Virus genome (UHGV): UHGV-0344337
Length of the DNA stretch: 25,896 nt
Origin: a virus
Direction: 5' to 3' (one strand)
In this document: positions 1 to 25,896 of the stretch, piece after piece
How positions within the stretch are numbered: the stretch's first letter is position 1
Layout: each line of letters opens with the position of its first letter
The notes under the pieces: generated by a model
Database searches by the model: none
Seen by the model: the letters and a program-made list of their open reading frames with translations, nothing else
Told to the model about the DNA's origin: nothing
Program-made: the position numbers and the translations under genes

Positions 1-34
1 TCCCGCACTTTCCAGCAACGGATCTGGAGGTAAC

Positions 35-1084
35 GTGCGGGTATTACTTAGACCTGTTCTGGTGCCTGAGCTTGGGCTGGTGGTCCTTAAGCCGGGCCGT
101 GAATCCATACAGATATTTCATAATCCTCGAGTGCTGGTGGAACCGGAACCAAAAAGCATGCGTAATCTGCCATCCGGAGTCGTTCCTGCCGTTGGCCAGC
201 CGCTGGCGGAAGACAAAACATTGCTGCCGTTTTTTAGTAACGAACGGGTGATTCGTGCTGCTGGCGGCGTTGGCTTATTGTCTGACTGGCTATTACGTCA
301 TGTTACATCCTGCCAGTGGCCTTATGGCGATTACCATCACACTGAAACAGTCATTCACCGTTATGGTACCGGCGCAATGGTGTTGTGTTGGCACTGCGAC
401 AACCAACTGCGTGACCAGACATCGGAATCACTGGAGCTGCTTGCTCAACAAAATCTGACAGCATGGGTGATTGACGTCATCCGTCACGCAATAAGCGGTA
501 CGCAGGAGCGGGAATTATCTTTGGCTGAATTATCCTGGTGGGCGGTCTGCAATCAGGTGGTGGATGCACTACCTGAGGCTGTATCGCGTCGTTCGCTGGG
601 ATTACCAGCGGAAAAAATCTGCTCGGTGTACCGCGAAAGCGACATCGTACCGGGAGAGCAGACCGCCACCAGCATATTGAAACAACGCACAAAAAATCTT
701 GCACCGTTGCCTTACGCCCACCAGCAACAAAAACTACCACAGGAAAAGACGGTGGTAAGCATCACCGTTGATCCAGAGTCTCCGGAATCTTTCATGAAGC
801 TGCCTAAACGTCGCCGCTGGGTTAAGGAGAAATACACACGTTGGGTTAAGACACAGCCGTGTGCTTGCTGCGGTATGCCAGCCGACGATCCGCATCATCT
901 GATTGGTCACGGGCAGGGCGGAATGGGAACAAAAGCACATGATCTCTTTGTGTTGCCTTTGTGCAGAAAGCATCACAACGAGCTGCATACGGATACAGTG
1001 GCATTTGAAGAGAAGTATGGCTCCCAACTGGAGCTGATATTTCGTTTTATCGATCGCGCGCTGGCAATTGGCGTACTGGCGTAA
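35..1084 (+). CDS. ydfU: DUF968-family prophage protein (YdfU-like) with C-terminal HNH-like Cys/His cluster
   Basis: 349-aa ORF with GTG start at 35 preceded by GGAGG (26-30). C-terminal cluster CACCG...DPHHLIGH...CRKHHNELH. Sits immediately upstream of Q as in Qin-type prophages. Family assignment is from memory. Confidence 0.65.
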   Translation: MRVLLRPVLVPELGLVVLKPGRESIQIFHNPRVLVEPEPKSMRNLPSGVVPAVGQPLAEDKTLLPFFSNERVIRAAGGVGLLSDWLLRHVTSCQWPYGDYHHTETVIHRYGTGAMVLCWHCDNQLRDQTSESLELLAQQNLTAWVIDVIRHAISGTQERELSLAELSWWAVCNQVVDALPEAVSRRSLGLPAEKICSVYRESDIVPGEQTATSILKQRTKNLAPLPYAHQQQKLPQEKTVVSITVDPESPESFMKLPKRRRWVKEKYTRWVKTQPCACCGMPADDPHHLIGHGQGGMGTKAHDLFVLPLCRKHHNELHTDTVAFEEKYGSQLELIFRFIDRALAIGVLA

Positions 1085-1097
1085 GTGGAGAACGAGC

Positions 1098-1850
1098 ATG
1101 AACCTTGAAGCCTTACCAAAATATTACTCCCCAAAATCTCCAAAATTGAGCGATGACGCTCCAGCGACAGGCACCGGTTGTTTAACAATTACGGATGTAA
1201 TGGCAGCGCAGGGGATGGTGCAGTCGAAAGCACCGCTTGGGTTGGCCTTATTTCTGGCAAAAGTTGGTGTTCAGGACCCTCAGTTTGCGATTGAAGGCCT
1301 GCTAAATTACGCGATGGCACTGGATAACCCGACATTGAACAAATTGAGTGAAGAAATCCGGTTACAGATTATTCCTTACCTCGTGAGTTTTGCCTTTGCT
1401 GATTACTCCAGGTCTGCGGCAAGTAAGGCTCGCTGTGAGCATTGTTCAGGTACGGGATTTTATAATGTATTGCGCGAAGTGGTGAAACACTACAGACGCG
1501 GGGAATCTGTAATCAAGGAAGAATGGGTGAAGGAACTATGTCAGCATTGCCATGGTAAGGGCGAAGCCAGCACAGCGTGCAGAGGGTGTAAGGGTAAAGG
1601 GATTGTTCTGGATGAAAAAAGAACCCGGTTTCATGGCGTACCGGTATATAAGATTTGTGGGCGTTGTAATGGAAACCGGTTTAGTCGTTTACCGACCACG
1701 CTGGCACGACGTCATGTCCAGAAGCTGGTACCAGACCTGACCGATTATCAGTGGTATAAGGGGTATGCGGACGTCATTGGTAAACTGGTAACAAAGTGCT
1801 GGCAGGAAGAAGCATACGCGGAAGCGCAATTGAGGAAGGTGACGAGATAA
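1098..1850 (+). CDS. quuQ: Late-gene antitermination protein Q (QuuQ-like)
   Basis: ATG at 1098 with GGAG 8 nt upstream; 250 aa starting MNLEALPKYY. Four CxxCxGxG-type repeats (CEHCSGTG, CQHCHGKG, CRGCKGKG, CGRCNGNR). Located just upstream of a promoter/terminator pair and the lysis genes. Confidence 0.8.
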   Translation: MNLEALPKYYSPKSPKLSDDAPATGTGCLTITDVMAAQGMVQSKAPLGLALFLAKVGVQDPQFAIEGLLNYAMALDNPTLNKLSEEIRLQIIPYLVSFAFADYSRSAASKARCEHCSGTGFYNVLREVVKHYRRGESVIKEEWVKELCQHCHGKGEASTACRGCKGKGIVLDEKRTRFHGVPVYKICGRCNGNRFSRLPTTLARRHVQKLVPDLTDYQWYKGYADVIGKLVTKCWQEEAYAEAQLRKVTR

Positions 1851-1881
1851 ATGATTTTTGCTGAAGATGGCGACATGATGT

Positions 1882-1910
1882 TTGCATTTTTCAAAAAATA
1901 TGGATAAAAT
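1882..1910 (+). promoter_or_regulatory. Putative PR'-like late promoter (TTGCAT, 17-bp spacer, TAAAAT)
   Basis: -35-like TTGCAT at 1882-1887 and -10-like TAAAAT at 1905-1910, directly downstream of the Q stop as in lambda PR'/qut. No experimental support. Confidence 0.3.
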
Positions 1911-1956
1911 TTTTTCAACGATGGGCTTTGTATACCCGACGTTAAGAAAAAGTAGA

Positions 1957-1980
1957 AAACCCGCTGATGAGCGGGTTTTG
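1957..1980 (+). terminator. Rho-independent terminator, tR'-like
   Basis: Hairpin CCCGC-tgatga-GCGGG (1960-1975) followed by TTTTGTGCTTT, about 50 nt downstream of the putative late promoter. Confidence 0.5.
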
Positions 1981-2271
1981 TGCTTTAAATGGGGCAATGG
2001 TAATGTTGAATCTCATCCCGGGACTCATGTCTGTTAACTTATTATTTAGCTGGTGACTTGGTTATTTGCCTGATGTTTAAAATGTTTTCTTCCAGTACAA
2101 TGTCCCTAAACACAATGAGTCTGCTTATTATATTATTAGCAGAGCTATTACGGCCAAAGTACAGCATAAGCTTTTAAAGCCAATCAACCAGTCATCAAGA
2201 CAGACGGGGTTATTCATAAAAACTCTCCATGTGTGATCCGATGGGGCCTGAAATTAAAGCTTTAATATAGC

Positions 2272-2484
2272 TCATGAAAGGTAAACATTGGCAGCTGAAG
2301 GGCCACGCAGACCATTTATCCGGCAAAATTCCACGCGTAATCCGGTGGTAATTTCTTCTGCATCGCGGAGATTGAGCGCTGAAACATGAAGCTGGACATC
2401 GATACGACCATCGGATGGGGTGATAAGACCCTTGCCGCTTTTGCCGTCAAAGGTTTTGACAATTCCTGTCATTTTACGGGACAA
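2272..2484 (-). CDS. cspF: Cold-shock-like protein CspF (CspA family)
   Basis: 70-aa [24 protein letters not shown]...; CspA-family fold signature with degenerate RNP motifs; divergent from cspB as in the K-12 Qin locus. Confidence 0.85.
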
Positions 2485-2607
2485 AAAAATTCCTTAATAC
2501 TGACAACTTGGCGCACTATACACACGTTCCTGAAGAAAGCTATAGTTTTTTGATGGGGTTGAAGATGGCTGGATGTCTAAAATAAACATTGCTTCATATG
2601 TTCAACT

Positions 2608-2618
2608 ATGCGTTAATG
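2608..2618 (+). promoter_or_regulatory. Conserved csp upstream element ATGCGTTAATG (cspB copy)
   Basis: Identical 11-mer about 177 nt upstream of the cspB ATG; second copy at 5512-5522 upstream of cspI. Position is consistent with the promoter/5'-UTR start of long-leader cold-shock genes. Confidence 0.3.
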
Positions 2619-2784
2619 ATTGCGTCGGTTTGAAGAACAGACGATATACGAAGTAGTTTACTAAAGCAGTTCTCATTTCAGGTGTTATTCACTTATTCCT
2701 TCTTTGAGTCTCTCCAATTAAGTACGAAGTCGTTTCTGTTATGCAAACCATTTATGCCGAAAGGCTCAAGTTAAGGAATGTAGA

Positions 2785-3000
2785 ATGTCAAATAAAATGA
2801 CTGGTTTAGTAAAATGGTTTAACGCTGATAAAGGTTTCGGCTTTATTTCTCCTGTTGATGGTAGTAAAGATGTGTTTGTGCATTTTTCTGCGATTCAGAA
2901 TGATAATTATCGAACCTTATTTGAAGGTCAAAAGGTTACCTTCTCTATAGAGAGTGGTGCTAAAGGTCCTGCAGCAGCAAATGTCATCATTACTGATTAA
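2785..3000 (+). CDS. cspB: Cold-shock protein CspB (CspA family)
   Basis: 71-aa [41 protein letters not shown]... with RNP1 (KGFGFI) and RNP2 (VFVHF) motifs; AAGGAATG start context; long upstream leader. Confidence 0.9.
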
Positions 3001-3281
3001 AATTCATCGCTCGTCTGTATACGATAACGAAGAAGGCTGATGCCTGAGTAGAGATACGGACAGAGTAGTGAATATTGGATTTCTTTAATAAAAATTAAGG
3101 AGGTCCAATACATGAAACAATGGCCAGCATATTTGGCAAAATCTTAATCAGGAAAAGTATGCTAACCATTGTGGTGAAGTGCAGGTTTGCTGCATGAATA
3201 GTTTTACAGCAGAAGCTAACTGCTGGCATGGCAAAACAAAGTGCGTAAGTGGATGACTCCCACAAAAAGCACCACAATCTC

Positions 3282-3306
3282 AAACCCGCTCAGGCGGGTT
3301 TTTTAT
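3282..3306 (+). terminator. Rho-independent terminator (possibly bidirectional)
   Basis: Perfect hairpin AAACCCGC-tcag-GCGGGTTT followed by a T-run; an A-run on the 5' side would allow function on the minus strand too. Confidence 0.5.
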
Positions 3307-3363
3307 TATCTGCTTTAAATATATTATTAAAATATAAAAAATACTTGTTACTAATAAAATCAA

Positions 3364-3534
3364 TCAGGCTACAGCTTTAAGATTTGTCTGGAATACTTTG
3401 TTGCAATGAGGGCAGATCAAAAGGGCACCTTTTTGTACTCTTGAAAAACTGTGTTCTGACTCTTGGGTGCAGTTTGGGCAGGAACATTTAACGAGATAAT
3501 TACGGCGTGATTTTGAGTCTTTACGTTCTGACAT
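3364..3534 (-). CDS. Small zinc-ribbon protein (CxCxxC...CxxC), hypothetical
   Basis: Minus-strand ORF; preferred start at the internal Met (MSERKDSK..., 56 aa) with AGGA 7 nt upstream; a longer 73-aa form would start at 3585. Motif KCSCPNC...(19 aa)...CPHC. Confidence 0.45.
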   Translation of the reverse strand: MSERKDSKSRRNYLVKCSCPNCTQESEHSFSRVQKGALLICPHCNKVFQTNLKAVA

Positions 3535-3753
3535 AGGCTTTTCCTGTATAAATGGCCGTATACAGTACACTAAATATGAAAACATTTCTCGTATTATTAT
3601 TTTATATATGACTTTCTTTCAAAATAATTACTCACATTTTTAATGTGTATGTTTCTTTAGCGCCGTTGAGAACAGCGTGTGCTGTCAAAACTACCCCGTA
3701 GACTCCGATCTTTTCAAACATATTGCACCATCCGTGTACATCGGGGTGAGGAT

Positions 3754-3969
3754 ATGAAATCAATGGATAAGTTAACAACAGGTGTTGCCTATGGCACATC
3801 GGCGGGTAATGCTGGTTTCTGGGCATTGCAGTTACTCGATAAAGTAACTCCGTCACAGTGGGCTGCAATCGGTGTGCTGGGTAGCCTGGTATTTGGCCTG
3901 CTGACGTACCTGACAAATCTTTATTTCAAGATTAAAGAAGACAGGCGTAAGGCTGCGAGAGGAGAGTAA
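3754..3969 (+). CDS. essQ: Class II holin / pinholin (phage 21 S-type) with dual-start motif
   Basis: 71 aa beginning MKSMDKL (Met1 and Met4 give the antiholin/holin pair as in S21); two TM segments; C-terminal [13 protein letters not shown]. First gene of the lysis cassette. Confidence 0.85.
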
Positions 3970-3973
3970 TCCA

Positions 3974-4281
3974 ATGACTCAAGACTATGAACTGGTTGTG
4001 AAAGGAGTCCGTAATTTTGAGAATAAAGTTACGGTAACTGTAGCCTTACAGGACAAAGAACGCTTTGACGGTGAAATTTTTGGCCTGGATGTCGCCATGG
4101 ACCGTGTTGAAGGAGCTGCGCTGGAGTTTTATGAGGCAGCAGCCAGAATGAGCGTCCGGCAAGTCTTCCTGGAAGTAGCAGAAAAATTGTCAGAAAAAGT
4201 TGAGTCTTATCTGCAGCATCAGTACTCCTTTAAGATTGAAAATCCTGCCAATAAGCACGAGCGTCCTCATCATAAATATCT

Positions 4282-4285
<4 letters not shown>
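3974..4285 (+). CDS. ydfR: DUF1327-like protein (YdfR-like) located between holin and endolysin
   Basis: 103-aa acidic ORF with no TM segment; ATG 4 nt after the holin stop; its stop overlaps the endolysin start (ATGA). Family assignment is from memory. Confidence 0.6.
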
Positions 4286-5309
<1,024 letters not shown>

Positions 5310-5511
5310 ATTAATATTAAATCGGATTATTTTTAGCGCTGAATGTGAAATTTAAATAAAAAGGACTCTTCCATGAGTCAAAATCCTTGAAATCTTAAGG
5401 GTAAGATAAAAGGTCATTAGACAGAATGACACGTTTTATTAATAAATAAAGATATTGTTTCATTCGTGTGTTTTTCTTTACAAAAGTAATCCTTGCTATG
5501 GTTGGTTAATC

Positions 5512-5522
5512 ATGCGTTAATG
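5512..5522 (+). promoter_or_regulatory. Conserved csp upstream element ATGCGTTAATG (cspI copy)
   Basis: Same 11-mer as at 2608-2618, about 160 nt upstream of the cspI ATG. Confidence 0.3.
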
Positions 5523-5672
5523 GTGTTCTGGTTTGTTACAAAATTATCTGAAGCAGTCATTGTTATAATTTTATTATTTGTACCTCTTGAGATTTCCTTG
5601 TTGGTTTTTCTCTCTGATATTTTTTTTCGGACCATTCTGCCCAAGGGCTAACTTCTTCAAAAGGTAATAATG

Positions 5673-5885
5673 ATGTCTAACAAAATGACTGGTTTAGTGA
5701 AATGGTTTAACCCTGAAAAAGGTTTTGGTTTCATCACGCCGAAAGATGGTAGCAAAGATGTGTTTGTGCATTTCTCAGCTATTCAGAGCAACGATTTCAA
5801 AACGTTAACTGAGAATCAGGAAGTCGAATTTGGTATTGAGAACGGACCTAAAGGTCCTGCAGCTGTTCATGTAGTGGCACTTTGA
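5673..5885 (+). CDS. cspI: Cold-shock protein CspI (CspA family)
   Basis: 70 aa [38 protein letters not shown]... with RNP1/RNP2 motifs; tandem ATGATG start at 5670/5673. Confidence 0.9.
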
Positions 5886-6084
5886 GGTAGAAAATATTAC
5901 AAACCATATTCACTTTAGATGCCCGTGTTGCCATGGTTCTCAGTATAGAACATCATCTTTTGATGTTTCTGACAGAAATCCTTTCGGGGCAAAATGTATC
6001 TTTTGTAAATCAATGATGATTACATTTGATAATATTTCACAATACTTAAATGTTAGCCATCTGTCGTTAGATTTAAGAAAGTGA
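5875..6084 (+). pseudogene. Start-less zinc-ribbon reading frame (CxCC...CxxC) between cspI and its terminator
   Basis: 69-codon open frame with no in-frame ATG/GTG/TTG before the Cys motif (RCPCCHG...(22 aa)...CIFC). Its stop is 7 nt before the terminator at 6091. Same Cys architecture as the ORF at 3364-3534. Confidence 0.3.
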
Positions 6085-6090
6085 AAATGA

Positions 6091-6112
6091 AGGCTCCTTC
6101 GGGAGCTTTTTT
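6091..6112 (+). terminator. Rho-independent terminator (UUCG tetraloop)
   Basis: GGCTCC-ttcg-GGAGC hairpin followed by TTTTTT; about 200 nt downstream of the cspI stop. Confidence 0.6.
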
Positions 6113-6231
6113 GCTTAGTGTCTAGTCGATGGATACTCACATATTACGGTAACATTATGAAAAAAATAATAGTTTTTTTTAACTCTGAACCAGCAATGGT
6201 AGTGCCAGTGATGACCGGAGTTAACACCATC

Positions 6232-6387
6232 ATGCGTGAATATCCAAATGGCGAAACAACACACCTCACTGTAATGGCTGCAGGGTTTCCATCTCTGACC
6301 GGAGATCATAAAGTCATTTATGTAGCAGCGGATCGACATGTAACTTCAGAAGAAATTCTGGAAGCAGCAATGAGACTCTTGAATTGA
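6232..6387 (+). CDS. Small hypothetical protein, possibly YnfN-like (51 aa from ATG 6232)
   Basis: ORF open from 6118 (GTG) or 6157 (ATG); best RBS (GGAG 6217-6220) precedes the ATG at 6232, giving 51 aa MREYPNGETTHLTV.... Position between cspI and gnsB matches the K-12 gene order. Start and identity are uncertain. Confidence 0.4.
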   Translation: MREYPNGETTHLTVMAAGFPSLTGDHKVIYVAADRHVTSEEILEAAMRLLN

Positions 6388-6559
6388 TTTGATTCTAATG
6401 CATTGATAATAAATGATAATCATCTTTATCTGTTTGTGTGAAATTTAGACCGTCGTATGTTGATTATTGCGATGTTTCATCTTATCTTTTATACGTTTGC
6501 TCCATATAATTGACACTACTGTGTACCAGGACAGTCATAACAGACTAAAAGAGGAAATG

Positions 6560-6733
6560 ATGAACATTGAAGAGTTAAAAACAAAAACAGAAGCAGATAT
6601 TTCTGAATATATAACAAAAAAAATCATTGAGCTTAAGAAAAAGACCGGGAAAGAAGTTACCAGTATCCAGTTTACTGCACGGGAAAAAATGACTGGTCTT
6701 GAAAGCTATGATATCAAGATTGATTTAATCTAG
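6560..6733 (+). CDS. gnsB: GnsB (Gns family, 57 aa)
   Basis: MNIEELKTKTEADISEYITKKIIELKKKTGKEVTSIQFTAREKMTGLESYDIKIDLI; GAGGAA RBS at 6551-6556; terminator downstream. Confidence 0.8.
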   Translation: MNIEELKTKTEADISEYITKKIIELKKKTGKEVTSIQFTAREKMTGLESYDIKIDLI

Positions 6734-6796
6734 CATGTTTATAGTATTAGCATCAATTTCTCATCAGATGCTATTCAACAATACAAATTACCCATA

Positions 6797-6818
6797 AACC
6801 TCGTTTTTACGGGGTTTT
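6797..6818 (+). terminator. Rho-independent terminator after gnsB
   Basis: AACCTCG-ttttta-CGGGGTT hairpin (one G-U pair) followed by a T-run. Confidence 0.5.
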
Positions 6819-7028
6819 GTTATATTTAAACATTACCGAATAGATATAAATCTCGATTGTCGATGGTATTGGTTGTGTGACAATACCTAGTCTTTCCGGT
6901 ATGCCTGAAGAGAATACAAACGACAGATTATGTAAGGGAAACGCGCTGAAACTTTCACTCTTTCATGCTGAGTGATTTGACGTTATATTTTTAGCCGCAA
7001 GTGAAGAGCAAACGAATGGAGCGACAAA

Positions 7029-7140
7029 ATGCGTAAAGATCAATACACTGATGCCCCCTCCCAGGAGCAGGTTCGTGTAAAAACTATGCTTAATAGCACC
7101 ATTTCGATGGGTTACCCGGATGTTGTAATTGCATGTATAG
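7029..7140 (+). pseudogene. 5' fragment of a small (68-aa) prophage ORF disrupted by IS3
   Basis: ATG 7029 with GGAG 7 nt upstream; reads [37 protein letters not shown], then runs into the IS3 left end and stops after 13 IS-encoded codons. Confidence 0.5.
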
Positions 7141-7179
7141 TGATCTTACCCAGCAATAGTGGACACGCGGCTAAGTGAG
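7141..7179 (+). repeat. IS3 left terminal inverted repeat
   Basis: TGATCTTACCCAGCAATAGTGGACACGCGGCTAAGTGAG; matches the reverse complement of 8360-8398 with a few mismatches. Confidence 0.9.
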
Positions 7180-7205
7180 TAAACTCTCAGTCAGAGGTGA
7201 CTCAC

Positions 7206-7505
7206 ATGACAAAAACAGTATCAACCAGTAAAAAACCCCGTAAACAGCATTCGCCTGAATTTCGCAGTGAAGCCCTGAAGCTTGCTGAACGCATCGGTGT
7301 TACTGCCGCAGCCCGTGAACTCAGCCTGTATGAATCACAGCTCTACAACTGGCGCAGTAAACAGCAAAATCAGCAGACGTCTTCTGAACGTGAACTGGAG
7401 ATGTCTACCGAGATTGCACGTCTCAAACGCCAGCTGGCAGAACGGGATGAAGAGCTGGCTATCCTCCAAAAGGCCGCGACATACTTCGCGAAGCGCCTGA
7501 AATGA
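7206..7505 (+). CDS. insE: IS3 transposase OrfA (InsE)
   Basis: 99 aa [32 protein letters not shown]...; HTH region; overlaps insF by 4 nt as in IS3-family orfA/orfB. Confidence 0.95.
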
Positions 7506-8368
7506 AGTATGTCTTTATTGAAAAACATCAGGCTGAGTTCAGCATCAAAGCAATGTGCCGCGTGCTCCGGGTGGCCCGCAGCGGCTGGTATACGTGGTGT
7601 CAGCGGCGGACAAGGATAAGCACGCGTCAGCAGTTCCGCCAACACTGCGACAGCGTTGTCCTCGCGGCTTTTACCCGGTCAAAACAGCGTTACGGTGCCC
7701 CACGCCTGACGGATGAACTGCGTGCTCAGGGTTACCCCTTTAACGTAAAAACCGTGGCGGCAAGCCTGCGCCGTCAGGGACTGAGGGCAAAGGCCTCCCG
7801 GAAGTTCAGCCCGGTCAGCTACCGCGCACACGGCCTGCCTGTGTCAGAAAATCTGTTGGAGCAGGATTTTTACGCCAGTGGCCCGAACCAGAAGTGGGCA
7901 GGAGACATCACGTACTTACGTACAGATGAAGGCTGGCTGTATCTGGCAGTGGTCATTGACCTGTGGTCACGTGCCGTTATTGGCTGGTCAATGTCGCCAC
8001 GCATGACGGCGCAACTGGCCTGCGATGCCCTGCAGATGGCGCTGTGGCGGCGTAAGAGGCCCCGGAACGTTATCGTTCACACGGACCGTGGAGGCCAGTA
8101 CTGTTCAGCAGATTATCAGGCGCAACTGAAGCGGCATAATCTGCGTGGAAGTATGAGCGCAAAAGGTTGCTGCTACGATAATGCCTGCGTGGAAAGCTTC
8201 TTTCATTCGCTGAAAGTGGAATGTATCCATGGAGAACACTTTATCAGCCGGGAAATAATGCGGGCAACGGTGTTTAATTATATCGAATGTGATTACAATC
8301 GGTGGCGGCGGCACAGTTGGTGTGGCGGCCTCAGTCCGGAACAATTTGAAAACAAGAACCTCGCTTAG
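7502..8368 (+). CDS. insF: IS3 transposase OrfB (InsF), DDE integrase domain
   Basis: 288 aa [22 protein letters not shown]...; DDE-type catalytic core; in the -1 frame relative to insE, the arrangement IS3-family elements express by programmed frameshifting. Confidence 0.95.
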
Positions 8369-8398
8369 GCCTGTGTCCATATTACGTGGGTAGGATCA
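8360..8398 (-). repeat. IS3 right terminal inverted repeat
   Basis: Reverse complement TGATCCTACCCACGTAATATGGACACAGGCCTAAGCGAG; overlaps the 3' end of insF. Confidence 0.9.
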
Positions 8399-8400
8399 TA

Positions 8401-8496
8401 GAACATCAAGTATCTCTGGAAGCATTCAGGGCAATTGAGGCCGCGTTAGTAAAGCACGATAAGAATACGAAGGATTATTCCCTGGTGGTTGACTGA
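8401..8496 (+). pseudogene. 3' fragment of the IS3-disrupted small ORF
   Basis: Joining 7029-7140 to 8402-8496 after removing IS3 and one TAG copy restores an uninterrupted 68-codon frame (...[34 protein letters not shown]). Confidence 0.5.
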
Positions 8497-8532
8497 TCAC
8501 CATAACTGCTAACCATTCTGACCATTTCACAA

Positions 8533-8561
8533 GTGACAGAGTCAATATCGTATTCTGTCAC
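8533..8561. repeat. Perfect 8-bp inverted repeat GTGACAGA / TCTGTCAC with 13-bp spacer
   Basis: Read directly from the sequence; lies in non-coding DNA between the IS3-disrupted ORF and the cos region. Confidence 0.4.
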
Positions 8562-8861
8562 TGTAAGGCTAATACAGTACTGCAATTCAACTACAGCAAT
8601 GCCTCGTATTTAGGTGAATTTACAATATCGTCCAGTTCGGATGCCGGCTGCATTTCTGAAGATAAGGCATTTCGGTTCGCGTATTTTCCCCTCATGCTCG
8701 TCAGTCCTGCGCGTAGTAAGAAACAGGACACTCACACTAATTTGTGTGGGCATGCTGTGATGTCCTTCTGAATTATCCCCATGCCATTATGTAACGCTCT
8801 GTTTCAGATGCTCGTCACGGTTGTCAGGCTGTCGGGTCCTCCCAGTGGGGGTCCCTGCCAC

Positions 8862-8879
8862 GGGGCGGGAGCGTCGCGG
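8862..8879 (+). other. Candidate cosN (cohesive-end site), lambda-like
   Basis: ACGGGGCGGGAGCGTCGCGG resembles lambda cosN (ACGGGGCGGCGACCTCGCGG) including the flanking ACG and CGCGG; the putative 12-nt end GGGCGGGAGCGT starts 196 bp upstream of the Nu1 ATG, matching lambda geometry. Confidence 0.5.
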
Positions 8880-9058
8880 AAAAAGACTAGTTTTTGCATT
8901 TCCATGGCGGCGGCAGCATGTTTGGTAATTTATTGATAATTAAAAGTTATTTCTCTTTTCACCTGTACAATATTTTTTTCTCCCTGTCATTAGACCAGTT
9001 TGCAATTAATTGAAATATATAAATAAACCTGATTTTCACCTGCCAGATGGAGTTGCTT

Positions 9059-9586
9059 ATGTCAAATGTGAGCGGGATCGGTGATGCTTATTACTGGAGT
9101 GTTTTTAAAATCGCCGAGGCCTTTGGGCTTCACCGGGACACAGTAAAAAAACGGCTCCTCGCGGCCAACACTCCTGTGGCTGCGACTGTCAGGGGGAACC
9201 CCGTTTACGCCCTGCAGCATGTCGGGCCCGCCCTGTTTAGTGTGAAGCATGAGGCAGCAGACTCTGTTCATGATCCATCCCGTATGGAGCCGAAAGAGAG
9301 AAAGGACTGGTACCAGTCTGAAAATGAAAGGATCAAGCTGGAAAAGGAGCAGCGAAAACTCATCCCAGTTGATGAAGTAGTCATCGTCTATTCGTCCATG
9401 AGAAAGGCTGTCGTCCAGGTTCTGGAGACAATTCCGGATGTTCTTGAACGCGATTGCGCCCTGACTCCTCAGGCCGTCGGCGTTGTACAGCAGGCCATTG
9501 ATGACCTGCGATACACTCTTCAGGAAAAATCCTACGAGGCTTGTGCTGCTGAATTAATTCCTGATGAGGAAGGAGAGAGTCTCTAG
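9059..9586 (+). CDS. Nu1: Terminase small subunit (Nu1-like)
   Basis: About 175 aa with N-terminal HTH-like segment (YYWSVFKIAEAFGLHRDTVKKRL); GGAG 7 nt upstream of ATG 9059 (ORF opens at 9047); immediately upstream of the large terminase. Confidence 0.8.
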   Translation: MSNVSGIGDAYYWSVFKIAEAFGLHRDTVKKRLLAANTPVAATVRGNPVYALQHVGPALFSVKHEAADSVHDPSRMEPKERKDWYQSENERIKLEKEQRKLIPVDEVVIVYSSMRKAVVQVLETIPDVLERDCALTPQAVGVVQQAIDDLRYTLQEKSYEACAAELIPDEEGESL

Positions 9587-9594
9587 GAGGAATA

Positions 9595-11694
9595 ATGGGT
9601 TTTTCATCAGCCCGAAATTTGGGAAGGGACATATCGGCAGGATTTTCCCCACCACGTCGCATGCCGATTTCGGAGGCTGTTAAAAAATTCATGCGTGTTC
9701 CCAAGGGGGCTGGTAACTCGGTGCCATGGGATCCTGAACTGACACCCTACATCATTGAGCCCATGAACTGCCTGGCATCGCGTGAATACGATGCGGTGAT
9801 TTTTGTTGGTCCTGCGCGAACAGGGAAGACCATTGGTCTGATCGATGGATGGATTGTCTATACCATCGTTTGCGATCCTTCGGACATGCTCGTTGTGCAG
9901 ATGACCGAAGATAAGGCCCGCGAGCATTCTAAAAAGCGCCTCGACAGAACGTTCAGAAGCAGTGCGGCGGTAAAGAAAAGAATGAGTCCACGTCGTAACG
10001 ACAATAATGTCCATGATAAGACGTTCAGGGATGGCTCGTTCCTTAAAATTGGTTGGCCCTCGGTCAACATTATGTCGTCGTCGGATTACCGGTTTGTCGC
10101 CTTAACCGATTACGACCGTTTTCCGGAGAATATCGACAGCGAGGGTGATGGTTTCTCCCTGGCCTCAAAACGTACCACCACATTTATGTCCGCCGGGATG
10201 ACTCTGGTGGAGAGCTCGCCGGGACGTGACATCTGCGACAGCAAATGGCGACGTAAGTCGCCTCATGAAGCGCCACCGACGACTGGTATTCTTTCCCTTT
10301 ACAATCGTGGTGACCGCCGCCGCTGGTACTGGCCATGTCCGCACTGCGGTGAATATTTTCAGCCAGCTATGGATGCCATGACCGGCTACCGTAATGAACC
10401 GGATCCCTTTAAAGCCAGTGAGGCGGCGTATCTACTTTGCCCGCACTGCAGCGGCATTATCACTGCGGAGAAAAAGCGTGAGCTCAATAGTGCAGGAGTC
10501 TGGTTGCGTGAAGGTCAGGTCATTGATCGTAACGGCAACGTTTCCGGTGAACCGCGCCGCTCCCGTATCGCCAGTTTCTGGATGGAAGGGCCAGCTGCTG
10601 CGTATCAGACCTGGGCGCAACTGGTTTACAAATTACTGACTGCAGAACAGGAGTATGAAGCGACAGGAAGCGAAGAAACACTCAGGGCGGTTATCAACAC
10701 CGACTGGGGATTGCCTTATCTTCCTCGTGCCAGCATGGAGCAACGAAAAAGTGAACTGCTTGAGCAGCGGGCAGAGCCAGTTCCTTCCCGCAGTGTTCCG
10801 GATGGCGTTAATTTCCTTGTGGCGACAGTGGATGTGCAGGCGGGACGTCATCGCCGTTTTGTGGTTCAGGTAACGGGCTATGGCAGCCGTGGCGAACGCT
10901 GGATTATTGATCGTTACAACATCACGCAGTCATTGCGCAGTGACTGCGACGGGGAGAGCCAGCGAATTGATCCGGCCAGCTATCCGGAAGACTGGGATGT
11001 CCTGCTGACGGATGTTTTTCATAAAAGCTGGCCGCTGGCCTCCGATCCTTCTCAACAAATGCGACTGATGGCAATGGCGGTGGACTCCGGCGGTGAAGAC
11101 GGGGTCACTGATAATGCCTATAAATTCTGGCGTCGTTGCCGTCGTGATGGCCTTGGTAAACGTATTTACCTGTTTAAGGGCGACAGCATCCGGCGCGCAA
11201 AACTGATCAGCCGTACATTCCCTGATAACACCGGACGAACGGGCCGCCGGGCGCAGGCCGCAGGTGATGTGCCGCTCTGGCTTCTTCAGACGGATGCCCT
11301 GAAAGACCGGGTGAATAACGCGTTATGGCGTGACTCGCCAGGTCCAGGCTATGTGCATTTCCCTGACTGGCTGGGGAGCTGGTTTTACGACGAACTGACG
11401 TATGAAGAGCGGAGCAGTGACGGGAAATGGAGTAAGCCGGGTCGCGGTGCCAACGAAGCTTTTGACCTGATGGTGTATGCCGAGGCTCTGGTCATTCTGC
11501 ATGGATACGAAAAGATCCGCTGGCCGGATGCACCGGAGTGGGCGAGCCGGGAAACCTGGCTGGAGTGTGTCCCGGACAGTACCGAACCGTCACCCTCACC
11601 GGAACCGGTACCCACGCCTGTTAAAAAACAAAAACGGAAGAAAACAGTAACTGACGATGTTAACCCCTGGCTGACTTCCGGAGGATGGTTATGA
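9595..11694 (+). CDS. A: Terminase large subunit (lambda gpA family)
   Basis: 699 aa; Walker A-like VGPARTGKT; AGGAGG RBS at 9585-9590; size and position typical of gpA. Confidence 0.9.
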   Translation: MGFSSARNLGRDISAGFSPPRRMPISEAVKKFMRVPKGAGNSVPWDPELTPYIIEPMNCLASREYDAVIFVGPARTGKTIGLIDGWIVYTIVCDPSDMLVVQMTEDKAREHSKKRLDRTFRSSAAVKKRMSPRRNDNNVHDKTFRDGSFLKIGWPSVNIMSSSDYRFVALTDYDRFPENIDSEGDGFSLASKRTTTFMSAGMTLVESSPGRDICDSKWRRKSPHEAPPTTGILSLYNRGDRRRWYWPCPHCGEYFQPAMDAMTGYRNEPDPFKASEAAYLLCPHCSGIITAEKKRELNSAGVWLREGQVIDRNGNVSGEPRRSRIASFWMEGPAAAYQTWAQLVYKLLTAEQEYEATGSEETLRAVINTDWGLPYLPRASMEQRKSELLEQRAEPVPSRSVPDGVNFLVATVDVQAGRHRRFVVQVTGYGSRGERWIIDRYNITQSLRSDCDGESQRIDPASYPEDWDVLLTDVFHKSWPLASDPSQQMRLMAMAVDSGGEDGVTDNAYKFWRRCRRDGLGKRIYLFKGDSIRRAKLISRTFPDNTGRTGRRAQAAGDVPLWLLQTDALKDRVNNALWRDSPGPGYVHFPDWLGSWFYDELTYEERSSDGKWSKPGRGANEAFDLMVYAEALVILHGYEKIRWPDAPEWASRETWLECVPDSTEPSPSPEPVPTPVKKQKRKKTVTDDVNPWLTSGGWL

Positions 11695-11903
11695 ATCAGA
11701 ATGATATTGAAGCCATGATTCAGCGTTATACGGAAGCTGAAATGGCGGTGTTGGACGGAAAATCCGTCACTTTTAATGGTCAGCAGATGACCATGGAAAA
11801 CTTATCTGAGATCCGGCAGGGGCGGCAGGAGTGGGAGCGCCGCCTTGCGGCTCTGATTACACGACGACGGGGGCATCCCGGGTACCGGCTGGCGAGGTTC
11901 TGA
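11691..11903 (+). CDS. W: Head-tail joining protein gpW-like
   Basis: About 70 aa (MNQNDIEAMIQRYTEAEMAVLDGKSVTFNGQQ...); ATGA overlap with the terminase stop; GGAGG RBS. Confidence 0.8.
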   Translation: MNQNDIEAMIQRYTEAEMAVLDGKSVTFNGQQMTMENLSEIRQGRQEWERRLAALITRRRGHPGYRLARF

Positions 11904-13411
11904 TGGCAATTCTTGATGATGTGATTGGCGTTTTTTCACCAGGATGGAAAGCGGCAAGGCTGCGTTCCCGTGCGGTGATCCAGGCTTATGAGGCCGTAAA
12001 AACGACGCGGACACACAAAGCCCGACGGGAGAGCCGAACTGCCGACCAGTTAAGCCAGTACGGGGCCGTGTCGTTACGTGAGCAGGCCCGTTACCTTGAT
12101 AACAACCACGATCTGGTCATTGGTGTATTTGACAAGCTGGAAGAACGGGTGGTGGGGAAAAACGGGATTATTGTCGAGCCACATCCGGTATTACGCAATG
12201 GGGCCATTGCCCGTGATCTGGCAGCGGAGATACGTACCCGATGGAGTGAATGGTCTGTCAGTCCGGAGGTCACCGGGCAGTTTACCCGTCCGATGCTGGA
12301 ACGTCTGATGCTGCGTACCTGGCTGCGCGATGGTGAGGTGTTTGCCCAGATGGTTTCCGGGCGCATAAACAGCCTGACGCCTTCTGCCGGTGTTCATTTC
12401 TGGCTGGAGGCGCTCGAGCCGGACTTTATTCCCATGACCAGTGATGAGAGCAACAGGCTGAATCAGGGCGTGTTTGTTGATGACTGGGGGCGTCCCGAAA
12501 AATATCTGGTGTATAAAAGCCGTCCCGTATCCGGGCGGCAGATGGAAACCAAAGAAGTGGATGCAGAGCGAATGCTGCATCTTAAATTTGTTCGCCGTCT
12601 GCACCAGATGCGCGGGACGTCTTTGTTGTCCGGTGTGCTGATCCGCCTCAGTGCTCTGAAAGAGTATGAAGATTCTGAGCTGACTGCAGCAAGGATCGCC
12701 GCTGCTCTGGGGATGTACATCCGGAAAGGCGACGGACAGAGCTATGAAACGGATGGTAATGACAGCAAGGAGAATGAACGCGAGCTTACCATTCAGCCAG
12801 GCATTATTTACGACGATCTGAAACCCGGCGAAGAAATCGGAATGGTGAAGTCGGATCGCCCCAATCCTAACCTTGAAACTTTTCGTAATGGTCAGTTGCG
12901 TGCCGTGGCTGCGGGCAGTCGTCTGAGTTTTTCCAGTACAGCGCGCAACTATAACGGCACTTACAGCGCCCAGCGTCAGGAGCTGGTTGAATCTACTGAT
13001 GGCTACCTGATCCTGCAGGACTGGTTTATTGGTGCCGTCACCCGCCCGATGTACCGTGCCTGGCTGAAACAGGCTGTGGCATCCGGTGTTATCAGGCTAC
13101 CCCGCGATCTGGACCGATCTTCACTGTATACCGCGGTGTATTCCGGACCGGTGATGCCGTGGATTGACCCTGTTAAGGAGGCTGAGGCCTGGAAAATTCA
13201 GATTCGTGGTGGAGCGGCGACAGAATCAGACTGGGTACGTGCAGGTGGTCGTAATCCAGATGATGTCAAACGTCGGCGCAAGGCCGAAATTGATGAAAAC
13301 CGCAAGCTGGATCTGGTATTTGATACCGATCCGGCCAGTGATAAAGGAGGCAGCAGTGCCGCAACGAAACGACAGGAGCCGCAGCACACCGACGACCAGT
13401 CCGAAGAATAA
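11903..13411 (+). CDS. B: Portal protein (lambda gpB family)
   Basis: 502 aa from ATG 11903 (TGATG overlap with W), starting MAILDDVIGVFSPGWKAARLR; size and position typical of a lambda-family portal. Confidence 0.9.
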   Translation: MAILDDVIGVFSPGWKAARLRSRAVIQAYEAVKTTRTHKARRESRTADQLSQYGAVSLREQARYLDNNHDLVIGVFDKLEERVVGKNGIIVEPHPVLRNGAIARDLAAEIRTRWSEWSVSPEVTGQFTRPMLERLMLRTWLRDGEVFAQMVSGRINSLTPSAGVHFWLEALEPDFIPMTSDESNRLNQGVFVDDWGRPEKYLVYKSRPVSGRQMETKEVDAERMLHLKFVRRLHQMRGTSLLSGVLIRLSALKEYEDSELTAARIAAALGMYIRKGDGQSYETDGNDSKENERELTIQPGIIYDDLKPGEEIGMVKSDRPNPNLETFRNGQLRAVAAGSRLSFSSTARNYNGTYSAQRQELVESTDGYLILQDWFIGAVTRPMYRAWLKQAVASGVIRLPRDLDRSSLYTAVYSGPVMPWIDPVKEAEAWKIQIRGGAATESDWVRAGGRNPDDVKRRRKAEIDENRKLDLVFDTDPASDKGGSSAATKRQEPQHTDDQSEE

Positions 13412-13424
13412 TTCCTGGTTCAGG

Positions 13425-15383
13425 ATGCAGGCAGGTCACCAGAGTGACGCGGATATTTATATTTATGACGAGATTGGTTTCTGGGGTGTTACGGCGAAGC
13501 AGTTTATCAGTGATCTGAATGCACTGGGCGATATCACCCACATTAATCTCCATATTAATTCACCGGGTGGCGATGTCTTTGAAGGCATCGCCATTTTTAA
13601 TGCACTGAAAACACATGGTGCGTCCATTACCGTTTATGTCGACGGTGTGGCGGCGTCAATGGCGTCGGTCATTGCGATGGTGGGAAACCCGGTCATTATG
13701 CCGGAAAACTCCTTCATGATGATTCATAAACCATTTGGCTTTACGGGCGGTGATGCGGAGGACATGCGCACCTATGCCGACCTGCTCGATAAAGTTGAGG
13801 CGGTTCTGTTACCCGCTTATGCACAGAAAACCGGGAAAACCACCGATGAAATTGCTGCCATGCTGGCGGATGAGACCTGGATGTCCGGTGCCGAATGTCT
13901 GGCACAGGGATTTGCTGATCAGGTGACACCAGCCGTTAAGGCAATGGCATGTATTCAGTCAAAACGTACAGAGGAATTTAAAAAGATGCCGGAATCCATT
14001 CGAAATATGATTACTCCGCCACGCAACAGTGCTCCACGCGTACAGGATGATGGACCTGCAGCCTCCCGGACGCCAGTGCAGGCAGCAGCACCCGTGGTGG
14101 ATGAAAACAGCATCCGTGCGCAGGTCCTGGCAGAGCAAAAAGCGCGTGTAAACGGTATTAATGATCTGTTTGCCATGTTTGGCGGGCGTTATCAGTCGTT
14201 GCAGGCTCAGTGTCTTGCCGATCCTGAATGTTCGCTGGAGCAGGCCCGCGAAAAGCTGTTGAACGAGATGGGGCGCGAGTCCACGCCATCCAATAAAAAT
14301 ACCCCGGCTCATATTTATGCCGGTAACGGTAATTTTGTGGGGGACGGGATCCGCCAGGCGCTGATGGCGCGCGCCGGGTTTGAAAAAACTGAACGTGATA
14401 ATGTCTACAACGGGATGACCCTGCGTGAATATGCCCGTATGTCACTGACTGAACGTGGTATTGGTGTTTCCAGTTATAACCCGATGCAGATGGTCGGTGC
14501 GGCGTTCACACACAGTACGTCTGACTTCGGTAATATTCTGCTGGATGTTGCGAACAAAGCCATTCTGCAGGGCTGGGAAGATGCCCCTGAAACCTATGAA
14601 CAGTGGACGCGGAAAGGTCAGTTGTCTGATTTTAAAATTGCCCATCGTGTGGGTATGGGGGGCTTCAGTGCTCTGCGTCAGGTGCGTGAAGGGGCAGAAT
14701 ATAAATACGTCACCACCGGAGATAAACAGGCCACTATTGCACTGGCGACCTATGGCGAGCTGTTCAGTATCACCCGTCAGGCCATTATCAATGATGATCT
14801 GAATATGCTGACCGATGTCCCGATGAAGCTGGGCCGTGCGGCGAAATCCACTATTGCCGATCTGGTTTATGCCATTCTGACGTCTAACCCGAAAATCTCC
14901 ACAGATAATGTAAGTCTGTTCGATAAAGCGAAACATGCAAACGTACTGGAGAGCGCGGCAATGGACGTGGCATCGCTGGATAAAGCCCGCCAGTTGATGC
15001 GCGTTCAGAAAGAGGGTGAGCGTCATCTGAATATTCGTCCTGCGTTCGTACTGGTACCGACGGCGATGGAGTCTGTTGCTAACCAGGTCATTCGCTCCTC
15101 AAGTGTCAAGGGGGCTGACATTAACGCCGGTATTATTAACCCGGTGAAAGATTTTGCGACCGTTATTGCAGAGCCTCGTCTTGATGATAACAGCCAGACC
15201 ACCTTCTACCTGGCTGCGTCCAAAGGCTCCGATACGATTGAAGTGGCTTATCTCAACGGTGTGGATACGCCATATATTGATCAGATGGAGGGCTTCAGTG
15301 TGGATGGCGTGACAACGAAAGTGCGTATTGACGCTGGTGTTGCGCCAGTTGATCACCGCGGCCTGGTGAAATGTACGGCGTAA
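13425..15383 (+). CDS. Prohead protease (ClpP/S14-like) fused to scaffold/major capsid domain
   Basis: 652 aa from ATG 13425 (frame is open from 13164). N-terminal ClpP-like motifs (GVAASMASVIA with candidate Ser, MIHKPFG with candidate His); long C-terminal region in the major-capsid position. Resembles the protease-scaffold-capsid fusion I recall for Gifsy-2-type heads. Confidence 0.75.
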   Translation: MQAGHQSDADIYIYDEIGFWGVTAKQFISDLNALGDITHINLHINSPGGDVFEGIAIFNALKTHGASITVYVDGVAASMASVIAMVGNPVIMPENSFMMIHKPFGFTGGDAEDMRTYADLLDKVEAVLLPAYAQKTGKTTDEIAAMLADETWMSGAECLAQGFADQVTPAVKAMACIQSKRTEEFKKMPESIRNMITPPRNSAPRVQDDGPAASRTPVQAAAPVVDENSIRAQVLAEQKARVNGINDLFAMFGGRYQSLQAQCLADPECSLEQAREKLLNEMGRESTPSNKNTPAHIYAGNGNFVGDGIRQALMARAGFEKTERDNVYNGMTLREYARMSLTERGIGVSSYNPMQMVGAAFTHSTSDFGNILLDVANKAILQGWEDAPETYEQWTRKGQLSDFKIAHRVGMGGFSALRQVREGAEYKYVTTGDKQATIALATYGELFSITRQAIINDDLNMLTDVPMKLGRAAKSTIADLVYAILTSNPKISTDNVSLFDKAKHANVLESAAMDVASLDKARQLMRVQKEGERHLNIRPAFVLVPTAMESVANQVIRSSSVKGADINAGIINPVKDFATVIAEPRLDDNSQTTFYLAASKGSDTIEVAYLNGVDTPYIDQMEGFSVDGVTTKVRIDAGVAPVDHRGLVKCTA

Positions 15384-15406
15384 ACGTCGCAGACAACAAC
15401 TCTGAT

Positions 15407-15427
15407 GGCCCGTAAGGGCTTTTTTTG
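15407..15427 (+). terminator. Weak rho-independent terminator/attenuator after the capsid gene
   Basis: GGCCC-gtaa-GGGC hairpin followed by TTTTTTT, 24 nt after the capsid stop. Confidence 0.4.
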
Positions 15428-15469
15428 TACCTGAAATCAGCCCCTGAACGGGGCTGTGCGGAGACAGTT

Positions 15470-15793
15470 ATGGCAAAGAATTTTGTAGAAGAAGGAAAAA
15501 CGGTGGCGATTGTTGCCAGTGCAGCCATCAGCAGCGGAGATCTGGTGCAGGTGGGGGATGTTTTTGCGGTGGCGCTGACCGATATTCCACAGGGAGAAAC
15601 AGGCGACGGCATAACCGAAGGTGTGTTTATGCTGCCTAAGCTGAAAACGGATGACATGAAAACGGGTAAGAAGGTTTATCTGAAGTCAGGAAAAGTTCAG
15701 CTGACTAACAGCGGCTCTGAGCCGCTGGTCGGGGTTGTCTGGGCAGATGCCGGAACCAGTGCAGAAGAAGTGCCGGTAAAACTCAATGTCTGA
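15470..15793 (+). CDS. Putative head decoration / capsid accessory protein
   Basis: 107 aa from ATG 15470 (MAKNFVEEGKTVAIV...); Gly/Val-rich, beta-rich composition; assigned by position only. Confidence 0.45.
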   Translation: MAKNFVEEGKTVAIVASAAISSGDLVQVGDVFAVALTDIPQGETGDGITEGVFMLPKLKTDDMKTGKKVYLKSGKVQLTNSGSEPLVGVVWADAGTSAEEVPVKLNV

Positions 15794-16061
15794 TCCCTTT
15801 TCCCGGCTGGCAGCGCGTATGGATGCGATCACGGTCAGAAAGATGGGAAAGACAGCCTCGATTAATGATGTCGATATGACTGTGATCCCGGGAGAAACAC
15901 TGGCAGAGCTGAATGCTCTGTCCGGACCTGCGGTCTCTCTGGTGGTGTTTTCTTCGGGATACCGCCCACGGCGCGGGGATCGCGTTGTTTATGACGGACA
16001 ACAATGGACGGTCACACGGCATGAACGTTTTAACGGTAAGCCAATGATCTTTATTGAGTAA
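15786..16061 (+). CDS. Putative head completion / head-tail connector protein
   Basis: 91 aa; start overlaps the preceding stop (ATGTCTGA); sits between the head genes and gpZ; assigned by position only. Confidence 0.45.
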   Translation: MSDPFSRLAARMDAITVRKMGKTASINDVDMTVIPGETLAELNALSGPAVSLVVFSSGYRPRRGDRVVYDGQQWTVTRHERFNGKPMIFIE

Positions 16062-16072
16062 AGAGGTGTGGG

Positions 16073-16651
16073 ATGAAGGGGCTTGAGAATGCCATCCGCA
16101 ATCTGAACAGCCTTGATACCCGTATGGTGCCACAGGCCAGCGCATGGGCGATAAACCGTGTGGCACAGAAAGCGGTCTCGGTTGCCACCCGGCAGGTTGC
16201 CGGGAATACCGTTGCGGGAGATAACCAGGTGAAAGGGATCCCCCTGAAACTGGTACGTCAGCGTGTCCGGGTGTTTAAAGCCAGTCCGTCAGGAAAAATG
16301 ACGGTCAGGATCCGCGTTAACCGGGGCAATCTGCCCGCCATTAAGCTGGGGACAGCCCGGGTCAGACTGGCCCGGCGTGGTGGAAAACTGCAGTACCGTG
16401 GCAGTGTGCTGAAGGTGGGTAAATATCTTTTCCGGGATGCGTTTATTCAGCAACTGGCGAATGGTCGCTGGCATGTGATGCGACGTATTGATGGCAAAAA
16501 TCGTTACCCCATTGATGTGGTGAAAATCCCGCTGTCCGGACCGCTGACACAGGCATTTGAAGATGCCCGCGACCACATCATTGCTGCGGAAATGCCGAAA
16601 CAGCTGGGGTATGCACTAAAACAACAACTGAGGTTATGGCTGACCCGATGA
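16073..16651 (+). CDS. Z: Minor tail protein gpZ-like
   Basis: 192 aa with AAGAGGTG RBS; recalled similarity to lambda gpZ (INRVAQKA..., GRWHVMRRIDGKNRYPIDVVKIPLSGPLT). Confidence 0.9.
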   Translation: MKGLENAIRNLNSLDTRMVPQASAWAINRVAQKAVSVATRQVAGNTVAGDNQVKGIPLKLVRQRVRVFKASPSGKMTVRIRVNRGNLPAIKLGTARVRLARRGGKLQYRGSVLKVGKYLFRDAFIQQLANGRWHVMRRIDGKNRYPIDVVKIPLSGPLTQAFEDARDHIIAAEMPKQLGYALKQQLRLWLTR

Positions 16652-17049
16652 ACCGACATACACAAATCCGCCAGGCCGTACTGGCACGCCTTCGGGAACA
16701 GTGTGGAGACAGCGCCACGTTTTTTGACGGGCTTCCGGCATTTATTGATGCGCAGGAACTGCCTGCCGTGGCGGTGTGGCTGAGTGATGCTCAGTACACC
16801 GGAAAAATGACGGATGAAGATGACTGGCAGGCTGTTCTGCATATTGCCGTCTTCATCCGGGCACAGGCACCGGATTCAGAGCTGGATATGTGGATGGAGA
16901 GCACCATTTTCCCTGCCCTGAATGATATACCGGCACTTTCCGGACTCATCGACACCCTGATCCCACTCGGTTTTAACTATCAACGTGATAATGAGATGGC
17001 CACCTGGGCGATGGCGGAAATCACGTACCAGATCACGTACACGAATTAA
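16648..17049 (+). CDS. U: Tail terminator protein gpU-like
   Basis: ATGA overlap with the Z stop (alternative ATG at 16636); ATFFDGLPAFIDAQELPAVAVWL and DIPALSGLI motifs as in lambda gpU. Confidence 0.9.
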   Translation: MNRHTQIRQAVLARLREQCGDSATFFDGLPAFIDAQELPAVAVWLSDAQYTGKMTDEDDWQAVLHIAVFIRAQAPDSELDMWMESTIFPALNDIPALSGLIDTLIPLGFNYQRDNEMATWAMAEITYQITYTN

Positions 17050-17059
17050 GGAGGTGGTA

Positions 17060-17803
17060 ATGACCACACCAAATCCACTGGCAAAGACGAAAGGTGCGGG
17101 GACGACGTTCTGGATGTATACCGGCAACGGCGATGCGTTTGCGAACCCTTTGTCGGACACTGACTGGCTGCGTCTTGCGATGGTGAAGGATCTGCAACCT
17201 GGCGAAATGACCGCTGATGCAGAAGATGACACTTATCTCGATGATGAAGATGCAGACTGGAAAACGACAACCCAGGGGCAGAAATCCGTTGGTGATACTT
17301 CGGCGACGCTGGCCTGGCGTCCGGGTGACAGCGGGCAGAAAAAACTGGTTCAGTTGTTCGACTCCGGTGAAGTCTGCGCGTTTCGTATCAAATATCCCAA
17401 CGGCACTGTTGATGTTTTCCGTGGCTGGCTGAGCTCACTGGGTAAAACCATTGCCTCAAAAGACGTGATGACCCGCACTGTGAAAATCAGCGGTGTGGGG
17501 CGTCCGTATCTGGCAGAGGAAGGCACTGAAACCGTGAGCGTTACCGGGCTGACAGTATCACCGGCGTCTGCCAGTGTAAAAGTGGGAGCAACCACCACGC
17601 TGACCTTTACAGTAAAACCTGACGGAGCCAGTGACAAAGCGATCAGTGTGCATTCGTCAGATCCACAGACTGCCACGGTTACCCTGAACGGACTTGTGGC
17701 CACGGTAAAAGGCGTGAAGCAGGGCAGTGTCAGCATTGTGGGCATGACCGCTGACGGGAATTTTGTGGCTGTGACTGCGGTGACTGTCAGCGCAGCAGGT
17801 TAA
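17060..17803 (+). CDS. V: Major tail protein gpV-like with C-terminal Ig-like domain
   Basis: AAGGAGG RBS at 17047-17053; MTTPNPLAKTKGAGTTFWMYTG...; C-terminal 80 aa are Thr/Val/Ser-rich like a Big_2 domain. Confidence 0.9.
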   Translation: MTTPNPLAKTKGAGTTFWMYTGNGDAFANPLSDTDWLRLAMVKDLQPGEMTADAEDDTYLDDEDADWKTTTQGQKSVGDTSATLAWRPGDSGQKKLVQLFDSGEVCAFRIKYPNGTVDVFRGWLSSLGKTIASKDVMTRTVKISGVGRPYLAEEGTETVSVTGLTVSPASASVKVGATTTLTFTVKPDGASDKAISVHSSDPQTATVTLNGLVATVKGVKQGSVSIVGMTADGNFVAVTAVTVSAAG

Positions 17804-17823
17804 CAGGACGATACTCATCATTT

Positions 17824-17847
17824 GCCCCGGTTATCCGGGGCTTTTTT
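17824..17847 (+). terminator. Rho-independent terminator/attenuator after the major tail gene
   Basis: GCCCCGG-ttat-CCGGGGC (7-bp GC stem) followed by TTTTTT. Confidence 0.6.
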
Positions 17848-17860
17848 GCAGGTGGAGAAC

Positions 17861-18250
17861 ATGATGTTTCTGAAACAGGACACGTTTAATTATGAAAAAC
17901 AGTCCGTGGTGCTCAGTGAGCTGTCCGGGCTGCAGAGAATTGAATATCTGACGTTTGTTCAGCAGCGAACGGCAAAGTTTGATGCCGGGGAGGGAGAACT
18001 GCCGGAGGCTGAACGACAGATTGCTTTTCTGCGGATGGGGATGGATATCAATGCCTGGCTGGTTTCCCGCTCACTGTGGAATGCGGATCAGTCTAAGGAT
18101 GTAGAGACGCTTTGCGCATCCGTTATTACAACATGGTCGTATGATGCCCTGGGTGCGGGGGCGGAGATGGTTCTGTCGCTGAGCGGTATGGGGGCCATTG
18201 ATAATGCCGTGGATGATGAGCATGAGGCGCTGACGCCGGAAAAGTCCTGA
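17861..18250 (+). CDS. G: Tail assembly chaperone gpG-like
   Basis: ATG 17861 (MMFLKQDTFNYEKQSVVLSELSGLQRIEYL) with GGTGGAG RBS; acidic C-terminus. Confidence 0.9.
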   Translation: MMFLKQDTFNYEKQSVVLSELSGLQRIEYLTFVQQRTAKFDAGEGELPEAERQIAFLRMGMDINAWLVSRSLWNADQSKDVETLCASVITTWSYDALGAGAEMVLSLSGMGAIDNAVDDEHEALTPEKS

Positions 18251-18588
18251 CGCGGGAAATGCAGTTTGTCATGCGGCTTGCCCGGGAGTTCCGGCGGGCA
18301 GACTGGCGGCGGATGCTGTCGGAAATGTCGGCCACTGAGCTTGGTGAGTGGGGCGATTATTTCCGGATGCAGAGCTTCAGTGATGTGTGGATGGATGCGC
18401 AGTTTGCCTCGCTGAAGGCATTGATCGTGAGAATGGTGTCCGGCAGCAGTGATGCTGCGGTGGCTGATTTCAGCCTTTTACCGGAAGAGAACGGGATACC
18501 GGAGCGAACGGACGAAGAACTGATGCATCTTGGGGAAGGTATTTCCGGAGGTGTGCGTTATGGACCAGATAGCCAACCTGGTCATTGA
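18226..18588 (+). CDS. T: gpT-like segment, expressed as G-T fusion by -1 frameshift
   Basis: The -1 frame opens at 18226 (after TGA 18223-18225) and overlaps the last 8 codons of G; the only slippery candidate in the overlap is GGAAAAG (18238-18244). Confidence 0.7.
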   Translation, partial: GADAGKVLTREMQFVMRLAREFRRADWRRMLSEMSATELGEWGDYFRMQSFSDVWMDAQFASLKALIVRMVSGSSDAAVADFSLLPEENGIPERTDEELMHLGEGISGGVRYGPDSQPGH

Positions 18589-21500
18589 TTTGGGGATTGA
18601 TGCGGCAGAGTTTAAAAATGAAATTCCCCGTATCAAAAACCTTCTGAATGGTGCAGCCAGCGATGCAGAACGGTCTTCTGCCCGTATGCAGCGTTTTATG
18701 GAGCGTCAGACTCAGGCCGCCCGGCAGACAACGCAGGCAGCTTCTTCGGCTGCAACAGCCGCATCCGTCCATGCGCAGACGGTGGAGAAGAACGCACAGG
18801 CTCATGAACGCATGGCCCGCGAGGTGGAGAAAACCCGCCAGCGCATGGAGGCACTGAGCCAGAAAATGCGCGAGGAACAGGCGCAGGCCATGGCTCTGGC
18901 GGAGGCTCAGGATAAAGCGGCTGCTGCGTTTTATCGTCAGATTGACAGTGTGAAACAGGCCAGTGCGGGGCTGCAGGAATTACAGCGTATTCAGCAGCAG
19001 ATCCGACAGGCCAGAAACAGTGGCGGGATTGGTCAGCAGGATTATCTGGCGCTGATTTCTGAGGTTACTGCGAAAACCCGTGTTCTTACACAGGCTGAGG
19101 AAGAGGCTACCCGACAGAAAGTGGCGTTTATCCGTCAGCTTAAAGAGCAGGCAACCCGCCTGAATCTTTCATCTTCTGAGTTGCTTCGTGCTAAGGCAGC
19201 CCAGCTGGGGGTAAGCAGTGCTGCAGAAGTGTATATCCGCAAAATGGAGCAGGCAGGAAAAGCCACGCATTCGCTGGGTCTGAAAAGTGCAGCAGCCCGC
19301 CAGGAGATAGGCGTTCTGATAGGTGAACTGGCCCGCGGCAATTTAGGGGCGCTGAGGGGATCCGGGATAACGCTGGCTAACCGTGCCGGATGGATAGACA
19401 CACTGATGTCACCGAAAGGCATGATGCTTGGCGGGGTTATTGGCGGTATTGCCGCGGCCGTCTATGGTCTGGGTAAAGCCTGGTATGACGGTCAGAAGGA
19501 GGGGGAAGAATTTAACCGCCAGTTGTCGCTGACGGGGCATTATGCCGGAGTCACTGCCGGGCAGCTGTGGACGCTCAGTCGTGCTATTTCCGGGAATGGT
19601 ATCACGCAACATGCTGCAGCCGGTGCGCTGGCTCAGGTGGTGGGGAGTGGTGCATTTCGTGGAAACGATATCGGTATGGTGGCGAGAGTTGCCGCACAGA
19701 TGGAGCGATCGGTTGGCCAGTCGGTCAGCGATACCATAAATCAGTTTAAGCGGCTGAAGGATGATCCTGTAAATGCCGCGAAGGCTCTGGACAATGAGCT
19801 GCATTTTCTTACTGCCACTCAGCTTGAGCAGATACGCGTCCTTGGGGAGCAGGGGCGGTCCAGTGATGCTGCACGGATAGCCATGTCTGCACTGGCAGAG
19901 GAAACCGGTCGGCGTACTGCGGATATTGATAATAACCTCAATGCGCTTGGCAGTACGCTGAAGTATCTGTCTGATTTGTGGAGTCGTTTCTGGGATGCGG
20001 CCATGAATATTGGTCGTGAAGACTCGCTGGATGAACAGATTGCCGCTTTACAGGAGAAAGTGTCGCGGGCGAAAAGACTCCCCTGGACGGCATCATCTTC
20101 TCAGGTTGAATACGATCAGCAGCGTCTTAACGATCTTCAGGAGAAAAAACGCCAGAAGGATTTGCAGGATGCAAAAGAGCAGGCAGAGCGGAATTATCAG
20201 GAGCAACAGAAACGCCGTAATGCTGAAAATGCTGCACTGAACCGGATGAATGAAACGGAAGCAGCACGACATCAGCGTGAAATTGCGCGTATTAATGCCA
20301 TGCAGTACGCCGATCAGGCTGTCAGGGATGCGGCGATACAACGTGAAAATGAACGTTACGAGAAAGCCCTGGCATCCGGTAAGAAAAAAACACGCGAAAC
20401 CCGTAATGATGAGGCCACCCGGTTATTGCTGCAGTACAGTCAGCAACAGGCACAGGTGGAAGGACAGATTGCTGCTGCCAGACAGTCAGCAGGCATTGCC
20501 ACGGAAAGGATGACAGAAGCGCATAAACAGCTTCTGGCTCTGCAGCAGCGCATCAGCGACCTGGACGGGAAAAAACTGACGGCAGATGAAAAGAGTGTGC
20601 TGGCCCGTAAAGATGAACTGATTCAGGCACTGACGCTGCTGGATGTAAAACAGCAGGAGCTTCAGAAACAGACGGCACTCAACGAGCTGAAGAAAAAAAC
20701 AATTCAGCTGACCAGTCAACTGGCTGAAGAAGAGCGCGCTCAGCGTCAGCAACATGACCTGGATATCGCCACGGTGGGTATGGGTGATCAGCAGCGACAG
20801 CGATATCAGGTACAACTGAGTCTTCGCCAGAAATACCAGCAACAGCTGGAGCAGTTGAGGCGGGATAGTGAGCAGAAAGGGACATATAACACGGATGACT
20901 ACAGAAAGGCCGAGCAGGCGCTGACGGAGAGCCTGAACCGACAACTGAATGAGAATCGCCGTTACTGGCAACAGCTTGAAGTTGTGCAGGGTAACTGGAA
21001 AAACGGAGTCCTGCGTGCATTTCAGGATTTTACCGTGGATGCAGATAATACGGCAGAAACAGCAGAACAGGTGTTCTCGTCAGCCTTCAGCAACATGGGA
21101 AATGGCCTGGCAACTTTTGTCACTACCGGCAAACTCAATTTCAAATCCTTCACCTCTTCTGTGCTGTCAGATATGGCGAAAATCCTGGCGCAGGCAACCA
21201 TGATGAAATCGATAAAAGGGATTGGCAGTGTACTGGGATTTGATCTCAGCAGCCTTTCCCTGAATGCCAATGGGGGGATTTATCAGTCTGCTGATTTGAG
21301 TCGTTACAGTGGCACGGTGGTTAACCGTCCGACGTTTTTTGCTTTTGCAAAAGGCGCGGGTGTGATGGGGGAAGCGGGACCTGAAGCCATTCTGCCATTG
21401 CGTCGTGGTGCTGACGGTAAGCTGGGGGTTGTGGCGGATATTGGGGGGTCAGGTATGGCGATGTTTTCCCCGCAGTACAACATCGAGATCAATAACGATG

Positions 21501-21625
21501 GCACGAACGGGCAGATAGGTCCGGCTGCCCTGAAGGCGGTTTATGACCTCGGGAAAAAAGCGGCAGCGGACTTTATGCAACAGCAGGCCCGTGATGGTGG
21601 TCGGTTAAGTGGAGCATATCGGTAA
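18560..21625 (+). CDS. H: Tail tape measure protein (gpH-like)
   Basis: About 1020 aa from ATG 18560 with GGAGGTG RBS; long Gln/Ala/Glu/Arg-rich coiled-coil region; C-terminal NNDGTNGQIGPAALKAVYD as in lambda gpH. Confidence 0.9.
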   Translation: MDQIANLVIDLGIDAAEFKNEIPRIKNLLNGAASDAERSSARMQRFMERQTQAARQTTQAASSAATAASVHAQTVEKNAQAHERMAREVEKTRQRMEALSQKMREEQAQAMALAEAQDKAAAAFYRQIDSVKQASAGLQELQRIQQQIRQARNSGGIGQQDYLALISEVTAKTRVLTQAEEEATRQKVAFIRQLKEQATRLNLSSSELLRAKAAQLGVSSAAEVYIRKMEQAGKATHSLGLKSAAARQEIGVLIGELARGNLGALRGSGITLANRAGWIDTLMSPKGMMLGGVIGGIAAAVYGLGKAWYDGQKEGEEFNRQLSLTGHYAGVTAGQLWTLSRAISGNGITQHAAAGALAQVVGSGAFRGNDIGMVARVAAQMERSVGQSVSDTINQFKRLKDDPVNAAKALDNELHFLTATQLEQIRVLGEQGRSSDAARIAMSALAEETGRRTADIDNNLNALGSTLKYLSDLWSRFWDAAMNIGREDSLDEQIAALQEKVSRAKRLPWTASSSQVEYDQQRLNDLQEKKRQKDLQDAKEQAERNYQEQQKRRNAENAALNRMNETEAARHQREIARINAMQYADQAVRDAAIQRENERYEKALASGKKKTRETRNDEATRLLLQYSQQQAQVEGQIAAARQSAGIATERMTEAHKQLLALQQRISDLDGKKLTADEKSVLARKDELIQALTLLDVKQQELQKQTALNELKKKTIQLTSQLAEEERAQRQQHDLDIATVGMGDQQRQRYQVQLSLRQKYQQQLEQLRRDSEQKGTYNTDDYRKAEQALTESLNRQLNENRRYWQQLEVVQGNWKNGVLRAFQDFTVDADNTAETAEQVFSSAFSNMGNGLATFVTTGKLNFKSFTSSVLSDMAKILAQATMMKSIKGIGSVLGFDLSSLSLNANGGIYQSADLSRYSGTVVNRPTFFAFAKGAGVMGEAGPEAILPLRRGADGKLGVVADIGGSGMAMFSPQYNIEINNDGTNGQIGPAALKAVYDLGKKAAADFMQQQARDGGRLSGAYR

Positions 21626-21954
21626 TGGAGACGTTTCACTGGAAAGTGCGCCCGGATATGAATGTGGTATCAGAGCCGAAAGTGGTGACAGTGAAGCTGG
21701 GCGATGGTTATGAACAGCGTCGTGCGGCGGGACTGAATAACCAGTTGTCGACTTACAGCGTGACGATACGTGTTCGTAAATGTGACCACCCATCTTTAAA
21801 AGCCTTTCTGGAACGGCACGGTGGCGTCCGTGCATTTCAGTGGACGCCACCTTATGACTGGAAACCGATCAGGGTGGTTTGTCGTAAATGGTCGGCAAGC
21901 GTGGGGGCGCTGTGGGTAACCATAACGGCAGATTTTGAACAGGTCGTGGCATAG
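21625..21954 (+). CDS. M: Minor tail protein gpM-like
   Basis: 109 aa METFHWKVRPDMNVVSEPKVV...; TAATG overlap with the H stop. Confidence 0.9.
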   Translation: METFHWKVRPDMNVVSEPKVVTVKLGDGYEQRRAAGLNNQLSTYSVTIRVRKCDHPSLKAFLERHGGVRAFQWTPPYDWKPIRVVCRKWSASVGALWVTITADFEQVVA

Positions 21955-21963
21955 GAGGCTCTG

Positions 21964-22662
21964 ATGCAGGATATTCCACAGGAAACACATCATGAGACGA
22001 CACGCCTCACTCAGTCAGCCCAGGTGGTGCTCTGGGAAATCGATCTGACAGAGGTCGGTGGTGAACGTTATTTTTTCTGTAATGAGCAGAACGAAAAAGG
22101 TGAGCCGGTTATCTGGCAGGGGCGGCAGTATCAGGTATACCCCATTCAGGGGACGGGATTTGAACTGAACGGCAAGGGCAGTGCTGCCCGTCCGACACTG
22201 ACGGTTTCTAACCTGTACGGTATGGTCACCGGGATGGCGGAAGATCTGCAGAGTCTGGTCGGCGGAACGGTGGTCCGGCGTAAGGTTTACGCCCGTTTTC
22301 TGGATGCGGTGAACTTCGTCAACGGAAACAGTGACGCCGATCCGGAGCAGGAGGTGATCAGCCGCTGGCGCATTGAGCAGTGCAGCGAACTGAGCGCGGT
22401 GAGTGCCTCTTTTGTACTGTCCACGCCGACGGAAACGGACGGCGCTGTTTTTCCGGGACGTATCATGCTGGCCAACACCTGCACCTGGACCTATCGCGGT
22501 GATGAGTGCGGTTATCACGGTCCGGCAGTCGCGGATGAATATGACCAGCCGACGTCCGATATCACGAAGGATAAATGCAGCAAATGCCTGAGCGGCTGTA
22601 AGTTTCGCAATAACGTCGGCAACTTTGGCGGCTTCCTTTCCATTAACAAACTTTCGCAGTAA
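21964..22662 (+). CDS. L: Minor tail protein gpL-like
   Basis: 232 aa MQDIPQETHHETTRLTQSAQVVLWEIDLTEVGGERYFFCNEQNEKGEP...; C-terminal Cys cluster (CTWTYRGDECGY...CSKCLSGC). Confidence 0.9.
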   Translation: MQDIPQETHHETTRLTQSAQVVLWEIDLTEVGGERYFFCNEQNEKGEPVIWQGRQYQVYPIQGTGFELNGKGSAARPTLTVSNLYGMVTGMAEDLQSLVGGTVVRRKVYARFLDAVNFVNGNSDADPEQEVISRWRIEQCSELSAVSASFVLSTPTETDGAVFPGRIMLANTCTWTYRGDECGYHGPAVADEYDQPTSDITKDKCSKCLSGCKFRNNVGNFGGFLSINKLSQ

Positions 22663-22666
22663 TCCC

Positions 22667-23410
22667 ATGACAGAGACAGAATCAGCGATTCTGGCGCACG
22701 CCCGGCGATGTGCGCCAGCGGAGTCGTGCGGCTTCGTGGTGAGAGCGCCGGAGGGGGAAAGATATTTTCCCTGCGTGAATATTTCCGGTGAGCCGGAGGA
22801 TTATTTCCGGATGGCTCCGGAGGACTGGCTGCAGGCAGAGATGCAGGGTGAGATTGTGGCGCTGGTCCACAGTCATCCCGGTGGTCTGCCCTGGCTGAGT
22901 GAGGCCGACCGGCGGCTGCAGGTGCAGAGTGATTTGCCGTGGTGGCTGGTCTGCCGGGGGGCGATTCACAAGTTCCGCTGTGTGCCGCATCTCACCGGGC
23001 GGCGCTTTGAGCACGGGGTGACGGACTGTTACACGCTGTTCCGGGATGCTTATCATCTGGCGGGGATTGAGATGCCGGATTTTCATCGCGGGGATGACTG
23101 GTGGCGTAACGGTCAGAATCTCTATCTGGATAATCTGGAGGCCACAGGGCTGTATCAGGTGGCGTTGTCATCAGCACAACCGGGCGATGTGCTGCTGTGC
23201 TGTTTTGGTTCATCGGTGCCGAATCATGCCGCCATTTACTGCGGCGACGGTGAGCTGCTGCACCATATTCCTGAACAACTGAGTAAACGAGAGAGGTATA
23301 CCGACAAATGGCAGCGACGCACACACTCCCTCTGGCGTCACCGGGCATGGCACGCATCTGCCTTTACGGGGATTTACAACGATTTGGCCGCCGCATCGAC
23401 CTTCGAGTGA
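22667..23410 (+). CDS. K: Tail tip assembly protein gpK-like (JAMM/MPN and NlpC/P60-like domains)
   Basis: ATG 22667; JAMM motif HSHPGGLPWLSEAD (H-x-H-x7-S-xx-D); downstream Cys/His consistent with an NlpC/P60 fold. Confidence 0.9.
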   Translation: MTETESAILAHARRCAPAESCGFVVRAPEGERYFPCVNISGEPEDYFRMAPEDWLQAEMQGEIVALVHSHPGGLPWLSEADRRLQVQSDLPWWLVCRGAIHKFRCVPHLTGRRFEHGVTDCYTLFRDAYHLAGIEMPDFHRGDDWWRNGQNLYLDNLEATGLYQVALSSAQPGDVLLCCFGSSVPNHAAIYCGDGELLHHIPEQLSKRERYTDKWQRRTHSLWRHRAWHASAFTGIYNDLAAASTFE

Positions 23411-23955
23411 AAACGGGGTCTGAAGCCATCCGGGCGCTGGCCATGCAGATCCCGGCGTTTCGTCAGAAACTGAGCGACGGCTGGTACCAGGTACGCATTG
23501 CCGGGCGTGATGCAGGTGAAACCGAATTGTCTGCCCGTCTTAATGAGCCGCTGGCAAATGGTGCCGTGATCCACATCGTGCCGCGTCTGGCGGGAGCTAA
23601 AAGTGGCGGTGTGTTTCAGGTGGTGCTGGGGGCGGCGCTGATTGCGGTGGCATGGTGGAACCCTGTGGGCTGGCTGGGTGCCGCGGCTGTATCGGGCATG
23701 TATGCGGCAGGGGCCAGTATGATCCTGGGCGGAGTGGCGCAGATGCTGGCACCGAAAGCCAGGACGCCCACGGCAGCAAGTACAGATAACGGCAAACAGA
23801 ACACCTATTTCTCCTCACTGGATAACATGGTTGCCCAGGGCAATGTTCTGCCCGTTCTGTACGGTGAAATGCGCGTGGGGTCGCGGGTGGTCTCTCAGGA
23901 GATCAGCACGGCAGACGAAGGGGATGGTGGTCAGGTTGTAGTGATTGGTCGCTGA
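23308..23955 (+). CDS. I: Tail tip assembly protein gpI-like
   Basis: 215 aa MAATHTLPLASPGMARICLYGDLQRFGRRIDLRVKTG...; overlaps the 3' end of K as in lambda; C-terminal hydrophobic segment. Confidence 0.9.
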   Translation: MAATHTLPLASPGMARICLYGDLQRFGRRIDLRVKTGSEAIRALAMQIPAFRQKLSDGWYQVRIAGRDAGETELSARLNEPLANGAVIHIVPRLAGAKSGGVFQVVLGAALIAVAWWNPVGWLGAAAVSGMYAAGASMILGGVAQMLAPKARTPTAASTDNGKQNTYFSSLDNMVAQGNVLPVLYGEMRVGSRVVSQEISTADEGDGGQVVVIGR

Positions 23956-23974
23956 TGAAAAACGTTTTATGTGA

Positions 23975-23996
23975 AACCGCCTCCGGGCGGTTTTGT
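23975..23996 (+). terminator. Terminator-like hairpin in the I-J intergenic region
   Basis: AACCGCC-tccg-GGCGGTT followed by TTTTGTCGTTT, 20 nt before the J start. Confidence 0.35.
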
Positions 23997-24015
23997 CGTT
24001 TATGGAGCGTTAGGA

Positions 24016-25896
24016 ATGGGTAAAGGCAGCAGTAAGGGGCATACTCCGCGCGAAGCGAAGGACAACCTGAAGTCCACGCAGTTGCTGAGTGTGATCGATG
24101 CCATCAGCGAAGGGCCGATTGAAGGTCCGGTGGATGGATTAAAAAGCGTGCTGCTGAACAGTACGCCGGTGCTGGACAGTGAGGGGAATACCAATATATT
24201 CGGCGTCACGGTGGTGTTCCGGGCCGGTGAGCAGGAGCAGACACCGCCGGAGGGATTTGAATCCTCCGGCTCCGAGACGGTGCTGGGTACGGAAGTGAAA
24301 TATGACACGCCGATCACCCGCACCATCACGTCGGCAAACATCGACCGTCTGCGCTTTACCTTCGGTGTGCAGGCACTGGTGGAAACCACCTCAAAGGGGG
24401 ACAGGAATCCATCGGAAGTCCGCCTGCTGGTTCAGATACAGCGTAACGGTGGCTGGGTGACGGAAAAAGACATCACCATTAAGGGCAAAACCACCTCGCA
24501 GTATCTGGCCTCGGTGGTGGTGGATAACCTGCCGCCGCGCCCGTTTAATATCCGGATGCGCAGGATGACGCCGGACAGCACCACAGACCAGCTGCAGAAC
24601 AAAACGCTCTGGTCGTCATACACCGAAATCATCGATGTGAAACAGTGCTACCCGAACACGGCACTGGTTGGCGTGCAGGTGGACTCGGAGCAGTTCGGCA
24701 GCCAGCAGGTGAGCCGTAATTATCATCTTCGCGGGCGCATTCTGCAGGTGCCGTCGAACTATAACCCGCAGACGCGGCAATACAGCGGTATCTGGGACGG
24801 AACGTTTAAGCCAGCATACAGCAACAACATGGCCTGGTGTCTGTGGGATATGCTGACCCATCCGCGCTACGGCATGGGGAAACGTCTTGGTGCGGCGGAT
24901 GTGGATAAATGGGCGCTGTATGTCATCGGCCAGAATTGCGACCAGTCAGTGCCGGACGGCTTTGGCGGCACGGAGCCGCGCATCACCTGTAATGCGTACC
25001 TGACCACACAGCGCAAGGCGTGGGATGTGCTCAGTGATTTCTGCTCGGCGATGCGCTGTATGCCGGTATGGAACGGGCAGACGCTGACGTTCGTGCAGGA
25101 CCGACAGTCGGATAAGGTGTGGACCTATAACCGCAGTAATGTGGTGATGCCGGATGATGGCGCGCCGTTCCGCTACAGCTTCAGCGCCCTGAAAGACCGC
25201 CATAATGCCGTTGAGGTGAACTGGATTGACCCGGATAACGGCTGGGAGACGGCGACAGAGCTTGTGGAGGACACGCAGGCCATTGCCCGTTACGGTCGTA
25301 ACGTCACGAAGATGGATGCCTTTGGCTGTACCAGCCGGGGGCAGGCACACCGCGCCGGGCTGTGGCTGATTAAAACGGAGCTGCTGGAAACGCAGACCGT
25401 GGACTTCAGCGTGGGTGCAGAAGGGCTTCGCCATGTACCGGGCGATGTCATTGAAATCTGTGATGATGACTATGCGGGGATCAGCATCGGCGGGCGCGTG
25501 CTGGCGGTGAACAACCAGACGCGGACACTGACGCTCGACCGTGAAATCACGCTGCCATCCTCCGGCACCACGCTGATAAGCCTGGCTGACGGACAGGGGA
25601 ATCCGGTCAGCGTGGAGGTCCAGTCCGTCACCGACGGCGTGAAGGTAAAAGTGAGCCGTGTTCCTGACGGCGTTGCAGAATACAGCGTGTGGGGGCTGAA
25701 GTTGCCAACGTTGCGCCAGCGCCTGTTCCGCTGTGTGAGTATCCGTGAGAACGATGACGGCACGTATGCCATCACTGCCGTGCAGCATGTACCGGAGAAA
25801 GAGGCCATCGTGGATAACGGGGCGCACTTTGACGGCGACCAGAGCGGCACGGTGAATGGTGTCACGCCGCCAGCGGTGCAGCACCTGACTGCCGAA
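24016..25896 (+). CDS. J: Tail tip / central fibre protein gpJ-like, 5' partial (runs off window end)
   Basis: ATG 24016 with AGGA upstream; frame open to the window end (627 codons); N-terminus MGKGSSKGHTPREAKDNLKSTQLLSVIDAISEGPIEGPVDG as recalled for lambda J. Confidence 0.9.
   Translation, partial: MGKGSSKGHTPREAKDNLKSTQLLSVIDAISEGPIEGPVDGLKSVLLNSTPVLDSEGNTNIFGVTVVFRAGEQEQTPPEGFESSGSETVLGTEVKYDTPITRTITSANIDRLRFTFGVQALVETTSKGDRNPSEVRLLVQIQRNGGWVTEKDITIKGKTTSQYLASVVVDNLPPRPFNIRMRRMTPDSTTDQLQNKTLWSSYTEIIDVKQCYPNTALVGVQVDSEQFGSQQVSRNYHLRGRILQVPSNYNPQTRQYSGIWDGTFKPAYSNNMAWCLWDMLTHPRYGMGKRLGAADVDKWALYVIGQNCDQSVPDGFGGTEPRITCNAYLTTQRKAWDVLSDFCSAMRCMPVWNGQTLTFVQDRQSDKVWTYNRSNVVMPDDGAPFRYSFSALKDRHNAVEVNWIDPDNGWETATELVEDTQAIARYGRNVTKMDAFGCTSRGQAHRAGLWLIKTELLETQTVDFSVGAEGLRHVPGDVIEICDDDYAGISIGGRVLAVNNQTRTLTLDREITLPSSGTTLISLADGQGNPVSVEVQSVTDGVKVKVSRVPDGVAEYSVWGLKLPTLRQRLFRCVSIRENDDGTYAITAVQHVPEKEAIVDNGAHFDGDQSGTVNGVTPPAVQHLTAE

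What the first reader, a model, noticed from the sequence alone, without database searches (positions are those of the whole stretch)
7029..8496. Complete IS3 with 3-bp TAG target duplication interrupts a small prophage ORF
A 1258-bp IS3 (insE/insF, 39-bp imperfect inverted repeats) is flanked by direct TAG repeats (7138-7140 and 8399-8401). Removing the IS and one TAG restores a 68-codon ORF with a good RBS. Intact ends and duplication indicate a relatively recent transposition into the accessory region just upstream of cos.
Basis: seen in the sequence. Interest (0 to 1): 0.45.

Follow-up and report, generated by a model that had tools for sequence, protein, structure and literature searches.

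The report
IS3 insertion splitting a prophage ybcW-like gene
A standard, intact copy of the E. coli jumping gene IS3 has landed inside a small phage gene of unknown function (a YbcW homologue) 464 bp before the phage's DNA-packaging site; this is an ordinary transposition event, and the same short stretch has been hit by IS3 many separate times in other E. coli strains.

Summary
Window 7141-8398 is a complete 1258-bp IS3. It is 100% identical to the E. coli B REL606 copy and differs by one synonymous base, plus a variant 3-bp left tip, from K-12 IS3A. It has 39-nt imperfect inverted repeats, insE/insF with the A-AAG frameshift site, and a perfect TAG duplication. Removing the IS and one TAG restores a 68-codon ORF. 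That empty site exists: about 959 complete E. coli genomes have it contiguous (best checked locus 1440/1440 nt, 99.93%). The ORF is a full-length YbcW-family protein (phrog_657, E=1.8e-47; 79% identical to K-12 YbcW), function unknown. The cos cleavage site maps to 8862|8863 from the linear ends of phages cdtI and Tritos, so "just upstream of cos" holds.

This exact junction is absent from 5,426 complete E. coli genomes and occurs on only three metagenome-assembly contigs, which fits a recent, lineage-restricted event. Everything is textbook IS3 biology, so interest is low.

One addition: at least 13 independent IS3 insertions, in both orientations, fall within about 550 bp around this ORF in Qin-like prophages. 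Several carry adjacent deletions of packaging, head and tail genes, as in E. coli B. The region is a recurrent IS3 sink.

The parts
7018..7021 (+). Shine-Dalgarno GGAG, 7 nt upstream of the ATG of the interrupted ORF
   Evidence: Read directly from the sequence
7029..7140 (+). 5' part of the ybcW-like ORF: codons 1-37 plus the first base of codon 38
   Evidence: It is contiguous with 8402-8496 in IS-free alleles.
7029..7178 (+). Chimeric 49-aa ORF created by the insertion: 37 native residues plus 12 residues read from the IS3 left end
   Evidence: This exact protein is found on 3 public contigs.
7138..7140 (.). Left copy of the 3-bp target-site duplication, TAG
7141..8398 (+). Complete IS3, 1258 bp
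   Evidence: 1258/1258 identical to the REL606 copy. It differs from K-12 IS3A at IS position 200 and in the 3-bp left tip.
7141..7179 (+). IS3 left inverted repeat (IRL)
   Evidence: pair I1: 39 nt, 28/39 matching the right repeat
7206..7505 (+). orfA / insE, 99 aa, helix-turn-helix DNA-binding protein
   Evidence: Pfam HTH_Tnp_1, E=5.4e-10; translation
7468..7472 (+). AAAAG -1 programmed frameshift motif. The 0-frame codons are CAA AAG; after slippage the -1 frame runs in phase into orfB.
   Evidence: Identical copies in RefSeq genomes are annotated 'programmed frameshift'.
7502..8368 (+). orfB / insF, 288 aa, DDE (rve) transposase catalytic domain
   Evidence: Pfam rve E=5.1e-28, rve_2, HTH_21; NCBIfam transpos_IS3 339 bits against a cutoff of 160
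8360..8398 (+). IS3 right inverted repeat (IRR)
8399..8401 (.). Right copy of the 3-bp target-site duplication, TAG
8402..8496 (+). 3' part of the ybcW-like ORF: the rest of codon 38 through codon 68 plus the stop. It now has no promoter-proximal start.
8863..8874 (+). Context: predicted cosN cohesive-end sequence GGGCGGGAGCGT, with the nick at 8862|8863, 464 bp downstream of the IS3 right end
   Evidence: The linear genome ends of phages Tritos and cdtI map here. The resemblance to lambda GGGCGGCGACCT is from established knowledge.

Best explanation
A canonical IS3 element transposed into codon 38 (GAA) of a 68-codon ybcW-family gene. That gene lies in the non-essential accessory region between the lysis cassette and cos of a Qin/cdtI-like lambdoid prophage of Escherichia coli.

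**Mechanism (inferred from the known IS3-family pathway).** The OrfAB transposase is made by a -1 frameshift at A-AAG. It excises a copy as a figure-of-eight and then a minicircle. It then inserts that copy by staggered attack on the target, and repair of the 3-nt stagger gives the TAG duplication.

**Consequence (shown by sequence).**
- The gene is split into a 49-aa chimeric N-terminal product and a promoterless 3' remnant.
- The split removes the most conserved C-terminal half, so this is very probably a null allele.
- The phage genome is 1261 bp longer.

**Inferred.**
- The event happened in a lysogen.
- It is evolutionarily recent and lineage-restricted.
- It is neutral or nearly so for both phage and host. 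cos, the terminase genes and the morphogenesis module downstream remain collinear with functional phages.
For: **Anatomy of the IS**
- Length, inverted repeats, duplication, ORFs and frameshift motif all fit IS3.
- It is 100% identical to the REL606 IS3 and differs from K-12 IS3A by one synonymous base.

**Empty site**
- The empty site is contiguous in 959 complete genomes and in two phage records.
- It is annotated there as a 207-nt CDS, WP_000548593.1.

**The interrupted gene**
- YbcW family membership: phrog_657 covers 68/68 residues, there are 1335 homologue clusters, and identity to K-12 YbcW is 54/68.
- The family alignment shows that the invariant E38 and H39 and the invariant C-terminal residues all lie after the break.

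**Position and state of the phage**
- cos maps to 8862|8863.
- The downstream 17 kb is 97.5-97.9% identical and collinear with phages cdtI and Tritos.

**Distribution of the junction**
- It is absent from 5,426 complete E. coli genomes, from GTDB species representatives and from JGI metagenomes.
- It is present on 3 ENA-type assembly contigs, one of which is 100% identical to the window over 6150 bp.

**Mechanism**
- The IS3-family two-step copy-and-paste pathway is described in PMC3299598.
Against: - Nothing contradicts the explanation.
- The source is a short-read metagenome assembly. The interior of the IS could therefore be a consensus of several IS3 copies in the sample, so "100% identical and intact" is safest for the two junctions.
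- "Recent" has no clock. It rests on absence from sampled genomes and on zero divergence.
- Neutrality and prophage inducibility are not tested.
- The many independent IS3 hits nearby mean that the choice of site may not be random.
Confidence: 0.93

Rival explanations
1. The site was not hit at random. The stretch from the gnsB-ybcW spacer to about 130 bp past the ybcW stop is a preferred IS3 target. The cause would be either a structural or nucleoid-protein feature of this AT-rich DNA, or selection favouring IS3 here as a seed for deletions that cripple the prophage. The window would be one more instance of that pattern. This modifies the main explanation rather than replacing it.
For: **Number and spread of events**
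- At least 13 distinct junction positions fall within about 551 bp of empty-site DNA (window-equivalent 6817-7140 plus 8402-8626), in both orientations. They occur in 39 of roughly 1000 genomes carrying this allele, plus the window.

**Expectation (my rough estimate)**
- With a median of about 3 IS3 places per roughly 5-Mb genome, uniform insertion predicts about 0.3 occupied genomes.

**Control**
- A control 700-bp accessory stretch of the same prophage, after rzpQ, has IS3 in only 4 genomes at about 3 positions.

**Associated deletions and other alleles**
- Four events (the REL606 group, PD7, A30, DAX4) have adjacent deletions. In three of these (the REL606 group, PD7, A30) the deletion removes packaging, head and tail genes.
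- One event lies in a diverged, DLP12-type ybcW allele (A30).

**Nucleoid protein lead**
- Hha was reported to bind the ybcW region in K-12 (PMC2408971).
Against: - The target duplications share no consensus (TAG, CTG, TGC, TCT, GAC, TTT).
- No sequence resembling the IS3 ends is present in the target. The best match is 13/25, below the shuffle mean.
- There is no orientation bias.
- The control region is also hit, and IS2 and IS5 occur in the same accessory region in other strains. Simple tolerance of insertions in non-essential AT-rich prophage DNA, together with spread of the prophages, explains much of the pattern.
- The survey could only see insertions within 700 bp of the chosen flanks.
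- Events were counted from distinct junction coordinates, not from a phylogeny.
Confidence: 0.35
2. The insertion is old and vertically inherited or carried by the phage, rather than recent. It appears rare only because its lineage is poorly sampled.
For: - The junction is found on 3 separate assembly contigs.
- IS3 copies are nearly identical everywhere. All copies compared differ by at most 2 nt, so identity says little about age.
Against: - The junction is absent from 5,426 complete E. coli genomes. About 959 of these carry the uninterrupted allele, 349 of them at 99% identity or more.
- The flanks are 99.9% identical to empty alleles.
- The duplication is perfect.
- No full-length IS3 occurs in 50,697 phage records.
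Confidence: 0.08
3. The structure is an artefact: a metagenome assembler threaded an IS3 repeat between two unrelated or adjacent pieces.
For: The source is a k141 short-read assembly, and IS3 is longer than a read.
Against: - A mis-join would not produce a complete IS ending exactly at its termini, flanked by a perfect 3-bp duplication of a sequence present once in the empty site.
- The same chimeric ORF is present on three contigs.
Confidence: 0.02
4. The IS marks a rearrangement: the flanks were not originally adjacent, for example through recombination between two IS3 copies.
For: Other strains do show IS3 here with one flank replaced (REL606, PD7, A30, DAX4).
Against: In the window both flanks join perfectly into the empty-site allele, 1440/1440 nt, with a matching TAG on each side.
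Confidence: 0.01

Closest known systems
IS3 of Escherichia coli (insE/insF; K-12 IS3A-E and the E. coli B copies)
   Same: - 1258 bp with TG...CA ends and 39-nt imperfect inverted repeats.
- orfA/orfB with an A-AAG -1 frameshift site and a 3-bp duplication.
- 1258/1258 identical to the REL606 copy, and 1254/1255 identical to K-12 IS3A over its annotated length.
   Different: Only the location differs. IS position 200 is G, as in REL606, rather than A. This is synonymous (Gln45 of OrfA).
IS3 in the Qin-like prophage of E. coli B REL606, ATCC 8739 and relatives
   Same: - Same prophage type and the same accessory stretch. The left junction is at window-equivalent 8619, about 220 bp of empty-site sequence from this site.
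- The IS is identical.
   Different: - It is in the opposite orientation.
- The ybcW-like ORF is left intact.
- The right flank is replaced by a tail-tip gene fragment, meaning cos, terminase, head and most tail genes are deleted. The window has a simple insertion with everything downstream retained.
ybcW (b0559) of cryptic prophage DLP12, and the homologous stretch near the right end of phage lambda
   Same: - A 68-aa protein, 54/68 identical.
- Same position between the lysis/accessory genes and the small terminase gene.
- Lambda matches the region at 82.6% nucleotide identity.
- Function is unknown in all of them.
   Different: - The window allele belongs to the Qin/cdtI-type module. gnsB lies upstream, the small terminase is of the DUF1441 type, and there is no ybcV or ylcI.
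- The window allele is interrupted.
Other IS3-family insertions in lambdoid prophages (for example IS629 in O157 prophages; from my own knowledge)
   Same: IS3-family elements commonly accumulate in prophage accessory DNA and seed deletions.
   Different: A different element. This was not examined here.

Membership tests
IS3 (IS3 family, IS3 group) | Length of about 1.26 kb with 5'-TG...CA-3' termini and imperfect terminal inverted repeats of about 39 bp | tested here: met
   1258 bp; starts TGATC and ends GATCA; 39-nt inverted repeats with 28/39 matching
IS3 (IS3 family, IS3 group) | Two overlapping ORFs in phases 0 and -1: orfA with a helix-turn-helix domain and orfB with a DDE/rve catalytic domain | tested here: met
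   orfA 7206-7505 matches HTH_Tnp_1. orfB 7502-8368 matches rve, rve_2 and HTH_21. NCBIfam NF033516 transpos_IS3 scores 339 bits against a cutoff of 160.
IS3 (IS3 family, IS3 group) | Slippery A-AAG motif in the orfA/orfB overlap, allowing an OrfAB fusion | tested here: met
   AAAAG at 7468-7472. The 0-frame codons are CAA AAG, and the -1 frame runs into orfB in phase. The frameshifting itself cannot be tested here.
IS3 (IS3 family, IS3 group) | 3-bp direct target duplication | tested here: met
   TAG on both sides, present once in the empty-site alleles. Other IS3 copies at this locus also have 3-bp duplications.
IS3 (IS3 family, IS3 group) | Near-identity to the reference IS3 sequence | tested here: met
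   1258/1258 identical to REL606 and 1254/1255 identical to K-12 IS3A
IS3 (IS3 family, IS3 group) | Transposition through figure-of-eight and minicircle intermediates | not testable with these tools
   Inferred from family knowledge (PMC3299598)
YbcW family (phrog_657) | Full-length similarity to family members | tested here: met
   phrog_657 E=1.8e-47 over 68/68 positions; 1335 homologue clusters; 79% identical to K-12 YbcW
YbcW family (phrog_657) | Conserved position between the lysis/accessory genes and cos plus the small terminase gene of lambdoid phages | tested here: met
   The same order is seen in L001, Tritos and DLP12
YbcW family (phrog_657) | Known fold or biochemical function | tested here: inconclusive
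   No Pfam or NCBIfam model matches and there is no PDB sequence match. The AlphaFold model has pLDDT 64 with three helices, and the best Foldseek match has E=8.9.
Lambda-type cos site (context claim) | Coincides with the ends of linear virion DNA of close relatives | tested here: met
   The Tritos record ends at ...CCTGCCACG and starts at GGGCGGGAGCGT, which maps to window 8862|8863. The cdtI record also starts at window 8863.

The most novel reading that the evidence does not exclude
The roughly 550-bp stretch around the ybcW-like gene, just before cos in Qin/cdtI-type lambdoid prophages, is a genuine IS3 target hot spot. Its basis would be a local DNA or nucleoid-protein feature such as H-NS/Hha-bound AT-rich DNA, not sequence similarity to the IS ends. 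Insertions there would be the recurrent first step by which E. coli converts active prophages into cryptic ones, through IS3-adjacent deletion of cos and the morphogenesis genes, as seen in E. coli B.
Probability: 0.3. Interest if true: 0.4.

Novelty: already known. Interest (0 to 1): 0.12.

Why it matters
**Practical points**
- As an individual event it matters little. It is a textbook IS3 insertion that knocks out a small phage gene of unknown function and leaves the rest of the late region intact.
- Annotators should join the two ORF fragments as ybcW-like::IS3 rather than call a 49-aa hypothetical protein.
- The junction is a lineage marker for the strain in the source metagenomes.

**Wider point**
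- IS3 lands in this stretch repeatedly and independently, and several hits have gone on to delete the packaging and virion genes.
- If that reflects real targeting, it would give a concrete, testable route for prophage domestication in E. coli. It would also give a natural system for studying IS3 target choice, which is poorly defined.

Tried and rejected
**Function of the interrupted protein**
- Pfam and NCBIfam gave no hit.
- A PDB sequence search gave none.
- The AlphaFold2 model built from 32 homologues was low-confidence (pLDDT 64), because the family is narrow (mean column identity 85%). Foldseek against the PDB gave only E=8.9 matches, so no function is assigned.
- The literature on ybcW gives only expression and binding mentions.

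**Source of the window**
- The exact left junction was not found in GTDB representative genomes, in JGI metagenome contigs or in complete E. coli genomes.
- It was found only through an exact look-up of the chimeric 49-aa ORF.

**Orientation bias**
- The first survey showed six nearby IS3 copies, all in the window's orientation. That was an artefact of the query design.
- The mirrored query found 31 genomes with the opposite orientation, so the idea was rejected.

**Targeting by resemblance to the IS ends (known for some IS3-family members)**
- The best match to the first 25 nt of either end is 13/25, below the shuffle mean. Rejected.

**Outward promoter from the IS3 right end driving cos or terminase**
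- The consensus scan shows no junction promoter, and promoter counts are at chance level. Not supported.

**Literature on IS3 at the Qin prophage or on IS3 target specificity**
- Nothing specific was found.
Full report
**1. Observation**

Reading window 6700-8900 and checking by script shows TAG at 7138-7140 and again at 8399-8401. These bracket a 1258-bp element (7141-8398) that begins TGATCTTACC and ends GGTAGGATCA. The repeat finder reports the two ends as a 39-nt inverted repeat (7141-7179 and 8360-8398, 72% complementary), which is 28 of 39 positions.

Inside lie two overlapping ORFs. The first, 7206-7505, encodes 99 aa with a Pfam HTH_Tnp_1 domain. The second, 7502-8368, encodes 288 aa with rve, rve_2 and HTH_21 domains. 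It scores 339 bits on NCBIfam transpos_IS3 against a cutoff of 160. The AAAAG motif at 7468-7472 lies in the overlap. In the orfA frame the codons are CAA AAG, and a -1 slip continues in phase into orfB.

Joining 7029-7140 to 8402-8496 gives a 207-nt ORF of 68 codons, preceded by GGAG 7 nt upstream of the ATG.

**2. Is it IS3, and is it intact?**

The element is 1258/1258 identical to the IS3 copy in the Qin-like prophage of E. coli B REL606. It differs by 1-2 bases from nine other copies compared.

It differs from K-12 IS3A only at IS position 200 and in the first three bases. At those three bases the K-12 copy reads GCC, and its annotation there is 1255 bp long. Position 200 is the third base of Gln45 of OrfA and the change is synonymous.

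Identical copies in RefSeq are annotated as IS3 transposase with a programmed frameshift. All sequence-level defining features of IS3 are met. Activity cannot be tested here.

**3. Were the flanks contiguous before insertion?**

Yes. A 930-nt reconstruction, made by removing the IS and one TAG, matches 959 complete E. coli genomes in one place over at least 80% of its length. Of these, 349 are at least 99% identical.

A 1440-nt reconstruction aligns without a gap, at 99.93% identity, to strain 2014C-4587 (L001). There the ORF is annotated as a 207-nt CDS, WP_000548593.1, which is 67/68 identical to the restored protein. Phages HannyBb and mEp460_ev081 carry the empty site at 99.7% identity. 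The first stated refutation condition therefore fails.

**4. What gene was hit?**

The restored protein matches phrog_657 end to end (E=1.8e-47) and has 1335 homologue clusters. It is 54/68 identical to YbcW (b0559) of K-12 prophage DLP12. Phage annotators call the homologue YbcW, and lambda itself matches the region at 82.6% nucleotide identity. The second refutation condition therefore also fails.

The family is narrow and strongly conserved, with a mean column identity of 85%. The break falls at codon 38, immediately before the invariant E38-H39 and the invariant C-terminal residues. The 49-aa chimeric product (7029-7178) is therefore very probably non-functional.

The function of the family is unknown:
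- No Pfam or NCBIfam model matches.
- No solved relative exists.
- The AlphaFold model has pLDDT 64 with three helices and no credible fold match.
- The only functional note found is that Hha binds and induces ybcW in K-12 (PMC2408971).

**5. Context**

The window is the late region of a lambdoid phage. In order it holds:
- an HNH protein and a Q-like antiterminator;
- a cold-shock gene cluster;
- holin, a DUF1327 protein, lysozyme and a DUF2514/Rz-like protein;
- cspI, ynfN and gnsB;
- the interrupted ORF;
- a DUF1441 small terminase and the large terminase;
- portal, protease/capsid, tape measure and tail assembly genes.

This is the gene order of Qin-type prophages.

The linear genome of phage Tritos ends at ...CCTGCCACG and starts at GGGCGGGAGCGT. 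This maps to window 8862|8863, and the phage cdtI record also starts at window 8863. The 12-mer resembles lambda's cohesive end GGGCGGCGACCT (established knowledge). The IS3 right end is thus 464 bp upstream of cos, so "just upstream of cos" is correct.

The 17 kb from cos onward is 97.5-97.9% identical and collinear with cdtI and Tritos, so nothing downstream appears damaged. The window has no bacterial flank. "Prophage" is therefore an inference, resting on three points:
- IS3 is a chromosomal element.
- The same alleles lie in chromosomes.
- No full-length IS3 occurs in 50,697 phage records.

**6. Age and source**

The exact junction is in none of 5,426 complete E. coli genomes, no GTDB representative genome and no JGI metagenome contig.

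The chimeric 49-aa ORF is on three public assembly contigs. One of them (ENA ERZ27281513 k141_30964) is 100% identical to the window over 6150 bp at the same coordinates. The window therefore comes from a short-read metagenome assembly.

The junctions are secure. A mis-assembly would not create a precise 3-bp duplication of a sequence present once in the empty site. The IS interior, however, could be a consensus of several copies.

The perfect duplication, the undiverged IS, the 99.9% identical flanks and the rarity of the junction all fit a recent, lineage-restricted event. No clock is available.

**7. Mechanism**

Shown by sequence:
- a simple insertion with a 3-bp duplication;
- loss of ORF continuity.

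Inferred from family knowledge (PMC3299598):
- OrfAB is produced by -1 frameshifting.
- It forms a figure-of-eight and then a minicircle.
- The circle integrates by staggered cuts 3 nt apart.

No promoter-like site reads outward from the right end, and promoter and terminator counts are at chance level. There is therefore no evidence that the IS alters expression of cos-proximal genes.

The extra 1261 bp is under 3% of a roughly 46-kb genome, so packaging should tolerate it (inference).

**8. Beyond the finding: a recurrent IS3 sink**

I searched with chimeric flank-plus-IS-end queries in both orientations and on both sides. This revealed other IS3 copies at different positions close by.

| Orientation relative to the window | Strain or group | Window-equivalent position | Target duplication | Other features |
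|---|---|---|---|---|
| Same | A10 | 8406 (5 bp from this site) | not resolved | — |
| Same | B18271 | about 8494 | CTG | — |
| Same | VG1046-3E9 | 8519 | TCT | — |
| Same | XH988 | 8582 | CTG | — |
| Same | STEC276 | 8602 | TGC | — |
| Same | A30 | 8626 | not resolved | Deletion into the terminase gene; diverged ybcW allele |
| Opposite | AST19 | 6817 | TTT | — |
| Opposite | DAX4 | 6883 | not resolved | gnsB deleted |
| Opposite | WCHEC050613 group (13 genomes) | 7105 to 8504 | not resolved | About 135 bp of the ORF deleted |
| Opposite | EC21Z-063 | 8493 | GAC | — |
| Opposite | PD7 | 8552 | not resolved | Deletion to the tail-fibre genes |
| Opposite | REL606 / ATCC 8739 group (16 genomes) | 8619 | not resolved | Deletion to a tail-tip gene |

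With the window, that makes at least 13 distinct events in about 551 bp, in 39 of roughly 1000 genomes with this allele. As a rough yardstick of my own, uniform insertion at about 3 IS3 copies per 5 Mb would predict about 0.3 occupied genomes.

A control 700-bp accessory stretch after rzpQ in the same prophage shows IS3 in only 4 genomes, at about 3 positions. Those positions were inferred from match spans and were not sequence-checked.

I found no orientation bias, no consensus among the duplications and no sequence resembling the IS ends in the target.

Caveats:
- The survey sees only 700 bp from each flank.
- Events are counted by junction coordinate, not by phylogeny.
- The same junction and the same deletion were verified for only two members of the 16-genome group.
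- IS2 and IS5 also sit in this accessory region in some strains. General tolerance of insertions in AT-rich non-essential prophage DNA (GC 0.28-0.46) may therefore explain much of the pattern.

**9. Verdict**

The object is a known element, IS3, inserted in a known though uncharacterised phage gene family (YbcW). It behaves exactly as expected, so novelty is nil and interest is low. The recurrent use of this short stretch by IS3, with follow-on deletions that strip prophages of their packaging and virion genes, is the only aspect that might repay further work.

Noticed in passing
window-equivalent 6817-7140 and 8402-8626; loci L002-L004, L007-L013, L017-L019: At least 13 independent IS3 insertions, in both orientations and with different 3-bp duplications, cluster around the ybcW-like ORF of Qin-type prophages. 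They occur in 39 complete E. coli genomes plus the window. A control 700-bp stretch after rzpQ has IS3 in only 4 genomes.
   Followed up: partly
L012 (REL606), L013 (ATCC 8739), L011 (PD7), L009 (A30), L018 (DAX4), L017 (WCHEC050613): Several of these IS3 copies have one flank replaced. The missing DNA is cos, terminase, head and tail genes in the E. coli B and ATCC 8739 group, in PD7 and in A30. It is gnsB in DAX4 and about 135 bp of the ORF in the WCHEC050613 group. IS3-adjacent deletion looks like a route from an active to a cryptic Qin-type prophage.
   Followed up: partly
window 8862|8863; 8863-8874: The cos cleavage site can be placed from the linear ends of phages Tritos and cdtI. The 12-mer GGGCGGGAGCGT differs from lambda's GGGCGGCGACCT at 4 positions, while the flanking ACG and CGCGG are the same as in lambda.
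   Followed up: yes
phage collection: No full-length IS3 is present in any of 50,697 deposited phage genomes; there are only two partial hits. IS3-bearing versions of these phages are so far seen only in bacterial chromosomes and metagenome contigs.
   Followed up: no
L015 (K-12 MG1655, 315229-316483): K-12 IS3A is annotated as 1255 bp. At the position of the first three bases (TGA) of the canonical left end it reads GCC, so that copy has a damaged or variant left terminus.
   Followed up: no
window 6796-6817 (+); L019: A terminator-like hairpin with a T-run lies just after gnsB. In strain AST19 the reverse-orientation IS3 sits exactly at the 3' edge of this hairpin (window-equivalent 6817).
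   Followed up: no
window 2272-2484 (-), 2785-3000 (+), 3364-3585 (-), about 5670-5885 (+): There are several cold-shock-domain genes (cspF-, cspB- and cspI-like) and a YdfK/YnaE-like zinc-ribbon ORF. They sit between the Q antiterminator and the holin and again after the lysis genes. This is typical of Qin-type prophages. No tRNA genes are present in the window.
   Followed up: no
L003 (strain A10), L017 (WCHEC050613): Other insertion sequences occupy the same accessory region: IS5 between gnsB and the ORF in A10, and IS2 between ynfN and gnsB in WCHEC050613. A10 also shows tandem partial IS3 repeats, which may be an assembly problem.
   Followed up: no
K-12 ybcW (L014 4881-5087); PMC2408971: The nucleoid-associated protein Hha was reported to bind the ybcW region (9.2-fold enrichment) and to induce ybcW 17-fold in K-12 biofilm cells. 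This may be relevant to why the region attracts insertions.
   Followed up: no
window 24946-25884 (-): A 312-aa ORF on the minus strand at the end of the window has no PHROG match. It lies in the region where the tail-tip gene is expected on the plus strand, so it is probably a spurious antisense ORF.
   Followed up: no

Follow-up and report, generated by a model that had tools for sequence, protein, structure and literature searches.

Organization of the locus

The DNA analysed here, a 25,896-nucleotide stretch of the virus genome UHGV-0344337 that we call the window, carries an insertion sequence, an intergenic region and, downstream of it, genes for two terminase subunits and a portal protein:

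7141-8398: IS3, 1258 bp, flanked by the target duplication TAG (7138-7140 and 8399-8401)
9059-9586, plus strand: small terminase, 175 aa, DUF1441 (PF07278, E = 1.6e-44), with the Shine-Dalgarno sequence GGAG at 9049-9052
9595-11694, plus strand: large terminase, 699 aa, lambda gpA family (GpA_ATPase, E = 5e-81; GpA_nuclease, E = 1.8e-86)
11831-13411: portal, lambda family

The IS3 copy has imperfect terminal inverted repeats and contains orfA and orfB with HTH_Tnp_1 and rve domains. Its excision in silico restores a 68-codon open reading frame (7029-7140 joined to 8402-8496) that is homologous to lambdap79 of lambda and is annotated as YbcW in the record of phage Tritos. Because the frame is restored once IS3 is removed, the 95 bp at 8402-8496 are a coding remnant, the last 32 codons of the ybcW/lambdap79 homologue that IS3 has split, and the true intergenic region is 8497-9058. 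An earlier reading of this DNA from its letters alone (the sequence-only reading) had described 8402-9058 as a noncoding stretch of about 650 bp, which is right for 8497-9058 and wrong for the 3' end of the ybcW-like gene at 8402-8496.

The same reading had placed a perfect palindrome at 8533-8561, and this proved mistaken: the element is an inverted repeat whose 9-bp arms, 8532-8540 and 8554-8562, stand 13 nt apart. As RNA, 8532-8562 has a folding energy of -15.1 kcal/mol (z = -3.6), and lambda and Tritos have the same arms around other loops. The repeat lies 300 bp upstream of the cosN described below, outside the equivalent of the lambda minimal cos, which spans 48446-182 (PMC4856287), and it appears to play no part in cos. 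By megablast, window 8398-8641 aligns with lambda 47846-48090 at 84% identity, which makes the site syntenic with the right end of lambda, where the right end meets the left. An Rfam search of the intergenic region returned no family and a scan of it for promoter and terminator consensus sequences returned none, as would fit read-through late transcription into the terminase genes. A 51-aa open reading frame at 8781-8936, overlapping the cos, had no Pfam match.

The small-terminase gene has in-frame ATG codons at 9047 and 9059, and a Shine-Dalgarno sequence (GGAG, 9049-9052) precedes only the second, which therefore sets the start at bp 197, 196 bp past 8863 (bp numbers here count from the predicted left end of virion DNA at 8863). 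The Nu1 gene of lambda starts at bp 191, so that the distance from cosN to the small-terminase start does mirror lambda, as had been claimed from the sequence. The name Nu1 that came with that claim fared less well: a small-terminase gene does lie downstream, and it belongs to DUF1441 (PF07278), with no detectable homology to Nu1. BLASTP against lambda Nu1 gave no significant similarity (E = 4.6), hhalign gave a probability of 6.5%, the aligned part comprising the helix-turn-helix regions of both proteins, and a sequence search of the PDB gave no match. An AlphaFold model of the protein has an N-terminal helix-turn-helix followed by a beta-hairpin, and the best fold matches of this N-terminal domain are MerR-type winged-helix DNA-binding domains at non-significant scores (best E = 0.1). 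For lambda gpNu1, de Beer et al. 2002 reportedly described the DNA-binding domain as a MerR-like winged helix. Because neither the sequence comparisons with Nu1 nor the fold matches reach significance, the DUF1441 protein is, as far as such comparisons can tell, a functional analogue of Nu1 and not a detectable Nu1 homologue, and by analogy it plausibly works as Nu1 does. The exact protein occurs in 9,760 blocks of a public assembly index, corresponding to thousands of assemblies, and is therefore very widespread.

A lambda-like cosN and its predicted cohesive end

Between the ybcW remnant and the small-terminase gene lies a site in register with lambda cosN, accompanied on either side by sequences that resemble its lambda neighbours:

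8834-8840, plus strand: cosQ-like heptamer GGGTCCT, identical to the lambda heptamer at 48473-48479
8861-8876, no strand assigned: cosN, in register with lambda cosN, with partial symmetry and flanking CG dinucleotides
8863-8874, plus strand: predicted 12-nt 5' cohesive end GGGCGGGAGCGT, the predicted left end of virion DNA, where the cdtI and Tritos records start
8875-8896, plus strand: I2-like spacer CGCGGAAAAAGACTAGTTTTTG, conserved across cosB types and distant relatives

Window 8860-8879 reads ACGGGGCGGGAGCGTCGCGG. In lambda (NC_001416), the cos junction consists of GGGCGGCGACCT between ...GGTTACG and CGCGGG, and the 12-mer at 8863-8874 is identical to it at 8 of 12 positions, with mismatches at bp 7, 8, 9 and 11. 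The flanks ACG and CGCGG are the same in both, giving 16 matches in 20 overall. The lambda-derived pattern ACGGGGCGGNNNCNTCGCGG, allowing at most 2 mismatches, matches once in the 25.9-kb window, and shuffled sequences lead one to expect 0.02 matches. A lambda cosN context at 8860-8879, as seen from the sequence, is thus borne out.

By homology with lambda, we infer nicks at 8862/8863 in the top strand and at 8874/8875 in the bottom strand, which would leave 5' overhangs. CG dinucleotides at 8861-8862 and 8875-8876 border both predicted nicks, and such dinucleotides beside the nicks are conserved in lambda-like phages (PMC4669245). The rotational symmetry of the site is partial, 8 of 16 bp in the window vs 10 of 16 in lambda.

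All four mismatches to the lambda cohesive end are confined to its right half, bp 7-12. Vahanian et al. 2017 are said to have surveyed natural cosN variation. In lambda-like phages such variation falls in the cohesive end's right half, and the cohesive end of Gifsy-1 is reported to differ from that of lambda at bp 8, 9 and 11 (PMC4669245); by this published description, Gifsy-1 has three of the window's four mismatch positions. The Gifsy-2 site, whose interior differs (CCACGGGTGGCTTCGGGCTCGCGGG), was left out when the register was set.

Genome records and relatives that mark the same end

A megablast of window 8398-9100 against phage records found two that open at the predicted end. Base 1 of the phage cdtI record (AB285204.1, flagged circular) aligns to window 8863, and the linear record of phage Tritos (OV696610.1) begins at the equivalent of 8863 and finishes at the equivalent of 8862; both start with GGGCGGGAGCGTCGCGG and finish with ...CCACG, the last base of which corresponds to window 8862. 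The 12-nt end that had been proposed from the sequence, GGGCGGGAGCGT, is therefore the end at which both records were opened. The small terminases of the two phages are 100% identical to that of the window. From the nick to the terminase gene, the cdtI cos region is at least 98% identical to the window's, whereas the DNA upstream of cosQ is unrelated, homology beginning at GGGTCCT. Neither phage has the IS3 present in the window, and neither record has a cos feature annotated. Strain LF82 carries Tritos as its prophage 3; the phage is released as virions and has been plaque-purified on one occasion (PMC9928086). The paper is silent on how the termini were determined. A search of accessible papers found no experimental end-mapping for this cos type, and the 12-mer was absent from the relevant papers.

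Three further records bear on the site. That of Hafnia phage yong2 opens at the homologous CGCGG, at the predicted bottom-strand nick, and closes with its own 12-mer; a literature search for this phage returned unrelated papers only. For phage LLS, the record has GGGCGGCGCGCT marked as a 5' cohesive end at the position homologous to this one, and the ends of LLS and mEp213 were inferred, by the authors' own statement (PMC12315714). In the mEp460_4F5 record, the start lies 5 nt before the predicted nick, and 3 nt of cosN are missing. These three records give the predicted end weaker support than those of cdtI and Tritos.

Conservation among relatives of the small terminase gives a footprint of the same site. 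We compared ten lineages, the window and nine relatives with small terminases 55-84% identical to its own; the upstream DNA of the relatives was fetched mainly through protein matches, and a direct scan of genome contigs yielded two loci. The flanks (C/A)G and CGCG(G/A) stand exactly 12 bp apart in all ten lineages while the interior varies, the spacer downstream of cosN is conserved across the ten, and the small-terminase ATG lies at bp 196-198 in nine of them (eight of the nine relatives). These comparative tests all put cosN where the sequence-only reading had put it, and its proposal of a lambda-like cos region is supported.

Could the enzyme cut here with another geometry, the nicks being offset by one or two bases or the overhang being of another length? 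This is conceivable because identity between the large terminase and lambda gpA is as low as 24% (BLASTP, over 627 columns, E = 5e-22). The mismatch at position 11 belongs to the symmetric set of lambda and only half of the 16 bp are symmetric, some relatives have AG in place of CG on the left flank, and the start of the mEp460_4F5 record departs from the predicted nick. Against this stand the 12-bp gap, held exactly in every lineage despite free variation of the interior, and the record termini, which fall at the predicted top-strand nick in cdtI and Tritos and at the predicted bottom-strand nick in yong2. Given the fixed gap and these termini, we regard a different geometry as quite improbable.

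A cosQ-cosN-spacer cassette shared among cosB types

The heptamer at 8834-8840 corresponds to lambda 48473-48479, which we take to be the cosQ of Wieczorek and Feiss 2001. In lambda, cosQ is the packaging-termination signal. The heptamer is separated from the nick by 22 bp in the window vs 23 bp in lambda, and GGGTCCT occurs twice in the whole window, one copy being the cosQ candidate. cosQ is highly conserved among lambda-like phages (Feiss et al., PMC4669245). On the other side of cosN, the spacer contains the tracts AAAAA (8880-8884) and TTTTT (8891-8895), 11 bp apart, and is kept in all cosB types as well as in LLS, yong2, Providencia and Trabulsiella. In lambda, I2 likewise has poly-dA and poly-dT runs, is statically bent and is required once cleavage has taken place (PMC4856287).

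A scan of IMG/VR with GGGCGGGAGCGTCGCGG found more than 120 contigs; the pattern spans the site, and hence so does every match. Cassette statistics were drawn from 113 of the 123 recovered matches, those with a CACG flank. Among these, GGGTCCT is nearly invariant, and it marks the exact start of homology in several lineages whose upstream DNA is unrelated. The 34 bp past the nick are common to all copies (GGGCGGGAGCGTCGCGGAAAAAGGCTAGTTTTTG) and are followed by at least four types of cosB, with 40 copies of type A (the window's), 53 of type B, 15 of type C and one of type D among copies with enough downstream sequence. Each cosB type is paired with its own small-terminase variant, which starts at bp 187-197. 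The joint at 8896/8897 recurs in comparisons with mEp460_ev081 and strain XH988.

Lambda, 21 and N15 have cosQ, cosN and I2 in common and differ in a specific cosB (PMC4669245). At the level of sequence, one cosQ-cosN-spacer cassette joined to several cosB types is a parallel to the relation between lambda, phage 21 and N15, except that those three swap within the Nu1 family and the window's cassette types do so within the DUF1441 small-terminase family. LLS resembles the window: it has DUF1441 and gpA-like terminases, the same cosQ, likewise set at 22 bp, and the same spacer, CGCGGGAAACGGCTAGTTTTT, and its 12-nt end, which is like that of lambda, shows variation in the right half; the right-half sequence itself and the cosB are different.

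It is tempting to go further and to see in the cassette a socket common to at least four small-terminase/cosB specificities, with free recombination among them, and captured as well by satellite-like islands resembling capsid-forming PICIs. Three contigs (L013, L075 and L109) carry the window's type of cosB and no adjoining small-terminase gene. Genes were examined in one of these islands, L013; it carries, at a point further downstream, a gene for a small terminase whose DNA-binding domain is of a different, type-D-like kind. We hold this extension to be doubtful. If true, it would mean that packaging crosses specificities, or that phages of the cdtI/Tritos type are hijacked as helpers.

An IHF site and candidate terminase boxes in cosB

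The DNA between the spacer and the small-terminase gene contains the following features:

8903-8920 (bp 41-58), no strand assigned: R3-like candidate CATGGCGGCGGCAGCATG, at a position like that of lambda R3, with conserved columns
8926-8938 (bp 64-76), minus strand: I1-like IHF consensus TATCAATAAATTA, an exact match to WATCAANNNNTTR
8956-8968 (bp 94-106), plus strand: R2-like candidate TTTTCACCTGTAC, with an exact copy of TTTTCACCTG at 8956-8965
8985-8998, plus strand: conserved block TGTCATTAGACCAG inside cosB, kept in relatives despite diverged flanks
9033-9045 (bp 171-183), plus strand: R1-like candidate TTTTCACCTGCCA, with an exact copy of TTTTCACCTG at 9033-9042

The sequence-only reading had suggested looking downstream of cosN for an IHF consensus and for repeated motifs like the lambda R sites, and the first search succeeded outright. 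The match at 8926-8938 is one of two exact matches in the 25.9 kb; an exact consensus stands at bp 64-76 in five of the ten lineages, the window included, and the TTGAT core of the site is kept in cosB types A-C. In lambda, too, an IHF consensus lies about 65-75 bp from the left end, beyond an A/T-tract spacer, and stands within the terminase-binding repeats of cosB in the order R3-I1-R2-R1.

The search for R-like repeats was successful in part. A pattern search finds exactly two copies of TTTTCACCTG in the window (an automated repeat finder gave no such pair), and these serve as candidate boxes, whereas the lambda scheme, with R3 and R1 direct and R2 inverted, is not reproduced in their arrangement. 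Across 30 distinct type-A sequences the copy at 9033-9042 is invariant; the copy at 8956-8965 varies, tolerating a change of CACCTG to CAGCTG. Seven of the ten lineages have CACCT or AGGTG at bp 98-99 and six have it at bp 174-176, against an expectation from shuffles of about 0.2 per cosB, and the box at bp 98 takes either orientation, depending on the lineage. In the R3-like candidate, the columns CATG...CAGCA(T/G)G are conserved, one relative reading CATGCTGGCGGCAGCATG and a Providencia phage CAGCAGGTG; its degenerate box CAGCATG, at bp 52-58, lies at the position of lambda R3, which spans bp 50-65 (PMC9026076). We regard the CACCTG-type boxes as likely candidates for small-terminase binding sites. 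The block at 8985-8998 reads TGTCAT(T/C)(A/T)GACCAG in L144 and L142 and ACATCTGACCAG in L137 and L143.

Taken as a whole, the window has the sub-sites of lambda in the same order (cosQ-cosN-I2-cosB) and with like spacing, the cosQ heptamer being identical, and it shares with lambda a gpA-family large terminase and a lambda-family portal. The cosB sequences, by contrast, are unrelated, with CGTTTCC-type boxes in lambda and CACCTG-type candidates in the window.

The likeness to lambda cosN might in principle be a chance match in G+C-rich DNA, while the phage uses headful (pac) packaging or a cos at another place. A few viral contigs of high GC content, unrelated to these, do contain the 17-mer by chance. 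The low expectation for the window speaks against such a coincidence here, as do synteny with the right end of lambda, the cosQ heptamer, the IHF site and the conserved spacing to the small-terminase gene; headful packaging is further disfavoured by the gpA-family large terminase, which correlates with 5' cohesive ends. Together these observations effectively refute both chance resemblance and headful packaging.

A cos that most likely works as in lambda

We conclude that a lambda-like prophage of the cdtI/Tritos type has its cos here, from 8834 to about 9045, and that this site most likely works as the lambda cos does, with a probability of roughly 0.88. By analogy with lambda (PMC4669245, PMC4856287, PMC9026076), the small terminase, probably with IHF, would assemble on cosB. 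Its targets would be boxes of the CACCTG type around bp 50-58, 94-106 and 171-183, with IHF probably bending the DNA at 8926-8938; these roles of IHF and of the R-like boxes are assigned by homology with lambda. The cosB complex would then anchor the gpA-family large terminase on cosN, and this enzyme, the predicted nickase, would cut at 8862/8863 on the top strand and at 8874/8875 on the bottom strand. Strand separation would leave 12-nt 5' overhangs, the left end beginning 5'-GGGCGGGAGCGT, and the rejoined ends of virion DNA would read ...CCACGGGGCGGGAGCGTCGCGG. From the cosB-bearing end, the DNA would be pumped rightward into the prohead until the concatemer's next cos is reached, where cosQ (8834-8840), cosN and the A/T-tract spacer (8875-8896) would together trigger the terminating cut.

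Is the site still in use? The cos might be intact and yet a fossil, never cut in this strain, if the prophage is defective because IS3 blocks late transcription or because of damage beyond the window. Many lambdoid prophages of E. coli are indeed defective; here IS3 sits in the path of the late operon, 465 bp upstream of cosN, where it splits the ybcW-like gene, and no promoter-like site lies between it and the small-terminase gene. In lambda, however, RNA polymerase modified by Q reads through terminators. Moreover, the cos itself is intact, and so are the portal, the large terminase, which has its full length of 699 aa, and the small terminase, to which that of the active phage Tritos is 100% identical; IS3, in turn, lies outside the region equivalent to the lambda minimal cos, 48446-182 (PMC4856287). 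A fossil site is therefore unlikely in our view, while carrying considerably more weight than any of the other alternatives to a cos that works as in lambda.

The feature belongs to what is already known: it has the textbook architecture of lambda, and since the predicted base is where two published phage genome records open, describing it is a matter of routine annotation. Nor does it open a new question, because an identical sequence already stands at published genome starts in a lambda-type arrangement. In the accessible literature, the ends of the DUF1441 terminase group seem to have been inferred rather than measured. Knowing where this cos lies shows where a very common E. coli prophage module truly ends and in which direction it is packaged, and can be used in annotation, in predicting which flanking DNA is mobilisable, and in spotting satellites that carry the same signal.

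An apparent joint between packaging modules in the cos spacer

The window is sharply mosaic at 8896/8897, at bp 34/35 from the left end. Upstream of this joint, the ybcW-like region, cosQ, cosN and the spacer are 99% identical to phage mEp460_ev081 and to strain XH988, whereas downstream the cosB and head genes of the window differ in type from both. Packaging modules thus seem to have been joined by recombination within the spacer.

A relative from Trabulsiella guamensis (contig L135) has a repeated segment in its cosB region:

640-800 of L135, tandem duplication in cosB; the unit, of ~75 bp, comprises a box, an IHF-like site and a box in inverted orientation

Because this unit is duplicated in tandem, the small-terminase start is shifted to bp 207, as against bp 196-198.

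The region between the lysis genes and cos

Four features precede or overlap cos:

7029-7140 and 8402-8496, IS3-split ybcW/lambdap79 homologue of 68 codons, between the lysis region and cos
7141-8398, complete IS3 of 1258 bp, with a TAG target-site duplication
8532-8562, inverted repeat with 9-bp arms (AGTGACAGA / TCTGTCACT) and a 13-nt loop, 36 bp past the ybcW-like stop codon
8781-8936, ORF of 51 codons covering cosQ, cosN and the spacer

Taking the IS3 out of the window sequence makes the ybcW/lambdap79-like ORF whole again, and the identical IS3 junction is found in several complete E. coli genomes, including XH988 and STEC276. The inverted repeat folds as RNA at -15.1 kcal/mol (z = -3.6), and arms of 8 bp (GTGACAGA / TCTGTCAC) are kept in lambda and in phage Tritos (LF82 prophage 3), although the loop is different in lambda. 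Is it a terminator? The T-tract is absent after the repeat, which rules out a standard one. As for the 51-codon ORF, a Pfam search returned no matches; similar small ORFs are auto-annotated over the cos of phage HannyBb, and small ORFs across cos, in both phages, are probably spurious.

A satellite-like island with the same type of cos

Two features bear on the distribution of this cos and on the head genes:

1933-11448 of viral contig L013, satellite-like island adjoining a type-B prophage at the latter's large-terminase gene, which is truncated
13164-15383 of the window, ORF of 739 aa after the portal gene, described here by gene position alone

The window ORF occupies the same position as the ClpP-protease/major-capsid gene of Gifsy-2-like heads, in which the two are fused (PMC12315714), and is comparable to a 637-aa protein of the island. 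Two further contigs, L075 and L109, also have a cosB of the window's type and may carry similar islands, being grouped with L013 by their cos.

The L013 island begins with genes for an integrase, a Bro-N protein, a DUF4222 protein, an AAA_25 protein and an SSB. Next comes a complete cos (cosQ, cosN and cosB) that is of the same type as in the window but lacks a neighbouring small-terminase gene. Beyond cos lie the 637-aa protein, a ClpP-capsid fusion by domain scan, and then a small terminase of the DUF1441 family. At its N-terminus this protein has a type-D DNA-binding domain, not one of the window's type, and does not match the island's cosB. The island resembles a capsid-forming PICI.

What the first reader, a model, noticed from the sequence alone, without database searches (positions are those of the whole stretch)
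13425..15383. Single 652-aa gene combining a ClpP-like prohead protease with the capsid-position domain
The N-terminal 170 aa carry ClpP/S14-like motifs (GVAASMASVIA, MIHKPFG) and the remaining 480 aa occupy the scaffold/major-capsid position. There is no separate lambda-type C, Nu3 or E gene between portal and decoration-like gene. This implies a self-processing polyprotein head, an architecture I recall for Gifsy-2-type prophages and distinct from lambda despite lambda-like tail genes.
Basis: partly seen in the sequence, partly recalled or inferred. Interest (0 to 1): 0.5.

Follow-up and report, generated by a model that had tools for sequence, protein, structure and literature searches.

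The report
Gifsy-2-type fused protease–capsid head gene
This is the already described Gifsy-2-type phage head gene, common in E. coli prophages, in which a ClpP-like maturation protease, a scaffold segment and the HK97-fold major capsid protein share one reading frame; the only new point is a conserved internal ribosome-binding site that probably also yields a protease-free capsid precursor.

Summary
One open reading frame ending at 15383 has an N-terminal ClpP-like serine protease (Pfam E 4.6e-36, Ser-His-Asp triad invariant). It also has a roughly 115-residue linker and helical segment with no known family, and a C-terminal major capsid domain. A confident AlphaFold model of that domain (pLDDT 90) matches only HK97-fold capsids and encapsulins. 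No other capsid, C, Nu3 or E-like gene lies in the window.

The gene is not new. It scores 984 bits against NCBIfam NF045540, [quoted passage not shown]. It is 100% identical to phage mEp460_ev081 and matches 2125 of 5426 complete E. coli genomes. It is 70% identical over its full length to the Gifsy-2 "tripartite capsid gene" (Effantin 2010).

Two refinements:
- The true start is probably GTG 13356, giving 675 aa, not ATG 13425.
- An invariant in-frame ATG at 13986, just after the protease, is preceded by a conserved Shine-Dalgarno core. This holds in 33 of 33 lineages against a 5% background, with wobble-position evidence.

The second point suggests a nested 465-aa scaffold-plus-capsid product, as with lambda C/Nu3. 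I found no description of it, but could not read the Gifsy-2 paper. Interest is low.

The parts
13344..13350 (+). Shine-Dalgarno sequence AAGGAGG, 5 nt before the probable true start codon
   Evidence: Duplex with the 16S rRNA 3' end is -11.6 kcal/mol, the strongest in the frame. Equivalent strong sites lie about 20-30 codons upstream of the conserved Trp in most lineages.
13356..15383 (+). Full-length gene: ClpP-like protease, linker and scaffold-like segment, HK97-fold major capsid protein. 675 aa, 73.4 kDa. Overlaps the portal gene end by 56 nt.
   Evidence: NCBIfam NF045540 scores 984 bits against a cut-off of 475. PGAP uses this start. 70% identical to the Gifsy-2 protein. Masses.
13425..13427 (+).
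   Evidence: No Shine-Dalgarno sequence (-2.2 kcal/mol). The residue is Ile, Leu or Phe in many homologues, and the conserved S-W-[F/Y] lies upstream.
13413..13943 (+). ClpP-like (peptidase S14) prohead protease domain. Catalytic Ser at 13656-13658, His at 13725-13727, Asp at 13917-13919.
   Evidence: Pfam PF00574 covers aa 23-168 of the 652-aa version (E 4.6e-36). NF045542 'head maturation protease, ClpP-related' scores 217 bits. The alignment to solved ClpP places Ser, His and Asp on the ClpP triad. All three are invariant in 12 homologues down to 58% identity.
13971..13975 (+). Internal Shine-Dalgarno core GAGGA, 10 nt before the in-frame ATG
   Evidence: A core of AGGA, GGAG or GAGG is present at -17..-5 in 33 of 33 clusters (<80% identity), against 5% of codons in general. 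The E/Q/K codon that supplies 'AG' always ends in G, although the gene-wide G-ending fraction is 0.18-0.83.
13986..15383 (+). Proposed nested in-frame product: linker, scaffold-like segment and capsid protein, without the protease. 465 aa, 50.6 kDa. Starts Met-Pro.
   Evidence: The ATG is invariant in the Gifsy-2/mEp460/MD8 clade. Among distinct sequences, Met at this column goes with an SD core in 52 of 53, and any other residue in 1 of 42. Phage S1 gp8, in which Pfam finds no ClpP domain, also has AGGAG 6 nt before an internal Met-Pro. This is an inference; no protein data were available.
13986..14099 (+). Pro/Ala/Thr/Gln-rich linker, predicted disordered and poorly conserved
   Evidence: AlphaFold2 pLDDT is about 50-60 for residues 1-38 of the 465-aa product. 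Length and sequence vary in the alignment.
14103..14279 (+). Three-helix segment in the scaffold (delta-domain or Nu3) position
   Evidence: Confident helices at residues 40-63, 70-78 and 84-98 (pLDDT 95-98). No Pfam family. The match to lambda Nu3 is weak and not significant (hhalign E 0.17). The scaffolding role is inferred from position and from the Gifsy-2 and MD8 literature.
14280..14333 (+). Low-confidence hinge (…TPSNKNTPAHIYAGNGNF…), a candidate region for the maturation cleavage
   Evidence: pLDDT falls to about 58 for residues 101-110 between two confident domains. The cleavage site itself was not determined.
14334..15380 (+). HK97-fold major capsid protein domain (349 aa, 38.1 kDa), with spine helix at residues 272-300 of the 465-aa product
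11903..13411 (+). Lambda-family portal gene immediately upstream
   Evidence: PF05136 E 7.2e-82. 64% identical to the Gifsy-2 portal, with the alignment starting at Met 25 of the longest ORF. Matches the mEp460_ev081 annotation.
15470..15793 (+). Head decoration (cement) gene immediately downstream
   Evidence: PF09956 Phage_cement_2 E 4.2e-20. PHROG_122 'head decoration'. 62% identical to the Gifsy-2 homologue.

Best explanation
The gene is a member of the known Gifsy-2-type 'tripartite' head gene family. One reading frame (13356-15383) encodes, in order, a ClpP-like serine protease, a flexible linker with a small helical scaffold-like segment, and the HK97-fold major capsid protein.

The capsid part assembles on the portal into a T=7 procapsid, with the N-terminal parts pointing inward. 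The protease then removes itself and the scaffold segment. The shell expands on DNA packaging and is stabilised by trimers of the downstream decoration protein.

I add two points.
- Translation most likely begins at GTG 13356.
- The gene most likely gives two primary products. One is the full-length 73-kDa protein. The other is a nested 51-kDa protein that starts at ATG 13986 and lacks the protease.

The nested product would co-assemble with the full-length one through the shared capsid part. Only a fraction of subunits would then carry a protease into the shell, as with lambda C/Nu3 and Mu I/Z.

Shown here: domain identities, the catalytic triad, the fold, synteny, family membership, and conservation of the internal ribosome-binding site. 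Inferred: use of the internal start, the ratio of the two products, the scaffolding role, the cleavage site, and T=7 geometry (taken from Gifsy-2).

My confidence is about 0.95 for the identity of the gene and about 0.65 for the nested start.
For: Family membership and distribution:
- NF045540 scores 984 bits against a cut-off of 475.
- RefSeq names the identical gene 'ClpP-like prohead protease/major capsid protein fusion protein'.
- The gene is 100% identical to the one in isolated phage mEp460_ev081 and about 98-99% identical to those in other phage records such as cdtI, Ayreon and phi458.
- It is 70% identical to Gifsy-2 over the full length, with conserved gene order.

Domains:
- The ClpP domain and triad are supported.
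- The HK97 fold is supported.

Literature:
- Gifsy-2 has a trimeric protein at each capsid 3-fold axis (PMC8538268).
- Gifsy-2 is listed as T=7 with a 45.8-kb genome (PMC8814770).
- Pseudomonas phage MD8 gp5 was read in the same tripartite way (PMC8508860).

Nested start:
- An SD core precedes the invariant ATG in 33 of 33 lineages, against a 5% background.
- The residues coded across the core vary (E/Q/K then E/D, once G-D), while AGGA or GGAG is kept and the wobble base is always G. The product of gene-wide expectations is 1e-12, or 1.6e-4 for nine hand-picked, taxonomically spread lineages.
- Met and the SD core co-occur: 52 of 53 against 1 of 42.
- In lineages without Met at this position, an SD plus ATG lies 10-50 codons further down in 37 of 41 loci. 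That is 8-fold enriched over the rest of the gene (p 1.5e-21), while ATG density is unchanged.
- The same feature is present in phage S1 gp8, which matches only the NF045541 (not NF045540) type over its C-terminal part and in which Pfam finds no ClpP domain.
- If all 415 subunits were full length, about 14.7 MDa would sit inside the shell. With only the nested product it would be about 5.2 MDa.
Against: - No protein-level data were available for this gene or for Gifsy-2. The primary paper (Effantin 2010) is not in the library, so I do not know whether two products were seen or excluded.
- The internal SD is only moderate (-6.0 kcal/mol, 10-nt spacer) and is weaker than the one at GTG 13356. 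The product ratio cannot be predicted.
- Met at the junction occupies a hydrophobic position in a protein motif ([F/Y]-x-x-[M/A/V/I]-P) that is conserved in the wider family. One distant lineage (L121) has Met without an SD.
- The lineages counted are related, so the probabilities overstate independence.
- An IS3 copy upstream (7197-8368) may mean that this particular prophage no longer expresses its late genes.
Confidence: 0.9

Rival explanations
1. Pure polyprotein. Only the full-length 675-aa protein is made. Each of the roughly 415 subunits brings its own protease and scaffold into the procapsid and is trimmed there. The internal AGGA...ATG is not used for initiation and might instead be a pause site or a by-product of the residues encoded.
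For: The upstream start has the stronger Shine-Dalgarno sequence. The junction Met sits in a protein motif whose hydrophobic position is A, V or I in distant relatives. 14.7 MDa of internal protein is dense but physically possible in a T=7 shell (estimate and my own knowledge of shell size).
Against: A protein-level constraint does not explain several observations. The wobble base is fixed while the residue varies between E, Q and K. AGGAG is kept through a Gly-Asp coding in L079. The core appears almost only where the ATG is present (52 of 53 against 1 of 42). In lineages without that Met, an SD plus ATG reappears further down.
Confidence: 0.25
2. The C-terminal part is a scaffold rather than the capsid protein, as many GenBank records imply by naming the gene 'protease/scaffold protein', 'Nu3' or 'preconnector protease C'. 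The real capsid gene would then lie elsewhere in the prophage.
For: Annotations in phage records are inconsistent.
Against: The C-terminal 349 aa fold confidently as HK97 and match only capsid or encapsulin shells in the listed results. They belong to Pfam Phage_capsid_4 and relate to Mu gpT. A profile of homologues hits the solved JBD30 capsid protein. No other gene in the window, in mEp460_ev081 or in Gifsy-2 is annotated or detected as a capsid protein between terminase and tail genes.
Confidence: 0.01
3. The fusion is an artefact or a pseudogene: two neighbouring genes joined by a frameshift, a lost stop codon or an assembly error in this record.
For: None specific. Long composite ORFs sometimes arise this way.
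Against: The same uninterrupted frame is found in 1988 complete E. coli genomes at >=80% coverage. It is present in phage records under isolate names. It occurs in 80 species-level genomes across Gammaproteobacteria at 51-100% identity. The 465-aa scaffold-plus-capsid part matches more than 10,000 clusters of the 50%-identity representative library, and most of the best-scoring members are 620-790 aa with the match in their C-terminal part.
Confidence: 0.01

Closest known systems
Salmonella phage Gifsy-2 tripartite capsid gene (NC_010393, 22471-24561; Effantin et al. 2010, Virology 402:355)
   Same: 70% identical over the full length. It has the same three parts. It shares the gene order portal, fusion gene, PF09956 decoration gene, then a gene of Pfam family PF13856 ('Gifsy-2'; lambda FII-like), then Z. 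It has the same internal SD plus ATG (GAGGAG…ATG, -8.8 kcal/mol).
   Different: The linker differs in length and sequence. The host is E. coli rather than Salmonella. Processing and T=7 geometry were studied for Gifsy-2 only, not for this gene.
NCBIfam NF045540 (scaf_prot_MCP1), the family of E. coli, Shigella, Klebsiella and Pseudomonas prophages and phages such as mEp460, cdtI, Stx-converting phages and MD8
   Same: Scores 984 bits against a cut-off of 475, end to end. Identical to mEp460_ev081. MD8 gp5 was analysed in the same way in PMC8508860.
   Different: Nothing of substance; it is a typical member.
Phage lambda C / Nu3 / E head genes
   Same: The gene occupies the same position between portal and tail genes. 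In lambda the protease gene overlaps the portal gene end and contains a nested in-frame start for the scaffold (annotation). The internal start proposed here would work the same way. The lambda C protease is a distant relative (HHpred result reported for MD8 in PMC8508860). Both systems have a trimeric decoration protein.
Phage HK97 gp4 protease and gp5 capsid protein with its delta domain
   Different: The HK97 protease is a separate gene of a different family, as far as I know. HK97 stabilises its shell by covalent cross-links rather than a decoration protein. Whether cross-linking residues exist here was not tested.
Stenotrophomonas phage S1 gp8 and NCBIfam NF045541 (scaf_prot_MCP2)
   Same: The scaffold-plus-capsid half is homologous: NF045541 scores 399 bits over aa 197-649, with 36% identity to S1 gp8 over the capsid part (aa 325-650) by tblastn. 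A decoration gene follows. It has an internal AGGAG plus ATG Met-Pro at the junction.
   Different: The N-terminal domain is not ClpP-like; Pfam finds no CLP_protease match. This protein falls below the NF045541 cut-off of 525 bits.

Membership tests
NCBIfam NF045540, ClpP-like prohead protease/major capsid protein fusion protein | Whole-protein score at or above the curated cut-off (475 bits), with an end-to-end match | tested here: met
   984 bits. Residues 9-651 match profile positions 2-651 of 652.
Gifsy-2-type tripartite capsid gene | N-terminal ClpP-like protease domain with an intact Ser-His-Asp triad | tested here: met
   PF00574 E 4.6e-36. Ser, His and Asp align to the ClpP triad and are invariant in homologues (S101, H124, D188 in 675-aa numbering).
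Gifsy-2-type tripartite capsid gene | Central segment of 100-200 residues with no recognised domain, between protease and capsid parts | tested here: met
   No Pfam match for 13986-14333. AlphaFold2 shows a disordered linker followed by three helices.
Gifsy-2-type tripartite capsid gene | C-terminal HK97-fold major capsid domain in the same reading frame | tested here: met
Gifsy-2-type tripartite capsid gene | Direct sequence similarity and shared gene order with Gifsy-2 | tested here: met
   70% identity over 663 aligned positions. Portal 64% and decoration protein 62% identical, in the same order.
Gifsy-2-type tripartite capsid gene | Proteolytic release of a mature capsid protein, and a T=7 shell carrying decoration trimers | not testable with these tools
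   Known for Gifsy-2 only, through citing papers (PMC8538268, PMC8814770). Requires virion protein analysis and cryo-EM.
Peptidase family S14 (ClpP) | ClpP-type sequence motifs around the catalytic Ser (G-x-A-A-S-M) and His (M-I-H-x-P) | tested here: met
   GVAASMA and MMIHKP are present. The best solved match is ClpP 1y7o (E 8e-16).
Peptidase family S14 (ClpP) | Membership of cellular ClpP proper (the ATP-dependent protease subunit) | tested here: not met
   Scores against the ClpP equivalog models are far below cut-off (TIGR00493: 60 against 308.6 bits). The phage-specific NF045542 'head maturation protease, ClpP-related' is passed (217 against 120 bits).
HK97-fold capsid proteins, Mu gpT / JBD30 branch | Sequence-level relation to a solved member | tested here: met
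HK97-type covalent chainmail | Lys-Asn isopeptide cross-link between subunits | not tested
   The equivalent residues were not mapped. The presence of a decoration gene makes cross-linking unnecessary but does not exclude it.
Nested protease/scaffold gene pairs (lambda C/Nu3, Mu I/Z) | In-frame internal start codon with its own ribosome-binding site downstream of the protease domain | tested here: met
   GAGGA lies 10 nt before ATG 13986. It is conserved in 33 of 33 lineages against a 5% background and co-occurs with the ATG.
Nested protease/scaffold gene pairs (lambda C/Nu3, Mu I/Z) | Two primary translation products actually made | not testable with these tools
   Needs protein or ribosome-profiling data.
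Nested protease/scaffold gene pairs (lambda C/Nu3, Mu I/Z) | Homology of the scaffold segment to lambda Nu3 | tested here: inconclusive
   hhalign E 0.17, probability 0.3%, over 44 columns with a suggestive E-x-x-R-x-x-G-I pattern. The template was a single sequence.

The most novel reading that the evidence does not exclude
Fused protease-scaffold-capsid head genes of the Gifsy-2 type are in fact nested gene pairs. A conserved internal ribosome-binding site and ATG just after the protease domain (window 13971-13988) would produce a protease-free scaffold-capsid protein as the main building block. The full-length protein would act as a minor, self-targeting carrier of the protease. The same design appears in distant lineages at shifted positions, and in fusions whose N-terminal domain is not ClpP-like. 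If so, it is a general solution to protease dosage that has not been described for these genes, at least in the literature I could search.
Probability: 0.4. Interest if true: 0.45.

Novelty: already known. Interest (0 to 1): 0.22.

Why it matters
The fusion itself needs no follow-up. It is curated by NCBI, was described experimentally for Gifsy-2 in 2010, and is present in about 40% of complete E. coli genomes.

It has three practical uses:
- Annotation. GenBank phage records name this gene in at least six conflicting ways, and automated capsid finders can miss it. PMC8814770 could not obtain a capsid protein for Gifsy-2.
- The start codon. Phage records and RefSeq disagree by 23 codons, and the evidence here favours the RefSeq start.
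- The conserved internal start. If it is used, it explains how a phage that encodes protease and shell protein in one frame avoids loading one protease per subunit. It would extend the lambda C/Nu3 principle to a whole family of head genes and could be tested with simple genetics in mEp460 or Gifsy-2.

Tried and rejected
- A first AlphaFold2 run on the C-terminal 358 aa, with 16 close homologues (73-100% identity), gave a useless model (pLDDT 30.4). It was replaced by a run with 137 diverse sequences.
- A single-sequence search of the PDB with the whole protein found only ClpP. The capsid relation needed the C-terminal part alone (E 2.3e-4) and then a profile.
- I looked for natural stand-alone scaffold-plus-capsid genes beginning at the internal Met-Pro. 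Several database proteins of 443-471 aa begin exactly there. The two whose contigs I fetched sit at contig ends and are truncated fusions. They do not show split genes, although both have GGAG 9-10 nt before that ATG.
- Profile comparison with lambda Nu3 and gpE gave no significant similarity.
- The Effantin 2010 paper and the Casjens & Hendrix lambda review could not be read. Eight literature searches found no mention of an internal start in these genes.
- The wider alignment showed that the junction Met is not conserved outside the Gifsy-2/mEp460/MD8 clade. That finding prompted the co-occurrence test instead of a claim of universality.
- No tRNA genes and no inverted repeats at the IS ends were detected with the settings used.
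Full report
**Observation.** Pfam finds CLP_protease at residues 23-168 (E 4.6e-36) and Phage_capsid_4 (PF25209) at 354-649 (E 6e-55), with a weaker Mu-like gpT match. PHROG_133 matches from end to end. Against solved structures, the N-terminal part matches ClpP chains (best E 8e-16). That alignment places Ser78, His101 and Asp165 on the ClpP catalytic triad. All three residues are invariant in twelve homologues down to 58% identity.

**Surroundings.** Upstream lie a DUF1441-type small terminase, a lambda gpA-type large terminase, a small W-like gene and a lambda-family portal. Downstream lie a cement/decoration gene (PF09956), a gene of Pfam family PF13856 ('Gifsy-2'; weak FII-like match), then Z, U, V, G, T, H, M, L, K and I homologues. 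Nothing else in the window resembles a capsid, scaffold or protease gene. The ORFs that overlap the finding on either strand have no family match.

**Is the C-terminal part a capsid protein?**
- The C-terminal 352 residues alone give a weak hit to a solved 'Mu GpT domain' capsid protein (E 2.3e-4).
- A profile of 45 homologues raises this to E 2.6e-10 for 8rkx/8rkc and 4.4e-8 for 9jod.
- A first AlphaFold2 run with a shallow alignment failed (pLDDT 30).
- A second run on residues 188-652, with 137 sequences of 35-95% identity, gave pLDDT 90.2 and pTM 0.75.
- Foldseek against the PDB returned 355 matches at E <= 0.001. All 50 listed are HK97-fold phage capsid proteins or encapsulins, including HK97 Head II.

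The HK97 fold is present and no other capsid gene exists.

**Is it known?** Yes.
- NCBIfam NF045540, named 'ClpP-like prohead protease/major capsid protein fusion protein', scores 984 bits against a cut-off of 475.
- The DNA is 100% identical to phage mEp460_ev081 and 98-99% identical to mEp460, cdtI, Ayreon, phi458 and other phage records.
- It matches 2125 of 5426 complete E. coli genomes, where RefSeq gives it exactly that name.
- It is 70% identical over its full length to the Gifsy-2 gene, with portal (64%) and decoration protein (62%) in the same order.
[quoted passage not shown] Gifsy-2 capsids carry a trimer at each 3-fold axis (PMC8538268) and are listed as T=7 with a 45.8-kb genome (PMC8814770).
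- Pseudomonas phage MD8 gp5 was interpreted as protease plus scaffold plus capsid protein in PMC8508860.
- The 465-aa scaffold-plus-capsid part matches 10,634 clusters at E <= 0.001 in the 50%-identity representative library. Most of the best-scoring members are 620-790 aa, with the match in their C-terminal part.
- Full-length relatives occur in 80 fetched species genomes of Enterobacterales, Pseudomonas, Pasteurellaceae, Shewanella and others.

**Start codon.** The frame is open from 13164. ATG 13425 has no Shine-Dalgarno sequence (-2.2 kcal/mol). GTG 13356 has AAGGAGG 5 nt upstream (-11.6). The residues S-W-[F/Y], encoded upstream of 13425, are conserved in all lineages. The residue at the 13425 position is Ile, Leu or Phe in Gifsy-2, Pseudomonas and others. 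RefSeq uses 13356, while GenBank phage records use 13425. I take 13356-15383 (675 aa, 73.4 kDa) as the gene. It overlaps the portal gene end by 56 nt, much as lambda C overlaps B.

**A conserved internal start.** While scanning in-frame start codons, I found that ATG 13986 (Met188 of the 652-aa version, Met211 of the 675-aa version) is preceded by GAGGA. This ATG lies just after the protease domain.
- The Met is invariant in the Gifsy-2/mEp460/MD8 clade.
- In 57 distinct sequences the two codons four and five positions upstream read xAG-GAx. They encode E/Q/K and then E/D.
- In one Haemophilus lineage (L079) the sequence is TTA-GGA-GAC (Leu-Gly-Asp), which still spells AGGAG.
- In 33 of 33 clusters below 80% identity an SD core lies at -17..-5, against 5% of codons elsewhere in the same genes.
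- The E/Q/K codon always ends in G, although the gene-wide G-ending fraction ranges from 0.18 to 0.83. The product of expectations is 1e-12 for all 33 clusters and 1.6e-4 for nine hand-picked, taxonomically spread lineages.

The encoded residue changes through its first base while the wobble base stays fixed. That pattern points to a constraint on the nucleotide sequence, not on the protein.

**Control with distant relatives.** I fetched 80 more distant relatives from viral contigs and aligned 150 loci.
- Where the aligned residue is Met, 52 of 53 distinct sequences have the SD core.
- Where it is A, T, I, L, V, S or a gap, 1 of 42 has it.
- In those non-Met lineages an in-frame ATG with an SD of -5.5 kcal/mol or better lies 10-50 codons further down in 37 of 41 loci.
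- That density is 8-fold higher than in the rest of the gene (Fisher p 1.5e-21), while plain ATG density is the same.
- Stenotrophomonas phage S1 gp8 has a homologous scaffold-plus-capsid half but an N-terminal domain that is not ClpP-like. It has AGGAG 6 nt before an internal Met-Pro.
- Two truncated metagenomic relatives (45% identity) have GGAG 9-10 nt before the same Met-Pro.

**Anatomy of the nested product.**
- Residues 1-38: disordered, Pro/Ala/Thr/Gln-rich and poorly conserved.
- Residues 40-98: three confident helices in the position of a scaffold or delta domain.
- Residues 99-116: a low-confidence hinge.
- Residues 117-465: the capsid fold, with a 29-residue spine helix at 272-300.

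The central part has no Pfam family and only a non-significant resemblance to lambda Nu3 (E 0.17).

**Mechanism.** Four steps follow from homology and established phage biology. The capsid parts assemble on the portal into a T=7 procapsid. The ClpP-like protease removes the internal parts. The shell expands during DNA packaging. Decoration trimers then bind.

Two steps are inferred from the conservation found here. Two primary products are made, of 73 and 51 kDa. They co-assemble through the shared capsid part, so that only some subunits carry a protease. This is the arrangement of lambda C/Nu3 and Mu I/Z, extended to include the capsid protein.

A rough mass estimate fits this. About 14.7 MDa would lie inside the shell if all 415 subunits were full length, against about 5.2 MDa for the nested product alone.

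The ratio of the two products, the cleavage site and actual use of the internal start are not shown. The internal SD is only moderate. The Met occupies a hydrophobic position in a protein motif that is conserved more widely. One distant lineage (L121) has the Met without an SD.

**Novelty and score.** The finding as written is already known and ordinary for E. coli prophages. The start-codon correction is minor. I did not find the nested start in any paper I could search or in the MD8 analysis. I could not read the primary Gifsy-2 paper, so I give 0.4 to the reading that it is both real and undescribed. Overall interest is 0.22.

Noticed in passing
window 7197-8368: A copy of IS3 (orfA with HTH_Tnp_1, orfB with an rve integrase core) sits between the lysis/gnsB region and the small terminase gene. 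Only 6 of 5426 complete E. coli genomes cover at least 80% of window 6700-9100, so this insertion site is rare. It could be polar on late-gene transcription or could separate cos from the packaging genes.
   Followed up: partly
window 13356 versus 13425: RefSeq/PGAP and GenBank phage records disagree on the start of the fusion gene by 23 codons. The Shine-Dalgarno strength and the conservation of upstream residues favour the RefSeq start (GTG 13356).
   Followed up: yes
window 11831-13411 and 15425-15793: The longest-ORF starts are too far upstream for two neighbours. Homologues and phage records start the portal gene at ATG 11903 and the decoration gene at ATG 15470.
   Followed up: yes
phage records H1-H25: The same gene is named 'Major head protein', 'protease/scaffold protein', 'head maturation protease', 'head-tail preconnector protease C', 'preconnector protein Nu3' and 'Major Capsid Protein' in different GenBank phage records. 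PMC8814770 reports that it could not obtain an HK97-fold capsid protein for Gifsy-2.
   Followed up: no
loci L088-L165 (viral contigs), about 10-50 codons after the protease/scaffold junction: In distant fused protease-capsid genes that lack the junction Met, an in-frame ATG with a Shine-Dalgarno sequence recurs slightly further downstream, often in an E-x-x-M-[T/P/S] context. It is present in 37 of 41 loci and is 8-fold enriched over the rest of the gene.
   Followed up: partly
L005 (Stenotrophomonas phage S1) 2002-3984: gp8 has a scaffold-plus-capsid half homologous to the window gene, but an N-terminal domain of about 200 residues with no Pfam ClpP match. This suggests that the protease has been exchanged in front of a conserved scaffold-capsid module.
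   Followed up: partly
window 35-1084: A 349-aa DUF968/HNH-like protein (PHROG_96) lies immediately upstream of the Q-like antiterminator (1068-1850). I did not examine it further.
   Followed up: no
window 24946-25884 (- strand): A 312-aa ORF on the minus strand at the right end of the window has no PHROG or Pfam match. It probably overlaps the start of the J-like tail tip gene on the + strand and may be spurious.
   Followed up: no
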